DNA of 64,000 nt from a virus (taxonomy: Duplodnaviria; Caudoviricetes): positions 64,001 to 128,000 of the IMG/VR virus record IMGVR_UViG_2974671799_000001; one strand, written 5' to 3'. The translations under genes and the position numbers were made by a program. Below, one piece after another: positions 1-64,000 of this stretch. Under the pieces are notes generated by a model. The model was not told where the DNA came from and made no database searches. It saw nothing but the letters and a program-made list of their open reading frames with translations. Position 1 is the stretch's first letter. Every line of letters starts with the position of its first letter.

Positions 1-238
1 GAAATGTTATTGTCAATGATGATTGTTTGCCTATTTTAAAGTCTTTATCTTTATAAATAACTTCTGCGAATAGGTTTCTATTGTTATTATTTGGTTTGCT
101 TAAATTTAGTGAAACTTCCATTCTATTATCCATATAAATGAATACTTTATCGGATTGTGTTTCAGTACCTAAATTAAACATAGCATCCAAACTACCTATA
201 TTTTTTACTGATTCTATTGCTTTATCTAATCTTATCAC
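1..238 (-). CDS. hypothetical protein, partial (runs off left edge)
   Basis: Read manually: GTG at 236-238 overlaps the TGA of the upstream ORF (GTGA); open frame MIRLDKAIESVKNIGSLDAMFNLG... continues to the window edge. Confidence 0.6.
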   Translation of the reverse strand, partial: MIRLDKAIESVKNIGSLDAMFNLGTETQSDKVFIYMDNRMEVSLNLSKPNNNNRNLFAEVIYKDKDFKIGKQSSLTITF

Positions 239-501
239 GTTTCTTTAGTTTTGTCTTTTGTGAAAATTTTATGTGTATCTAATACCGATTTTCTAATATT
301 CATTGATTCTCTAGAAATATTTAAAAGTATTTTTCTAACTTTTTGATAATCGGTATGTTTCATCTTATGAAGTTCAGAAAAAAATGGTTCAGCTTCCTCA
401 ACCATTTTTTTTAAACTCTGAAAATCATTATTTAGGAAGTCTGTTATTAATTTAACATTTTCCTTTAATTCGTTGGTAATTTCAACCTTTGTTCTTCTCA
501 T
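235..501 (-). CDS. hypothetical protein
   Basis: 88-aa ORF, coupled to both neighbours by start/stop overlaps. Confidence 0.7.
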   Translation of the reverse strand: MRRTKVEITNELKENVKLITDFLNNDFQSLKKMVEEAEPFFSELHKMKHTDYQKVRKILLNISRESMNIRKSVLDTHKIFTKDKTKET

Positions 502-941
502 TATTCATACTTCTTTAGTGTTGTTAAAGAAATATAATGATAACACCCCTTTAGGAAATTGGTAAAAGAGCGCGCAATTGCAATCTTTTGAAAAGGTTCT
601 TTCAATTCAATATCTACAAAATCCGTCCAAATATCATCACCAAACATACTTAAACGATATACTTCTGTATCACCAAACTTTTTTGATTTGATTGATAAAT
701 TAAGTTCTACATCAGCACCCTTAAAATATTTCGTGAAAACAGAGTATGAATCTTGTGTTTCATATGACATAATGAAAACATTTTCATTTTTAACAACTCT
801 AACATTCATTGTTTTCCTGAACTCATCCCAATTAGAATGCAGTTCACCCATTTTAAAATCTACTTGTTCAATTAATCGTTCAAGCTCTATTTCCTCACTA
901 TTTGTTAGTTTACCTGTTTTTGTTTTCAATATTGATATCAT
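501..941 (-). CDS. hypothetical protein
   Basis: 146-aa ORF in a tightly packed minus-strand operon. Confidence 0.7.
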   Translation of the reverse strand: MISILKTKTGKLTNSEEIELERLIEQVDFKMGELHSNWDEFRKTMNVRVVKNENVFIMSYETQDSYSVFTKYFKGADVELNLSIKSKKFGDTEVYRLSMFGDDIWTDFVDIELKEPFQKIAIARSFTNFLKGCYHYISLTTLKKYE

Positions 942-960
942 TGTTTAAACATTTTGTTTT

Positions 961-1212
961 TTATCTATTCACATTTATCATATCATTAAGTCGTTTCTTG
1001 CTAACAGACCATAGCAATCTATCTGAATTATTGATATTATCTTCAAAAGTATAATGATTCTTATTACCTCTCTTTACAGCCCTTAAAAAGTGATGTACTT
1101 GGATTTCGCTGAAAATACCAAGCACTTCACCATCTATTGTACAAACTTCAATTTCATTTTCATCGTTATAATAAATATAAACGACTAATTCAATTTTATG
1201 AATGTTTTCCAC
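961..1212 (-). CDS. hypothetical protein
   Basis: 83-aa ORF overlapping the end of the MazG-like gene. Confidence 0.65.
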   Translation of the reverse strand: MENIHKIELVVYIYYNDENEIEVCTIDGEVLGIFSEIQVHHFLRAVKRGNKNHYTFEDNINNSDRLLWSVSKKRLNDMINVNR

Positions 1213-1873
1213 TATATGTTTCCGATTCCTTTTCTAAGTCTCTTTCTAAAGCTTCTTTCATTGAAAATTTATCAGAGAATCTTGCTCTTAATTTATCAAT
1301 GTTTGTCTGTAAAAGTTCTTCGAATTTAGCAACAACTTCAACATATTCTAACTTATGCCAACCAAGCTCATAAATAATTCCTGCTACAGTTTTTATTGCA
1401 GATTCAACAATCTCTGTGGATTTATATTCAGCTCCATACGCAAATGACTTTTTAATATAATCACCAAAACTAAATCCTTCATAAATTAAGTTTTCTAAAG
1501 GATTAGCATATGTAGGGTAACCAAATACTCTTTTTATCATAGTGATTAAACTCGCATTCTTGTAATCTCTTTCTAATGAACATATATACATATATGCTTG
1601 TGTGAAAATTTCACCAAAATTTATGTTAAGCTCTTCTTTTCTTAACTCACTTTCGACACCAATAAACCACAATATATCACCACATTCCTCATATGCATTA
1701 TCCATATCGTTATTGAATAATGCTTTTAGTAGCTCACCAACTTCACCACTAACTCCTAATCCCATGTGTGTGGAGTTATTTAATGGTGTTCCCAAGTCGT
1801 TGAATGTTCTCATACATAAAGATGTGTAGTTTTCGATATTTACATCATTTTTTGGAAAATTTGTTTTACTCAT
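1196..1873 (-). CDS. MazG-like nucleoside triphosphate pyrophosphohydrolase
   Basis: GVSGEVGELL...EECGDILWF acidic motif and C-terminal NIDKLRARF, typical of all-alpha MazG-like NTP-PPases. Confidence 0.85.
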   Translation of the reverse strand: MSKTNFPKNDVNIENYTSLCMRTFNDLGTPLNNSTHMGLGVSGEVGELLKALFNNDMDNAYEECGDILWFIGVESELRKEELNINFGEIFTQAYMYICSLERDYKNASLITMIKRVFGYPTYANPLENLIYEGFSFGDYIKKSFAYGAEYKSTEIVESAIKTVAGIIYELGWHKLEYVEVVAKFEELLQTNIDKLRARFSDKFSMKEALERDLEKESETYSGKHS

Positions 1874-1917
1874 AAAAATTATTGTTTTTAAAAAAATTAT
1901 TGTTTAAATTTTACTAT

Positions 1918-2178
1918 TTATTCTATTGCTAAGTTCATATACATTTGAGCAAAATGTTCAAATTTTGGGTCACATTTTAGAACTTCTTCACACCTTACTA
2001 GAAATAAAACTAGTGGTAATCCCGAAACCTCAACAATCCTAAATAGTGTACCTGTTTTAACATCCTTACTATTCCAAATATTATTCAAGTGTTGTTGAGA
2101 TATTTCTAATTTTTCAGCAATTTCTTTTAATACTATATCATTTTCGACTAGTACTTCGCGTATTATTTTCGCATCCAT
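1918..2178 (-). CDS. XRE/Cro-family helix-turn-helix protein
   Basis: IVLKEIAEKLEISQQHLNNIWNS..VKTGTLFRI pattern. Confidence 0.8.
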   Translation of the reverse strand: MDAKIIREVLVENDIVLKEIAEKLEISQQHLNNIWNSKDVKTGTLFRIVEVSGLPLVLFLVRCEEVLKCDPKFEHFAQMYMNLAIE

Positions 2179-2223
2179 CTATATCACAAGGGGTTTTAAA
2201 TTATTGTAATAGCTTATATTTTG

Positions 2224-2255
2224 CAAATTTATGTATTTTTATCATTTAAACCAAA
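2224..2255 (-). promoter_or_regulatory. Bacteroidetes-type primary sigma promoter (-33 TTTG / -7 TAnnTTTG)
   Basis: Minus strand TTTG (2252-2255), 20-nt spacer, TAAATTTG (2224-2231), upstream of the HTH gene. Confidence 0.7.
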
Positions 2256-2273
2256 TTTATTTGTAGAAAATGG

Positions 2274-2309
2274 AAAAGTCCAGTTTTTTAATTAAAAAAC
2301 TGGACTTTT
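2274..2309 (-). terminator. intrinsic terminator hairpin
   Basis: AAAAGTCCAGTTTTT...AAAAACTGGACTTTT inverted repeat downstream of the 489-aa ORF. Confidence 0.75.
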
Positions 2310-2310
2310 T

Positions 2311-2375
2311 ATGTGTATTAAAGTTGACATTTTGTATGAAAAAACAGACAAATGTGTATTAAAGTTGACATTTTG
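2311..2375. repeat. perfect 24-bp direct repeat (2 copies)
   Basis: ATGTGTATTAAAGTTGACATTTTG at 2311-2334 and 2352-2375, 17-bp spacer. Confidence 0.95.
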
Positions 2376-2391
2376 ACGGTTTTATCATACA

Positions 2392-3861
2392 TTATTTTTC
2401 AATCCTTTCAATATTACCGTAACTCACAACTATATTATTTTCATCAAGTAAATAATAGGTTTTATCAGTTGTGTAGAATGATTCACTACCAACAGTAAAT
2501 GTTGTTTTACTATCTGTAACATTCTCATAACTAGAATTTCCTATCATAAGTTTAACCTTACTCAATAAACTCAAATCGATATCAGTATTTATTCTCACCG
2601 TCTGTATAAAAGGTGTTAAGGTGATGGTGTTTAATCGACCCTCAACCTTTACGAAAACTGGTCTATCAATATTAACTATTTTAGGTGTATCGTTCTTATA
2701 TACAACCTGTCTAACATCCTTTGTGACATTCCTAGTTAATCTATCTTCTGAAATATCTAAATTTATTTCTTGAACCTTTAAAATATCAGGATTCGCAATA
2801 ACAACTTGACCACTTCTACGAATAGTACTATTATCATTCATTGTGATAACACATTCTATTTCAACATTAATTTGTGAAGATTCGTCTTGTGGATTCAATC
2901 TATATTCAGTAATAGAAAACATATCAATCGGATTAGATAATTTAATAACTCTATTACCTATTAAATCTGAATTTTCTTTATATTCTGAAAACAAAAATGT
3001 ATATTCAACACTTACAGGTGTTGAATCTATTTTAAGCATAGATTCTAAATCAAATCTCTCGTGGATTATCTGAGCAGAAACAGTACCATTAGATTTTACA
3101 CTAGCTTCTAAAACAATTTCATCATTACTAAATCTTGCAGAAAATTGTGAACGTGATTTATCAGCATCATAGAACTTTGTAAATTGCTTACCAAACTCAC
3201 TAAAGTTTACAATTTCAGATATATTAACACCTGCGTGTTCAACAAAAAGTGTATCAATATCATCTGTTCCAAATAAATACTCTTTTATTTCTATAACATC
3301 CGAATTTTCACTAGTAAATAAGTATTGTAAATCCAACATTCTAAACTCAATAGCTGAGTTGAAAACTTGATTATCAAATAATACTTCGGGAATTGCTAAA
3401 ATCTTTGAATTATCATAAGTATCTAAAACACTTAGTAAATCAACCCTTTGATTATTACTTGGTCTTATTGCACTAATATTTAAAGTTGTCATAGCAACAC
3501 CATCACCTACAGTAGAGTATGAAAACCCTTGTGCAAATAACATTCTAACTTTCTTATATTGAATAGTTGGATTTGAAACTAAACTTAGAATTGTGTTTAA
3601 ATCCTTGTTATCATGAAAGTTTGCTGAAATTTTATCATCAGGATAAAAGTTTGGTGTTGATGAAAGGAAAATATTATCCTCACTTATATATGAGTTTTCG
3701 CGGTCTTCATTTTGACCATCTTCAAATAATAACATTTTCCTGTTATAGAAATCAGCACCAAAATCATAAGCTAATAATTTTGGTGACTCATTTATATTTA
3801 TTGACTCAATAGCATCGGTAATCTCTAATACTACATTTTTTGAAATTCGTATTCTATTCAT
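2392..3861 (-). CDS. hypothetical protein (acidic, beta-rich; possibly virion structural)
   Basis: 489-aa ORF, no catalytic motif recognised. Confidence 0.6.
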   Translation of the reverse strand: MNRIRISKNVVLEITDAIESININESPKLLAYDFGADFYNRKMLLFEDGQNEDRENSYISEDNIFLSSTPNFYPDDKISANFHDNKDLNTILSLVSNPTIQYKKVRMLFAQGFSYSTVGDGVAMTTLNISAIRPSNNQRVDLLSVLDTYDNSKILAIPEVLFDNQVFNSAIEFRMLDLQYLFTSENSDVIEIKEYLFGTDDIDTLFVEHAGVNISEIVNFSEFGKQFTKFYDADKSRSQFSARFSNDEIVLEASVKSNGTVSAQIIHERFDLESMLKIDSTPVSVEYTFLFSEYKENSDLIGNRVIKLSNPIDMFSITEYRLNPQDESSQINVEIECVITMNDNSTIRRSGQVVIANPDILKVQEINLDISEDRLTRNVTKDVRQVVYKNDTPKIVNIDRPVFVKVEGRLNTITLTPFIQTVRINTDIDLSLLSKVKLMIGNSSYENVTDSKTTFTVGSESFYTTDKTYYLLDENNIVVSYGNIERIEK

Positions 3862-3878
3862 TGTTAATTTATCTTTAT

Positions 3879-4655
3879 TTATTTATCTTTTGAGACTAAA
3901 ACAATTTTATGTTCCATATCACTCATAAGATAAACTCTTATTGATAACACATCTTTAATCTTTTTATATTCTTTAACAGCATTAATTAAATATTCCAAAT
4001 GTTTCTTATCAGGTTTTTGTCTATACTGTTCTTTAATTTTTTCAACAAAGAAATAGATATTGGTATAGTTAGCATAATTATCCTTTGACTGATACCACAT
4101 TATTTTAGAAAAATCACTATAATCATCATCTAATAAAAGTATAGCGTGACCCATTTCATGAGCTAAAACATAAGCTCTACCAGTTGAGTCAAAATATGTC
4201 GCATCTGAAAGAACTATTTCATCAGGGAATAATTCACCATCTATAACATCAAATGTTGTATAAGCTATTGGATAAACTTTATCACCATTTTTATTAATTG
4301 AATATCCCATATTATGAGATTCCTTAACATAGAATAAAATATTATCGTAACGTTCTTGATATTTATCATTCCAAAAACCATTATCAATTCCTATCTGTCT
4401 CCAAATTTCAGCATCCTTTTCGACTTCGGGTGAATCATATTTCATATTGAAATTTCTAGTCTGCATTTCATTTACTGTTTCGATTGTGAAATTTTTACCG
4501 TTATACCAACCAGTATTATAACTAATTCGGAACACTATAACCACCACCAACATGAAAGTTAGTGGTGAGAAAATTAGTCTAAAATCTTCAACACTTCTTA
4601 GTTTGTTTAACACACCTTCTATAACATTTGTACTCTTTTTTGTAAATTTCTTCAT
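3879..4655 (-). CDS. membrane-anchored zinc metalloprotease (metzincin-like)
   Basis: N-terminal hydrophobic helix (LIFSPLTFMLVVVIVF); VLAHEMGHAILLLDD zinc motif; IMWY Met-turn-like segment. Confidence 0.7.
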   Translation of the reverse strand: MKKFTKKSTNVIEGVLNKLRSVEDFRLIFSPLTFMLVVVIVFRISYNTGWYNGKNFTIETVNEMQTRNFNMKYDSPEVEKDAEIWRQIGIDNGFWNDKYQERYDNILFYVKESHNMGYSINKNGDKVYPIAYTTFDVIDGELFPDEIVLSDATYFDSTGRAYVLAHEMGHAILLLDDDYSDFSKIMWYQSKDNYANYTNIYFFVEKIKEQYRQKPDKKHLEYLINAVKEYKKIKDVLSIRVYLMSDMEHKIVLVSKDK

Positions 4656-4798
4656 TATTTTACTGAATTTAATTCGTTATCTATTTCTTTTAAAAGTTCT
4701 TCATTCTTAACACATTCTCTATGAATGTCACCTTCTTTAATCATATTTTTTAAAATGTCTCTATCGACAGACTTACATATATAATCAAATTTGCTCAT
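4655..4798 (-). CDS. small hypothetical protein (47 aa, not in ORF track)
   Basis: MSKFDYICKSVDRDILKNMIKEGDIHRECVKNEELLKEIDNELNSVK*; fills the gap, TAATG overlap with the next gene. Confidence 0.7.
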   Translation of the reverse strand: MSKFDYICKSVDRDILKNMIKEGDIHRECVKNEELLKEIDNELNSVK

Positions 4799-4800
4799 AA

Positions 4801-6768
4801 TTAACTCCTTTTATCTGTTGCTACCTTTGTTTTCATTGTTCTTTCAAAATCATTTGATGATTTAATACTCAAAACCTTCTTTGATAAATCATAATTTTGC
4901 TTTATGTTTTCTTCGATAGTTTCATCCAAAATATCATAATTTATATCATTGAATCTAATATTATCGAATGAACTAAAGTCTATAGTATCTATTTTAACTC
5001 CATTATCATTGATATAAGAAATTAAATATCTATCAACATTATGTAACTCATACTCATCATTAACAATATTTATATATTTCTCAGAGCTATGTGTTTTATT
5101 AATAAATAATCTTCCACTTTTCAACAAACTAACAGATTCTGTATAATTATTAATATCAGCATAACCATATTCCCAAATTTGATTAGATAGTTTTTTAGCA
5201 AAATAATCTAAAGAATTTGCTTTAAATATTTTCTCATATCTATTATTGATAATACCCAAAGGTGCGCTGTATTCATTTATTGATAATTTTTTACTTTCAA
5301 TTATGTTGTGATAATCTTTAACAAATTGTTTTGACGAATCATGTTCCAAATCATATAAGATAAAACTAGTATCATTAACTATTTGTTTAAATGTTTCATA
5401 AATCATTCTTTCAAAAAGATTATTACTATTCTTACTTTTAAAGTATTTTGTTACTTCAAAATGTCTATAATTTTCAACCTCACCAACCTTATTGAAATTA
5501 TTATCAAAAAACTCAGCGTGTGAAACTAGTTTATTCTGATATTTTTTAATCTTGTTGCGTCTATATGTTGATACAATATAACCATTTTCAGATTTATAAA
5601 GAAAAGAAACACTACTATCATGTTTATACACCAAATTCGTTAATGTTTGTATTGTCGTTTTGATATATTCATCATACTTTAGTTTTATTTCATATTTTTC
5701 CCTTTTATAATCATCAACCAATTCAGAAAATTCTATTCCGTTTTTAGTTTTACCGCCATTTTTTAACATTAAAATAAATGAATATCTCTCTAACGCTTCA
5801 CTATCAATATTACCATTTAATACACCATCAATGATAGTTTTAATGTTATAATCCCACGAATCCAATACATTTTCGAATGAACCACATTCTATTGAAACCT
5901 TTCTATTTTTAACACTTTTACTCATTTTTGTTGGGAATTTTATATTTTCGCCACCAATATAGTGTTCGTGATTTCTTATTTTGAAATTCTCAATAGACTT
6001 TTTAATATTACCACCAATGTTGTAGGTTTTTGATTCATCAATATCGAACATTAAATCTACTGGCTCATCCTTCATCAATACAGTAAATCTATGACCATCG
6101 AAATATACATCACTTGGTAAATTAATTTTTGAAATGAAATCATTTTCACATTCCTTTATTTCTCTTTGATAATCATAAATTTTACACAATTTATCTGAAT
6201 TAACTCTACCGTAATTTGAATTTTTACTATAATCAAATAAGTCATTTAAGAAACTTATACCATTAACTTTAACCAATTTACTACTTTCCAATGAATTTAT
6301 ATTAACCTCTTCGATTCGTCTTCTAAATTCCAAATCAACAACACCTAATCCAAACCAAAGGTTACATAATGTTCTTTTAGAATATGTTTTTATTGCTTTC
6401 TTACTATAATCATCTAAGAATGCAAAATTAAAAGCATCATCATCTTTAGGAAACTTTTCGAAATCAGATTCATTCAATAATGAAAGTCTAAATATATGTT
6501 GTAATGTAATATCCTTTTTATTTTCAGTATTTCGCAAATAAACTAGATACTTATATACAAATACAGCATTTTGGATAAGTGGTGTGTATAAGAACACCTC
6601 ATCCATATTTCTAAAACATTTTGATTTAACATTATTTATATCATAACCATCAAAGAATCTAACAGGTATATTTTTATTATAATCCTTTATATAATAAGAT
6701 AATGATTTTTTTGGATTGAAATCATCATTATACAATTCCTGAAATAAGTGCTTTTTAATTTTATTCAT
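4801..6768 (-). CDS. hypothetical protein
   Basis: 655-aa ORF, no motif recognised. Confidence 0.7.
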   Translation of the reverse strand: MNKIKKHLFQELYNDDFNPKKSLSYYIKDYNKNIPVRFFDGYDINNVKSKCFRNMDEVFLYTPLIQNAVFVYKYLVYLRNTENKKDITLQHIFRLSLLNESDFEKFPKDDDAFNFAFLDDYSKKAIKTYSKRTLCNLWFGLGVVDLEFRRRIEEVNINSLESSKLVKVNGISFLNDLFDYSKNSNYGRVNSDKLCKIYDYQREIKECENDFISKINLPSDVYFDGHRFTVLMKDEPVDLMFDIDESKTYNIGGNIKKSIENFKIRNHEHYIGGENIKFPTKMSKSVKNRKVSIECGSFENVLDSWDYNIKTIIDGVLNGNIDSEALERYSFILMLKNGGKTKNGIEFSELVDDYKREKYEIKLKYDEYIKTTIQTLTNLVYKHDSSVSFLYKSENGYIVSTYRRNKIKKYQNKLVSHAEFFDNNFNKVGEVENYRHFEVTKYFKSKNSNNLFERMIYETFKQIVNDTSFILYDLEHDSSKQFVKDYHNIIESKKLSINEYSAPLGIINNRYEKIFKANSLDYFAKKLSNQIWEYGYADINNYTESVSLLKSGRLFINKTHSSEKYINIVNDEYELHNVDRYLISYINDNGVKIDTIDFSSFDNIRFNDINYDILDETIEENIKQNYDLSKKVLSIKSSNDFERTMKTKVATDKRS

Positions 6769-7102
6769 AGAGTCTATGTAAATATAAGGTTAATGCATTC
6801 AACATAGCATCCACACGTAGATTATCAGAGAAGTCATAACAATCTTGGGTATAATCAATAGTTATATCATTGTTTGTGTCTTCTATTTTATAATTAACAG
6901 ACTTGTAAAAATTACCCTTACTATCTTTATTACTGGTTACTGAAAAACTAACAGTCACACCAACAGTATTGAAATTCTCATACCTATCATAGAAAACTTC
7001 CAACCAACGAGGGTTTTTATAACTTACACTAACATCAGTATGTTTTGTTATTAAACTGATTTTATCATTAATCGATAATTCGTAAACTTCTTTATTAGTC
7101 AT
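6761..7102 (-). CDS. hypothetical protein
   Basis: 113-aa ORF preceded by a TATATTTG -7 element (7129-7136). Confidence 0.7.
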   Translation of the reverse strand: MTNKEVYELSINDKISLITKHTDVSVSYKNPRWLEVFYDRYENFNTVGVTVSFSVTSNKDSKGNFYKSVNYKIEDTNNDITIDYTQDCYDFSDNLRVDAMLNALTLYLHRLYE

Positions 7103-7153
7103 TTTTATTATTATTTAAAATTGAATTACAAATATACATAAATATTTGAAATA

Positions 7154-7187
7154 AAAAAATTCCAACTATTTTTAGTTGGAATTTTTT
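7154..7187 (-). terminator. intrinsic terminator hairpin
   Basis: AAAAAATTCCAACTA-TTTT-TAGTTGGAATTTTTT. Confidence 0.75.
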
Positions 7188-7191
7188 ATTA

Positions 7192-7377
7192 TTATTTCTT
7201 CTTCTTTTTATTTGGTTTACTATCCAAATCAGAACCTGTTTTTGAATCTATGGTATCAGTAACATTAGATGATATATCACCATTTGTTACAGAACCCATA
7301 CCATCAATACCATCAGGTGTACTAGCGAACTCATTTTCACTTATCTTCTCTTCTAAGTATATACTAATCTTCTTCAT
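7192..7377 (-). CDS. small protein, candidate internal head protein
   Basis: 61 aa; N-terminus MKKISIYLEEKISE resembles a capsid-targeting leader; basic tail. Confidence 0.5.
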   Translation of the reverse strand: MKKISIYLEEKISENEFASTPDGIDGMGSVTNGDISSNVTDTIDSKTGSDLDSKPNKKKKK

Positions 7378-8227
7378 TCGTCTCAGGTTCTATAACTTTA
7401 ACTTCTATTTTACTACCAGTTTCATCAATTTCTTCCTTATCTTCTAACTCATCTTCATTAACTGTTGTATTTATTTGTTTATCACCTTGACCATCTGAAA
7501 TATAATAAGGAACTTCTTCACTCTTATTCATTATAGCAGGTAAAACTTTAGTTCTTTCTTTACCATCAGCAGTTGTTGTCTTAATGTTTAAATTCATCAT
7601 TTCACCATCCTTAATATATGAATCTAAATCATCAGTTTTAACCAAATCTTTTAAATCATCTTTACGTACAATATCAGAATCATTTAGAGCCTCATTTACA
7701 GCATCATTTACAGCATCATTTAAACCATCATTTAAACCATCATTTAAACCATCACCTATTTTAGATTTTAATGCTTTTGTGAAATCAAGTTCTCCTGCAT
7801 ATGCTTTAATTGTGAATGGAATCATGATTGCAAAAGGAATAGCTATTATCATACTAGACCAATTTACAGCATCAGTTCCCCAAACAGAAATAACATATTT
7901 ATTAGCCCAGTAATAAACGTTTGCGTATATTTCGAATGCAAAGAAAAGCCATACTAACTGTTTTACAACCTTTGAACCACCATTTGAAGCTCGGATTGTA
8001 AAGTAAAGTAATGCACCACTTAAACCGAATGCACCAATTGTCGTTTGAATTAGGTTCAACCAAAAGATATCAAATGATGATAATTGAAAAAATAAGAATC
8101 CATTATGGAAAGTTTGAGTGATTACACCTAATGTTGCTAAAATAAATGCTGTTCCAGTAGAACCGAATTTTTCAGCAAATTCAATGACCTTTAATAAAGG
8201 TACTTTGTTTGTCTGTTGTTTACTCAT
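7364..8227 (-). CDS. 4-TM membrane protein with tetrapeptide repeat and acidic tail
   Basis: Four hydrophobic helices in the N-terminal half; DGLN/DAVN repeats encoded by a 12-bp tandem repeat. Confidence 0.75.
   Translation of the reverse strand: MSKQQTNKVPLLKVIEFAEKFGSTGTAFILATLGVITQTFHNGFLFFQLSSFDIFWLNLIQTTIGAFGLSGALLYFTIRASNGGSKVVKQLVWLFFAFEIYANVYYWANKYVISVWGTDAVNWSSMIIAIPFAIMIPFTIKAYAGELDFTKALKSKIGDGLNDGLNDGLNDAVNDAVNEALNDSDIVRKDDLKDLVKTDDLDSYIKDGEMMNLNIKTTTADGKERTKVLPAIMNKSEEVPYYISDGQGDKQINTTVNEDELEDKEEIDETGSKIEVKVIEPETNEED
7679..7754. repeat. 12-bp in-frame tandem repeat (about 6 degenerate copies)
   Basis: CATCATTTAAAC / CATCATTTACAG units. Confidence 0.9.
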
Positions 8228-8266
8228 GTTTGAAAAATGTTTAAAAAATGTTATGTAAAATTGATT

Positions 8267-9220
8267 TTAAGCGTATATAGAGTAATTTTTTTCCCAAGAT
8301 GGTATATAGATATCAACATTACTAGAAAAGTCTCTTAAAACGAATGGTAGAGCTTCTCGTAAAACATCATCTTTATCCATTAGGATTGTCATATTAGTAT
8401 CTTTTAACTTCCTTACAAGTCTATCACTCGATGAAAAAGAATCTTGAATCATCTGAATAGTATCTTCTAGTGAATAATCTAATACATTACTAAATATCAC
8501 TTGTTTATATTTATATATCTTTTTATCCTTAATTACATCATCAAATACTCTACTTGACCCATAAACAGGTGTAGGCATTATTAAAACTTTATGATTTGGG
8601 TTTTTAGACATATAATCTATTAAATCTTTATACTGAGGGCAAATCTTTTGTGATAGTATATCTGAATAAACTTTTTTAGTTAATTCATCCTCATGATGTA
8701 GATTTTCTTTAAACTCAGTAAAAGTCAATGCATTAGTCATACATTGGTCAACATCAGTTACTTTAAAATCTTCATCTGAATCAACAATATCATAAAAACT
8801 ATAATCATCACTTATTCTAGATTCTGATGTATAATCATCGGAATCATTGAATGCGTCCATAATAATCGAATCATTAGTTCCCATTTGCATTTCTTTAGTT
8901 TCGCGATATGTTGTACCATAGCATGAACTAAATCTAAATTCAACATTACCATCCAATAATTCGTTAGTAATCTCTTTTAGAATATCAACATCTGATGGTT
9001 TTGATTTAGCATCCATTACTAAAATAAAATCATCGAACATTGAACGACTATAATAGTATCTAAATAGTGACAATGCTCTAAAAACAGATGGGCATGATAA
9101 AATAGATGGTGTTTCATCTGAAAATTTATAATCCTTGTGTATTGCTATATAAGCAAATGTTTTTGTATTCATATAAAAATATTTTTTTGCAAATAACGTG
9201 ATTAATTTTTGATTATACAA
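8267..9220 (-). CDS. hypothetical protein
   Basis: 317-aa ORF; annotated start is TTG, and a slightly downstream ATG (MNTKT) is plausible. Confidence 0.65.
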   Translation of the reverse strand: MYNQKLITLFAKKYFYMNTKTFAYIAIHKDYKFSDETPSILSCPSVFRALSLFRYYYSRSMFDDFILVMDAKSKPSDVDILKEITNELLDGNVEFRFSSCYGTTYRETKEMQMGTNDSIIMDAFNDSDDYTSESRISDDYSFYDIVDSDEDFKVTDVDQCMTNALTFTEFKENLHHEDELTKKVYSDILSQKICPQYKDLIDYMSKNPNHKVLIMPTPVYGSSRVFDDVIKDKKIYKYKQVIFSNVLDYSLEDTIQMIQDSFSSSDRLVRKLKDTNMTILMDKDDVLREALPFVLRDFSSNVDIYIPSWEKNYSIYA

Positions 9221-9293
9221 ATAAAGTGACTAAATTTTAAAAATCTAGCCACTTTTTGTAAAATTATAAACAATAATATAATCAACTTATTCT

Positions 9294-9986
9294 TTATACT
9301 ACTTGTTCCGCATCTGTTACTACAACTTCTTCTTCACCTTCATGCTTTTTTATCGGTGCATCAGCATCAACCAATCCCAACTCTAAAATATACTTTTTGA
9401 TTTTACCTTCAATCATGTTCGCGGCTTCTGCAATCATTTTCACCTTAACATCTAAATACCAAACTGACGCGTAAACAGATTTCATGTTTTCACGAATGAT
9501 TTTTAATTCTTTCGCTTCTTTTAATGTTTTGAAAGTTAATTTACTCCATAATTCAGATACTTTTCTAACTTGCTCTAAAGAAAGTGTAATAGCATCTTTT
9601 TCAGGGTCAACACCATCAAACATTTCAGAAATAGTAATGAAATTATCTAAATTCTCAACACCTTTAGAAAATGATTGGTAGTAACGAACATCTTCACATA
9701 AAACCTTTAATGCTTTTAACGGTAAACCTCTTAATAAAATCGGAATAGATTCTGTTGCAACCTTCTCAGAATTATATACCTTATATAATTCATTAATAAC
9801 ATTATCCTTTCCATGTTCTTTAATAAAATCAACACCTGCCATTGGTTCGAAAACCTCTCTTACTTCATCTTCAATATGTTGAATAAGTTCGTTCGCATAC
9901 TCTTGTGTTAATTCTCTTGTTACTTCAATTGCTCCTGTTTCTGCATTAATAACTGGCTCTAAAACAGCCTTTGCTTCTGTACTCAT
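9294..9986 (-). CDS. hypothetical protein (acidic, helical)
   Basis: 230-aa ORF with a conserved upstream motif (10032-10044). Confidence 0.75.
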   Translation of the reverse strand: MSTEAKAVLEPVINAETGAIEVTRELTQEYANELIQHIEDEVREVFEPMAGVDFIKEHGKDNVINELYKVYNSEKVATESIPILLRGLPLKALKVLCEDVRYYQSFSKGVENLDNFITISEMFDGVDPEKDAITLSLEQVRKVSELWSKLTFKTLKEAKELKIIRENMKSVYASVWYLDVKVKMIAEAANMIEGKIKKYILELGLVDADAPIKKHEGEEEVVVTDAEQVV

Positions 9987-10031
9987 AATTTAAAAATTTA
10001 ATAAGTTAATAATATAATTTGTTTTTACATA

Positions 10032-10044
10032 TTAATATAACCAT
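10032..10044 (-). promoter_or_regulatory. recurrent upstream motif AT(T/G)GTTATATTAA (putative phage promoter class)
   Basis: Same motif at 10032, 11892, 30218 and 54905, each 20-46 nt upstream of a minus-strand start codon. Confidence 0.6.
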
Positions 10045-10065
10045 TGAAATTAATTTTTACCATAT

Positions 10066-10596
10066 TTAAAATACAAAAAACGACAAAATAAAATACAAAA
10101 ATAGCATACCTGTTGAAAATAAGATACTTACTATAAGTTCATTTAAAGATATTCTAAAAGAGCTTAACCAAGAAGGTATTAAATCAACAATATAAACCTT
10201 TGAACTTGGTTGAATAACTTTCAAACTTGTTTCTCTCGCTAATTCTCTAGCTAGACCTTCTTTAAGCATTTCATTAATACCTTGCATTATATAAACCCTT
10301 TGAGTTCCTGTAGATATATTAGTGACAGCACCTTCAACTAATTGAAAAGATTCTAAAATACCTGTTCTAATCTCATCACCTATAAATGGTATTTTGAAAG
10401 GTAATTTAATAGTATGGTCATAAAACCCATGTTCATACAATTCATTTGTTAAATCATCTGACGAGTTTATCAATCTAAAAATCTTTTTTCGTTGTCTTAA
10501 ATACCTACTAGATGCAAGTATAAAATTAAACAACGCTAACGGTAAAAACCAATATATAAAATATGTTTTCACCTTGTACCAAAATGTTTGCTTCAT
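10066..10596 (-). CDS. 2-TM membrane protein
   Basis: Hydrophobic helices at the N- and C-termini. Confidence 0.7.
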   Translation of the reverse strand: MKQTFWYKVKTYFIYWFLPLALFNFILASSRYLRQRKKIFRLINSSDDLTNELYEHGFYDHTIKLPFKIPFIGDEIRTGILESFQLVEGAVTNISTGTQRVYIMQGINEMLKEGLARELARETSLKVIQPSSKVYIVDLIPSWLSSFRISLNELIVSILFSTGMLFLYFILSFFVF

Positions 10597-10609
10597 AATT
10601 TGTTAATTT

Positions 10610-11422
10610 TTATTCGTTTTGTAATTTCTTTTTTAAATTTTCAGGGAAATTATCACCAACAATTAACTCACCAACTGGTTTATTAATTTTTTCTAAATCA
10701 GTATATGAAATTACAGACTTAATAACATCACCTTTTTTTGTCATATTTACTGGAATACCTATACCACCCTCGTAAATACCATCACCACTTTCATCAACAT
10801 CACCACTTAAAGATGAGTTCAAATTAAATGATGGATATTGTAATTTAACATTCATCGCTAAAATAGAATTATGACTAGACATTTCTTCAAAATCCTCAAA
10901 ATTAGTAATCTCATTATATTCAGGGTCATGGTCTGTTGTTTCCATTACAATAGTTCCTTCCATATTCTTACCCATGTATTTGAAATTAAAAGGTTTGTTT
11001 TTATAAACACCGTTCATCATATATTCAACAAATGATAAATACTGAAAAATGTCAGTACCCAAAAATGTACCTTCCATCCTAATTTCACAAGGATAATGTT
11101 GTACTTCACCTGTGTACTCTTGTTCGAAACCATTATGCTTTAGTGTTATAGCACCTTGTGTTTCGTTTGTTTTTTCATCTTCATTTATCGAAACCCCCCT
11201 GAAATGTAAAACCAAAGCAGGAAGTATAATTTTTTCTGTCTTTGAAACTTCTTTAATCTCGTTAGAATGAACTTCCATATAAGCCCTATCACCTGAATTT
11301 TGAATATAAACTGGAAAATCTTGATGTTTGGATAAGTTTGAAACGAAACCGTAATTTTTAAATAATGTTTTCATTTCAGAAACCATAGCTATAATAGCTT
11401 TTTCAAAATATGTGTATTTCAT
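10610..11422 (-). CDS. T4 gp15-like tail terminator / sheath stabiliser
   Basis: YTYFEKAIIAM...FPVY...ILPALVLHFRGVSIN...PCEIRMEG resembles the gp15 pattern (YFY..., ILPR.NL, P....FEL) as recalled. Confidence 0.55.
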   Translation of the reverse strand: MKYTYFEKAIIAMVSEMKTLFKNYGFVSNLSKHQDFPVYIQNSGDRAYMEVHSNEIKEVSKTEKIILPALVLHFRGVSINEDEKTNETQGAITLKHNGFEQEYTGEVQHYPCEIRMEGTFLGTDIFQYLSFVEYMMNGVYKNKPFNFKYMGKNMEGTIVMETTDHDPEYNEITNFEDFEEMSSHNSILAMNVKLQYPSFNLNSSLSGDVDESGDGIYEGGIGIPVNMTKKGDVIKSVISYTDLEKINKPVGELIVGDNFPENLKKKLQNE

Positions 11423-11445
11423 TGTTGTAATGTTTATTGTTTACT

Positions 11446-11865
11446 CTATTTATCCATAGAGTTTAAATCAATATCCATTCTCCTAGATAAATCATTCACT
11501 AATATGTTTCTATATTGTGAAATTAGCTTCTCGAAATAGTATTGTTCGCCAAAACCGAAATATGTTATAATTACATCGAATATTTCAACAGAATCAATCC
11601 TATTTGAAAAAGCACCATACAAATCACCAAAAATTTGATTTGCAACTAATGGGTTTTTTATCCTAATTTGTTCACTTCGTAAAGTCTCTATATAAGGTGA
11701 ATATCTATAGTCATTCTGTTGTAAATATTCGAATAAAAATGATGTATCACTTTTATCAGAAAAATCACCAACAGTATTACTAATCTCTATATGTGTTGAT
11801 TTATCAAAAGTTTCCGTTATATGTGATAAATCTATGCCATCATCAACTAATTGTTTATGTCTCAT
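11446..11865 (-). CDS. hypothetical protein (weakly gp33 late-coactivator-like)
   Basis: 139 aa; size and C-terminal helical pattern loosely recall T4 gp33; unverified. Confidence 0.3.
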   Translation of the reverse strand: MRHKQLVDDGIDLSHITETFDKSTHIEISNTVGDFSDKSDTSFLFEYLQQNDYRYSPYIETLRSEQIRIKNPLVANQIFGDLYGAFSNRIDSVEIFDVIITYFGFGEQYYFEKLISQYRNILVNDLSRRMDIDLNSMDK

Positions 11866-11921
11866 GAAAAAATGTCTTTTTAATTACTATATTAATATAA
11901 CAATTAAAAAGACATTTTACC

Positions 11922-13517
11922 TTATTCTTTTGGTCGCATACATCTTGGAATCTCATTCATGAAATCCGAACGACCTTTAATATCAATCTTCTTTTCTCTT
12001 ACTGGGAATTTTCGTTTTTCATAGATATGCTTCCTTTCAGTTAAGTGTTTAGCATAACTATTTATTCGACTACCACCCCAATTATGATTATGTTTCCTAA
12101 ATAAAACAGAGAAATCATTTACAATAGCTTTTAACTTCTTTGGATGTAATCTCAATACACGACCTATAGACTGTCTAACCCTAGTTACAGAAATAGTAGA
12201 ATCCACTAAATTAATACCACCTAATAACTTAATAGAAACACCAGTTGAAAGGATTTCATACATTGAATATAAATAACAACCTTCATTATTTTTCATGTAA
12301 TTAAGAATGTAATCGCGTTCTTTACGTTTCGTATCACCATGAATGATGAAAACCTTCTTATCAGAACCGATACTATCTAAATACTCCTGCATTTCCGAAG
12401 CCATCTTTTTAAGAAAATCCTTTGTATTAAATAATAATACTTGATTGTAATCACCTTGCGCAACAATCCTATTCACTAATTGACGATACATAGGGATTCC
12501 TTGGATATAGTTTGATTCAAATAAAAATCTCCCTTGCTCATTTTCGTTATCAGGATGCGTGTAAAAGTCTCTACATAAATTATAGTCACCAACAAATTGA
12601 AAAGAATTTATCTCACATGGTGTAATTGTACCTTTTTCTTTCAAGTCTTCAACATACAATTTAATCAAAATAGAACCCAAATATGCATTCTCTGTAACTG
12701 CTTTATACTCGTCATAATTAGACGAACCATTATCTTTTGTTTCGAAAGTACCACTTAATGAAATAATATTTTCACAATTACTACTTAATAACATAGCATT
12801 AAGAACCTTTTGGGTTGAATTATTTTGAACTTTGTGTGCCTCATCAACTATAATAGTTCCGAATTGATTAAACCAAGATAACGGTTTCTTAACAACAGTA
12901 TCAATATTTCCAACAACAACTGTAGAATTTTCATACTCTACACCACCACCCATAACCTCGTCACAAATTGTCAATTCATGCGCACTTGAATAATCTTTAA
13001 AATCTTGTGGTAACTGACGAACTAATTCTGTTCTAGGAACTAAAACTAAAACTTTTAAGTTTCTTTTAGCTTCTTCTTTTTGCCACCTTTCTAGTAAATA
13101 GCGACAGTATAAATAAATTATGAATGACTTACCTGCCGAGGTGTCTAAAAGTAGCCTACAATGTCTATAATTTATTGCAATTTTCAATGCATTAAATTGA
13201 TAGTCATATGGTAAGAAATTCAAATCATCTTTTGATTGTAACCATTCAGTCAACTCATCTGTTTTAACTGTATTTTTAAGGTATTCTCCTATGTTGGTTA
13301 TCTCTACATTATACCCCATCTTTTTAAGACCCAAAACAGATATATAGAACCCTGCGGGTATTAAGTTACCATTGTGAAGAAATTTACAATATTCATCTGA
13401 TTTCTTTTCATATGAATATCGTTTTCCTGTTGTCATTGTTGATAGTTGGTCATATTCTAAAGATGTTGCTTTTATAATTTTTAGAAACTTAAAGTTTCGA
13501 ACAAATTTTAATTTCAT
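11922..13517 (-). CDS. uvsW: UvsW-like SF2 DNA/RNA-DNA helicase
   Basis: YDYQ Q-motif, DTSAGKS Walker A, DEAH, SLSGT, STGVSIK, QSIGRVLR. Confidence 0.92.
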   Translation of the reverse strand: MKLKFVRNFKFLKIIKATSLEYDQLSTMTTGKRYSYEKKSDEYCKFLHNGNLIPAGFYISVLGLKKMGYNVEITNIGEYLKNTVKTDELTEWLQSKDDLNFLPYDYQFNALKIAINYRHCRLLLDTSAGKSFIIYLYCRYLLERWQKEEAKRNLKVLVLVPRTELVRQLPQDFKDYSSAHELTICDEVMGGGVEYENSTVVVGNIDTVVKKPLSWFNQFGTIIVDEAHKVQNNSTQKVLNAMLLSSNCENIISLSGTFETKDNGSSNYDEYKAVTENAYLGSILIKLYVEDLKEKGTITPCEINSFQFVGDYNLCRDFYTHPDNENEQGRFLFESNYIQGIPMYRQLVNRIVAQGDYNQVLLFNTKDFLKKMASEMQEYLDSIGSDKKVFIIHGDTKRKERDYILNYMKNNEGCYLYSMYEILSTGVSIKLLGGINLVDSTISVTRVRQSIGRVLRLHPKKLKAIVNDFSVLFRKHNHNWGGSRINSYAKHLTERKHIYEKRKFPVREKKIDIKGRSDFMNEIPRCMRPKE

Positions 13518-13533
13518 ATAATAGACCGTTTAT

Positions 13534-13569
13534 AAAAGAAGCTCGCTTAAATATAAGCGAGCTTCTTTT
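13534..13569 (-). terminator. intrinsic terminator hairpin
   Basis: AAAAGAAGCTCGCTTA...TAAGCGAGCTTCTTTT downstream of ssb. Confidence 0.85.
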
Positions 13570-13590
13570 TAATTTCAAAAATGTCATTTT

Positions 13591-14739
13591 TTATTGTGCA
13601 TCCATAGCTTGCTCAACAATACTATCTAATTCGGTTTCATTAACCGTTTCACCAGTTGTTTCACCTGCTTGTGTATCACCACTTTCAGAACCTTCTGCAC
13701 CTTCCGCACCTTCATCTGTGGCAACATCACCTGAAATAGTCATTGGTTCACCCGCCTTGAACTTATTAACTAATAAAGTCACGTTTTTAACTTTATCTTC
13801 ACTTGGCTCATTGTAACCATAATCAGCGTGTTTTGGAGTATCTTCGTGACCTAAGTACTTTAATACTCTCTGTAACTTAGCTAATAATGATGGAACACCT
13901 TGGAAGTTCTTTTGAGCGTATGCAGTTCTTTCTTCTGCCGTTAATTCGATTTTTTCATAATCATAAACTTCTTGCTCTTTTTCACCAATAGTTATCTTCT
14001 TTGTAATATAGTTTCCTTCTGCATCTTCTTTTGGTGCAAAGAATACCATATACCCTACAGACTTTGTGAATTTAGAATCTTTAAAGTCGCGACCAGTTAC
14101 TGTAGAACCGTCAGGTTTTGGAATTTGCTTAACTCCTGCAACTAAACGTAATGCTTGACCTTCGAAAATGTCATAAACATTGTTAGCAACTACTCCATCC
14201 TCTTCAATCTCTTCTTTTGTTGGTTCGATTGTTTTCTTGATTAAATCTTCAACCTCTTCAACAATTCTTAAAGGCATGATTTGTCCTTCTAACTCAGGTC
14301 TAGAATCAAATTTGATAACTTGAACTAAAACAACTCTTGGTTTTTTGAATTGGAAGTGCTTTCTGAATCGCTCTTCATCAACCTTGTTACCTTTACAATC
14401 TTTCCATAAATCAGCTACAATACAAGTGTTATCATTCCATCCAAAAGACTTCAATGAATCAAACATAAAGTTTCTGTTTGAACACTCTGTAACGATTTTA
14501 TAAGATACTTTTGATAAGATGTTTTTAGCTTTAGCATCAGGATTCTTAATTAATTTAACATAACAAGAATCTTTATTATCTGCTCTACCTTGTGGGTTTA
14601 ACTCTAAGTAAGGTGTGAAATTTTTAGACTCATATTCATCTTCTTGTAAAGTTTCTGCAATTTCAGAAGCAGTTGTTCCGAACATTGATAAGTCAAATAA
14701 GTTTTCTTCTACTACTGGGTTTGTGTTTTCTGTACTCAT
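13591..14739 (-). CDS. T4 gp32-like single-stranded DNA-binding protein
   Basis: C-x-V-x-x-LW, VQVIKFDSRPELEGQI, NVYDIFEG..L.L, RDFKDSKF motifs and a long acidic C-terminal tail; adjacent to uvsW. Confidence 0.8.
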   Translation of the reverse strand: MSTENTNPVVEENLFDLSMFGTTASEIAETLQEDEYESKNFTPYLELNPQGRADNKDSCYVKLIKNPDAKAKNILSKVSYKIVTECSNRNFMFDSLKSFGWNDNTCIVADLWKDCKGNKVDEERFRKHFQFKKPRVVLVQVIKFDSRPELEGQIMPLRIVEEVEDLIKKTIEPTKEEIEEDGVVANNVYDIFEGQALRLVAGVKQIPKPDGSTVTGRDFKDSKFTKSVGYMVFFAPKEDAEGNYITKKITIGEKEQEVYDYEKIELTAEERTAYAQKNFQGVPSLLAKLQRVLKYLGHEDTPKHADYGYNEPSEDKVKNVTLLVNKFKAGEPMTISGDVATDEGAEGAEGSESGDTQAGETTGETVNETELDSIVEQAMDAQ

Positions 14740-14842
14740 AAAAAATTAATTTAAAAATGTTATTAAAAATGTTTGTTAAAAAATATAAAAAATGTTTGTT
14801 TGATAAGACTTTTCAAGCCTCTTATTATATATAGTTTCACGA

Positions 14843-14899
14843 TTAAAAAATTTGTGAACCTGTTTTTATGTGTTTCAGACTAATCATCGCATCAAACAT
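14843..14899 (-). CDS. 18-aa micro-ORF
   Basis: MFDAMISLKHIKTGSQIF*, 22 nt downstream of a TTTG-N19-TACCTTTA host-like promoter (14922-14952). Confidence 0.3.
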   Translation of the reverse strand: MFDAMISLKHIKTGSQIF

Positions 14900-14976
14900 A
14901 ACTTATTTATTGTTTCGGTTGTAAAGGTAATACTTTTTTCTAGTTTACCAAAATTATTTTTTGTAAAAATTACAAT

Positions 14977-15459
14977 TTATTCACAACAATCTACACATAC
15001 CGAATCATCACCATCCTCTGCTTGTTCTGATATTTCACACCACCAACCACATTCAGCACAATTGAAAATTTCATTATCAATTTTACCCAATTCATCAATG
15101 TTTAATTCAAAACAGTCTATATGTTGAGTTTCACAAGCTTCATCCAAACTCTTACAAGTGCCTTGTAACTCATCAACTAATGTTGTTAAACAAAGATATG
15201 GTTTCCATGTTTCAACATTTTCTGATGGTAAATTATCACCAGTTCCCTCAACACCATGCTCAACAGAATCATCATTTATGTTAGGTATTAATTTGAAAAC
15301 ATCTTCTGTGATGTTATATGTTGCATAGTGCTTATTACCATCTTTAGTTTTAATTTCTACTATGGATGAGTAAACATTGTCTTTTCCTGAAAATAATTCA
15401 AAGTTTGATTCCTCTATAGGATATTCACCATTTTGGTCAAATTTACGCTCTTTAATCAT
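14977..15459 (-). CDS. hypothetical protein with C-terminal zinc ribbon
   Basis: CAECGWWC...CVDCC; TATATTTG -7 element at 15480-15487. Confidence 0.7.
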   Translation of the reverse strand: MIKERKFDQNGEYPIEESNFELFSGKDNVYSSIVEIKTKDGNKHYATYNITEDVFKLIPNINDDSVEHGVEGTGDNLPSENVETWKPYLCLTTLVDELQGTCKSLDEACETQHIDCFELNIDELGKIDNEIFNCAECGWWCEISEQAEDGDDSVCVDCCE

Positions 15460-15558
15460 ATCTATATGTTTTTATGTTGCAAATATAAAACAATTATTTG
15501 ATTTTACAAGTTTTTAATTACAATTTCTATAAGAATTTTTTAAACCTCTCTCCGCGCT

Positions 15559-15712
15559 TTTATTTATGTTATTTGTATTTATAATATATAAAAGAAAATG
15601 CACCTAGGTACATTTTTACTGATTTTCTTTAAATAAAAAATTCGTTTTATTGAGAATATGATAAAGAAATTGTTAAAATATTGTCGCTACAGCAAGGTTT
15701 GTATATGTCGTA
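15559..15712. repeat. 154-bp non-coding dispersed repeat, copy 1
   Basis: Ungapped match (18 mismatches by manual count) to 54984-55137; contains palindrome AAAATGCACCTAGGTACATTTT (15595-15616). Confidence 0.95.
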
Positions 15713-16031
15713 AATTTTTCGGGTGTAAATGTTTAAAATTAAACAAATTTTAGAAATTTGTTAAATTCTTATAAAACGTTGTAAATCATTTACTTAAAAG
15801 TGTAATTGAAAATGTTAAAAAATTGGTCATGTTAAATATTTTACGTATGTGATTTTTAACAATTTTAACAAAATTTTAACATTTTATTTTTGTGCTAAAA
15901 TAAAAAGTGTCGAAAAATAAAAATCCGTTTTAAGGGATTAAAAATAATATTATATACTAAATATATAAAAATATATTAAAGTGTCTTAAAACGGCTAAAA
16001 TAGCTTTAAATTTTATTATATGGTAAAATAA

Positions 16032-16052
16032 AAGCCTCGTAAAACGAGGCTT
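16032..16052 (-). terminator. intrinsic terminator hairpin
   Basis: AAGCCTCGT-AAA-ACGAGGCTT with T-run on the minus strand. Confidence 0.75.
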
Positions 16053-16074
16053 AAACAAATTATTATGAAGCAAA

Positions 16075-16464
16075 TTAGATATGTTTATTTTTTTCCTTAA
16101 AAAGTTTATAAACATTATCTAAATATTCTATAGTTAACTTTTCTTTCTTAACCAATCTATTGGCTACGAATAAAGCCATGATTCTAGTTGAGTAAGTAAA
16201 AATACTTGAATCCATCATTCTAAGTTTACAATAAATTGCTATAACTTCTTCTAAAGGAGTCCAATAGTAAATTCTTACTTGATGATAAGGTAACTTTAAA
16301 AAGTCTATAATATCACTATACCAATCAAATTTCTTGTATAGTGGTCTTTGCGCTTGGTATAATCCGAATACCAAAATAGCTATGAAAGCTAATTTACCTA
16401 AAATTACATACATTGTGTATGGTAGGTAATCTAATATATTGTTAATTAAGTTAATTATTTCCAT
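16075..16464 (-). CDS. hypothetical membrane protein
   Basis: 129 aa with an N-terminal TM segment. Confidence 0.65.
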   Translation of the reverse strand: MEIINLINNILDYLPYTMYVILGKLAFIAILVFGLYQAQRPLYKKFDWYSDIIDFLKLPYHQVRIYYWTPLEEVIAIYCKLRMMDSSIFTYSTRIMALFVANRLVKKEKLTIEYLDNVYKLFKEKNKHI

Positions 16465-16934
16465 TCAAAATCTATATTAAAAAATTCATCTTCATTTTCG
16501 TTTATATCAGCGTTATGAGTTCCTTTCATTTTATTAAGAATCTCAATCATTTTTCTACATGGTAGGTTTGTTCTATAAACCTTAACCTCATGGTCGGGAT
16601 TTGATAAAAGAACTGATAAAACACCATGTGTTCCATCAGCAATTCCATAATCTTTTGAAACTAAATATGTTCTATCTAATCCAATTCCTTTTTTAGCCAT
16701 CTTTTTAACCTTTTCCATGTTAACTTCACATTGAATAGGTTTAAGTTTACTTACAGGAACTTTCATTTCCTTAATCTTATATTTCCTAGCAAAATGCATT
16801 AGGAACTGTGGGAAATTTTCTTTAGGTAATTGGGGCATTTTTATACGCTTAATACCTTGACCTTTTTTAAGCCAATCATCAACGTTGAAATCTCCAACTT
16901 TGAGTGCTTCTGTTAAATATTGTATTACATCCAT
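16455..16934 (-). CDS. ParB/Srx N-terminal-domain-like protein
   Basis: VPVSKLKPIQ.EVN.EKV...LVSKDYGIADGTHG resembles ParB-N (I.DGHHR), with a degenerate motif. Confidence 0.6.
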   Translation of the reverse strand: MDVIQYLTEALKVGDFNVDDWLKKGQGIKRIKMPQLPKENFPQFLMHFARKYKIKEMKVPVSKLKPIQCEVNMEKVKKMAKKGIGLDRTYLVSKDYGIADGTHGVLSVLLSNPDHEVKVYRTNLPCRKMIEILNKMKGTHNADINENEDEFFNIDFEWK

Positions 16935-16935
16935 T

Positions 16936-17523
16936 TTAACTATTTATTTCTATTAAAGCAACAGCATCAACAATATCATCTATCTTTGCTGTTTTTATTT
17001 TCTGAATTAATTTTGGTAAATGTGGTCTTTTATTATACTCTTCAAACATTTCATCTTTACTAGCTCTACCATTTCCTGTGAATGCCTTCTTTAAACTAGA
17101 AGGTGGATATCCTTTAAAGTTACCTATATTAAAAATAGATAATAACTTGCGTCTGATTATCGCATTTGTTATCGGAATTTCAAGTGATGCTTGACCTTTT
17201 GATTGTAAAGATGGTCTTTCAAAGAATAATAAAACATCATCATTTGAAATTTTATAAATGTCTTTAAACTCTATAATTTTCATTAGTATTTTATCAGCTA
17301 ATGATTCATATGACATTAATTTAACCATATCCATATCAATATGTGAAAAATCTTTTGGTAAACGTCTATTATAAACAATATATTCTACACCTTCTATAAT
17401 TTTATTACCTTTTAATTCTTCATCAACAAAAAGAAATAACTTCTTATAACCATCGATATCTATACAAACCCCTGTTGATTTAATTGACATATCCAAACCA
17501 ACTTTCATAATTTTTTTACCCAT
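16936..17523 (-). CDS. ruvC: RuvC-like Holliday junction resolvase
   Basis: GLDMSIKSTG, FFE, PPSSLKKAFTGNGRASKDEM, DDIVDA acidic catalytic motifs. Confidence 0.85.
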   Translation of the reverse strand: MGKKIMKVGLDMSIKSTGVCIDIDGYKKLFLFVDEELKGNKIIEGVEYIVYNRRLPKDFSHIDMDMVKLMSYESLADKILMKIIEFKDIYKISNDDVLLFFERPSLQSKGQASLEIPITNAIIRRKLLSIFNIGNFKGYPPSSLKKAFTGNGRASKDEMFEEYNKRPHLPKLIQKIKTAKIDDIVDAVALIEINS

Positions 17524-17896
17524 ATAAATTAGTATTTGTGTTTTTCATTATTAATTTCTTAACACTTGTAAAAAATGAATCAATATACTTCAATAATATA
17601 GGATTTTGTTTAAATCTATTATCGAATCGTTCAGGTTTATGTTTATTACAAAACATTGATTTACCAGTTAGCTTATCTATATCGACATAAATACGCGTAT
17701 GACATTCAAAACAACGCCAAGGTAAAAGACCATTACTCTCTTTATGTTTATCAACACAAAGGTTTTGATGTGACCATGAACCAATATTTCTAACAATATC
17801 TTTTCTTATCTCATCAACATCTGTTAACCTTTTTTTGTAATAAACTCTAAATGGTTTAGTCGCAAACCTTTCCTCGTTATCTTCCTTTTGACTCAT
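17516..17896 (-). CDS. hypothetical zinc-finger protein
   Basis: CFEC...CNKH. Confidence 0.6.
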   Translation of the reverse strand: MSQKEDNEERFATKPFRVYYKKRLTDVDEIRKDIVRNIGSWSHQNLCVDKHKESNGLLPWRCFECHTRIYVDIDKLTGKSMFCNKHKPERFDNRFKQNPILLKYIDSFFTSVKKLIMKNTNTNLYG

Positions 17897-18257
17897 TTAT
17901 ATACTTGTTAATCTTGTTCTTAAAATCAGTACTACTTGTATAATAACCTTTTTCATATTTGTTATTTTCATTCTCATAAACATCATCTGTTGAATTTAAA
18001 ATAATAATAAAATCATAAAACGATTCAGATTCATTTATTGAGAATTGAAGTGTATCTAATTTACTATTAACAGTTAACATACTTTTTATACCGTTATTTC
18101 TAGTACTAAATGTGACAACCTCATCACCGAAAGTTTCACCAACTAATTTTGAAATAGATTCAGAAATCTTTTCACATAGGTTTAACCCTATTTGTATATC
18201 AGAAGTTGATGGATGTGAAATCCGTTCAGCTTTAAAGTATTCTAATATTCCTTTCAT
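17877..18257 (-). CDS. hypothetical protein
   Basis: 126-aa ORF overlapping the next gene. Confidence 0.65.
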   Translation of the reverse strand: MKGILEYFKAERISHPSTSDIQIGLNLCEKISESISKLVGETFGDEVVTFSTRNNGIKSMLTVNSKLDTLQFSINESESFYDFIIILNSTDDVYENENNKYEKGYYTSSTDFKNKINKYINESKGR

Positions 18258-18268
18258 TTAATTTCTAA

Positions 18269-18652
18269 TTATTTAGTAAATCTATTTATACACATAATAA
18301 TATAACAAATCTTTTCTTTATTTACCTTATTTTCTTCTACAGAAAATCTATTCAAATTAGTCAAAATATTATAAGGTGTTATGAATAAACTGTTTACTAA
18401 AGCTTTACATACTACTTTATATATAGATTTATTACTATGTTTACTTAAAAGTCTATAATAAATATAGTCTGTTCCTAATGAATAACGTTTAGTTTTTAAA
18501 TAACTATAAACGAAATCAACATCACTACATTTAACACATTTTACTTTAAATTCACCATTATCAAAGGCTCTTAAAGCCTCTTTATATAATGGTTTAAAGA
18601 ATGATTCAAATAATTTTTGATTCATTCCCATTGCATTACGGGGATTTTGCAT
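18269..18652 (-). CDS. hypothetical protein
   Basis: 127-aa ORF, divergent from the tape-measure-like gene. Confidence 0.55.
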   Translation of the reverse strand: MQNPRNAMGMNQKLFESFFKPLYKEALRAFDNGEFKVKCVKCSDVDFVYSYLKTKRYSLGTDYIYYRLLSKHSNKSIYKVVCKALVNSLFITPYNILTNLNRFSVEENKVNKEKICYIIMCINRFTK

Positions 18653-18699
18653 AACTGTTCGATTTTATTTTAAATATTTATCCTTTCAAGGATATATAA

Positions 18700-18707
18700 T
18701 ATAAATA
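18700..18707 (+). promoter_or_regulatory. T4-type late promoter TATAAATA
   Basis: Exact TATAAATA 15 nt upstream of the 18723 ATG. Confidence 0.65.
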
Positions 18708-18722
18708 AAGACTGTAATTATT

Positions 18723-21500
18723 ATGGCATTAGAGGAAAGTTTAAATACGGGGAGCAACAGAAGTTCCTCAATTGATTACATATTTAATAATAAAGATGAA
18801 CATACTATAGAAGATGTTTATAAAGCCGTTGTTGGTGATAACGAAACATTATACGAAATAACTAAAAAGTCTGATAAAAAATTGGATATGATAGTTTCTT
18901 CTATTTCCGCTAGTAATTCATATTTAGCAAGTATCGAAGCACATTTAGCTATGGGTCAAAACTTCGATTCTATGGAAGCATTTAAACATGGTGCAATACT
19001 TAGTGTTGATTTAACAGCCGAGGGTGATGCAAAAGATTTTATGCAATCTCTTACAAAATTGGCTGAATTAGATGATATTCAATTAATATCTGTAGCAAAT
19101 GGCTTAGATAATATTGCATTATCACTAGATAAGATATTAGAAAAAGATTATTCAAAATCAAAGCCAATATTAACAACCATTGAAGCAATGGTTACGGGTC
19201 TTGTAAAACTTAATGAATCAATACCAAATTTCAAAATGATTGGTGGTATCGCGGCAGGTCTAGCACTTTTAGGTTTATCAATAGCAGGTTTTACAGCTTT
19301 AGTTGGTTTTGATTCAATCTTATTACTGGGTGCAACTTTTGGTGGATTGGCTTTAGTATCACATTTATTAAATGGTGTTAAGACAGATTTATTAAACGCA
19401 TCATTTGGAATTGCTACAATGGGTCTTTCTATTTGGGCTTTCACAGAACTTGTAAACCCATCAATGTTATTCGAATTTAGTGCATCACTTTTAGGATTAG
19501 GTACAGCAATAGCAATTTATGACGGTGCTTTCGGTAAGAGTTCTATGTCAGTTAGTAAATACCTTTTACAATTAGCTCTAGGTGTTGGCGGTCTTGGGTT
19601 GGCATTAATGCCTTACGATAATGTTGAATGGTCTTCTATTGCAAAAGCTTCTACAGCAATTACAGGTGTTGGTCTTGCAGGTTCTTTACTTAAAAAATCA
19701 AATCCTAAAGACGCTTTAACACTTGGAGCATTAGCATTATCAACAGGTGTTTTAGGTTTATCATTGATGTCTTTTAAAGATATAGCTATAGAAGATGTGA
19801 CTACAGCATTAATTGCTATGACTGGAATGGTTGGTGTTGGATATTTAGCGGGAAAATTAGGTAAAAACTCACTTATAGGTGCTTTAGCACTTGGTGGTAT
19901 AGGTCTTTCAATGATTGCTATAGCAAAAGGTTTAGATTCTATTAAAGGTTTAGGTCTTACATTAGATGATGCAGGTGTTATAGCAGGAACAATTGGATTG
20001 ACGGCAGGGGCTTTTAGTGCTTTGGGTATTCCTGTTGTTGCCGCTCTTATTGGTACTGGTGCTATTGTAGCATTAAGTATGGGTGCAGGTTTAGCAACAT
20101 TATCATGGGGATTGAATAAAGTAGCTACAGTAAACTTAGGTGTTGAACAAGCACAAAACTTCGCTGATAGTGTTATTTTGGTTAAAGATGCTATAGCGCA
20201 AATTGGTGAGAGTGGTGGTTTGACAAGTTTACTTTCGGGTATTGCTCAATCAGCTTTAATAACTGGTGCAACTTTACCACTAGTTTTAGCGGTTAATATG
20301 GTCAATAAAGTGAAAGCACCTAAAGAAGAAACATTAACAGGATTTAGTAATACTGTGATGAGGTTAAAAGATACATTCACACAATTTGGATTCTTAGACC
20401 TTGCTGAACTCGCCGCAGTTACACCAGTTATGCTTTTAATGGCAACAACAACTGTGGCATTAGGTGGTGCTATAAACTTATTCACGAAACTATCAACAAC
20501 AAAGGAAAATGTTGATAGTGCTGTATCTACACTAGATTCTTTCTTAATAGGTATTCATGCATCATTCGCAAAACATGATGATGAAAGTTTTGATGTTCTA
20601 AGAAAGGGTATCGATTCTACTATGAATCTAGGTCTATTACTGAAAAACCTTTCTATGGGTATTAATGAAATTAGTGTTCATATGAAAAATAATACTGATT
20701 TCAAAGGAATAGGTGAAAGTGTTGGTTCAATGTTGATGGCTTTAACAGACCCTTTAGCACAGATTGGAAGTCAAAAAGATAGTATTAGTATTGGTGGTTT
20801 CAATATAACAAATCCTTTTTCAAATAAGGTTGAAAATGGTATTGATGCACTTAGAAATATCGGTTCTGTATTCACTCCATTATCTGATATGGTTAAGATT
20901 TTTGCAAATGATACGGATGGAACATTAGTACAAAAGTTTGGAACAAATATAAGAGGTATTTTAGGAACGTTAAGTGAAGTATTCGTAGAGTTTCAAGATA
21001 CTGAAAATCAAGGAATGGAATTTCTTTATGAGGCTACTGATAACACATCATCATTTATAAAGACTTTAACAGGTGCTAATTATGAGGGTGCTAGTAAGGG
21101 TCTTAAATCTGTTTCAGCATCTACAGTTGTTATGAGAGATTCAATAAATAATATGGATTTGGAAAAGTTGTCTAAATTAAACGATTTATTCCATAATATG
21201 AATATGTTGAATGAGGGTGAAGGAATTGAAAAATTAGTAGAGGCTTTAGGAAATTTTGTTGAAGCATTAATGACAGCAAATAGTTCAACAGTTACTAATA
21301 ACAATAACGAGACAAACAAAACAACTAATAAAACAGAAAAAGGCGAATCTAAAGATATTAAACCTATAAAGGATATGGATGAATTAGCCAACGTTTTATC
21401 TAGTGGTAATACTGATATTGTAGAATCGTTAAGAGAGTTATTAGAATATTTACAAAGTGGTGATTTAACAGCTACTGTAGAAGTAAAAGAAGGTTTTTAA
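18723..21500 (+). CDS. tape-measure-like protein
   Basis: 925 aa; long A/G/L-rich amphipathic and hydrophobic helical repeats with charged ends; late promoter upstream. Confidence 0.65.
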   Translation: MALEESLNTGSNRSSSIDYIFNNKDEHTIEDVYKAVVGDNETLYEITKKSDKKLDMIVSSISASNSYLASIEAHLAMGQNFDSMEAFKHGAILSVDLTAEGDAKDFMQSLTKLAELDDIQLISVANGLDNIALSLDKILEKDYSKSKPILTTIEAMVTGLVKLNESIPNFKMIGGIAAGLALLGLSIAGFTALVGFDSILLLGATFGGLALVSHLLNGVKTDLLNASFGIATMGLSIWAFTELVNPSMLFEFSASLLGLGTAIAIYDGAFGKSSMSVSKYLLQLALGVGGLGLALMPYDNVEWSSIAKASTAITGVGLAGSLLKKSNPKDALTLGALALSTGVLGLSLMSFKDIAIEDVTTALIAMTGMVGVGYLAGKLGKNSLIGALALGGIGLSMIAIAKGLDSIKGLGLTLDDAGVIAGTIGLTAGAFSALGIPVVAALIGTGAIVALSMGAGLATLSWGLNKVATVNLGVEQAQNFADSVILVKDAIAQIGESGGLTSLLSGIAQSALITGATLPLVLAVNMVNKVKAPKEETLTGFSNTVMRLKDTFTQFGFLDLAELAAVTPVMLLMATTTVALGGAINLFTKLSTTKENVDSAVSTLDSFLIGIHASFAKHDDESFDVLRKGIDSTMNLGLLLKNLSMGINEISVHMKNNTDFKGIGESVGSMLMALTDPLAQIGSQKDSISIGGFNITNPFSNKVENGIDALRNIGSVFTPLSDMVKIFANDTDGTLVQKFGTNIRGILGTLSEVFVEFQDTENQGMEFLYEATDNTSSFIKTLTGANYEGASKGLKSVSASTVVMRDSINNMDLEKLSKLNDLFHNMNMLNEGEGIEKLVEALGNFVEALMTANSSTVTNNNNETNKTTNKTEKGESKDIKPIKDMDELANVLSSGNTDIVESLRELLEYLQSGDLTATVEVKEGF

Positions 21501-21519
21501 TTTTTAAATCGCAAATAAA

Positions 21520-21882
21520 ATGGAAGTAGTAGAATTTATTAAACAACATATACATTATATCCTAGTTTTAGGATATTTTGTATATTTAATGGTTATATTT
21601 AGAAGTAAAGAGTTAAGAAAGAACTTTTTACAAGCACATAAAGAGAAATCCGAGTATAGTTGGACTCGTTTTATGGGTACATTTATAGTTACAACGGCTA
21701 TGGTTATCGCCCTAACATCTTTATTGATGGGTAAAGAAGCTAATGTTACTTTAATTTCTTTAATGTTGGCTACAGCTTTTGGTGGCAAAGTTTTACAGAA
21801 AAGAACAGAAAACGGTGAAAGTATATTTACTTTTACAAAGAATAAAAAAGATAATACAGAAGATGATGAAAATACTAAGTAA
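21520..21882 (+). CDS. holin-like protein (3 TM)
   Basis: 120 aa, three hydrophobic helices, SWTRF loop, highly charged C-terminus. Confidence 0.65.
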   Translation: MEVVEFIKQHIHYILVLGYFVYLMVIFRSKELRKNFLQAHKEKSEYSWTRFMGTFIVTTAMVIALTSLLMGKEANVTLISLMLATAFGGKVLQKRTENGESIFTFTKNKKDNTEDDENTK

Positions 21883-22246
21883 TTTCACAATAAAGGATGT
21901 TCTTTACTTTTTGATACTTTTCGTGATTGGTTATTTTTTATATCAAAACTTAAACGGTGTTGATACTAAATATATGAAATCACTTGAAGACAAAAAAGTA
22001 GAATATCAAAATAGAATCGATTCTTTAAAGAATGTCGTTTCTAAAGGTAAGGACTCAATCAAAGTTTTTGATGAGAAGATTAAACGGTATGAAAAAGTAC
22101 TTGTTGAAAAGAATATTAAAATTAAAACTTTAAAGGATGAAATCAAATATAAAAAAGAAGTCATTAATAACAGCGATGTTAGTTTTTCTTATGACATTGT
22201 TTATAAACACCTCGACAGTATCAGCACAACAAATAAGAAAAATTAA
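21863..22246 (+). CDS. i-spanin-like protein (N-terminal TM + coiled coil)
   Basis: More likely start at ATGATG 21863 (MMKILSNF); TM VLYFLILFVIGYFLY followed by a K/E-rich coiled coil; follows the holin. Confidence 0.55.
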   Translation: MMKILSNFTIKDVLYFLILFVIGYFLYQNLNGVDTKYMKSLEDKKVEYQNRIDSLKNVVSKGKDSIKVFDEKIKRYEKVLVEKNIKIKTLKDEIKYKKEVINNSDVSFSYDIVYKHLDSISTTNKKN

Positions 22247-22574
22247 TAAAAACGAATTTGTAATTGATTCATTAGCATTAAAAGATTACGCTACACAAAT
22301 AGAAACGAATAAACGTTTAGAAAAATTAGTTCTTAGATATAGTTCAAAGGTTTTGACTTTGGAAACTTTAGTTGGTGACCTTAAAACACAAAACAAAATG
22401 TATCTAACAAATCAAAATCATTTAGAAAAAATAATTTCAACGAATGAGAAGAAAAATGATGTTGAAAACGAACTAGCAAAAGAGCGTTTGAGATTAACAC
22501 GAAGACAGCGAAACACCGCATATGTTATTACTGGCGCAACTATTATAGTCGCCACAATTTTACTAACAAAATAA
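22137..22574 (+). CDS. exported coiled-coil protein with C-terminal TM (atypical spanin partner)
   Basis: Signal-peptide-like N-terminus ending VSA-Q, coiled coil, C-terminal hydrophobic helix; overlaps the previous gene by 110 nt; no Cys. Confidence 0.5.
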   Translation: MKSNIKKKSLITAMLVFLMTLFINTSTVSAQQIRKINKNEFVIDSLALKDYATQIETNKRLEKLVLRYSSKVLTLETLVGDLKTQNKMYLTNQNHLEKIISTNEKKNDVENELAKERLRLTRRQRNTAYVITGATIIVATILLTK

Positions 22575-22609
22575 AAAAATCCGATTCAATTTTTGAATCG
22601 GATTTTTTT
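22573..22609. terminator. bidirectional intrinsic terminator
   Basis: AAAAAAATCCGATTCAA-TTT-TTGAATCGGATTTTTTT between convergent genes. Confidence 0.85.
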
Positions 22610-22610
22610 G

Positions 22611-22889
22611 TTATTGTAACCTTTGCACCATGAATTGAGGCATTCCAATAGGACTATTTGGGTCAATAGCTAAATTTCTAGAAAACTTTTTACATAGTTC
22701 GTTATACTCTCTAACGAACTCGTCGTCTCTAGATTGTTCTAATCTATTTCTTTGAATAGTTCTTTGCTCTTCTTCTGATAGTTGTATTCCTTTAGTCTCT
22801 TCTTGTAGAGCTTCCATTTTCACAACATCATTCTTAGCAACTCTTTTAGCTTTTTGTGTTCCAGTAGCTTTTTCACCTGATTTACTCAT
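22611..22889 (-). CDS. hypothetical protein (early, host-type promoter)
   Basis: 92 aa; TTTG(22947-50)-N20-TATATTTG(22919-26) upstream. Confidence 0.7.
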   Translation of the reverse strand: MSKSGEKATGTQKAKRVAKNDVVKMEALQEETKGIQLSEEEQRTIQRNRLEQSRDDEFVREYNELCKKFSRNLAIDPNSPIGMPQFMVQRLQ

Positions 22890-22966
22890 AATAATAAACG
22901 TTTAAAATTAATAAAGTGCAAATATATAACTATTCACACTTTATTCCAAATATTTTTGTCGAAAAA

Positions 22967-24013
22967 TTACCAAGTTCTCTCAATTAGTGTCCTAATCCAT
23001 TCGTCTGTATCAATACACTCATATTTATAATTCCCGATAATCCTTATTTCACCCATAACACCTTCACTTGTTGGTGTTGGTACAACATTACTAGAAGTAA
23101 CACCATAAATTTGTGAAGTGTGTGGTGGTAGTGTTGAACTTGAATTTTGTGTTAAATTACCATCCAAATCATGCCTAGTTGTACCATCTGTAGATAAAAA
23201 TTGTAAAGCTCTACTATTTATTATCCTCAAATTGTTACCAAAAATAACTTCTCTTGTTGTATTAAAATACACATCTTCTGTTAAAAACTCAATTCGATTA
23301 TCAGAAGATGATGCACCTTTTCTAAGCAGTATCGAATTATCCCAACTTAAACCAAAACCTAATATATCAGAATCCGTGTTGAATTTATCCCAATATGGAA
23401 ATTCATGAGGAACAGCTAAAGCACCTAACGCAACTAAAGCATCACCCATTTTTTGAAAATCGTTTAAAGCTGTATGTGTTGTTGACATTAAACCATACAT
23501 TCCACTTAATGTTTGAGTTAATGCAGGGTCGTTCGAAATAACACCATCAACATCTTTTCCAACTAGTATAATATCTAAATCAGTATAATCCGAATTTGTA
23601 GCAAAGTGAATATAATTTTCACGTTCAGTTCCATCAACTTTTCCCCTTTTCCATGATATTAATAATGATTCATCATCATGCATGAATTGACCCATTATGT
23701 TAACAGTTCCCAAGTTATGCTCAACTTCAATAATTGTACTAGCTACGGTATCAACTGTAGCCTCGAACGTTTTAGTTCCTTGAAAATTTATTACAGGTTT
23801 GAAATCGCTATTTGTGATACCACCATCAAAGAAGTAGTATTTTCTAATATTTTCGACATAAACTAACATACCATCATACCTAATACTTTCAGGTAATTGA
23901 GTATCAATTTGGTCTAATGCCGAGATATTATCATATTTATCTATAGGTTCAGCATTCGTTCTTTGAAAAGAAACTTTTAAATCCCTAACCTTTGTATTAT
24001 TATATCCTGCCAT
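22967..24013 (-). CDS. virion fibre/appendage-associated protein
   Basis: PIDK...RYDGMLVYV...YYF N-terminal module and HNLG motif typical of phage fibre proteins; late operon. Confidence 0.55.
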   Translation of the reverse strand: MAGYNNTKVRDLKVSFQRTNAEPIDKYDNISALDQIDTQLPESIRYDGMLVYVENIRKYYFFDGGITNSDFKPVINFQGTKTFEATVDTVASTIIEVEHNLGTVNIMGQFMHDDESLLISWKRGKVDGTERENYIHFATNSDYTDLDIILVGKDVDGVISNDPALTQTLSGMYGLMSTTHTALNDFQKMGDALVALGALAVPHEFPYWDKFNTDSDILGFGLSWDNSILLRKGASSSDNRIEFLTEDVYFNTTREVIFGNNLRIINSRALQFLSTDGTTRHDLDGNLTQNSSSTLPPHTSQIYGVTSSNVVPTPTSEGVMGEIRIIGNYKYECIDTDEWIRTLIERTW

Positions 24014-25287
24014 TATTCTATAATTTTTGTTGATTGTGTTGGTGTAAGCGAATTAACAACCCAAACCCTAAATTTATAATTTGTTGTAATATTTTCATAA
24101 TCAGAATGTTCTATACCTAAATCGATTGTTACATCATTTGAATAGAACTTTGTTTGTTTGAACGGTCTTCCGTGTTCAACTTTAGTTATAAAACCAACAT
24201 TTGAAACAATCCTAATTTGATTTGTTCCGACTTTATACACATCGAAATCACCATTCGGAACAACCAAAGCAGATTCACCATTTATTGAAACTTCATTTGT
24301 TGTTGATGAAAACATTATATCATTTATAGAATCGAAAGTTTTTTCAAATATCACCACCTCTAAAGTTTTAGCCTCTGTTAATACAGATGTTGTATTCATA
24401 TTAAAAACTGTATATGTGAAACCTGAACCAACACCCCAAGGTTTTATATTACTAACGGTTTGTGTATCGAAAGCACTTGAAATATCTTCACCATCCATCA
24501 TAATTGCAATATCTGCATTTTCTAATGGTAAAGCGAAGTTGATATCTGTAACATCTTTATCAATTTCCAAATAGAATTTATTAGCGAAGTCCAAAACATT
24601 CGGTACAGATTCTAGAATTTCTACATCTGTCATACTTGTAAAGTTAATACCGCTATTTCTAGAAATATTTGTTAAAATTGGTGGTTTTAAATCTAATGAT
24701 ACATCACTATTAATATCATTCGCATCACCAAAAATTCCAGTATTATCATCATTCCCGTGTGAATCTTCTTTAATTACAGAGCCTTGATAACTTATATTAA
24801 CATCCCATGATTGAATCCCTTCTAAAAGTTCAAAATTTGAAACAGTAAATATATTACCTGCTTGAACAACTGGTGTGTTTATACCACTACCCGAAAATGT
24901 ATAACTTGTTATACCTTCTGAATCATTTAATGTAACTATTGCTTCTAATACAACATCAACTTGTTTACCTGATTGTTTTAACTCATCTAAATTTTGTATA
25001 GAAAGTTGAACAGTTGGTTTTGTGTATGTTGGTGCAATCAGAGGGTTAAAAACCTCATCTAATATTTCATTAACAGTCTTACCATCAATATCTGTTCCTG
25101 CGGGAATACCACCGACATCATTAACTGTTGTTGTTGCTGAAAGGTTTTTTACTTTTAGTTTTTCTTCGACAAATTTTCTATTAATAGCATCTTCATCATG
25201 CTCTTCTCCTGAATTTACATCAGGAATCCTAGCATTTTTAATACTATTTTTGTTAAAATCTTTATGTTGTCTTACTTGTATATCCAT
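24013..25287 (-). CDS. virion structural protein (Ig-like/beta-rich)
   Basis: DAINRKFVE, VGGIPAGT...EILD...PTYTKPT motif common in phage fibre-base proteins. Confidence 0.55.
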   Translation of the reverse strand: MDIQVRQHKDFNKNSIKNARIPDVNSGEEHDEDAINRKFVEEKLKVKNLSATTTVNDVGGIPAGTDIDGKTVNEILDEVFNPLIAPTYTKPTVQLSIQNLDELKQSGKQVDVVLEAIVTLNDSEGITSYTFSGSGINTPVVQAGNIFTVSNFELLEGIQSWDVNISYQGSVIKEDSHGNDDNTGIFGDANDINSDVSLDLKPPILTNISRNSGINFTSMTDVEILESVPNVLDFANKFYLEIDKDVTDINFALPLENADIAIMMDGEDISSAFDTQTVSNIKPWGVGSGFTYTVFNMNTTSVLTEAKTLEVVIFEKTFDSINDIMFSSTTNEVSINGESALVVPNGDFDVYKVGTNQIRIVSNVGFITKVEHGRPFKQTKFYSNDVTIDLGIEHSDYENITTNYKFRVWVVNSLTPTQSTKIIE

Positions 25288-25288
25288 C

Positions 25289-25849
25289 TTATGAAATTAT
25301 TATAGTTCCACTTAAATCACCGTTCCATGTTAAAACGAATTGTGATGCGCTTGTTTTCTGTATTCCAACTTCCACATTCATACCATTTTCATCATAGATA
25401 TTACAAATAGCATCATTAATAGCATGGTCTATTGTGATAGTTCCTGTTACATCATTGAAATCAGATTTATATTTTGAAGTTGCACCTAATTGAAGCCATT
25501 TTTCGGGTGATGTTATCGGTGTTTCGGATGCTGTTGTGTTACTTATACATATGAACATATTAGCACCAACAGAAGCTGTCTCACCAAGTGTATATGCTTT
25601 TGCTGTGAATGGTTCAAATGTTGAAAGTGAATTACCATCACCTAATTTTGCCCAATGACTTATATCATCACCAATAGCACCATCTTTAAGATAATAAAGT
25701 GTTTTTTCATCTTTTACAAAGATAACCATGTTCGGTATGTTATAATCGGGGTCATTATTGACCGCAACAGATAAACTATCAACGTGTGTTTTTCCGTCCA
25801 TTGGTTGATTACTTTTAGACTCAACCCCACTAAATCCTAATGTTGACAT
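25289..25849 (-). CDS. virion protein with CBM5/12-like carbohydrate-binding module
   Basis: FTAKAYTLGETASVGANMFIC...P.....W pattern; N-terminal module resembles that of 22967..24013; TATAAATA at 25884-25891. Confidence 0.55.
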   Translation of the reverse strand: MSTLGFSGVESKSNQPMDGKTHVDSLSVAVNNDPDYNIPNMVIFVKDEKTLYYLKDGAIGDDISHWAKLGDGNSLSTFEPFTAKAYTLGETASVGANMFICISNTTASETPITSPEKWLQLGATSKYKSDFNDVTGTITIDHAINDAICNIYDENGMNVEVGIQKTSASQFVLTWNGDLSGTIIIS

Positions 25850-25912
25850 ATATTATATTTTTTGGTTTAATAATCTTTTACTTTATTTATACTTCGGAAC
25901 TTATTTAACAAA

Positions 25913-25941
25913 GAAAAGTCCATGCTAAACATGGACTTTTC
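25913..25941 (-). terminator. intrinsic terminator hairpin
   Basis: GAAAAGTCCATG-CTAAA-CATGGACTTTTC. Confidence 0.75.
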
Positions 25942-25991
25942 CTTAGATACGTTAAACGGTACACCGCCCTCCTTTCAGTTAAGGTTAAAAT

Positions 25992-26780
25992 TTATTTATT
26001 TTCTCTTTTTGCTCTATTATTTAATTGTTCTCTTAACATTGCTTGTTGCTTTTCGAACTCCTTTAAAGTTCCTTGACAATAAACAAATCCTGACTTTACA
26101 TTAAATTCAGCTTTAAATTTATTATAATGTGGTGCTAAAGCCATTAATTTAGCTTTAATTTCCTCACCTTTAAATTCTTCACCCATTTCAATATAAGTAC
26201 TTGCTGAAAAATCAATCATCATCATAACAGCAAACTCTTGAATACTTTCTCTAACCTCTGATGCGAAAGCAGATTCATCACTTTTTTTAATACCTAAAGT
26301 TTTAAGAATCATTTTTTGTGTTTTCTTCTCTAATGATGCATACAATTTATTACTTTCTTCTGTAAACATAGAGGTATAATTTGTCATACCTTCAACTGCA
26401 TCAAAAAGTGGTTGTAATAAGTTTTTTGCTTTTGAATTTCCTTTGAAAACGTGTTGTAATAAAATTCTAGGAGCATCATGAGCATTGTAAATATCACAAT
26501 CTTCATACATAGCTCGCATAGTTTTATCTAAACCAGTTCTCTCAAAAACATCTTTAAATAACTTTACAATAAATACACGTCTTAAATATGGTTCTAGTGT
26601 TTTCAATTGATTGATATCTTTGAAAGCATCTTCCATACCTTCACCAATCATTTTTGTTAATCCCGAATTTTCAATTTCTCCAATACATTCGTTTACTGAA
26701 CTTTCAAAAACAGCATCAACTTTTTTAAAATTTGCAGAACCTTCCAAAGATTCCTTAATATAGTCTCTAATATCTCTCAT
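25992..26780 (-). CDS. candidate internal head protein
   Basis: Likely start ATG 26780 (MRDIRDYIKES), 1 nt after the upstream stop; CTS-like leader. Confidence 0.65.
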   Translation of the reverse strand: MRDIRDYIKESLEGSANFKKVDAVFESSVNECIGEIENSGLTKMIGEGMEDAFKDINQLKTLEPYLRRVFIVKLFKDVFERTGLDKTMRAMYEDCDIYNAHDAPRILLQHVFKGNSKAKNLLQPLFDAVEGMTNYTSMFTEESNKLYASLEKKTQKMILKTLGIKKSDESAFASEVRESIQEFAVMMMIDFSASTYIEMGEEFKGEEIKAKLMALAPHYNKFKAEFNVKSGFVYCQGTLKEFEKQQAMLREQLNNRAKRENK

Positions 26781-26781
26781 T

Positions 26782-27594
26782 TTATTTATCCTCTTTAAAT
26801 CTTTCAATTAATCTTAATGTTTCGAATGATTCACCAGTACCCAATTTACCATGTGTATTGAAATCATCTGCAACCTCTTGTGCAACCTTTTTAGTTTTCC
26901 ACGCATTTAAAGCGTGTTCAGGTTTATATTTTTCACTATCATCAAAAATATCAATGATAACAAACTCGTTCCTATGGGTATCAAAAACACCAAAACCTTT
27001 AGGTTCATAATATCCAATCTTTTCACCTTTAGTGTTATAAGCTTGAACCTTAACACCACTCATTTTTTTGGCAACAAATCGTTTTCTATCTTTTGCACTT
27101 TCCAACATATCTAAAAGCTCATAACCGTTTACATTTCTATAAGCCTCATTTTGATAATATGTTTTTGTTGCATCGAACTCAAAAACATTTGAGTTTTCAT
27201 AGTTCTCAGCTATTTTAATAGCTTCTGAGCGACTTTCAGCGACCAAGTAAGGTAAATCTATACCATTTTCATTTTTAATCGTTATAACGTGTGATTTTGC
27301 TTCCAAAATAGCATCATTAATTGATTCTACAATATTGATATTGTAACCTCTTACATACATAAAGAAATCCTTTTTCGTAAGGTCTGTATAAACCATATAC
27401 TCAAATTCCTTATGATAATACTTAGCGATTACCTCTTTTTTGTTTTTAAGATAAACTAAATCATGATATTGACCTTCTTCATCTTTAGCCTCAACAGCTT
27501 TAACACCTTTTTCCTTAACAACTCTTTTAAGAAATAAATCCCAATCATATGTGTCAACAGGGAAGCTATATTTTAAAATATTTGATTTTTTCAT
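26782..27594 (-). CDS. candidate internal head protein
   Basis: 270 aa with IVES, ILEA and MLES putative prohead-protease sites; late operon. Confidence 0.55.
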   Translation of the reverse strand: MKKSNILKYSFPVDTYDWDLFLKRVVKEKGVKAVEAKDEEGQYHDLVYLKNKKEVIAKYYHKEFEYMVYTDLTKKDFFMYVRGYNINIVESINDAILEAKSHVITIKNENGIDLPYLVAESRSEAIKIAENYENSNVFEFDATKTYYQNEAYRNVNGYELLDMLESAKDRKRFVAKKMSGVKVQAYNTKGEKIGYYEPKGFGVFDTHRNEFVIIDIFDDSEKYKPEHALNAWKTKKVAQEVADDFNTHGKLGTGESFETLRLIERFKEDK

Positions 27595-28397
27595 TATATG
27601 CGTATTTTATCGAAGTTAATTAATGGTACTTTTAATCCGTTTGATTTGGCTAAAGACCTTAGTTTCTTTTGGTATCTGTTTTTGAAAGTAGCCACAAGTG
27701 TTGCTAATTCTTTATCATTTTTAGCAATCTTCATAAGTTGCGCCTTTTCGTCTCTCGCCTTTTTAGCTCTACCAGTTAGCTTTTTTGGTCTTGCACCCTC
27801 TGTAACTTCTTCCATTTCACATTCACAGTCTTCCATTTTACAAATTTCACAATCCATTTCCTCTCCTTCCATTACTGCCTTGCCTGATTTCACCATAATA
27901 TCATTTGATAACATACCTTTAATTACTATATCTAAAAGCTCATCATCAGATAAGTCATTTAAAGAATTATCTATACCTAAAGTTGTGTCTAAACCTTTAA
28001 CGTATTTTGCGATACTATATATAGTTGCGAAAATCAATCTATCAGTTTTTAAGTGCTTTTTAAACACTTTATGAACATTATCATTTTTCGGTTTTTTAAT
28101 AGCTCTTAACTCATCCATCATTTCGGGATATGCTAAATCATATACCCCTGATTTAAGGAAGTTTAAGAAAAGACCGTCTGTAAACACCATTCTCATGGAT
28201 GCTTCTTTAACAACTTTTATTAATTTCTGACTCTCTTCTTCTGAATATCTCTCGGAAATAGCGTCTAGAATCCGTTGTGGTTGTTCACCATTTGAAAAGT
28301 CTTCCATAATAGCTACAGACTCTTCAATACTAAATTTATTTTCCAACTCAGCACCTTTTAATGCTTTGTTGAAATTAACATATGTTTTTAAACTCAT
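27594..28397 (-). CDS. candidate internal head protein
   Basis: 267 aa; IEES, VMEG and VTEG sites; basic C-terminus. Confidence 0.55.
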   Translation of the reverse strand: MSLKTYVNFNKALKGAELENKFSIEESVAIMEDFSNGEQPQRILDAISERYSEEESQKLIKVVKEASMRMVFTDGLFLNFLKSGVYDLAYPEMMDELRAIKKPKNDNVHKVFKKHLKTDRLIFATIYSIAKYVKGLDTTLGIDNSLNDLSDDELLDIVIKGMLSNDIMVKSGKAVMEGEEMDCEICKMEDCECEMEEVTEGARPKKLTGRAKKARDEKAQLMKIAKNDKELATLVATFKNRYQKKLRSLAKSNGLKVPLINFDKIRI

Positions 28398-28399
28398 TT

Positions 28400-28738
28400 T
28401 TATTTCAATTTTTTGAACTTTGATAATTTCGATTCTTCGCGCCTCATTGTAGTAACAAGATAACTTATAACACTCTGTAATTTACCTCTTACAGATACAC
28501 TTCTAAAATAAACCACGAACTCATCATCACCGACTTGTTCTATTAAATATGGTAAACTTATTGCGATAGTTACTGTTGAAATCTTAACAACCACCGAAGC
28601 GAATTTCCCCGAAAAAGTAAAAACATCATATTGAACAAAACGAGCGTGTAATCTAGACTTTAACTCAGAAAAAATTTTATTTGAGAAGTCATTTTTCTCG
28701 AACATTTCATCATCCGATTTTACCTTATAGTTGTTCAT
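28400..28738 (-). CDS. hypothetical protein
   Basis: 112-aa ORF in the same operon. Confidence 0.65.
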   Translation of the reverse strand: MNNYKVKSDDEMFEKNDFSNKIFSELKSRLHARFVQYDVFTFSGKFASVVVKISTVTIAISLPYLIEQVGDDEFVVYFRSVSVRGKLQSVISYLVTTMRREESKLSKFKKLK

Positions 28739-28739
28739 G

Positions 28740-28994
28740 TTATTTGTGTATTGTTAATTTAAGTGTTTTATCATCATAGGTTAATTCATAATCTGAATCA
28801 GTAATTTCATCAGCAATTGACATTGCAACTTCTTCGGAAGTTGCATACATTCCACCATCCTTACCTTTCTTGAAATCTTCACCTTTTTTGAAACCTAGAC
28901 CTTTAAGAACTTCTTTCGCATCTTTAAAAGAAAGTTCTTTTGAAGATTCCGAAATTTCTAACTCTTCTTTAATGTAATGTGTTATGTCTCGCAT
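28740..28994 (-). CDS. candidate internal head protein
   Basis: MRDITHYIKEELEISES leader; TATAAATA at 29018-29025 upstream. Confidence 0.65.
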   Translation of the reverse strand: MRDITHYIKEELEISESSKELSFKDAKEVLKGLGFKKGEDFKKGKDGGMYATSEEVAMSIADEITDSDYELTYDDKTLKLTIHK

Positions 28995-29017
28995 TTTAAT
29001 ATAATTTTGGTTTTAAG

Positions 29018-29025
29018 TATTTATA
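29018..29025 (-). promoter_or_regulatory. T4-type late promoter, extended consensus AAA(C/G)TATA(A/T)ATA
   Basis: Minus-strand copies at 14826, 25884, 29018, 34259, 36217, 36769, 50054, 54129 and 59942 (variant at 46522), mostly upstream of structural genes. Confidence 0.75.
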
Positions 29026-29076
29026 GTTTCAACTTAAAAAAGCCACACAAATATACATAATTTATGTGACTTTTCA

Positions 29077-29330
29077 TTACTTTTTCCTACCAAATAAACG
29101 AGGCATTTTCCATTTTCTACTTTGTTGCTGTCTTTGTTGTTCCTCATAAGACTTTTTCTTTGCTTTAAGTTCCTCACTAACAGACTCAAAATACATACGA
29201 AATTTATAATATGGCATTTCAAGTAATTCAGATGGTTGAATACCTCTCGCTTTGTTTATTTCAATCTCACTTTTATAATAAGAAGTTGTCGTCTTCAATC
29301 TTATCAAAGACAATAGTTTTGATTCCGTAG
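29077..29330 (-). CDS. small baseplate/tail-chaperone C-terminal module (start uncertain; possible frameshift product)
   Basis: YYKSEIEINKARGIQPSELLEMPYYKFRMY resembles the small ORF that follows gp26/gp51-like genes; overlaps the upstream gene in the +1 frame. Confidence 0.6.
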
Positions 29331-30193
29331 GGAAACCGCATTGGTACACCCTCCGAGTGACCACATTTTTCACATACGTTAATAATTTCATTCTTATTAG
29401 TCAATGAAACCTTTTCAGCTAATTTAGCCATATTGATTACATCTTCTTTTGCTAATTCTCTAAATGCATGGAAACAATCTTCCCAATTCTTACTATCACC
29501 TAAATGATTTCTCATGAATGGGAATAACTTAATAAATGCTTTTAATTGATGTTGTTCGATATCGTCTCTTTTAGAAATCATAAATTCCATGATTTCTGAA
29601 TTTTCTTTGATTGTTAAAGGGAAATAACCGTATGTTCTTTTCCCATCACTTGATTTAACATCAATATTAAATTTCCCATCTTTTTCATCATAATACTTAT
29701 CAATTAATGATTCTGTAAATGATAAATTTTGAGGTATAATTTTAATAGTTTGTGTATGACCACATACCTTTCCATCTGCAATATTTTCACATTTATGTTC
29801 GAATGTTAAATCTGTTTTCAAATCAGAATATGTCCTTGCAATAAGTACTAAAGCAAATCTATCAAACTGATAAATAAAAGACGATGTATCTTTAACCTCA
29901 ACATTTCCAACTCTAACTTTAACAACTTCTGAAACTAAGTATTTAAAAGCTTGGTCAACTTCCAAAGGGTTATTTTCATTTAAAGAAGTGAAATAAACAA
30001 CTTCTTTTGTTGAAAATGGTCTAATAGAAATTTGAGTTCCTTTTGGATAAAATCTACCACCATATCCTAATAAATCCATTATGATATCAAGGTGACCACT
30101 TTCTGCTATGTTTTTAGGTGTTAATTGTTTAACTCCATTTTCTTGTTTAGTCACTTCCCCAAGTGCTGAACTATAATCATTTTTTTGCTCCAT
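29273..30193 (-). CDS. T4 gp26/gp51-like baseplate hub / tail assembly chaperone
   Basis: IRPFSTKE, DRFALVLIAR, C...CGH and CEKCGH zinc knuckles; directly downstream of the tail tube gene. Confidence 0.7.
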   Translation of the reverse strand: MEQKNDYSSALGEVTKQENGVKQLTPKNIAESGHLDIIMDLLGYGGRFYPKGTQISIRPFSTKEVVYFTSLNENNPLEVDQAFKYLVSEVVKVRVGNVEVKDTSSFIYQFDRFALVLIARTYSDLKTDLTFEHKCENIADGKVCGHTQTIKIIPQNLSFTESLIDKYYDEKDGKFNIDVKSSDGKRTYGYFPLTIKENSEIMEFMISKRDDIEQHQLKAFIKLFPFMRNHLGDSKNWEDCFHAFRELAKEDVINMAKLAEKVSLTNKNEIINVCEKCGHSEGVPMRFPYGIKTIVFDKIEDDNFLL

Positions 30194-30276
30194 TTTAAAC
30201 TAATTTATTTGTTTACTTTAATATAACAATATAAAACAAAAAATTGGTAACATTTTTTGTTACCAATTTTTATATA

Positions 30277-30819
30277 TTATTGTTCAGAGGTTTCTACACC
30301 ATTACCGATAACAGTAAATGCTAATTGGATAGGTTCATGGTTCGTGATATCATAATCATCGATACCCGAAATATCACCTTTTACCCACGCATCTTTTAAA
30401 GTTTTCGTAGAAATAGTGTTACCTTTTTTGTCTAAACGCTCAACGATTAAAGTTGCCATGTATTCAGAAGCTGTACCATATTCACCTGTTTCTGAGTTAT
30501 ATGCCGCTTTATGCCATTCTCTAATCTTTTTATAAACGTAATTTTGATTTGTTTTATTTAAGTTTAACGACATTGTTATCTCAATTTCTTGGGTGTTATC
30601 AACATCAGTAGAAGCATAATTTCTTTTAGCTCCAAAAGACTGTTGCTGAACATTTTCTACACCAACATCACGAAATCCTGTAACAGAAATTGCGTGTTCC
30701 GTTAATCTTTCATCAGGTGTGATATTGTCAGGTAACAAAAAAGTTAATCTAAAAAGTGAGTTTAAAACAGGTTCATACTTTAATCTACCTGCTTCGCTAT
30801 TTTCAATATGTGCTAACAT
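30277..30819 (-). CDS. tail tube protein (gp19-like)
   Basis: 180 aa; EPV..SLF.LTF, YKKIREW, LKDAW..GDI, LAFT; downstream of the sheath gene. Confidence 0.8.
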   Translation of the reverse strand: MLAHIENSEAGRLKYEPVLNSLFRLTFLLPDNITPDERLTEHAISVTGFRDVGVENVQQQSFGAKRNYASTDVDNTQEIEITMSLNLNKTNQNYVYKKIREWHKAAYNSETGEYGTASEYMATLIVERLDKKGNTISTKTLKDAWVKGDISGIDDYDITNHEPIQLAFTVIGNGVETSEQ

Positions 30820-30833
30820 TGTTATAATTGTTT

Positions 30834-31319
30834 TTAAGTTTGTACATCATCAACAAATTCTCTCGAAATTATAATGAATTGTTGAATTAAATTTTTGATT
30901 TGAAAATCGTTTGAATATCCTTGCATCGTATCTCCATCGAATTTCTTAAATACTTTATAAAAGTTTTTCCATTCGTCAGTTCTACGTATAATTGTTGCTA
31001 ATTTTTTACCCTTCATAAAATCATCATCGAAATATTCAAAAGCAAAATCTTTTGGATTCTTTGAATAATCATCGAGTAAATAAACATAAATCGAACTTAT
31101 TGCCTTTTCAGCTATCTTGAAAAGCTTATCTGTTTCCTCTCGAATAGCTCTCGAATTTGGTGTTGATTTATTGTTTCTATGCCATTGAATCTCAACGGAG
31201 TTAAAATAATCAGCATATTTACAAAGTATTGTAAAGTTTTCAATCACATCATCTTTAACCAAACTTTCATTTATATTCGATTCCAATAAAGGATTATAAT
31301 AACTTATTAATGACTTCAT
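30834..31319 (-). CDS. hypothetical protein, candidate internal head protein
   Basis: MKSLISYYNPLLESNINES leader; inserted between sheath and tube genes. Confidence 0.55.
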   Translation of the reverse strand: MKSLISYYNPLLESNINESLVKDDVIENFTILCKYADYFNSVEIQWHRNNKSTPNSRAIREETDKLFKIAEKAISSIYVYLLDDYSKNPKDFAFEYFDDDFMKGKKLATIIRRTDEWKNFYKVFKKFDGDTMQGYSNDFQIKNLIQQFIIISREFVDDVQT

Positions 31320-31335
31320 AAAAATATCTTATAAA

Positions 31336-31355
31336 ACCACCCTCGAAAGGGTGGT
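31336..31355 (-). terminator. intrinsic terminator (TTCG loop on minus strand)
   Basis: ACCACCCT-CGAA-AGGGTGGT followed by a T-run on the minus strand, after the sheath gene. Confidence 0.8.
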
Positions 31356-31363
31356 GTAAATTA

Positions 31364-34198
31364 TTATAATATCTCGTTTGTAATCTCGCTTGTAGTTCTA
31401 TTAACAACTAAACGGTGAACAACTTTTTCATTCACATATGAAGGAACAATAATTGTGTCCATAACACCTAAAGCGTTAGAAATAATCTCACCCGTGTTGT
31501 TTTTATCATTTACAATATTCTCATAATAATCAACTGCACCTTGTGCTTGGATTGGTCGCATAACGTTATCCATTCTAGTTTTAACAGTTAATCTATTTTG
31601 AGCTGTGTTTTTCTTACCTAATAAGAATAACGCGATTGGTCGCATTTGCTCATAAATCTGAATCATTAATTCATTTACGTGAGCATATTTTAAAGCAGTA
31701 TTTTGTGTAAATCCTGTTCTATTTCCTAAGATAATGTTTCCACCACCTGCACGGAATAAGATAGGATTAATACCTGACTTTTCTAACCATTTTCTATCTT
31801 CATCTGTAAAGTCATACTCTAAAGATTTGATATTAGTTCCAATCACAGTTCCATAGTCAGTTCCGAAAACAGCTTCATATGGATTTCCACTATTTGATTT
31901 AGCGATGAAATTGTTTGATACGAATGGTGCAGGTGGCATAATCATATCAGAACCGTTATCATTCACATTAAACCAAGGAGCATAGTAATAACCATGATTA
32001 GCACCTTGCTTTGGTGAAGCTAAACTAAATGTCTGTGTATAAGGTAAAGATGTATTACCACCTCTAAATATATACTCTGCATTGAACTTACCATCAACTG
32101 TTTGTTTAAAATATGGGTCTGTAGAATTTCTAAATTCATTTATTGAAGGAGCGTTTATTATTGTAGCACCAACATTTCTATTTTTAATAACTTGTGTAAA
32201 TTCGCTCTTTAAGTTATTTTCAATATAAGATTTGAAACCATCTACTAAATATCTGAAATCGATACGCTCTCTATCAGCTAAAGCATCACCTAATTCACTT
32301 ACCAACACATTTAAAACCTCTCTTTGTCTAGAAGCTGTGTTATTAACAAATTGCTCTCTACGTTGTTTATAAGCTCTCATTTTAAAAGGCTTATAAGCAG
32401 AAACCATTTCTTCTAATTCTAATTGTGAGATAACTTGACTAGTAGAACTATAAAAAATCTGTAATGTTTCAGAATTGTTTAGTTCAATTGTTAATTCAGG
32501 TCTTTCAGCAACATTTGTCTCACTAACATTAACACCCATATATAACGGTTTATCAAAACTCACTAAATAAACATTTTTATCAGTACCGTGAGAAGCTTTT
32601 AAAGCATCGATTTGTGCTTGTGTTAATGTTGGTCTTGCTATTACAGAACCACCATCAGATAAAGGAGCATCTAAAGGCGCACCACTTGAATCAAATTCAA
32701 CTAATTGACCCGCTTGCGCGTGACCAACTGGGTAAATAAATTCACCTTGTGCATCTTGTGGGAAAATAGTTCCATCAGCTTGTAAAGGCATTAAGTTTGT
32801 ATGAACACCAACTAAAATTTTAGTTGTACCTTTATATTCTAAGGATGTTACTGATGATAAGTTAGAATCTTTACCAACATATTTATCACCAATCCTAATA
32901 GGCATTAAGTCAACCATATACATCTTTGATGTTTCAGCTAAACTATAATCAAAGTTTGAACCATTTGGTGTTACATTACCAACTAACCAAGGATTCACAA
33001 TATTAATAGCTGTGATATCAATATCTCTACTTAAATCTTCTAACTTGATATCATTATAATCAACTGTCTTATGTTTAGTTGTCTTAACATAAGACGCTGT
33101 TTCTATTACTTGATTATCATAGTTTGATACATCAATTGAACCATCAACCTCAGTATTCCATAAGTTATGACCGTTAAAGTCTATTGGTAATACTTGTTTA
33201 CCACCATTTGATGCATAAACAATGTTATCATCAACATCAACAGTTGGAGTCCAACGACTTGCATTATCTAATACAGTTTTGTTTATACCTGCCATTAAAC
33301 CTACAGTTGTGAAATCTAAATTGATTTGATTAACAACAGAAATATTATTTCCTGCACTATCAGTTAAATCAGGAATTAAAGAACCAGTATAAACACCAAC
33401 AAATCCACTTTCAGAAATTTGAGATAATTGTGTTAAACCATCTGTCGCCTCACTTAAAGTTCCAGTTGTTGAACGAACAATACCTTCATCAGTAAATAAG
33501 TAACCATACTGAGAATTTGCTTTATTATCATCCATGTTAGTTAAATCCTTATCGAAAACAAAAATATCAACGAAAGTATCATTTATTTTATCTTTTGGAT
33601 ATAAGTAACTAGGAACAGTTTTATTTAATGTATTCGCGTAATAAGATTCAATAGTTACATCATCAATACCACTATCAAATGATTTTCTAATGAAAATAGA
33701 TTTACGACTTGAACCAACGTTAGCGATAGAGAAAAAAGCATCTAATTCAGTATTATCAACAACAGCATCAATATCAACCTTCCAAAAACGTTCCGTATTG
33801 AAAAGACTTCTAAATGGTACTGTGGTTTCACCTAAATTGTTTTTATCAGAAGATAATGCTAATTGCAATTTACCCGATAAATCTTGCTCATCATCAAATG
33901 AACGTAAGTTAATACAAGCGATTGGTACACCAGTATTCAACATTTCGAATGCCGAACGATGGAAGTAAGAACCATCACGCTCTAATGTTCTGTCAATATC
34001 ACCATAATAAGACTTAAAATTAGTCCATGTATCATGATATGTTAATGTGTTAACAGCACCTACACGAGATTGACCAACTAGGATTCTAAGACCACTAGAA
34101 GATACTAACTCAGGTACTAAACTTCTGTCATAGTACAAAAAGTAAGTTCCCGCAGGCTTGTTGTTTACTATGTTTGCTAAATCTAAATTTAATGCCAT
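31364..34198 (-). CDS. tail sheath protein (gp18-like)
   Basis: PAGTY...GQSRVG..N N-terminus; YYYAPW, MPPAPFV, GINPI, GNRT, HVNEL, N....R C-terminal sheath motifs. Confidence 0.9.
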   Translation of the reverse strand: MALNLDLANIVNNKPAGTYFLYYDRSLVPELVSSSGLRILVGQSRVGAVNTLTYHDTWTNFKSYYGDIDRTLERDGSYFHRSAFEMLNTGVPIACINLRSFDDEQDLSGKLQLALSSDKNNLGETTVPFRSLFNTERFWKVDIDAVVDNTELDAFFSIANVGSSRKSIFIRKSFDSGIDDVTIESYYANTLNKTVPSYLYPKDKINDTFVDIFVFDKDLTNMDDNKANSQYGYLFTDEGIVRSTTGTLSEATDGLTQLSQISESGFVGVYTGSLIPDLTDSAGNNISVVNQINLDFTTVGLMAGINKTVLDNASRWTPTVDVDDNIVYASNGGKQVLPIDFNGHNLWNTEVDGSIDVSNYDNQVIETASYVKTTKHKTVDYNDIKLEDLSRDIDITAINIVNPWLVGNVTPNGSNFDYSLAETSKMYMVDLMPIRIGDKYVGKDSNLSSVTSLEYKGTTKILVGVHTNLMPLQADGTIFPQDAQGEFIYPVGHAQAGQLVEFDSSGAPLDAPLSDGGSVIARPTLTQAQIDALKASHGTDKNVYLVSFDKPLYMGVNVSETNVAERPELTIELNNSETLQIFYSSTSQVISQLELEEMVSAYKPFKMRAYKQRREQFVNNTASRQREVLNVLVSELGDALADRERIDFRYLVDGFKSYIENNLKSEFTQVIKNRNVGATIINAPSINEFRNSTDPYFKQTVDGKFNAEYIFRGGNTSLPYTQTFSLASPKQGANHGYYYAPWFNVNDNGSDMIMPPAPFVSNNFIAKSNSGNPYEAVFGTDYGTVIGTNIKSLEYDFTDEDRKWLEKSGINPILFRAGGGNIILGNRTGFTQNTALKYAHVNELMIQIYEQMRPIALFLLGKKNTAQNRLTVKTRMDNVMRPIQAQGAVDYYENIVNDKNNTGEIISNALGVMDTIIVPSYVNEKVVHRLVVNRTTSEITNEIL

Positions 34199-34285
34199 TT
34201 TAATAATTAATTTTAAACGTTAAAATTTTACTAACCAAAATATACTTTTGGTTTATTTTATATATACTTTTACATCAAAAAATGA

Positions 34286-36154
34286 CTAATTTTCAATCAT
34301 TTTTTGTGCATATTTACTATCATCTTTTAAATCAACCAAGTAGTTTATTTCATTGAAATTAAAACCATTAGAGGCTAAATAATCTTCTATCAACTCTCGC
34401 AAACTAGGTGGATTAACGGAAACCAACCAAGCTAAATGTAATAGAGGTGTTACCAAATCATCATGACCAACTTCGGCACAAAAATTACCCTTTTCATCTT
34501 TTTGAAAATTGGTTATTTGTCTAATAGTTTTAGAATCATAAATCCTAAATAGCCCCTTTTCCATTGATTTTTTGAACGCTTTTACACTCAAAGGTTTAAT
34601 TGCTCTGTTTGTTAAAAGTCCTACAGTCATTCTATTACTATCAGCACTACGTCTGAATTTAAAGAATGTTTCGGGGTATAATTCCCTATCAAAATTCTCA
34701 TCACCAATATTTAGGATTGTAAGTCTATGATAATCCCCATATTTATTTGCTTCGAATAAATATCTTGTTTGTTCTTGGTTTAAAATCTTTGTATGTAAAT
34801 CACACATAAATTCAGAAAAATCATCTAAACTAGTTGTATTGGATTCAAAAACCATATCTTGAACAAAATAAATATATGGTTTTCCATCAATCATTTTGTG
34901 AGTTATTCTCATAGTATGGTTTGTTGTATAATCAGAATCACCACCCAATCCCTCAGCCAAATCAGCAATATTGATATAGTAGTTTTTATTTTCCTTGTGT
35001 TCAATTTTCTTTGCAATGAATGGTGAAATACGAAGCGCATTTATACCATCACAAACATAATCATTAAGGAAATCATGTTGAAATCTATGTCTCCAATCAA
35101 CAAAATCTCTACTTATTTTATCAAGCTTTCTCATTGTTGATGGGTTCAACAATTTATCCATTGTTGCATCAAATGATAATTCGAATTGTACTTTGAACTT
35201 TTCTAGCCCAATTTCCGAAATCATTCTCTTTGCCCATTCTTTATCTCTTTTAGGAATTTGCCACCAATAAACTTTTGAAGGTTTAAATGTTGTAAGACCT
35301 TTTTCAGCTTTATTATAAAGCTCGAAAAATAAATCCTTACCATTAGGTGTTGATGTAATTATAAGTATGGAGTTATCTACTGCGGCGAGTGTCGGTTGTG
35401 CTTGTGATAAAAACTCTTCCTGTTTCTGTCTATCACCATCGAAACAAAACGCAAATTCATCAATATAAAGAATATAAACAGATAAACCATTCAATGCGTC
35501 TTTTGTACATGGTCTAGCTATAATAACACACTTATTATCAAATGATATAACCTTCTCATTCCAACCAACTATTCCCGCTTTCATATAAAACGGTAACAAT
35601 TCGTAAATTTCTTTTATCTTTGTTAAAACTTCCTTTGAAGTATCAAGTTTATTACCTAATATTGCAGTAAGTTTATTGTTCTGAAAAGTCATTTCCCAAA
35701 GTATATAAATACATGAGGAAGTGGTCTTTGCCGCCTGTCTAGACCATAACATTATATGTCTTCTACTAGGCTCTTCCAAAAATGCCCTTAATTGAGCATC
35801 CTGATAATCTCTTAATTTTATATGTCCTACACCACTACCATTTTTTAATTTACATTGTTCTTCAGCAAAATGATGTAAATTATTCATACAAATAAAATAC
35901 TCTTCTACTTCTTCTTTGGTAGGCTTAAATACTACATCAGCTTTTTTACGATTTATGTTCCAATCAAAAAATGGAGAATGTGTTTTACGACCGTTTTTTA
36001 TATTATCTGTCGCTATATCAACAGTTTCTGTAGTCCAAACCATATCAATAGGCGAATCAGCACCTTTCTGAATAATGGTTGGGTCGAACTTAGCGGGTTG
36101 TTGTGGCTTAGACTTCTTTTTAGACACTTTTTTATGTGCTTGAACTCTTTGCAT
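34286..36154 (-). CDS. terL: terminase large subunit (gp17-like)
   Basis: LRDYQ, SRQAAKTT Walker A, YIDEFAF Walker B, IITSTPNG, ADLAEGLGGDSDY and HDDLV nuclease motifs. Confidence 0.95.
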   Translation of the reverse strand: MQRVQAHKKVSKKKSKPQQPAKFDPTIIQKGADSPIDMVWTTETVDIATDNIKNGRKTHSPFFDWNINRKKADVVFKPTKEEVEEYFICMNNLHHFAEEQCKLKNGSGVGHIKLRDYQDAQLRAFLEEPSRRHIMLWSRQAAKTTSSCIYILWEMTFQNNKLTAILGNKLDTSKEVLTKIKEIYELLPFYMKAGIVGWNEKVISFDNKCVIIARPCTKDALNGLSVYILYIDEFAFCFDGDRQKQEEFLSQAQPTLAAVDNSILIITSTPNGKDLFFELYNKAEKGLTTFKPSKVYWWQIPKRDKEWAKRMISEIGLEKFKVQFELSFDATMDKLLNPSTMRKLDKISRDFVDWRHRFQHDFLNDYVCDGINALRISPFIAKKIEHKENKNYYINIADLAEGLGGDSDYTTNHTMRITHKMIDGKPYIYFVQDMVFESNTTSLDDFSEFMCDLHTKILNQEQTRYLFEANKYGDYHRLTILNIGDENFDRELYPETFFKFRRSADSNRMTVGLLTNRAIKPLSVKAFKKSMEKGLFRIYDSKTIRQITNFQKDEKGNFCAEVGHDDLVTPLLHLAWLVSVNPPSLRELIEDYLASNGFNFNEINYLVDLKDDSKYAQKMIEN

Positions 36155-36167
36155 ATCATTTAATTTA

Positions 36168-36224
36168 AAAATACCTTAAAACGCATTTAAATAAGTTTTT
36201 AAGGTGCGGTTTAAGGTATTTATA
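36168..36224 (-). promoter_or_regulatory. long hairpin overlapping a late promoter upstream of terL
   Basis: AAATACCTTAAAACGCA...TGCGGTTTAAGGTATTT inverted repeat; TATAAATA at 36217-36224 overlaps its distal arm. Confidence 0.6.
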
Positions 36225-36227
36225 GTT

Positions 36228-36719
36228 TTATTCTTGAATTTCAGAGTTTATGCGGTCTAAATACTCGTTTTCAAACTCCCAATCATCATTTCCAGTATTG
36301 AAAACTGTTGAAGCCTTTGTGAGAACAAGTAAAGCCATATCTTGAAGTTTCTTTTCAAATTCCCATAAATCATCATCTGTAAAAGGAACAGTTAACTTAA
36401 TAGCTTGATATGATAAGTTATACTCTTCTTTACCAATAGATTTAATCTGAACTCTATCTTTTTGGTCAATAACCTCGACAAAGTTTATATATTTAACCTC
36501 TTGTGTAATAATTTCATTACCAAACCCATCTATTTCGACTTTATCGACAAAAATAGGTTTGTTTTCGTTTAATCTAACACGTTCAGTTAATATGTGATAG
36601 TACTTTTTGTTATTTCTTGTGTGAACATTTGTTATTGTTCGTCTCAATCTACATGGATTTCCGTCAAAATCAACATCCACGTTTTTATTCGTTATAATTC
36701 TAGAAGGAATAAATGACAT
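36228..36719 (-). CDS. hypothetical protein (possible fibre chaperone)
   Basis: 163 aa directly downstream of the giant fibre gene. Confidence 0.6.
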   Translation of the reverse strand: MSFIPSRIITNKNVDVDFDGNPCRLRRTITNVHTRNNKKYYHILTERVRLNENKPIFVDKVEIDGFGNEIITQEVKYINFVEVIDQKDRVQIKSIGKEEYNLSYQAIKLTVPFTDDDLWEFEKKLQDMALLVLTKASTVFNTGNDDWEFENEYLDRINSEIQE

Positions 36720-36735
36720 ATTTTTGTGTTTTTAA

Positions 36736-36759
36736 AAGCGGGGCTTTGAAACCCCGCTT
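36736..36759 (-). terminator. intrinsic terminator hairpin
   Basis: AAGCGGGG-CTTTGAAA-CCCCGCTT. Confidence 0.75.
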
Positions 36760-36771
36760 GGTTTATATTAT

Positions 36772-39700
36772 TTATAGTATGTTTGTAAATCTTGTATCAT
36801 TATTTACAATCTCTCTACCATCAGCATAATTTGCATTAACAGCGTTGTGCATTATCTTACCGTTATTTACTAAAGCTTTAACAGTATATGCATCAGCAGT
36901 AGCATCAGGTGAAGCCTGTAAAAGATAAGTTGCTGTATTAACCATTAAGAACTTATTAGTTCCCCTAAATTCAATTACAGGGTTTGTTCTAGTAATTGGA
37001 TAATTATTAACACTATCAGCATCAACGATAATTGCATTTGTCGCATTCGCACTTTCAAAATCAACATTCTCAATAATTAATCTTAATGGGTCATACAAAG
37101 TTCCTGAATAATCACGTTGACCAAATCTAGTTCTTGCAACTCTAGCATTAACACTATCATTTTTATAAACTAAATCTTTTAAGTGTACAAAAGACTTATC
37201 GAAATCACCAGTTGTTCCCCTAGTTTGGTCTTGACAATCAAACAAATAACGTGTATTGTTTGTAGATTCTATATAACCAGTAGCAGTAAAATGCAATCTA
37301 AAGAAACTGTTTGTATGTAATAAAATACCCGCGTTTATATGGTCTATAGTACCATGCATTTTAAAGTTAAAAATACCACTTTGTAAACCATTAAAAACTC
37401 TAAAATCGTGGAAATTAGTACCACCTTTTATATCACCCAATTCAATATTAAATGTACCACCATACTTTACAGAATAATCACCATTTGTCATTGCAATAGG
37501 GCTTAAACCACAGTTATTAAATAAAACAACATATCCACCAGTAACACCAGTTACGTCAACTTCACCGATATTGAAATTATAAGTTCCGATTTGACCCTCT
37601 CTAGGAGCGTGCTGAATCATGTATAAAGACGATGATGTTGTTTGTGTACAAATTAATTTCCCAATAGTTAAATTAATTTCATCAAAACCAAATCCTGACA
37701 TTATACCTTGACCGCCTAAATCTCTATTAATTTCATATTCTGCAACATTTACATTAACAATATTTATCTTGCTATCATCACCACTTGTTGCCATTGTGAT
37801 AGGATTATTATTACCCGCACCACCTGTAACATTTCTAACCTTCTTAGCTATAATATCTATACTATCATACATTTTTAAACTCTTAGGTGATAAAACCTCA
37901 ATAATACCATCATTTATTAATATTTTACTATCATAAAGATTTGTATTTGTTTCAATTCTTAATGTTACAGGACTACTAGATTGAATTGTTATACCTCTAT
38001 AGTTATAAGACTCATCATTATTAATTGTAAACGTGTTATTATTACCAACTAATATAATTTTGAAATCAGAATAATCATACTTAGTTGTATTCGTTCTAAT
38101 CTCATCTAAAACATCATTAATATCATTGAAGTATTTATTAATGTTACCAAAAGCAGGTGTATGTGTAATCGCGCCCGATTTTACGATAGCAAAATTACCA
38201 TCATTAGGAACATTTTCTAAATATTCAACAGTAACTAAATGTTTATCTTCTGTTATTTCCGAAACACTAGCATTAGACTTAAAAACACCATCAGAATAAA
38301 CTTCTGTAACAATATTATCACCTAAAACAACTTGATTTGATTTAGTTGGTTGTGCATTATGACCGATTGCCGTTGAATTTTGGAACGAATATAATAAACT
38401 AAATGTATGTGTACCCGAACCTATACTATTAATCGTATTATCAACAAACTCAAATGTATTTGCATCAATAATCTCAATTCTTATTGGAACAGATGGTGAT
38501 AAACCACTTATAGAAGTACCACCACTACTAACAGAATATTGAATCAAAGTAACAGAGCCATTAGCACCGAAACCATGTGAATTTATAGTTATTCTATCAT
38601 TAGCAATATCAATATCTGTATTATTATCAGCAATACTTTTATCATTATATGTTATGATATCATTAAATGCATCTTGACCAAGTGCTGTATTAGAATCACC
38701 TACGGCATATTTTAATGAATTTCTACCTATAGCAGTATTGTTATTACCTGTTGACCTTTCACCTGCATTAGAACCTATTGCAATACCATATTCGTTTGAT
38801 GAGTAAGCACCTGAACTATAACCAATACTTATAGATTGTTGACCCTTATTAGAGTAACCCGCATTATTACCAATACCAATCAAATAATTCGCATCAGCAC
38901 TAAATATTGAAGCTGAACCGATACCAATACCTGCATAAGAGTTAGCATCACGACCAGCATGATAACCAACTAATGTTGCACTTTGACCTGTGTTATTTCT
39001 ACCTGCTTGATATCCGATACCAATAGTATATGCAACAGTATTATAATATATTGATTGGAAACCAATACCTATAGAACCTGTACCTGTATTATTCCCACCT
39101 GATTGATAACCAATACCTATAGCATTTTGACCCGAATTGGAAAATAGTGATTGATGTCCTATACCAATAGAGTTACTACCTGTATTACTTTGAGCTGATG
39201 AACCACCAATCGCAACAACATTATCAGCAGAATTTGCATAAAGTGCTGAACTACCAATACCTATAGAATTGTGACCAGTATTATTAACACCTGATGAACC
39301 ACCAATTGCAACAGCATAATTACCTGTGTTATTTTGTAACGCATAATCACCAATACCAGTACCACCTAAACCTTTACTTCCACTCAATGCTTCAAGTCCT
39401 AAACCAACTCCCGAAGTACTACCCCAAGAAGAACCATTCCAGTATTCTGATTGGAAACGCAACCTAATTTCATTATTTTTAACTCTTAAAGGTGCGTAGT
39501 GTCTAGCAAAATTCGTTCTTTCAGTAATATTATTTGATAATAAATATCTATCACCTAAATTAACATCATTTATAGCACCAGTATAAGGTACTGCATCATT
39601 AGATGTGACAAATCCTTGGTCATTCTCAAAACTAGATAATGAATCAATTTGTTTCCAAGTTAAAACCTCAACTTCATCACCATTATCTAACTTATATTTA

Positions 39701-42700
39701 ACTAAACTATCATCAGAAGTGTTTTCTACTTTGATTGTTTGTAACGTCATTGGTTCACTTGTGTAACCAACAAAGTTAGTTGTAGTAGTATTTGATGTTA
39801 TTAAACTTCCACTACTTGAAACAGTATGTAAACTTTCGAATAATGTATAATTATAAGTAGAACCATAACCAGTATTAGGTATAACTAAACTATTGCTGTC
39901 AATTTTCCAAGTTCTCCAATCAGGTAATGTAACACCTACATTAGTTTCAAAGAACTCATATAATCTCTTAAACCAAACTTTAGGGTCTTCGGTATTTGAA
40001 TAAATTTCACCTGTTTCTGTACCGTATGTAAAATCTGTTGCGCTAGAACCACCATGTAAGAAATAATCTGTACCATTATAAACAAATCCAGTAACTGCAT
40101 AATTTGATGATTTATTCATGTTAGTTGTAATAACATTAGTATCACCCATATCATAATGAACACCTGTAGATTCACCTATTAAAGCATTAGTATCTTTAAC
40201 ACTAGTTGATGGTAACATATCATTTTCAGATAATGTAGCTGAATTTGTAATGTTACCAAACCTTTTGGTGGTAAATGTTATATTTTCATATAAATCATCT
40301 ATATATGATGTTACATTTGTTGAAAAACTTGAAGGTGTGAAAGTTAATCTTTCGACAACAACTTGTGAATATGCATCTAGTGCGTCTGTTGTTGTGTTTA
40401 TATTTATACACAAATATGTTAAACCATTCCATGTTGATAATGTACCATTAAATTGACCTATTTCAAGTATGTAATTTGTATTACTACTTGTTAATAAAAT
40501 AGCATTAGCATCACTTACTGTAACAGATGGTGTACTTTCATTCATCGAAACAGCGAACTTAGTACTGAATTTAACAGGGTGATTTCCAGTTTGGTTACTA
40601 AATACACTAAAATCAACCTCAAATTTTCCACCAGTTGTTAATGTTAATGGAATTAAAATCATAGGCGAATTGTTCGAGGCAACTGACGTATCTTGAAAAA
40701 CACTATTTTTTGGAATCATACTAAATTTATTAGTTAATGGCTTCCAAATATTTTTACCACCGTTTGCTAAAACAAATTCTCTCGTTGCTAAATGTTTATC
40801 ATCAGTTATTTCAGCTATCTCAACATTAGATTTGAATAATCCCTCAGAATAAACCTCTTCTGTAAAATCACCACCCAAAACAACTTGATTTGACTTTGTT
40901 GGTTTCGAACGGAAACCAAGTGCAACAGAATTAGTTATTTTTAATTGAGGTATCAATGTTAAATCACCAGTACCTGCATCGTTCATAACATGATTTTTAA
41001 ACTCTAAAGTATTAGCATCTATGATTTCCATTGGGAAAACTGTAGTTGAGTTTAAACCACTTGGGAATGTTCCCGCAGTAGTAAACTTAACCAAAATTGT
41101 TTTACCTGTAGAACCTAAACCATGTGATGTAACTGTTAACCTTTCATTTGCATGGTCGATATTAGCATTCGAAATAACTTTATGGTTTGTTGTATCTTCG
41201 GTAAATTCATACCAAGCCTCGTGACCGATAAATGTATTACTTGAACCCTCAACATATCGTCCACTTCTATAACCTATACCAATATTATTATCACCGACAT
41301 TCTTTTCCAAAGATTGTTCACCCATACCTATCGTATTATCACCCAAGTTAGTAGCACCTGCGGTATAACCGATAAATATAGCTCTATCACCTGTATTATT
41401 TTGACCTGTATATGAACCTATACCAACAAATCTAAGACCTGTATTATTTTGTCCTGAATAATCACCTATAAATGTTGAGTTAGAACCACTATTACTAAAA
41501 CCTGCACTTTCACCAATACCTATAGAATTACTTGCGGTGTTATCATGTAAAGCCCTAGAACCTAAAGCGATTACAAAATTAGAGTTATTATTCATACCTG
41601 CTCTATAACCGAATCCTAAAACAGTAGTACCAGTATTTCCTTTTAATGCATCATGTCCTATACCGTTTACATAATTTCCAGTATTAGATTGCCCTGATTG
41701 ATATCCAACAAATACGCTACTTGTACCCGTGTTATTTGCACCCGCAGAACCACCGATAGCAACTAAATAACCACCAGTATTATTAGTACCTGCATTAACA
41801 CCCATACCAGTAGCTCTTAAACCAGTATTATTTCTTAATACATTATGTCCGAATCCTGAAACTTCTATACCTGAATTACTTTCTAAAGCCCAGTTACCAA
41901 AACCTGCAACATTAGAACCTGTATTATTCTTTAGTGCTTGATACCCATATGCATTTGAATCACCACCTGTGTTATTCATTGCAGATTCTATACCGTAAGC
42001 ACTAACCCTAGCACCTTTATTATTTAAAAGTGTATTCTGTCCTATACCATACGCCAACGCATTAACCCAAGATGAACCACCCCAGTATTTGTTTTGTACT
42101 CTAAAAGGAACTACATCATTAACCGTGAAAGGTTCGAAATGTATTGCTGTATCATTTATAAAGTTTGAATTATTTGAATTTAGAATATTTTCACCTAAAT
42201 CTAAATTTTGATTTGAACCATGTGATTTGTTGAATAAATCTGTTAATTGTAATTCATTCTCAACACTAACTTCTAAACCATCATCAAGCTTATATGTAAT
42301 ACTATTATCTTTTTTATTTAAAATTTTAGTTACTAAACCTCTTATTCTTTCTGTCTCGAATATGTTATTAGAACCATCAGTACCAATACTTTCAACCAAT
42401 GAATTTGCTGTATTTTTTGTTGATATCTTGGTTAATAATGACATATCAGCAGTAACACCAAAACCACTAGAAGGAATTTTTAATGTATTTCCGTCAACTT
42501 TCCAATATCTCCAATCAGGTAACTTTAAACCTGTTTTGGTTTCAAATACTTCATAGAACTTAGCAAACCAATATTCTGTATCATCTGTATTTGGATATAA
42601 TTCACCAACATGAGTATCATATCTAAATGTTGTTACTGTTCCACTTGGTAAAACGTGGGTTACACCATTATATTCAAAAGAAACTAAAGCATTACCTAAT

Positions 42701-45700
42701 GACTTATAAATATTAAAGTCTCTAGTATCAATATTTTCTAAACTTTGATAATATCCATCTGTTAAAATCTTTGTTTCAACAGTATCATTACTATTTGATT
42801 CTAAATACTCAATAGTAACTAAATGTTTAGGGTCTGATATTTCATTAACATCAGCTTCTGATTTAAAAACACCATATGAATATACTTCATCAACATTTGC
42901 ATCACCTAACATTACTTGATTAGATTTCGTTGCGTAAGAATTAGCACCTAAAGATGTTGTGTTTGTAAATTCTTTTAATGTTTCGAATTGATGTGTTGAA
43001 CCACTAGTACCTGCACTAGATAGTGTAAATGTTACTGGTCTTAAAGTATTAGCATCAATAACCTCAAATTGTGATATTGTACCACTAGATGAGTGAGGAA
43101 TACCAATATTATCAGAGCCAACAATTCTCTTATATCTCAAATAAACAATCCTAGATATAGAACCTAGACCGTGACCAGTTATTGTAATTAAATTATTACT
43201 TACATCAAAATCATTAGTGTTGTTTGTCGTAAATGTGTTTTCTGTAATAAAATCAGACATTGAACCATACCCAATTGCTGTATTTGTGTCTGAACCTTCA
43301 TTTAAGTATGTCAATGTATGAGAACCAATAGCAACATTATTATTAGATAAAGACCACCATGATGAGCTATGACCAATACCAATATTGTTTGAACCTGTAG
43401 CTCTGTTTAAAACACTATGACCGATACCAATACTCTGTGTTGCAGAACCACCATTATCAGACATTACATTATAACCTAAAGCAACATTGAAATTCCCTTG
43501 GTTACCATATAAAGACCTATAACCTAAACCAGTATTACTACTACCTGTATTACCTCTACCACTTTCATGACCTATGAAAGTAGAATTAACACCACTATTT
43601 GTATAACCTGCTCTATAACCAACCGCAACTAATCTACTACCTGAGTTACTAAATCCTGCCGAAGCACCATATGCTACTGTTTGAACACCTGAGTTAGAAG
43701 AACCTGCACTATGACCAACAAATGTACTTTGATTTCCAGTATTTGCATTACCCGCATTAGTACCTATTCCGATACTACTGTCACCATTATTGTTAGACAT
43801 TGCATAATTACCGATAGCAATAACAGAATCACCACTATTTGAGTGTGCTGAATTTTCACCAATCCCGATACCACTAGGCGCGCTAGTATTAATTAAAGCA
43901 TTATTACCCAATCCGATACCATTAGTTGTAGCCCAATCTGAACCATTCCAATATTCTCTTTGGAATCTCAAATAGTTTGGCGCACCATTATATAAGAATG
44001 GTACAAAATATTTAGATTTGGTAGAAACCTCTTCAATATAACCCAATTCAAGTTCTTGTGTTCCTAAATTAAGTTTTTGTGTTGCCCCAGTATATGGAAC
44101 ACCTTTATCTTCAAAATATTCTTTAGAAATCAAATGTTTATCTTCTGTTATTTCTGTAACATCAGCATTTGACTTGAATACACCTTGTGAATATACTTCA
44201 TTAATATTCTCATCACCCAACATTATTTGATTGGATTTTGTGAAATTAGAGTTTGCGCCTAAAGCTGTTGAATTTTCTATAACAAATTGAGCAGTTAATG
44301 TGTGAGTACCAGTATTATCACCTGTAGATGTTATACCATTAGCATTTAAAAACTCAATAGTATTTGCATCAATAATTTCAAATGTATTTGCTTCTGAATC
44401 ATTATTAAAATAAACAGTTAAACCACCGATAGCAGTTCCACCACCACTTAAATTATATTTTAAATTCACAATATCACCAACATTACCAAAACCATGTGAT
44501 GTAATTGTAATTCTATTCGTAGCAACATCAACATCTGTGGTTACATCATTTATTTGTTTTTCAGTTGATGCGTCTGTATTGAAATCACCAACCGAATTGT
44601 AACCAATAGCTGTGTTATTATTGAATGTGTTATATCTAAGTGTATTAGCACCTATACCTAAAGTATTAGCACCTTTATTATCTTTTAATGATTTGAAACC
44701 TATACCAATCGAATATTCACCAGTATTCCTATGCGCAGTCCAGTAACCAATACCAATACTATGTAAACCAGTATTTGAATAACCTGTTGTGTCACCTATA
44801 AAAACACCACCATTTGCAGTATTATCATGACCTGCTTGATACCCAAGTAATGTTGCACCAACCCCTGAGTTATTAACACCAGTTGCATACCCTGATATTA
44901 AAGATTGTGAACCTGTATTGTTTTGACCTGCCGCATAACCAATACCAACGACTCTATGACCCGTGTTATTAAATAAAACACCATTACCAATACCTACAGT
45001 ATCATCCCCTTGATTTTGACCACCCGCATTTATACCAATACCTAAAAATCTATAACCTTTATTGGCATTACCTGAACCACTACCAATTAAAAATGACTCA
45101 GAAGGATGCCAAGCACCAATCACAAACCTTTCTTTTTGTGTTTTAATTATATCAGTTCCATTAGAAAGTATAACTTTATTAAACCTAGCTGTGTTTAATA
45201 CTTCAACTTCTTTACCCGCATCCAAATAGTTATCACCTAATACAACATTATCTTTAGCACCTGTATATGGTACAGCATCACCTTCTTGTAAATACTCAAT
45301 ATCTTGCTCTAAGTGTGATAATTTAGTTATCAAACTCCACTCTGTAGGAGTTGGCTCTATTTTATAATCACCTTTAAAGAACTCCCTTGTAATTGTACCA
45401 TTATTATCCTCAACTTTCATCAAGGCTATTAAATTAGTTTCAATAGATTCGTATGTTGATACATTATCATCTTGGAATGACGGAATTGATTGTTGAACAC
45501 CATCATATATATTCACACTACCCATTAATGAAAAATCAACAGTAGAACCGTAACCACCTTTAGGCATTATAATTATAGTATTATTAGATTGGTCGTTAGA
45601 CCATGTTTCCCAATGAGGTAGTCTAACACCTGTTTTTAATAAGAAAATGTCATAGAATCCCTTAAATATGTCTTTTGCATCAATGCTTGTACCGTATTGA

Positions 45701-46461
45701 ACTTCACCAGTATTCTCCCCAATAGTAACATCAAATAAACTAGAACCATCATGTGTTATATATTGTGTACCATCATAAGTAAAACCAACGATAGCACCAT
45801 CTGAAATAGCACTAGGTACTGATAGTTTAAAAACATCTAAATTTAAAGCTATTACTTTATAATCTTCTAAAACAACAGTTTCCTCGTATTTGTCAATAAA
45901 TGTAAATGTTTGCTCTTCTGCAACACTAACACCACCATCAGCATCGATAACTAAACGTCTATTTGCATTACCTTCACCAAATTCAGAATCTAATTTTTTA
46001 TCAATATCACTTTTCAAATCAGAAGCAGTACCTTCATAAGTACCTTTATCCAATTTATTACCAATTTCATTGATATTATTGATTTGCTCTGCTGTTAAAT
46101 TAACATCATTTGAAATTACGTTCCAATCTGAACCATCATATAATTTAAGGCTTTTATCACTTAAATCATACCATAATGACCCAATTGCTAAATTCGTTGT
46201 CGGTGCTGTGTTTGAATAGTACACAACACTTGATGAATTTGAATCATCTTGCGCATCCTCAATATCCTGTAAATCGGCTATTTTAGTAAGAGTACCCATG
46301 ATGTTAAGGTAAATACCATCATTAACTACATATCCGAATAAAGCGTCTTCATTAAGCTCTTGTGTAGCCTCTTCAACGCTTCCGAATCTTTGTAATTTTT
46401 GACCAATAATAGTACCTTTTTTCTGTAGGTTTATGTCTTGACCTGTTTTAATTTGTTTCAT
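36772..46461 (-). CDS. giant modular fibre/adhesin protein (YadA-head-like Gly/Asn repeats)
   Basis: 3229 aa; four blocks of ~13-14-residue NTG..(I/V)(G/A)IG..(A/S)G.. repeats, each followed by an RITITSHGFG-type domain and an NS.ALG...TKSNQV.LG connector; beta-helix-like C-terminus. Confidence 0.85.
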   Translation of the reverse strand: MKQIKTGQDINLQKKGTIIGQKLQRFGSVEEATQELNEDALFGYVVNDGIYLNIMGTLTKIADLQDIEDAQDDSNSSSVVYYSNTAPTTNLAIGSLWYDLSDKSLKLYDGSDWNVISNDVNLTAEQINNINEIGNKLDKGTYEGTASDLKSDIDKKLDSEFGEGNANRRLVIDADGGVSVAEEQTFTFIDKYEETVVLEDYKVIALNLDVFKLSVPSAISDGAIVGFTYDGTQYITHDGSSLFDVTIGENTGEVQYGTSIDAKDIFKGFYDIFLLKTGVRLPHWETWSNDQSNNTIIIMPKGGYGSTVDFSLMGSVNIYDGVQQSIPSFQDDNVSTYESIETNLIALMKVEDNNGTITREFFKGDYKIEPTPTEWSLITKLSHLEQDIEYLQEGDAVPYTGAKDNVVLGDNYLDAGKEVEVLNTARFNKVILSNGTDIIKTQKERFVIGAWHPSESFLIGSGSGNANKGYRFLGIGINAGGQNQGDDTVGIGNGVLFNNTGHRVVGIGYAAGQNNTGSQSLISGYATGVNNSGVGATLLGYQAGHDNTANGGVFIGDTTGYSNTGLHSIGIGYWTAHRNTGEYSIGIGFKSLKDNKGANTLGIGANTLRYNTFNNNTAIGYNSVGDFNTDASTEKQINDVTTDVDVATNRITITSHGFGNVGDIVNLKYNLSGGGTAIGGLTVYFNNDSEANTFEIIDANTIEFLNANGITSTGDNTGTHTLTAQFVIENSTALGANSNFTKSNQIMLGDENINEVYSQGVFKSNADVTEITEDKHLISKEYFEDKGVPYTGATQKLNLGTQELELGYIEEVSTKSKYFVPFLYNGAPNYLRFQREYWNGSDWATTNGIGLGNNALINTSAPSGIGIGENSAHSNSGDSVIAIGNYAMSNNNGDSSIGIGTNAGNANTGNQSTFVGHSAGSSNSGVQTVAYGASAGFSNSGSRLVAVGYRAGYTNSGVNSTFIGHESGRGNTGSSNTGLGYRSLYGNQGNFNVALGYNVMSDNGGSATQSIGIGHSVLNRATGSNNIGIGHSSSWWSLSNNNVAIGSHTLTYLNEGSDTNTAIGYGSMSDFITENTFTTNNTNDFDVSNNLITITGHGLGSISRIVYLRYKRIVGSDNIGIPHSSSGTISQFEVIDANTLRPVTFTLSSAGTSGSTHQFETLKEFTNTTSLGANSYATKSNQVMLGDANVDEVYSYGVFKSEADVNEISDPKHLVTIEYLESNSNDTVETKILTDGYYQSLENIDTRDFNIYKSLGNALVSFEYNGVTHVLPSGTVTTFRYDTHVGELYPNTDDTEYWFAKFYEVFETKTGLKLPDWRYWKVDGNTLKIPSSGFGVTADMSLLTKISTKNTANSLVESIGTDGSNNIFETERIRGLVTKILNKKDNSITYKLDDGLEVSVENELQLTDLFNKSHGSNQNLDLGENILNSNNSNFINDTAIHFEPFTVNDVVPFRVQNKYWGGSSWVNALAYGIGQNTLLNNKGARVSAYGIESAMNNTGGDSNAYGYQALKNNTGSNVAGFGNWALESNSGIEVSGFGHNVLRNNTGLRATGMGVNAGTNNTGGYLVAIGGSAGANNTGTSSVFVGYQSGQSNTGNYVNGIGHDALKGNTGTTVLGFGYRAGMNNNSNFVIALGSRALHDNTASNSIGIGESAGFSNSGSNSTFIGDYSGQNNTGLRFVGIGSYTGQNNTGDRAIFIGYTAGATNLGDNTIGMGEQSLEKNVGDNNIGIGYRSGRYVEGSSNTFIGHEAWYEFTEDTTNHKVISNANIDHANERLTVTSHGLGSTGKTILVKFTTAGTFPSGLNSTTVFPMEIIDANTLEFKNHVMNDAGTGDLTLIPQLKITNSVALGFRSKPTKSNQVVLGGDFTEEVYSEGLFKSNVEIAEITDDKHLATREFVLANGGKNIWKPLTNKFSMIPKNSVFQDTSVASNNSPMILIPLTLTTGGKFEVDFSVFSNQTGNHPVKFSTKFAVSMNESTPSVTVSDANAILLTSSNTNYILEIGQFNGTLSTWNGLTYLCININTTTDALDAYSQVVVERLTFTPSSFSTNVTSYIDDLYENITFTTKRFGNITNSATLSENDMLPSTSVKDTNALIGESTGVHYDMGDTNVITTNMNKSSNYAVTGFVYNGTDYFLHGGSSATDFTYGTETGEIYSNTEDPKVWFKRLYEFFETNVGVTLPDWRTWKIDSNSLVIPNTGYGSTYNYTLFESLHTVSSSGSLITSNTTTTNFVGYTSEPMTLQTIKVENTSDDSLVKYKLDNGDEVEVLTWKQIDSLSSFENDQGFVTSNDAVPYTGAINDVNLGDRYLLSNNITERTNFARHYAPLRVKNNEIRLRFQSEYWNGSSWGSTSGVGLGLEALSGSKGLGGTGIGDYALQNNTGNYAVAIGGSSGVNNTGHNSIGIGSSALYANSADNVVAIGGSSAQSNTGSNSIGIGHQSLFSNSGQNAIGIGYQSGGNNTGTGSIGIGFQSIYYNTVAYTIGIGYQAGRNNTGQSATLVGYHAGRDANSYAGIGIGSASIFSADANYLIGIGNNAGYSNKGQQSISIGYSSGAYSSNEYGIAIGSNAGERSTGNNNTAIGRNSLKYAVGDSNTALGQDAFNDIITYNDKSIADNNTDIDIANDRITINSHGFGANGSVTLIQYSVSSGGTSISGLSPSVPIRIEIIDANTFEFVDNTINSIGSGTHTFSLLYSFQNSTAIGHNAQPTKSNQVVLGDNIVTEVYSDGVFKSNASVSEITEDKHLVTVEYLENVPNDGNFAIVKSGAITHTPAFGNINKYFNDINDVLDEIRTNTTKYDYSDFKIILVGNNNTFTINNDESYNYRGITIQSSSPVTLRIETNTNLYDSKILINDGIIEVLSPKSLKMYDSIDIIAKKVRNVTGGAGNNNPITMATSGDDSKINIVNVNVAEYEINRDLGGQGIMSGFGFDEINLTIGKLICTQTTSSSLYMIQHAPREGQIGTYNFNIGEVDVTGVTGGYVVLFNNCGLSPIAMTNGDYSVKYGGTFNIELGDIKGGTNFHDFRVFNGLQSGIFNFKMHGTIDHINAGILLHTNSFFRLHFTATGYIESTNNTRYLFDCQDQTRGTTGDFDKSFVHLKDLVYKNDSVNARVARTRFGQRDYSGTLYDPLRLIIENVDFESANATNAIIVDADSVNNYPITRTNPVIEFRGTNKFLMVNTATYLLQASPDATADAYTVKALVNNGKIMHNAVNANYADGREIVNNDTRFTNIL

Positions 46462-46561
46462 ATTAAAATATATGTTTAATTTGTTAAAACTTTTTGAAAT
46501 ATTTAAGTATTTCTGTTAGTTTATATATCGTTTCAAGCCAAAAATATTGACTTTTAGGAAT

Positions 46562-46594
46562 AAAAAAAGTTGCATCATTTGATGCAACTTTTTT
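46562..46594 (-). terminator. intrinsic terminator after MCP
   Basis: AAAAAAAGTTGCATCA-TT-TGATGCAACTTTTTT. Confidence 0.8.
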
Positions 46595-46615
46595 AATATT
46601 AGTGTTTTAGTTAGA

Positions 46616-48388
46616 TTATATCCAACTTCCAAATCCAGTTTCTAATGCGATAGTTAAGTAATTTAACTCAGGGTGGAATCCAGCAGGTAAAAGAGCATAT
46701 CTAGAAGCTACTAAGAACTTGATAGACATTGTTCCCTCTGGAATAGTAGTTACAGTACTTACTAAATCGTAAGGCATGAACTTTAATCCTGAATCACTTT
46801 CGTTACCTTTACGCCCAATTAATACACGAGTATCAGTCCAATCCATATTAGGGTCACAGAATACCTCTAAGTTAGCGATTTTACCTAATCTATATAATCC
46901 CGCAGTATTACCTGAAATAGTACTAGCGTGGCTGTTCACTTCTGTTAAAGAGTCAACTAATGCCGCCTTTACTTGTGAGTTAACTACAGCAAAATCACCT
47001 TCTCCCTTACGAGATAAGTTGTTGATTAATGCTTGTGCCGCAAGTAATTTAGATTGAATCTTTCTTGCTCTTGTTAATTGGTTTTCAGCAGAACTATTTG
47101 TCTCAGAATTTTTAACAGCTCCAAAAACTCCTGAACGGTCAACATCCATAATATCTTTAAACTCTCCTGTCTCAGAAGCTAAGAATCCGAATGTATTCAT
47201 TGCCTTTGTTCCTACAGATGCAGGTGCTGTAAATAAGTTCAAATCAGCACCTTTAGATACTGCCGCGCTCGCCGCAGTTGTTACACCTAACTTGAATAAA
47301 GTCTTGGTAATGTGCTTGTTAATAGATTGAGATAACTCATTTTGCGCAGCCTTAAATAACTCTGTATAAACATCGATACCATAAGCTCCTAAGTCAGTTA
47401 CTTGGTGTCTTGTAGATTCACCTTCAATTGCATATTCAACAGGAGCAACTTGCTTAGTATAGAAACGTAAACCGATTCTAGAAGTAGTTCCTTTCTCTGC
47501 AACTTCTCTTGGGTCAGGATTCTCAGTAACTTGGTCAACAGTACTTGCCGCTTGAATGTGATTATCTAAAGCAGATACGTGTTTTGCTAAGAAAGCAGAA
47601 CCTAAATGTTGGATATCTCCTGCAACAACATCACCCGCTTCATCAGTTGGTGCTAAACCTGCCTCTGCTACAGCATTCATTACAGATAATACAGAATTAG
47701 TAGTATCAGCAACGAAAGCATTAGTTGTAGCGTTATAAGAACCCGCATTTACAACTTTTAAGATTAAACTTGCATCGATACGAGATTTACCCATATAAAT
47801 ACCCTCGATAGCTAAACCGTCTTGTAAAGCTGTTCCGTTAGAAGGAGTGATATATAAAGTATTACCCTTTACTAACTTGCTATAATCTAATCCCTCAGTT
47901 CCGATGATACCACCACTTACAGAGATATAAGAAATTTTGTGTTCAGCAGAATCTAAACGACCGCCCGCATAAACGATATCTAAGAAACCGTAAGTTGTTA
48001 AAGGCATATCGATTGGAATAGTAGGTACTAAATCTAATCCGATAGTTTGCGCGGCAACGTTCATAGCGATTCCTAAACGAGCAGTTGTGAAATCAGAACC
48101 ACCTTGATAAGCCTTATCCATAGATTGACCAACTGTACCATTTGGATTTTGTGGGTTTACAAAACTACCCATAGTTGGCATCTGTGCAGGAGTTGTTGCA
48201 CCGTAAGATTCTAAAATGTTCTGTCCTTGTAATAACGGACTTCCGTTAGCGTGGATAGATTCTGTAATTGCACAAATTTTAGCAATTGTTTCTAATTTTT
48301 GTTGATTCTCAACACCTGTAGATTCAGTAATTAATGCACCGAATTTTTCCTTTGCTACAGATGGATTAATTTTTTGATATTTTACCAT
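46616..48388 (-). CDS. major capsid protein (gp23-like)
   Basis: AQTIGLDLVPTIP, ELSQSIN, G.GDFAVV, G....L.V..DP, G..FMPY, SRYAL; downstream of the prohead protease gene; biased codon use typical of high expression. Confidence 0.92.
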   Translation of the reverse strand: MVKYQKINPSVAKEKFGALITESTGVENQQKLETIAKICAITESIHANGSPLLQGQNILESYGATTPAQMPTMGSFVNPQNPNGTVGQSMDKAYQGGSDFTTARLGIAMNVAAQTIGLDLVPTIPIDMPLTTYGFLDIVYAGGRLDSAEHKISYISVSGGIIGTEGLDYSKLVKGNTLYITPSNGTALQDGLAIEGIYMGKSRIDASLILKVVNAGSYNATTNAFVADTTNSVLSVMNAVAEAGLAPTDEAGDVVAGDIQHLGSAFLAKHVSALDNHIQAASTVDQVTENPDPREVAEKGTTSRIGLRFYTKQVAPVEYAIEGESTRHQVTDLGAYGIDVYTELFKAAQNELSQSINKHITKTLFKLGVTTAASAAVSKGADLNLFTAPASVGTKAMNTFGFLASETGEFKDIMDVDRSGVFGAVKNSETNSSAENQLTRARKIQSKLLAAQALINNLSRKGEGDFAVVNSQVKAALVDSLTEVNSHASTISGNTAGLYRLGKIANLEVFCDPNMDWTDTRVLIGRKGNESDSGLKFMPYDLVSTVTTIPEGTMSIKFLVASRYALLPAGFHPELNYLTIALETGFGSWI

Positions 48389-48435
48389 TTGTTTTTTAAA
48401 ATTTAGTGTCCTTTCAGACTTTGTTTATAATTTAC

Positions 48436-50019
48436 TTATTTTTGTAGTGATTTAGCCCATTGCACTAATGGATTGTTCACAACTTCACTCGACTTTGATT
48501 CGTTAATGTTTTCTTGAATCGCTTTAACGTTATTATTATTAAAACGTCCAATCCAAAAACGTGTCATTTGACTTTCATTTACGAACTCTCTACTCTCAGC
48601 TTGCTCAAAAACAAAGTTTTTAAACTCTTCTGTAGAAGATTCCCATAAATGTTTAACGGTGTTTGGCATTGCTTCAAGTAACGTTTGTTTTTTCTCTTCG
48701 GCTTCCGTGATTTGCTTTTGCTTCTCAACTTCAACAGCCTCATTCACTAAACGCTCCTTTTCTTTAGCTCTAGTCATAGATTCAAGTTGCTCTTCAATTC
48801 TTTCAGATAATGACTTCTGTTCACCACCCTCATTGATTTGCTCTTCTTGATTCTCATTTATTGATTCATCAACTTGTTTACCATCGTTTGGTTTATCGTC
48901 TTCTTTAGACTTATCACCACCATCGTTAGTATCTACTTCTTCTTTAGCTTTATCACCATTTTTAGTATCTTCATTTGCATTTTCTTCTTCTTCTTCCTCA
49001 GTCTCATTTTTAGACTCTAATAATGCTTTAAAATCATCATTTAGAGACTCTAAGAACCAACCTTGGATAGCAGGCGCAAACTCATTTACAGTCCATTTTT
49101 GATAAGCCATCGCAGACTCATTTTGTGCTTCCATAACCTCTTCCATAATCTGAGGTCGGAAATGCTCATTTAAGTAGTTTAATTGATTTGGTGCAAATTC
49201 TTTGATTACCCAGTTTTGAGTAGCTCTACCAAATTTAACCATTGACTCGTGAAGTAAGTTTTGCATCTTTAATTCAGATTTCTCGATAATCTTTGTTAAG
49301 TTTTCATTGAAGAATTTCTCAACAATATCTAAATCTAAATTTTGTGAACTCTCAGTAACTAACTCAGCTTTTAACTCAGCTTTTAACGACTCCTTTAATG
49401 CCTCAACATCAATAGACTCTGTTACTTGTTTTTCTTCACCATCCAATGAATAACAAGCTGTCTCAATTATATATGTTTCACCTTCAACTTCTGACTCCAT
49501 TACATCAACCACAGCTTGTGAAAACCCTGGTTTGTAAACTAAATCAAACGTCTCTAAAACACTCAATTTCACCTCTTTAGATTCGGTTACAACACCTTTA
49601 CCTCTAGATGAAATCTTTAATTTAAGACCTCTTTTTACAAGCTTTTGCATTAACTTACCTTTATCAGTATCTAATAAAAGAATAGTTCCTGTTACAACAC
49701 CACTTTCACTAATATTAATAGATTCAAGTTTGTGTGATACATTATCCCATGTTAATTGCATTGTTTTTGGATGCTCAACTTCACCAAAAACAGCTTCATT
49801 TTGCATTCTAGCTTGTAATGACTCAACAACAGACTTGTAATTATCATAAGAATAAAAACGATTGTTGTTGTTCATAACTCCTGTTACACCAAATACACCA
49901 CTTAAACGCATACATCCATCAGGAACTTCACCTAGTGATTCATTGAATTTCGAATCTTTAGCACTCTCTAAAATTAAAGAGTTGGTCTTATTCAATGAAA
50001 TAATTACTTGTTCTTTCAT
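48436..50019 (-). CDS. prohead protease (gp21-like) fused to scaffold/core (gp22-like)
   Basis: N.NNRFY, GEVEHP, ISSRGKG, FDLV..PGF protease motifs, then an acidic helical region with many (I/L/V)xE-S sites. Confidence 0.9.
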   Translation of the reverse strand: MKEQVIISLNKTNSLILESAKDSKFNESLGEVPDGCMRLSGVFGVTGVMNNNNRFYSYDNYKSVVESLQARMQNEAVFGEVEHPKTMQLTWDNVSHKLESINISESGVVTGTILLLDTDKGKLMQKLVKRGLKLKISSRGKGVVTESKEVKLSVLETFDLVYKPGFSQAVVDVMESEVEGETYIIETACYSLDGEEKQVTESIDVEALKESLKAELKAELVTESSQNLDLDIVEKFFNENLTKIIEKSELKMQNLLHESMVKFGRATQNWVIKEFAPNQLNYLNEHFRPQIMEEVMEAQNESAMAYQKWTVNEFAPAIQGWFLESLNDDFKALLESKNETEEEEEENANEDTKNGDKAKEEVDTNDGGDKSKEDDKPNDGKQVDESINENQEEQINEGGEQKSLSERIEEQLESMTRAKEKERLVNEAVEVEKQKQITEAEEKKQTLLEAMPNTVKHLWESSTEEFKNFVFEQAESREFVNESQMTRFWIGRFNNNNVKAIQENINESKSSEVVNNPLVQWAKSLQK

Positions 50020-50116
50020 GTATAATACTTTTTAAGTTTATATATTTGTTTATTATATATATGGTAGAAAGAACAAATGTACCGAGAAGATATAGGGGCG
50101 ATTTTTAGACAATAAA

Positions 50117-50145
50117 AAACCGTAGAACTTTTTGTTCTACGGTTT
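50117..50145 (-). terminator. intrinsic terminator hairpin
   Basis: AAACCGTAGAAC-TTTTT-GTTCTACGGTTT with T-run on the minus strand. Confidence 0.8.
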
Positions 50146-50199
50146 GAAGTAAACATAATCAATTTTTAACCCCTAATAAAAAATGAAATGTTATTTGAA

Positions 50200-50298
50200 T
50201 TAGTTTCCTAATGCGTAAGAAGCACCTTTACCACAATCTTTTAAAAATTCTTTAAATGCTTTAAAAACTCTTCTTAATTCAATGTTAAATTTTTTCAT
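50200..50298 (-). CDS. 32-aa amphipathic micropeptide (not in ORF track)
   Basis: MKKFNIELRRVFKAFKEFLKDCGKGASYALGN*; alternative ATG at 50304; own -7 element (50350-50357) and terminator. Confidence 0.7.
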   Translation of the reverse strand: MKKFNIELRRVFKAFKEFLKDCGKGASYALGN

Positions 50299-50378
50299 AA
50301 TCATTTAATTTTAATGTTTTTAATCCCCGTAATTAAAATAATTACAGTACAAATATATTAACTATTTATTATTTAAAG

Positions 50379-50418
50379 TGTTAAATAAATGTTAAATAAA
50401 TGTTAAATAAATGTTAAA
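50379..50418 (-). promoter_or_regulatory. four 11-bp-phased TTAACA boxes (OmpR/PhoB-type direct repeats)
   Basis: Plus-strand TGTTAA at 50379, 50390, 50401 and 50412 (unit TGTTAAATAAA), at the -33 position of the micropeptide promoter. Confidence 0.7.
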
Positions 50419-50424
50419 GTTAAA

Positions 50425-50442
50425 AAGCCCCTTTCGGGGCTT
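50425..50442 (-). terminator. intrinsic terminator (GAAA loop on minus strand)
   Basis: AAGCCCC-TTTC-GGGGCTT followed by a T-run on the minus strand. Confidence 0.8.
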
Positions 50443-50445
50443 GTT

Positions 50446-52182
50446 TTATAATAATCCTGATAATGAATAATCATCACCAAAAATTAAAAGCTGTCTTTTA
50501 CCAGTATCATGAATAATATCATGTGCGTGTGCATGACTAGACATACCTTTTCTTGTATAATGTTGTTTTAAAGTAGCACTTAAACCTACACAATGACTAC
50601 CATTCATAATTGACGGACTGTGAGTGTGTGCAGTAGTTGTCTTACTACCCGATGATGCGAATTGTTTAACAGTTCCTTTAGAACCATTTGTGCCACTCTC
50701 ACCATGAGACGATATAACAATACCATTAATACGAACAGTTCTACCACATTCAATATAGTCAACATACTTTTTATTTTCATACCTCTTATTAACAAGATAT
50801 CCAAATAAGCACCCGTGTTCTGTTAAATCAGTAGATTGCATTATACTAGCATATTCTAAATATGTTGCGGAATTGTGTAAATCCTTCTTCCAATCCATAT
50901 CATTAATGTGTCTATCTAAGAACCAATCGTGATTCGATTCAATAACCAATATCTTATCACATTTGAAATCCTTCTTAACCATTTTCGGAAACTCTACAGC
51001 TTGCTCAACCTCATCTTTAATTAAGAATTTGCCTTGTAAAATCTTTTGACGCTGTAAATAATAATCACGTCTCTCATGTGGATTAAACCTATAACCATCT
51101 AAAACATCATGTAAAACAACATTTTTAGGTCTTAAAGATTTTGTTAATCTCTTTGTAGCTTCATATAACTTCATATCTAAAAGCTCTCTATGAATATCAC
51201 CCATTACCAAACCATCAACTTTTTTAATGATTGTGTGTTCACCATCCTTAATTCTAATATTCAAATCTGTGAATGTTCCATCAGTATCAGCAGAAACAGA
51301 ACGAGGAATATAACAAGTGTCTTTATCCTTCTTTTCAATGATTGTAAATCCATATGTGTGATTAAAGAATCCATCATCACCAGTTAATGAACGAGAATAA
51401 TTCTTAACACTTAATGCACCTGTAGATGCTCTAACTCTCAATGCATCACCTCTAAAACGTGGTGCTGTTTCTAAATGTATTCTAGGTGAACCAACAACTA
51501 AATGGTTATTTCCTGCGTGTGATGGCATACCTTTTAATGGTTCTTTCTTTGTTGGTCTAATATGTGAATCAGAAGAAATTACACAATCACCAAATTGAAT
51601 TTTATTATAGAATAAATATTTATCAACTTCAACATCCCACCATTGCATCCTAGCGTGTTTCTTAGATAATTGTTCAGCAGGACTCGTTGGATTTCTGTAT
51701 CTAGTAGGTATTACAATAATTTGAGCTTTCTTGTTAAATTTTTCTTTAAGAACTTCAATATATGTTTTGATATTTCCCCAAAGCTTATAATTTAAAGCTG
51801 TGGTGTTTTGTGCGGATGTAACGATTAAAATATCAGTATCTTCATCTATATTTCTTAATTGCGCTCGTTGTAGTTGAGGTGGTAATTTTGAAGCAGGTTT
51901 TGATAATTCTAGTTTAACCCACCATTCTCTAATGGTTCTGTCAGTAACACCAAATTTCTTTGTGAGTTTCTCACACTTCTCAACATGATTCAAATCATCA
52001 GAATAATAAATGGTTGTTATATACTGTATATCTTCATCTGTAAGTTTTCTGAAACCTTTCTTTGCGGTCTTTGAAATCTTAACATCATTTTCAATTCCGT
52101 TATTTGATTCTTTAGATTTTTTAGCCTTGGCTTTATTGTTATTTGATTTAACTTTAGCCTTGCTATCAGTCTTTTTACTCAT
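50446..52182 (-). CDS. T5 A1-like calcineurin-type metallophosphoesterase/nuclease with N-terminal HTH
   Basis: VTSAQN, MGDIH, HDVLD, SNHD, HG..G.NG..G, HTHS and GKR motifs; HTH-like LTKKFGVTDRTIREW. Confidence 0.75.
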   Translation of the reverse strand: MSKKTDSKAKVKSNNNKAKAKKSKESNNGIENDVKISKTAKKGFRKLTDEDIQYITTIYYSDDLNHVEKCEKLTKKFGVTDRTIREWWVKLELSKPASKLPPQLQRAQLRNIDEDTDILIVTSAQNTTALNYKLWGNIKTYIEVLKEKFNKKAQIIVIPTRYRNPTSPAEQLSKKHARMQWWDVEVDKYLFYNKIQFGDCVISSDSHIRPTKKEPLKGMPSHAGNNHLVVGSPRIHLETAPRFRGDALRVRASTGALSVKNYSRSLTGDDGFFNHTYGFTIIEKKDKDTCYIPRSVSADTDGTFTDLNIRIKDGEHTIIKKVDGLVMGDIHRELLDMKLYEATKRLTKSLRPKNVVLHDVLDGYRFNPHERRDYYLQRQKILQGKFLIKDEVEQAVEFPKMVKKDFKCDKILVIESNHDWFLDRHINDMDWKKDLHNSATYLEYASIMQSTDLTEHGCLFGYLVNKRYENKKYVDYIECGRTVRINGIVISSHGESGTNGSKGTVKQFASSGSKTTTAHTHSPSIMNGSHCVGLSATLKQHYTRKGMSSHAHAHDIIHDTGKRQLLIFGDDYSLSGLL

Positions 52183-52226
52183 ATTTTATATTTGTTTTTT
52201 GATTTTACATATTCGTAATTTTTTTA

Positions 52227-52258
52227 CAAAAGTATAATAAAAATCTATATAAAACAAA
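52227..52258 (-). promoter_or_regulatory. Bacteroidetes-type primary sigma promoter
   Basis: TTTG(52255-58)-N20-TACTTTTG(52227-34) upstream of the A1-like gene. Confidence 0.7.
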
Positions 52259-52287
52259 AAAGATTGTAGAATTTCTACAATCTTTTT
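52257..52287 (-). terminator. intrinsic terminator after portal
   Basis: AAAAAGATTGTAGAA-T-TTCTACAATCTTTTT. Confidence 0.75.
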
Positions 52288-52331
52288 AAGACATACACCA
52301 AAAACGAAATATATTTCATTTTATGTTTTTA

Positions 52332-54083
52332 TTAGAATCCGAAGTTTAAATCATCACCACCACCACCATCAGGATTGTCAGGGTCTTCATTAAATTCGTC
52401 AAACTCTATTTCAAGACCAAACTTTGCTCTTGTTTGTTTTATTTTACGTTCCATTAATAATTTCTTTTCGATTGACTCCAATCTCAATTTATCAATGTAT
52501 TTTATTTCTTCTTCTGTAAAACCTGCATATTCCTTCATAGCATACTCAATAGGCATCCAAGGAATAGTATCTCCATCAGGTGTATCTATTGTTAACTTAT
52601 CAGTAATTTCAGAAATGAAATCAAATTTAGCCTTTAATAATTCCTGTCTAATCATCATTGATAATTCAGAATCGGAATTAAAATCCAAATATATGTTTTC
52701 AGCTAAATCAGGCTCATTATGTAAATAAGGATATTCCAAAATAAGTTGATAAGTTAAAGGTATCAATAATATCTTACCATATATGTTTTGAATTTTCCTT
52801 TTGAATTTATCAAATCCTATTTCCTCGATATAAACTGATGTAGGGTCATAGTTCCAAGTGTCCTGACCACCTTTTTCAAATCTATTAAAAGGCATCATTG
52901 TTGAACTATAAAACTTATTTTTCATATACTCATTCGGTTCCATATTCTGCATATCGAATCCCTCACCACCTAATACAGTAACTTCGGGTGTACCACTATC
53001 ACCATTAGATAAGAAAATATCTTTACTCATTGGTAAATTTGTAGTACCGTTCACAGATACATCACCTGAATATGAGTCGAAATTATAATCATCTTTGTAT
53101 AATTCCATAGTCATACTTACAGTTTGTTCTGAACGGTTACGACCTTGTGTTTGTGTAGGAATAGAATACATTGTCCTATATGTAGAATTAGTAACAGCCC
53201 AAATAATCTTTGTCTCATCAATAACACGCATCATGTTATATGGCTTAATAAGACCTTCCAAATAAGATGTTGTTTCATTTTCTTCCATATCATCAGACCA
53301 ACTCAAATAGATAATCTCATGGTCGAATAATACAGTACCATCACCCGAATAATTATTAAGGAAATTTGAAGCACCCATCACATTTTGTTGAATATCTGTA
53401 GTCGATTTGGGTCTATGAATCCAAAATCTTTGACCCCTTTCATAATAAGGTTCTAAAGTGTTAACATCAACCTCTACAAAGTGATGAATCTTTTTTGGAT
53501 TTGTTGGGTTATCATAAATTATGAACCATGCCTTTCTCCCATACTTTAGGAATTGATACATTTTTTGCCAAGCACCATCACCACTCAATCCCATTTTACG
53601 AACAAAATCAGAGAAGTTTAAATCTAGGTTTTCTTTAACCTTTTCTAAAACTTCCTTTTTAAAACCTAACTGTCTAAGTCTATCATCATGAATTTTTGGT
53701 TCAGCGAATGAAGGAATTTCTTTTGAAGTTATGATAAGCTCATTACATAATTTTGTTAAAACCTCTTTAATTTCAGGTTTTGATGCAATATCATCATAAT
53801 AGTTAGTCTTTCTTTCGTGTTCAAGGTTTTGAAAACCTTTGTTTTTATTTCTTTCAGATAGTAATTTTTTATGGCGAATTAATGTAGAATAAATTTCTTC
53901 ATCTTCTATACGAAAATCCTTTGCTTGAACTCCTTGCTTATCTTTTCTATGTAAATCCTTTTTTGAGTATGATGTCATATCAGTATTGAAATTACTAAAT
54001 AACTTACTCAATTTCTCTCTACGGTTGTCTCTAAGTTTATCTAGATTACTAACCCCCGCAAGTAAATGTTGTTTATTACTCAA
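52332..54083 (-). CDS. portal protein (gp20-like)
   Basis: PEIKEVL...NE, SYLE..IKPYN.MR.I.E...IW, DIFL, EV.VLGG, P..RF, EI.F.KF; TTG start. Confidence 0.9.
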   Translation of the reverse strand: MSNKQHLLAGVSNLDKLRDNRREKLSKLFSNFNTDMTSYSKKDLHRKDKQGVQAKDFRIEDEEIYSTLIRHKKLLSERNKNKGFQNLEHERKTNYYDDIASKPEIKEVLTKLCNELIITSKEIPSFAEPKIHDDRLRQLGFKKEVLEKVKENLDLNFSDFVRKMGLSGDGAWQKMYQFLKYGRKAWFIIYDNPTNPKKIHHFVEVDVNTLEPYYERGQRFWIHRPKSTTDIQQNVMGASNFLNNYSGDGTVLFDHEIIYLSWSDDMEENETTSYLEGLIKPYNMMRVIDETKIIWAVTNSTYRTMYSIPTQTQGRNRSEQTVSMTMELYKDDYNFDSYSGDVSVNGTTNLPMSKDIFLSNGDSGTPEVTVLGGEGFDMQNMEPNEYMKNKFYSSTMMPFNRFEKGGQDTWNYDPTSVYIEEIGFDKFKRKIQNIYGKILLIPLTYQLILEYPYLHNEPDLAENIYLDFNSDSELSMMIRQELLKAKFDFISEITDKLTIDTPDGDTIPWMPIEYAMKEYAGFTEEEIKYIDKLRLESIEKKLLMERKIKQTRAKFGLEIEFDEFNEDPDNPDGGGGDDLNFGF

Positions 54084-54138
54084 TTTGATTAATTTTTATG
54101 ATTAATATTTCTTTTTGGTGTCTTAGTGTATATATAGT

Positions 54139-54885
54139 TTATACGTTAAAACCTTGTTTTGATGCAAGTCGTCTAGTTGCTGATGTCTTACCCTTAGTTA
54201 TAAATTTCTTCCATTCCCTCTCCAATTCAATCTCGTTAATTTTTTTATATTCTTTAGACGGTAACCAAATAGCACGCTCCCATTCAATATGAGGAAACTT
54301 CACAGTCTTTTTTCGCAAACTAGGTATATACATTCTCACAGCAAATTCAACACCTAACTGTTTAGTCATACTTTTTATAGTTCTCCAATCTAGATAAAAA
54401 ACAGTATCAACACCTTGTTTCATTGCTTTATTATACTGAATCTTATACATTTTATAAACCATAAACAATACAGACTGTCTAATTTTAGGTGGTAATAAAT
54501 GTAAATTAATCCCAACTTCCCTAACACCCAACTTTGTTTTCTTTTGTCCGATACACAAAACCAAAGGTTGAGTATCATAGAAATCCAAAACATCCTCATA
54601 TTTCGGGGTATCATAATTAAACATATAAAGCATTGAAGGTTCTAACATTTTACCTTGATACTTCGCTTTAGGGTCTGTTCTAAGATATTTATTGAACCAT
54701 TCAACAGCTTTTCTATTCCTTTGCGCTCTATTTCGAATAGAACCGATTTCATTATTATGCATAGAATCCCACATATTGTAATCATCAGTATATCCCTTTT
54801 GATTGAAATACTGAGAAACTGCATTTATAAATCTATCAAATCTAGAACGTATATTTTTTATTCCACTAAATCGTTTTTTAGCCAT
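54139..54885 (-). CDS. DNA end protector protein (gp2-like)
   Basis: LYMFNYD.PKY...L.FYD..PLVL, GINLHLLPP..R, R.Y, W..AI.LP motifs. Confidence 0.85.
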   Translation of the reverse strand: MAKKRFSGIKNIRSRFDRFINAVSQYFNQKGYTDDYNMWDSMHNNEIGSIRNRAQRNRKAVEWFNKYLRTDPKAKYQGKMLEPSMLYMFNYDTPKYEDVLDFYDTQPLVLCIGQKKTKLGVREVGINLHLLPPKIRQSVLFMVYKMYKIQYNKAMKQGVDTVFYLDWRTIKSMTKQLGVEFAVRMYIPSLRKKTVKFPHIEWERAIWLPSKEYKKINEIELEREWKKFITKGKTSATRRLASKQGFNV

Positions 54886-54983
54886 TGTGTTTTTTTTGTT
54901 TTAATTAATATAACAATTGAAATCAAATTTTATCCTAATTTTATGTATTTTCAAATGTTAATTTATCTATGAAAAATATTAAG

Positions 54984-55137
54984 TTTATTTATGTTATTTG
55001 TATTTATAATATATAAAGGAAAATGCACCTAGGTACATTTTCACTGATTTTCTTTCAACGAAAAATGCGTTTTACTGAGAATCTTCCAAAGAATTTGTTA
55101 AAATATTGTCACTACAATAAAGTTTGCATATGTTGTA
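54984..55137. repeat. 154-bp non-coding dispersed repeat, copy 2
   Basis: Matches 15559-15712 in the same orientation; identical palindrome at 55020-55041. Confidence 0.95.
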
Positions 55138-55367
55138 TCGTTTACCAGTATAAACCACGAAAAAAATTACACTAAGTTTACGTTCCCTTAACATTAAATT
55201 TACATTAAACGACTTAAACATTTAATAATCAAATAATTATGAAAATTGTTAAAAATGTTAAAATTTTTCACTTATTAACATTAACTTAACATTCGCTAGA
55301 ATTTCGCTATTTTCTTAACATTAAATTAACATTGGAAAATGGTCGTTTTTGGGTCATTTTTTATATA

Positions 55368-55405
55368 AAAAGTGGCTTTACGAATTAAATCAGAAAGCCA
55401 CTTTT
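55368..55405 (-). terminator. intrinsic terminator hairpin
   Basis: AAAAGTGGCTTT...AAAGCCACTTTT. Confidence 0.7.
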
Positions 55406-55428
55406 AAGATACAAAAAGTATCGACAAA

Positions 55429-58400
55429 TTAAACCCTATCAATTAAAATTTTAAGATTTTCATTCAAATCAACATTATCAAAAAGTTCTAAAGATGATGG
55501 ATTTTCAGAATAAAAATCAATTTCAACATCACCTTTCAAAACTTTAGAAATCACATAAATTTTGCTAAATTCTGAATCAAAAAATCTTCTTAAAATAATA
55601 TCTTCAAAATCGAATTGTGATATATTTTGAGAATTGGTGTTATTATCGACTCCTAAAATATCAATCTTATCTTGTTCTGTAAAGTTCTTTAAATCGAATC
55701 CATAATTTTCTAAAATTCTTTTCAAGTAATCCTTTACATTTGAATAAACATCAATTATATCAGAGTCTGTTTTAATAACATCAAACTCAATAACCTTTTT
55801 ACTGGATAAAACCAAACTTATATCATGTTTGTATTCCATAGGATTACTAAACCAATGCAAGTTCTTAAAATCCTTCTTATCACTATAAACTCTATAATGT
55901 TTTGATAAAATAGTTTCTGAAAAATCCTTCCTATAAAACCAAACCTTATCATTCAATCTATCACTATTATTTTTAGATGATGGTAAAATATTATATTTAC
56001 TTGTTTTATATGAATATCCATAATCAGTATAATTTATACTAAAGAAATAACTAGATTTCCTTAATTGCTTAGTAATAGGTGTATAAAGACCATTTTGCCT
56101 AATCATATTAATAGTGTACTTATCAGACCTATTAAGTATATCATTATTCACGTTTTTAAGACCTATAACAGCCATCTTTGCTACAGGTTCAATTGGGTAA
56201 ATATCTAATAATGATGTGTTACCATAAATGTCAGTAACAGTTGTATTATTTGACTTAATCCAATCCATGATATCAGATGTTGAAATTAATGAAAAACGTT
56301 CAATAGCACCTACATTTTTTAATACCCTATCATATTCAGCATTTTCCAAAAGAATAGCTTCAACAATATCCATCTTATTTTGTTCATAAAATACATTATT
56401 ATTTGCTAAATACTCAGCCAACATATCATATTCTATTGTTGTTGTTACACCCGACTCTGTTTCTTTTATTTTTACATGAATTTCTGTACACCAAAAATGG
56501 TCTTTTCCAATTTCCTGTATATCCATAAATGTTATTAACATACCGAAATTTGTTGTTTCAGAATCATCAGTATCACCAAAGTAAACTTCAAAATTTTGTC
56601 TAAGTTCTAAAAATGATGTGAAATCAACATCAAACCTTTCTAATAAACCTTTACCAACATGAACATAATTAATACCATTTTGTTGAAAGTACCAATCATT
56701 TGTTTTGAAGTTCCCTAAATATGTTTTTGGTGAAGATGAATCATTAATACGTAATGAAATATTCTTTCTACCGAAACTTGATAAACTTGTTTCTGTTGCA
56801 TAATCACCATCAGAAAAATATAATAATGACCTATCCAACCAATAAACACCTTCTTGCTCCAATCCTGTTAAAACAGGTTCAGGAACATACATTGTAACAT
56901 ATAATGTGATTGATTTGAAAGCCTCATTTTCTAAAAGTTCTATATCTCTATCCTTACTTTCAGGTGCTGTACTTGTATTTAGAATTGCTGAGAATTTCCA
57001 TCCTTCATATTTGGAATCTAAAACAATCTTAACACCTCTAAAGAAGCATGAGTATAAATCATCTTCCTTCTTTATAATAGAATGTGACCTTATATAATTG
57101 TAAACATCGAAATCAGTACTTAAAACATCTTCTTTAGTAATATGCTTTACTGTGTAACTTGTTAAAATATCATTAATATGTCTATCAAAACCTTTTATTG
57201 AATCATTAATCTTAATTTCAGGATTATAAACAGGTAATGTTAATGTAGTTTTATGAAAATTCAAATCATAAATAGTCAAATCAGATGTATGACCATAAGA
57301 CAAACTAATACGAATTTCATTATTTTCACCAACAGCACTACCACCCAATGATAAAACTTTTGTATCTATTATATTTTCGGAAACACCACCAATCAAATTA
57401 ACATCAACATTCCAACTATCTATAACAACCATATTATCTAAATCAACAATTTCAATAAGTGTTCTAACACTCGTGTTTGCTGAATTTTCTAATGAAAAAT
57501 TGAATGAAAATTTAATATCACTATTAATTCCTTGTTCTCTTATATCTAACTTTCTTGAAATATAATTTTGACTATTATTAGGACTAAACTTTATACCACC
57601 ATCACCCGAATCAATCAAATCACCGTTAAGAACAAACCATTCGGAAATTTCATCAGGTTCATTTATATCTGTGTAAAATCTTTGAATTATATTTGTTGGT
57701 TGTTCTGTATCAATCTCAACATCCTTAATAGCAGGAATTTTACCAACGTTCAAATCCCTCATATAAGGTGGTAAACCTGTACCAATAACTAACCATGAAT
57801 GTGTAGCGTTTCTCAAATCCCTATCTTTAATATCCAAAGATGGTGCAAAATTACTATATCTAAAAGGTTGAGCTAAATTCAATGTGTATGGTCTATTATA
57901 AACATCTAAACCATCCTTATACATGAATTTATTAATAGACTGATTTATCATTGAATTTGATATCAAATCGTGGTTTAAATTTTCTGATAGTCTATTAAAT
58001 TCATTATCAATACTAGTTGCTTCAAAACTACTAGTATTTACATCACCTATTAACATACCCCTTTCTAATGAAATAGAATCAAAATATCTTGAAATAATCG
58101 ATACTAATTCAGCTTTATATTCACTCATTTCAGATTCGGAAGGCATAACATCATATTTCCCTAAAAAGTTTTCATCACTAACTTGGTTTAATAACCATTG
58201 TTTATATGTGTTTAATTCGAAATCAAAAACATCACCATGATATGTATTTTCTCTATCAAAATCAAATGCTCTATGCTCACAAGTCTTTAATCTATATAAT
58301 TTTGACTTTTCTGTTTTAATAACATTAATTATATCACCATTTGGATTATCTTCTCTAATTGAACTTTCCAAATTAAAGAAGTAATAACCCAACCATTTAC

Positions 58401-59865
58401 CCATTTCAATAACTTTAGATGTGTTTTCTTTATAATTTAAACTATCACCACCATTTACATCTAAAGGTATTGGAAAAGCTGTTAAAACCGAGTCAGATGA
58501 TGGACTATAGAATGTGTTTTCATATACAGAAACATTATCTGTGAATTTTAAAGGTATAATAGAGTAATTACGTGGTTTTTCAACCAATTTTATATTTTTA
58601 TAAGACTCATCATTTATAAGACTCTTTATAACCAAGTATTCATTTTCGAAAATTAAAGCATCTACAAATAAATTAGAAATATTTGTTCTAGCATATAATG
58701 TAAAAGACTTTGCTATATTTTCAGCAGTTTTCATTATATCATTAACAACGATATCATCCTCACTAATAGTATATTCAATCTCTGTTACACCATCCAATTC
58801 AAGTATTAATTTTTCACCAACACTAGGAAGAAAATTTGGCTTAATCATTATTAATGGTGTAAAATCACCACTATGTGTAAATGATGTGAATTGTATTGCA
58901 TTCAATGTATCAACAACCACAGGATTATCATTTAAATCACTTTCCGTTAAAACATCTTGTGACATTGTGATAGTTCCTTTGTTTTCTATTATTTTGAAAT
59001 GAGCTTCTGTATCATTAAATTCATTAAGACTTTCTAACTCATCCATTGTTGTATAAAAACCTATTAAATCTACAAATGTATCGTTTAAATCATCATTTGA
59101 TAAATCTAAATCAAAACAAAATTCCAAGTTTAAGAATCTTGAATCTATCATTTCATTTTTCCTGAAACCATCAACAATATCATGATTAAATTCAGTCAAT
59201 GTTCTTTCGTTTGCCAAAACATTAACCATATTATTATCATATTTCGTTTCTAGCAAACCACTATTTAAACTAGTACCAGTAAAGCTAAAACCCTCTTCAA
59301 AATTAGCAAATACACCGATATCATCGATATTATCCTTCATATACTTGATATGTCTATCTAATTGTTTACCCATTTCAGAACTTCTAAAATCATGTACATG
59401 AACTAATTCTTTTATAAATGGTTTTCCTTTATTAAAGTCATTCCTATTAACTCTATAAACAACAAATAAATCAGGTTTTGTAGCCTCTTTATCTATGTAA
59501 ATAGGTGCAAAAAATCTAAATCGTTTTGTTATAAGTTCTGAAACATCAGAGTAAGCACCATAATTATAAATTCTTTCATGTTGTTCTGAAAGCTCTTTTG
59601 TAACTAGATTTGAATCACTCTTTACATCAAAAATATTATCTTTTATGTCGAATAAATCAGCATAATTTTTAAGATTCACCATTAAATTACTTGTAGTGTT
59701 CAATTTATAAGCTTTATAAAGTGACCTAGCAAGTTCAGAATTTGAATTTATTGAATCCAAATATATGTTATCCTCATCACAAACAAACTTTATATTCCCA
59801 CTTAAACGCGGATTACATTTATTAAGTGTATAAAAACTGTTTGATATTTTATTGTCTTTTGCCAT
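55429..59865 (-). CDS. large virion structural protein (baseplate-like, unassigned)
   Basis: 1478 aa, acidic and beta-rich; TATAAATA at 59942-59949 upstream. Confidence 0.6.
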   Translation of the reverse strand: MAKDNKISNSFYTLNKCNPRLSGNIKFVCDEDNIYLDSINSNSELARSLYKAYKLNTTSNLMVNLKNYADLFDIKDNIFDVKSDSNLVTKELSEQHERIYNYGAYSDVSELITKRFRFFAPIYIDKEATKPDLFVVYRVNRNDFNKGKPFIKELVHVHDFRSSEMGKQLDRHIKYMKDNIDDIGVFANFEEGFSFTGTSLNSGLLETKYDNNMVNVLANERTLTEFNHDIVDGFRKNEMIDSRFLNLEFCFDLDLSNDDLNDTFVDLIGFYTTMDELESLNEFNDTEAHFKIIENKGTITMSQDVLTESDLNDNPVVVDTLNAIQFTSFTHSGDFTPLIMIKPNFLPSVGEKLILELDGVTEIEYTISEDDIVVNDIMKTAENIAKSFTLYARTNISNLFVDALIFENEYLVIKSLINDESYKNIKLVEKPRNYSIIPLKFTDNVSVYENTFYSPSSDSVLTAFPIPLDVNGGDSLNYKENTSKVIEMGKWLGYYFFNLESSIREDNPNGDIINVIKTEKSKLYRLKTCEHRAFDFDRENTYHGDVFDFELNTYKQWLLNQVSDENFLGKYDVMPSESEMSEYKAELVSIISRYFDSISLERGMLIGDVNTSSFEATSIDNEFNRLSENLNHDLISNSMINQSINKFMYKDGLDVYNRPYTLNLAQPFRYSNFAPSLDIKDRDLRNATHSWLVIGTGLPPYMRDLNVGKIPAIKDVEIDTEQPTNIIQRFYTDINEPDEISEWFVLNGDLIDSGDGGIKFSPNNSQNYISRKLDIREQGINSDIKFSFNFSLENSANTSVRTLIEIVDLDNMVVIDSWNVDVNLIGGVSENIIDTKVLSLGGSAVGENNEIRISLSYGHTSDLTIYDLNFHKTTLTLPVYNPEIKINDSIKGFDRHINDILTSYTVKHITKEDVLSTDFDVYNYIRSHSIIKKEDDLYSCFFRGVKIVLDSKYEGWKFSAILNTSTAPESKDRDIELLENEAFKSITLYVTMYVPEPVLTGLEQEGVYWLDRSLLYFSDGDYATETSLSSFGRKNISLRINDSSSPKTYLGNFKTNDWYFQQNGINYVHVGKGLLERFDVDFTSFLELRQNFEVYFGDTDDSETTNFGMLITFMDIQEIGKDHFWCTEIHVKIKETESGVTTTIEYDMLAEYLANNNVFYEQNKMDIVEAILLENAEYDRVLKNVGAIERFSLISTSDIMDWIKSNNTTVTDIYGNTSLLDIYPIEPVAKMAVIGLKNVNNDILNRSDKYTINMIRQNGLYTPITKQLRKSSYFFSINYTDYGYSYKTSKYNILPSSKNNSDRLNDKVWFYRKDFSETILSKHYRVYSDKKDFKNLHWFSNPMEYKHDISLVLSSKKVIEFDVIKTDSDIIDVYSNVKDYLKRILENYGFDLKNFTEQDKIDILGVDNNTNSQNISQFDFEDIILRRFFDSEFSKIYVISKVLKGDVEIDFYSENPSSLELFDNVDLNENLKILIDRV

Positions 59866-59958
59866 ATTGTATTTTAAATAAGGTTTAAAATGATAAATAG
59901 AGTAAAGAGTTTAACGAGAAACGTTAAAAAATTACTTAATATATTTATACTTTCATAT

Positions 59959-61617
59959 ATGGTATTCGAAATGACAAATACTGGTAAAAGAGTTCTATAC
60001 CTAGACCCAATTACAAATAACGACATAACAAGTATTGAAATAGATACAGAAAAGGAAGGTTCTTTAATAGCATCTTATCTTTTTTCATACTCATTCGATA
60101 ATGTTAATTGGTCTGATTATGCATCAAAAAGTGATACTTTATCATATCTAAATTCAGAAGAAACACAATCACTATCAACATATTTAAGAGTTCTTTTAAG
60201 TGTTGATGTTGACCCAAATGTTACACAATCATCTTTAATTAGTAACTATATAGGTATTGAAAATATCATGGTTAATGGTTCATCAATAAATGTTTGTGGT
60301 ATGGAATACTACCAAGATATAAATATTGTCGCATCAAACATAACAAATAATGCATTAAACCCATTTAGGAACTTAGATAATGCACACCATATGAGGGAAC
60401 AGATTTCTAAGTCAATTGCTATGACTATTGGATATGACGGTGTTTACTTTAAACGTGTTCCGAATGAGGAAACAAAATCAATTATTTTCAAGTCATATAA
60501 AATGTATCAAACTTTACCTGCACGAGCGATTAAAGTAGTTATTCCACCTGATGCAAACAATAATGAAAATATCAACTCATTCCAGTTCTTTATGAATAGA
60601 GAAAATATCGAAGTTGAAATTTTATTATCTCAATGGCATGATATATACGGTGTTGATGTTTATCCGAATGCAAAAGACGCTATTTACATCAATGTTTTCG
60701 ATAGAATGTACACTATATCATCGGCTAAAAAGAAAAGAGATTTTATGCATAGGGCTGTTGCTTATAAATTATATCTAGGAGTGTTTAAAGAAGGTGTTGA
60801 GATTGATAATTCACAAGCAGAAGAGGAAATTACAGATTTTAGTGATTTCACAGCATATGATATAGAAAATTCAGACCAAGCATATGATGAGATAGAAAAT
60901 GCAACTGGCAATGGTGATGATATTGAGTTTAGCTTATCAGAAGAAGAATCAGAATTTCAAAGCATTGATTCCAAATTATTAGATTTTCACAAAGGTATTA
61001 GAAATATTAAAACTGGTTTACTATTCAATGATGTTGAGTTCCAAAGATATATGTATAAAAGCGATACAGATGTTGACTTCTTAACAAGATATGATTTATC
61101 AAAAATGGATGATAACGAATATAGTGTTTCGGCTTGGTTTAAAATTTCGGAAGTTGGTAAAAGTGTAATGTTATTTAGTCTTGGTGATGGTATAAATTAT
61201 GCAGAATTGATTTATGTAAATTCAAACGGATTCATAACCTTGCACACAAAAGCCTCAGAAATAAACAAATATGTAACAGCTACAGGTGAAGCTATTAAAG
61301 AAAATGGTTATTATTCTGTTGTTTTGTCTAGAAGAGGTAAAAATATTTCAATTTCATTGTTATATTATAATGATGGTTCAATTGATTTTGTACAAAACAT
61401 ATTAGCAAGTGTTGAAATACCAGTTAATAAAAAAGTATTGGAAATTAAAGGAAATCATAAAACATCAATAGGAAATATTAGAGTAAATAAAAAATCAGTA
61501 CCTAAACAACAAATTATACCAATGATAACAAACTGGTCATTGGATGCAAACGATTATTTAGTAATTGATAATTGTCAAACTGGTATTGATTCAATAAAAG
61601 TTCAATCAAACGCGTAA
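59959..61617 (+). CDS. gp14-like neck protein with C-terminal LamG/ConA-like domain
   Basis: G.DGVYFKR.P and P..KDAIY....RMY.I...YKL.L recall gp14; YSVSAWFK...YYSVVL recalls LamG; ATG 59959 preferred over 59890. Confidence 0.55.
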   Translation: MVFEMTNTGKRVLYLDPITNNDITSIEIDTEKEGSLIASYLFSYSFDNVNWSDYASKSDTLSYLNSEETQSLSTYLRVLLSVDVDPNVTQSSLISNYIGIENIMVNGSSINVCGMEYYQDINIVASNITNNALNPFRNLDNAHHMREQISKSIAMTIGYDGVYFKRVPNEETKSIIFKSYKMYQTLPARAIKVVIPPDANNNENINSFQFFMNRENIEVEILLSQWHDIYGVDVYPNAKDAIYINVFDRMYTISSAKKKRDFMHRAVAYKLYLGVFKEGVEIDNSQAEEEITDFSDFTAYDIENSDQAYDEIENATGNGDDIEFSLSEEESEFQSIDSKLLDFHKGIRNIKTGLLFNDVEFQRYMYKSDTDVDFLTRYDLSKMDDNEYSVSAWFKISEVGKSVMLFSLGDGINYAELIYVNSNGFITLHTKASEINKYVTATGEAIKENGYYSVVLSRRGKNISISLLYYNDGSIDFVQNILASVEIPVNKKVLEIKGNHKTSIGNIRVNKKSVPKQQIIPMITNWSLDANDYLVIDNCQTGIDSIKVQSNA

Positions 61618-61621
61618 TAAA

Positions 61622-62395
61622 ATGAATAAAGATTTTGAATTTAATGAAAATAACGCAAATTTCGATTCACTAATTCCAAAAGATATAACAGGGCATTCAA
61701 TTTATGAAGGTGGTAGCCTACAAGGTCTTAGTGAGTATAAAGAATTTGGCGTTGAGGAACAAAAGACGAAAATAGAAAAAGAAGCTAAAGACCTAGTTAA
61801 ATCATTACTAGGCGTTTACTTCGATGTTGACCTAATCAATAATGACGACCATTTAAAAGCAATTCAAGCTGTTGAAACATCAAACCTTTTAGGTTTATTG
61901 GAGTCAGCACGATATGCACAACACGCTGTATCAACATTGATGTTGAAAATAGATGCAGGTATGCACGCTGATATACAGATATATAGTATATTAATAGAGC
62001 TTCAAAAGAGTGCTTTGGATATCCAAATGAAAGTTGCTCAGTATTCTAGAACACTTTCACCTTATTTAAGGTCACTAAAAGAAGATATCGAAGAAGCAGG
62101 AAATACGACTATAAATGTTTTGAGTCGTGTTGAAACTGATGATGTTAGTAAAAAGTTGGATGGTGGTATTGAAGGTGATTCAAAACAAATAGGTGAAAAA
62201 GCATTTAGAGGTGCTTTAGCAATGAATCAGTACTTCAAAGATATGATGGAAGATATTGAGGAATCAAAGAAGGAAAGGAAAGAAACAAATCAAGCAGAAA
62301 TGAAACAATCAGAAGAAAAGAACACAGAATATATAGATTTCGAAGAGATTTCAGATGAAGATGAACCTGATGGATATTTAGATGAAGAAGAATAA
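61622..62395 (+). CDS. hypothetical protein, possible terminase small subunit (gp16-like)
   Basis: Helix-turn-helix pair AVSTLM...IQIYSIL.ELQKS..DIQ and a late FRG motif loosely recall gp16; acidic tail. Confidence 0.35.
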   Translation: MNKDFEFNENNANFDSLIPKDITGHSIYEGGSLQGLSEYKEFGVEEQKTKIEKEAKDLVKSLLGVYFDVDLINNDDHLKAIQAVETSNLLGLLESARYAQHAVSTLMLKIDAGMHADIQIYSILIELQKSALDIQMKVAQYSRTLSPYLRSLKEDIEEAGNTTINVLSRVETDDVSKKLDGGIEGDSKQIGEKAFRGALAMNQYFKDMMEDIEESKKERKETNQAEMKQSEEKNTEYIDFEEISDEDEPDGYLDEEE

Positions 62396-62424
62396 AAAGA
62401 ACCACTAAAATAGTGGTTCTTTTT
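62395..62424. terminator. bidirectional intrinsic terminator
   Basis: AAAAGAACCACTA-AAA-TAGTGGTTCTTTT between convergent genes. Confidence 0.8.
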
Positions 62425-62671
62425 CTTTTTTATGTGTTTCGACCTCAACAGTCATTCCTTTTTGTTTATAATCAAGATTGAAAAACTCTTTTACTTCATC
62501 CAATCTAAAATCTACTGAAACATCATCTATACCATTTACAACCATAGATACTGTGACTCTATTTAGGTGTATTTCTTTTACATTCACATACTTATCGACA
62601 TATCTAGGATATAATCTTTTTAAAACTTCATCTTTTAATTTTACTGCTAGGTTTAATTTTGTTCTTTTCAT
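62405..62671 (-). CDS. hypothetical protein
   Basis: 88-aa ORF. Confidence 0.65.
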   Translation of the reverse strand: MKRTKLNLAVKLKDEVLKRLYPRYVDKYVNVKEIHLNRVTVSMVVNGIDDVSVDFRLDEVKEFFNLDYKQKGMTVEVETHKKEKEPLF

Positions 62672-62727
62672 TTTATTAAATTTGATATTTCAAATCTATT
62701 AAATAAAAACGAAACCACCAAAACATT

Positions 62728-63420
62728 TTATGAAATTTTTCCAACACCTAAAGATGTTGCAACACTACTACTTTTTAAAATGGTTTCAAAAGCGGGTGCA
62801 AGTCTATCACCAATCAATGAAAATGGTGTAACAAATCGATTTATTGATATTTCATAAGTTTGTTCTAAACTCATATTTTTAGCACTTGGTTCAGGTCTTA
62901 CTAACTCTGAAAATGCCTCATAAAAAGTCTCCCTAAATATATTCTCAACATTCACATAAACATTAGTGGATGAAACTGATATAAAACCACCATTTATCAA
63001 CGATGCTGAAACAAATTTTGAAAATGTTTCTATAAAATTACTCATTAACGTATAATTCCCTTTTTCAAATGTATTAGGAACACCCAATAATCTATTATTC
63101 ATTATATAAATTAAATCAATAGTTAATCCACCTATTAATTGATTTGCTAAACCTTGCGCATTAAATGGTAATGATTTTGTAGCACCATTAGATGTTGTGA
63201 CCACACCTGTTTGTGTATATGATAATAGCTCATTAGAAAAATCATTCGAAAATTTAACAAATTCGTTAGCAAACCCATTTGATGAAGCATTAGAAATATC
63301 ACTAACTGATGAATTTTTAAGAGAAACTTTAGGTGAGAAGTATGAACTAATCGCATTTTTAGATGCTGTTTCAAAAATGCTATTCAACGAAGCTCTAAAA
63401 CCTTGTGTGTTTAATGCCAT
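62728..63420 (-). CDS. hypothetical protein with internal duplication
   Basis: MALNTQGFRASL / LPFNAQGLANQL and two similar ...V.TS.G ends. Confidence 0.65.
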   Translation of the reverse strand: MALNTQGFRASLNSIFETASKNAISSYFSPKVSLKNSSVSDISNASSNGFANEFVKFSNDFSNELLSYTQTGVVTTSNGATKSLPFNAQGLANQLIGGLTIDLIYIMNNRLLGVPNTFEKGNYTLMSNFIETFSKFVSASLINGGFISVSSTNVYVNVENIFRETFYEAFSELVRPEPSAKNMSLEQTYEISINRFVTPFSLIGDRLAPAFETILKSSSVATSLGVGKIS

Positions 63421-63423
63421 ACC

Positions 63424-64000
63424 TTAAAATTTTAAAAATGAAGGAAATAACTCATTACCAATAACTCGTATTCCACTATTCTCTAAATGTTTCATATAAT
63501 CTTTCTCAGTCCTTCCAAACATATTATTGAACCTACTTTCAACAACTTCGGGCATTAAGAAATAATACACTAAATCAGTTTTCGTATATCCTGATTTAAT
63601 ATAGTCCGCATATTCCTGAATATGGAAATTAAATGTTGGTGTTGAGTATATAATTAAATTACTCTGTTCAAGCACACTATTTGAAAGATTTTGTAAATAT
63701 TCGTGGAAGTAAATTTTTCTATTACTCAATAACTGATTAATGATGAAAAGTTCATCGATAAAAATATCAACCTTTTTATACTTATTATCTATCATAAATT
63801 TTTCACCACCTCTTGCGAAATTATGGTCAGCTAATTGTTCAGCACCTTTAATAATACATTTTCTCATACCACCTCTTCGAATAACATCTTCGAATTTTTT
63901 AACAGAAGCTCTATTATAAGTGATAATTAGACAAGCATCAGCAGTACTATTATTAACACCTTCAATAATAGATGTTGTTTTACCCACTTGTCTTTCGACA
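63424..64000 (-). CDS. terminase-ATPase-like P-loop protein, partial (start beyond right edge)
   Basis: Frame is open to the window edge, giving VERQVGKTT; IFIDE Walker B; IIYSTP motif III; ends without a nuclease domain. Confidence 0.6.
   Translation of the reverse strand, partial: VERQVGKTTSIIEGVNNSTADACLIITYNRASVKKFEDVIRRGGMRKCIIKGAEQLADHNFARGGEKFMIDNKYKKVDIFIDELFIINQLLSNRKIYFHEYLQNLSNSVLEQSNLIIYSTPTFNFHIQEYADYIKSGYTKTDLVYYFLMPEVVESRFNNMFGRTEKDYMKHLENSGIRVIGNELFPSFLKF

Follow-up and report, generated by a model that had tools for sequence, protein, structure and literature searches.

The window analysed here, a stretch of 64,000 nt, comprises bases 64,001-128,000 of a 234,670-bp viral record (28.7% G+C, rated complete), the source of which is a Shirahamavirus-like jumbo phage of marine Flavobacteriia, related to Tenacibaculum phage PTm1. 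The locus in question lies between a 578-aa gene on the minus strand (50446-52182, with its stop at 50446) and the gene of a prohead core serine protease (48436-50019, Pfam S77). The 578-aa protein is A1-like ('DNA transfer protein'-like); it has hundreds of marine relatives, and its identity with the 'DNA transfer / A1-like' protein of PTm1 is 59%. The protease gene is followed by a 590-aa ORF, which we take to encode a putative capsid protein. Because of these three neighbours, the locus can be placed among head-morphogenesis genes, and its earlier assignment to the interior of the head operon is reasonable, with the prohead protease being the next gene downstream.

All parts of the cassette were read on the minus strand. 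An intrinsic terminator at 50425..50442 (AAGCCCCGAAAGGGGCTT followed by a T-run; 7-bp stem with five GC pairs) closes the 578-aa gene. It is followed by four TTAACA boxes (50379..50417, unit TTAACATTTAT), a putative Pho-box array situated at and upstream of the -33 position, and, 21 nt after the last box, by the Bacteroidota-type -7 element TATATTTG (50350..50357). The predicted transcript starts with a 5'-terminal hairpin, GTAATTA-ttt-TAATTAC (50329..50345), and a conserved leader motif GGGGATTA (50321..50328), located 16 nt before the first ATG of a micropeptide ORF (50200..50304). This ORF encodes 34 aa from the ATG at 50304 or 32 aa from the ATG at 50298, and ends with a stop codon at 50202-50200. 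A second intrinsic terminator (50117..50145, 12-bp stem and T-run) ends the predicted transcript of ~235 nt. Three terminator-like sites were found in the surrounding 1 kb, both cassette terminators included, vs 0.3 +/- 0.5 in shuffled sequences.

In the 3' region, a degenerate second copy of leader and start, GGGGTTAAAAATTGATTATG (50154..50173), opens an ORF which continues through the terminator. This copy is probably a vestige of a tandem second cassette; tandem duplicate cassettes are present in one host genome (G030). The original prediction had described two flanking terminators, four boxes at 11-bp spacing, a -7 element 21 nt past the last of them and an unannotated 32-aa ORF. Each was present where predicted, the spacing was exact by both sequence check and TRF, and the translation given earlier was exact as well. 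The idea of a self-contained transcription unit is likewise supported by the possession of its own promoter, ORF and terminator. As read from its sequence, the cassette is a small-protein gene that is monocistronic and inserted between the genes of the A1-like protein and the prohead protease.

The cassette promoter was compared with the ordinary promoters of the phage, for which matches to TAnnTTTG were placed on a crude gene map (281 ORFs). Their density was 5.09 per kb in intergenic regions vs 1.89 per kb genome-wide (2.7-fold), and 42 matches were located 20-39 nt before start codons. The consensus of 60 phage promoters consists of an A-rich tract, TTTG, N19 and TAtaTTTG, and TTTG-N19-TAnnTTTG is the sigma-A promoter of Bacteroidota. 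The cassette possesses the canonical -7 box, placed as in the 60 other phage promoters, but no TTTG ~19 nt upstream of it; ACACT/CTTTA is found at this position instead. The earlier claim that the boxes replace the -33 element thus holds when set against the 60-promoter consensus. Furthermore, the -7 box is 53 nt away from the ATG vs the usual 20-40 nt in this phage, since the conserved leader intervenes. Two other readings of the promoter were rejected. As for a sigma-70 promoter of the form TTAACA-N16-18-hexamer, six promoter-like sites occurred in the region vs 6.9 in shuffles. As for the use of an ECF sigma in the phage, neither sigma r2 nor sigma r4 domains were detected in the phage genome, and the same was true for OmpR-type winged helices.

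The micropeptide and its family

A phmmer search of the peptide against 1.84 billion representative proteins returned only the ORF itself. Pfam and NCBIfam contained no match for the micropeptide family, no paralogue was found in the phage's own genome, and a look-alike search of the Atlas with the peptide gave scores of <=0.84 and no usable lead. In tblastn against 50,697 phage records, the peptide matched only an unannotated intergenic stretch of PTm1/PTm5, located between ORF-120 and a helicase gene, at a genome position different from that of the cassette. The homologous cassette of PTm1 comprises a TTTG-N19-TATATTTG promoter, a GGGGA motif (GGGGAGTTA) and a terminator; its frame ends with ...ECGKGAFYALRK-stop, in alignment with the stop of the window ORF, and is devoid of ATG, GTG or TTG. 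Among viral contigs, the exact 23-mer and the degenerate pattern CGKGA[SF]YA were found in PTm1 only, while 57 stretches of metagenome contigs contained the pattern and none of them was cassette-like on inspection. When a host family member was used as the tblastn query, no match was obtained in phages. Related viral contigs were inspected at 79 loci surrounding their A1-like genes, none of which had a similar ORF or a TTAACA pair, and nothing was found in context searches with single proteins as query.

The GKGASYA ending of the peptide had originally been likened to that of small flavobacterial proteins, and it is indeed as small flavobacterial ORFs that the family was found. A two-row profile run against 401 Flavobacteriaceae genomes produced mostly noise; the two best matches were ORFs of 29-32 aa ending with ...GASYALRK-stop and ...AASYALNH-stop, respectively. 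Both are divergent from rplU-rpmA and lie beside a gene for a DUF4199 membrane protein, and one is accompanied by a tandem paralogue. Identity with bL38 or another ribosomal protein was rejected, the host cassettes near rplU-rpmA being on the opposite strand; bL38 itself is described as a 5.6-kDa protein located in the bL28-bL33 operon (PMC11851116). With iterated profiles, the number of host ORFs rose to 13, spread over 9 Flavobacteriales genomes; together with two phage copies (PTm1/PTm5 counted as one), they make up 15 family members. The family is rare: convincing ORFs occurred in six of the 401 sampled Flavobacteriaceae genomes, and matches with E <= 0.001 in four of the 401 genomes of an order-level sample. 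Membership of the window ORF in a conserved family is thus supported.

We will call it the 'SYAL-tail' family and define it by a 28-34-aa ORF with EF[IL]K-like helix residues, followed by [GA][AS]SYA[LI], two more residues and a stop; in the alignments, the window ORF fits this definition. The stop is placed two codons past the conserved Leu/Ile in 15 of 15 members (tails after YAL being GN, RK, QH, NH or similar), and an ATG is present in 14 of them. Mean pairwise differences among the 15 members were 0.42, 0.38 and 0.58 at codon positions 1, 2 and 3, respectively. Both TCN and AGY codons are used for the conserved Ser, and TTA, CTT, CTA and TTG for Leu; hydrophobic periodicity is retained across non-synonymous changes. 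By this comparison, the family is constrained at the protein level, and the ORF represents a genuine protein-coding gene.

Alternatively, the ~235-nt RNA with its 5' hairpin, GGGATTA, structured body and terminator could be a regulatory sRNA, with the ORF remaining untranslated in the phage. Such a role would be compatible with the conserved leader, with the PTm1 copy having no canonical start codon, and with the 24-nt tail block of the two phages, in which a single difference (TCT vs TTT) and zero synonymous changes were observed over eight codons. The RNA also folds better than shuffles (z = -3.4), but the fold score is dominated by two obvious hairpins. The best match in Rfam 15 was SpF39, which covered the terminator and reached 41.8 bits vs a gathering score of 60, and searches of Rfam with the host cassettes found nothing. 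Moreover, the greater variation at third codon positions, the alternation of Ser codons, the invariant stop, the ATG shared by nearly all members and the hydrophobic periodicity are at odds with an RNA-only function. We regard the sRNA as improbable and treat the ORF as protein-coding in what follows.

Similarity to some of the host loci extends beyond the ORF. Members from two host genomes (G536 and G707) share with the window the -7 box, the hairpin, the motif (A/G)GGGATTA, ~15 nt, the ATG, 33 codons and the terminator. The 5' hairpin of these hosts has 5-7 bp and is found at the same place, with one compensatory variant (GTTATT/AATAAC). This stand-alone unit is common to the window and three host members (G536, G707b and G707c); leaders differ in the remaining ones. 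Since the whole unit occurs on both sides, the phage carries a micro-gene that was captured from a host together with its leader and terminator.

The product is predicted to be a single cationic amphipathic helix. The AlphaFold2 model, based on a 10-row alignment, consists of one helix spanning residues 2-31 (mean pLDDT 83.5). The original prediction of a cationic amphipathic peptide is borne out by a net charge of +5 (at ~3.7 kDa) and by a hydrophobic moment of 0.79 in the best 18-residue window, a value reached by 0.05% of 2000 shuffles. The action on membranes or on a regulator that was originally suggested is conjecture; the tail with its invariant G-A-S-Y-A-L speaks for one particular protein partner more than for bulk action on membranes. 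Lambda CIII and AzuC of E. coli are comparable in size, and they too are single amphipathic helices encoded by stand-alone small genes, but sequence similarity and shared motifs are lacking. When language-model features were compared, CIII/AzuC-type regulators came closest among the named clusters, with scores of 0.75-0.78, which are below the meaningful level; therefore, we do not claim membership in this type.

The tmRNA (SsrA) tag of the hosts, GENNYALAA, resembles the family tail (...GASYALGN in the peptide) in that Y-A-L is found at the same distance from the C-terminus (-5 to -3). However, polar or basic residues stand in place of the terminal Ala-Ala in the family. It is this terminal Ala-Ala of the SsrA tag that defines the ClpX degron. 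As it is not kept in any YALAA-like form, we do not assign the family to SsrA degrons, and the three shared residues could be due to chance.

The TTAACA array and a putative Pho box of Flavobacteriaceae

The four boxes are located at 50417-12, 50406-01, 50395-90 and 50384-79 (minus strand), exactly 11 bp apart, so that TTAACA-N5-TTAACA is matched exactly three times in succession. TRF delimited the array to 50374-50418 (period 11, 4.0 copies, 97% matches, score 81). A Pho box is expected to contain at least two direct repeats at a 10-11-bp period, and four were found here. Nowhere else in the 234,670-bp genome do more than two boxes follow one another at an unbroken 11-bp spacing, the other three-box clusters having 9/11 or 12/9 spacing. 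In Bacillus subtilis, the core binding region of PhoP consists of four TT(A/T/C)ACA repeats with an 11-bp period, which replace the -35 element. The phage array resembles this region in hexamer, period, number of repeats and loss of the upstream promoter element, a likeness of the motif only. It differs from it in phylum and sigma factor, and the corresponding box of Flavobacteriaceae had to be deduced from their own porin/pst and PHO4 promoters, as described below.

Three consecutive TTAACA-N5 units were sought in one genome per GTDB species, which gave at least 122 stretches, 80 of them with flanks. Downstream ORFs of >=60 aa within 400 nt were then collected, and 60 of 64 were compared with Pfam (four duplicates from overlapping loci were dropped). 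Among the GTDB matches listed, 15 of the 60 first downstream ORFs were of phosphate-transport types, namely PstS-type proteins (5), Na/Pi cotransporters with PhoU (2), PHO4 (1), PhoU_div (1) and ABC permease domains (6). Bacteroidota cases among these matches include the PHO4 of a Spirosomataceae genome. Other downstream ORFs among the matches listed encoded two SusC-like receptors, an OmpR-type regulator, a histidine kinase and a HAD hydrolase.

Within Flavobacteriaceae, such boxes are carried by the porin-pstSCAB and PHO4 promoters, but no box pair was found directly upstream of pstS in 17 loci. The latter is due to operon order, as pstS is not the first gene and follows a Porin_O_P gene (Porin_O_P first, then pstS-pstC). 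Homologues of this phosphate porin were present in 153 of 251 sampled genomes. Their promoter, examined in 30 loci, is strikingly conserved and reads aTAACgTTnnn-GAAACATTAAG-TTAACATTGGT-N-TTaTTTGC-agcGACAAAAACTAATA...ATG. TTAACA was present in 27 of these promoters, preceded by two weaker boxes at an 11-bp period, and in 22 of the 30 it was located exactly 10 nt before the -7-like element TT[A/C]TTTG.

The two-box core AACRTT-N3-TTAACATT occurred 118 times in 81 genomes, vs 26 occurrences of the reversed control. It was followed by 22 distinct ORFs, 19 of which were scanned, the three left out having porin-type promoters. The 19 comprised three Porin_O_P, four PHO4, one SusC-like protein, three aspartyl-tRNA synthetases, four other and four familyless ORFs. 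Since two independent phosphate-uptake systems share the motif, there is good comparative evidence that it represents the Pho box of this family, which we infer to consist of wAACATT repeated three times at 11 bp, with the proximal TTAACATT placed 10 nt before the -7 box. Among the papers listed, we found no description of a Flavobacteriaceae Pho box; the relevant passage of a review gives only the general definition of a Pho box by 11-bp direct repeats (PMC9306846).

Proposed control of the phage cassette

The phage genome was scanned on both strands with a weight matrix built from 27 host porin promoters alone. The array obtained the top score of the whole genome (22.2), followed by four sites at two loci with scores of 18.6-21.2 (window positions 55177 and 55304; genome positions 211,441 and 211,314). 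The maxima in five block-shuffled genomes were 19.3, 14.2, 9.1, 11.6 and 14.4, the best of them being close to the observed value. By its matrix rank and by the PHO4 core, the box sequence of the array is that of host pst/pit-type promoters. As for geometry, the box nearest to the -7 element is 21 nt away in the phage vs 10 nt in 22 of 30 host porin promoters. The array is thus in register with the host Pho promoters (10 + 11 nt), one helical turn further out, which means that the -7-proximal box of the host is missing in the phage. No box arrays were found at the host copies of the micropeptide cassette, and the PTm1 copy has a canonical promoter instead.

It could be argued that the array is read by another regulator, either a host protein of the OmpR family with a similar half-site or an unrecognised DNA-binding protein of the phage, in which case the signal would not be phosphate. 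Two-box TTAACA sites are conserved before rpsF and a DUF4442 gene in two genera, and others precede aspS, HD and CAP genes; given these non-phosphate neighbours, the motif is not restricted to phosphate uptake, and PhoB may not be its only reader. Triple TTAACA arrays are also found before the OmpR-type regulator and histidine kinase genes of other genomes mentioned above, and the phage contains further repeat families rich in TTAACA/TGTTAA with 9/11 spacing. In addition, each of the three promoter gaps of an unrelated 10.7-kb viral contig (G001) contains a TTAACA array, at distances of 10, 21 and 20 nt from the -7-like boxes that follow, and a weak ECF-like sigma is encoded by this contig. 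Against this stand the link of the motif to two phosphate-uptake systems of the host family that are independent of each other, its presence at pst, Pit and Na/Pi genes across phyla, the first rank of the array under a host-derived matrix, and the phage genome being free of detectable OmpR-type or sigma domains. Control by a different regulator is therefore rather unlikely in our view.

According to a second alternative, the array would be meaningless, a recent slippage expansion of an 11-bp AT-rich unit that displaced the -33 element by chance and exerts at most a curved-DNA or UP-like effect; expression would then be weak and constitutive, or the cassette would be decaying. This is a live alternative because all four repeat units are alike in full, spacers included, and because PTm1 has one TTAACATTTTT directly upstream of its canonical TTTG, in the homologous place, from which such an expansion could have started. 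Slippage would also be in line with the 53 short tandem arrays which TRF detected across the AT-rich 64-kb window, with the absence of the host's -7-proximal box, and with the vestigial second leader copy, which suggests that the locus is under remodelling. However, an expansion by chance would hardly be expected to place the array in register with host Pho promoters, and the four further top-scoring sites at two other phage loci have different spacers. The ORF is intact and its tail conserved, in contrast to what decay would produce. Finally, the same 11-mer is found in tandem, in phase with a -7 box, in G001, although this contig is not clean independent support because of its weak ECF-like sigma. 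We consider a meaningless array about as doubtful as control by another regulator.

Our preferred reading, held with slightly less than even confidence, is that a captured host micropeptide gene has been placed under the control of host PhoB. If so, the phage probably switches on the peptide when its host is starved of phosphate. Of the interpretation originally proposed, the transcription unit, the coding family, the cationic amphipathic peptide and the match of the boxes to phosphate-uptake promoters have stood, while the geometry is off by one helical turn and the identical units fit slippage as well. Further points against PhoB control are the rarity of the family, the lack of box arrays at the host copies, the shuffle maximum close to the observed score, the absence of phoH and pstS from the phage, and the poor reliability of predicted Pho boxes in a cyanophage (see below).

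In the corresponding model, the gene would have passed from a Flavobacteriales host lineage to the phage along with its leader (hairpin and GGGATTA) and terminator; lineages of the donor type contain paralogous 28-33-aa ORFs with the same [GA][AS]SYA[LI]xx C-terminus. In the phage, the -33 TTTG would have been swapped for four in-phase TTAACATT boxes, as found before the porin/pstSCAB and PHO4 operons. Because there is no -33 element, the promoter is proposed to be weak unless activated. During phosphate starvation, phosphorylated host PhoB would occupy the boxes as tandem dimers and recruit sigma-A RNA polymerase to the -7 box, so that the peptide would be made. The cytoplasmic peptide might then use its invariant tail to bind a target that is conserved in hosts.

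An extended variant of this model would unite the cassette, the sites at 55166-55340 of the window and their paralogue at 211.3 kb of the genome into a phage 'Pho regulon', with the peptide acting as a decoy of the SsrA tag. At phosphate exhaustion, the helical peptide would occupy a protease or adaptor that recognises such tails, or else a factor of ribosome rescue, and phage or host proteins would thereby be protected. We deem this variant even less credible than the sRNA, a long shot. Should it be true, the host 'SYAL-tail' micropeptides would be endogenous modulators of the same machinery.

Significance for phages of marine Flavobacteriia

The closest known parallel is provided by cyanophages. 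Zeng and Chisholm reportedly showed that pstS and phoA of P-SSM2 are controlled by host PhoBR. The present case would be similar in that a lytic phage puts host-type Pho boxes before its own genes and lets the two-component system of the host report phosphate stress. However, the host belongs to Bacteroidota and not to Cyanobacteria, the boxes read TTAACATT, recur every 11 bp and are combined with a -7 TAnnTTTG promoter, and the cargo is a 32-34-aa peptide instead of a phosphate-acquisition gene or PhoH. Neither phoH (PF02562) nor pstS (PF12849) was found in the phage genome. Genes of cyanophage S-PM2d have been placed under host PhoBR too; the study in question describes predicted Pho boxes on the phage genome as not reliable for PhoB binding or induction (PMC10976474).

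The inferred Flavobacteriaceae Pho box, found before both porin-pstSCAB and PHO4, is a testable by-product of our analysis. The micropeptides themselves are another, a conserved family with an invariant C-terminal tail that is common to hosts and jumbo phages but has no entry in Pfam or NCBIfam. As a third, the cassette appears to illustrate clearly how a phage captured an entire host micro-gene (leader, ORF and terminator), with the promoter logic alone having been changed. If the proposed control is true, Pho-controlled phage cargo would extend beyond nutrient-uptake genes, and the reading of the host phosphate sensor, documented for cyanophages, would be found in phages of marine Flavobacteriia as well, a group with a major part in the degradation of algal blooms.

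Box-rich non-coding regions of the phage genome

A non-coding island of about 300 bp, located on the plus strand at window positions 55100-55400, is duplicated on the minus strand outside the window (genome 211,300-211,500). At least nine boxes of the TTAACA/TTTACA type, spaced at 11 bp, crowd this island, and a 16-codon ORF (MKIVKNVKIFHLLTLT) separates the box groups. Within it, TTAACAttaaaTTAACAttgg is similar to the Pho promoter of host porin genes, and the Pho weight matrix built from host porin promoters gave scores of 21.2, 21.2, 19.9 and 18.6 at sites in the two copies. At the window locus, a terminator hairpin (GTGGCTTT...AAAGCCAC) comes no more than about 60 nt after the final box pair.

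TTAACA boxes are also present in a family of intergenic repeats of about 400 bp each, four copies of which were detected: one at window positions ~15460-16074 (genome 79,460-80,074) and three at genome 60.3, 138.7 and 181.7 kb. When the four copies were aligned, the majority of columns were identical in all of them. Three TTAACA boxes, at spacings of 9 and 11 bp, occur in the repeat together with inverted copies of the box (TGTTAA), a hairpin and the GC-rich block CTCTCCGCGCGC. One end of the repeat also serves as the predicted promoter of the adjacent gene. The Pho matrix gave no hit on this repeat.

Promoter layout and tRNAs of the phage

Promoters nested inside the preceding terminator are frequent in the phage genome, for example upstream of the ORFs at genome positions 6024, 24547, 34714 and 183734. 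In these cases, the loop of the terminator hairpin contains the -33 TTTG element, and the T-run of the terminator continues directly into the -7 box. Outside the window, ARAGORN detected three tRNAs within a 1.1-kb gap (genome 191,520-191,594, 192,032-192,111 and 192,399-192,478), namely one tRNA with anticodon CUA and two tRNA-Ile(UAU). The first of these, labelled tRNA-Pyl by the program, is possibly an amber suppressor.

Host members of the micropeptide family

In three host genomes (G100, G030 and G323; loci L372, L376 and L381), genes of the micropeptide family adjoin rplU-rpmA in divergent orientation and lie next to a gene for a DUF4199 membrane protein. The leader is kept at these loci (GGAGGG ... 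CGTTCTA ... gctattatcATG). Two family copies are present in tandem in G030, and three in another host genome, G707.

TTAACA arrays in an unrelated virus and in host genomes

Viral contig G001 (L162; 10,678 bp, 30% GC) is unrelated to the phage and has all its genes on one strand. All three of its promoter gaps hold a TTAACA array with 11-bp spacing (4, 2 and 3 boxes), and the contig encodes an ECF-like sigma factor, albeit with a weak match (r2 17.6 bits, r4_2 11.2 bits).

In many Flavobacteriaceae genomes, a second three-box site, aACAACATTtag-GTAACATTAAA-TTAACATT, precedes the porin promoter by ~250-310 bp (L405, L410, L417 and others). The same type of site was found upstream of PHO4 in some Flavobacteriaceae genomes and 130-150 nt ahead of aspS in three genomes. 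In Algibacter and Mariniflexile (L305, L291), a three-box TTAACA array lies between the arms of a perfect 13-bp inverted repeat (atgctattttaac ... gttaaaatagcat), and the 350-400 nt downstream contain no ORF of 60 aa or longer. TTAACA-N5-TTAACA pairs kept across these same two genera (L290, L304, L300 and L303) were observed upstream of rpsF and upstream of a DUF4442 gene, the latter pair 23 nt before TAACTTAG. This suggests that TTAACA boxes are not restricted to phosphate genes.
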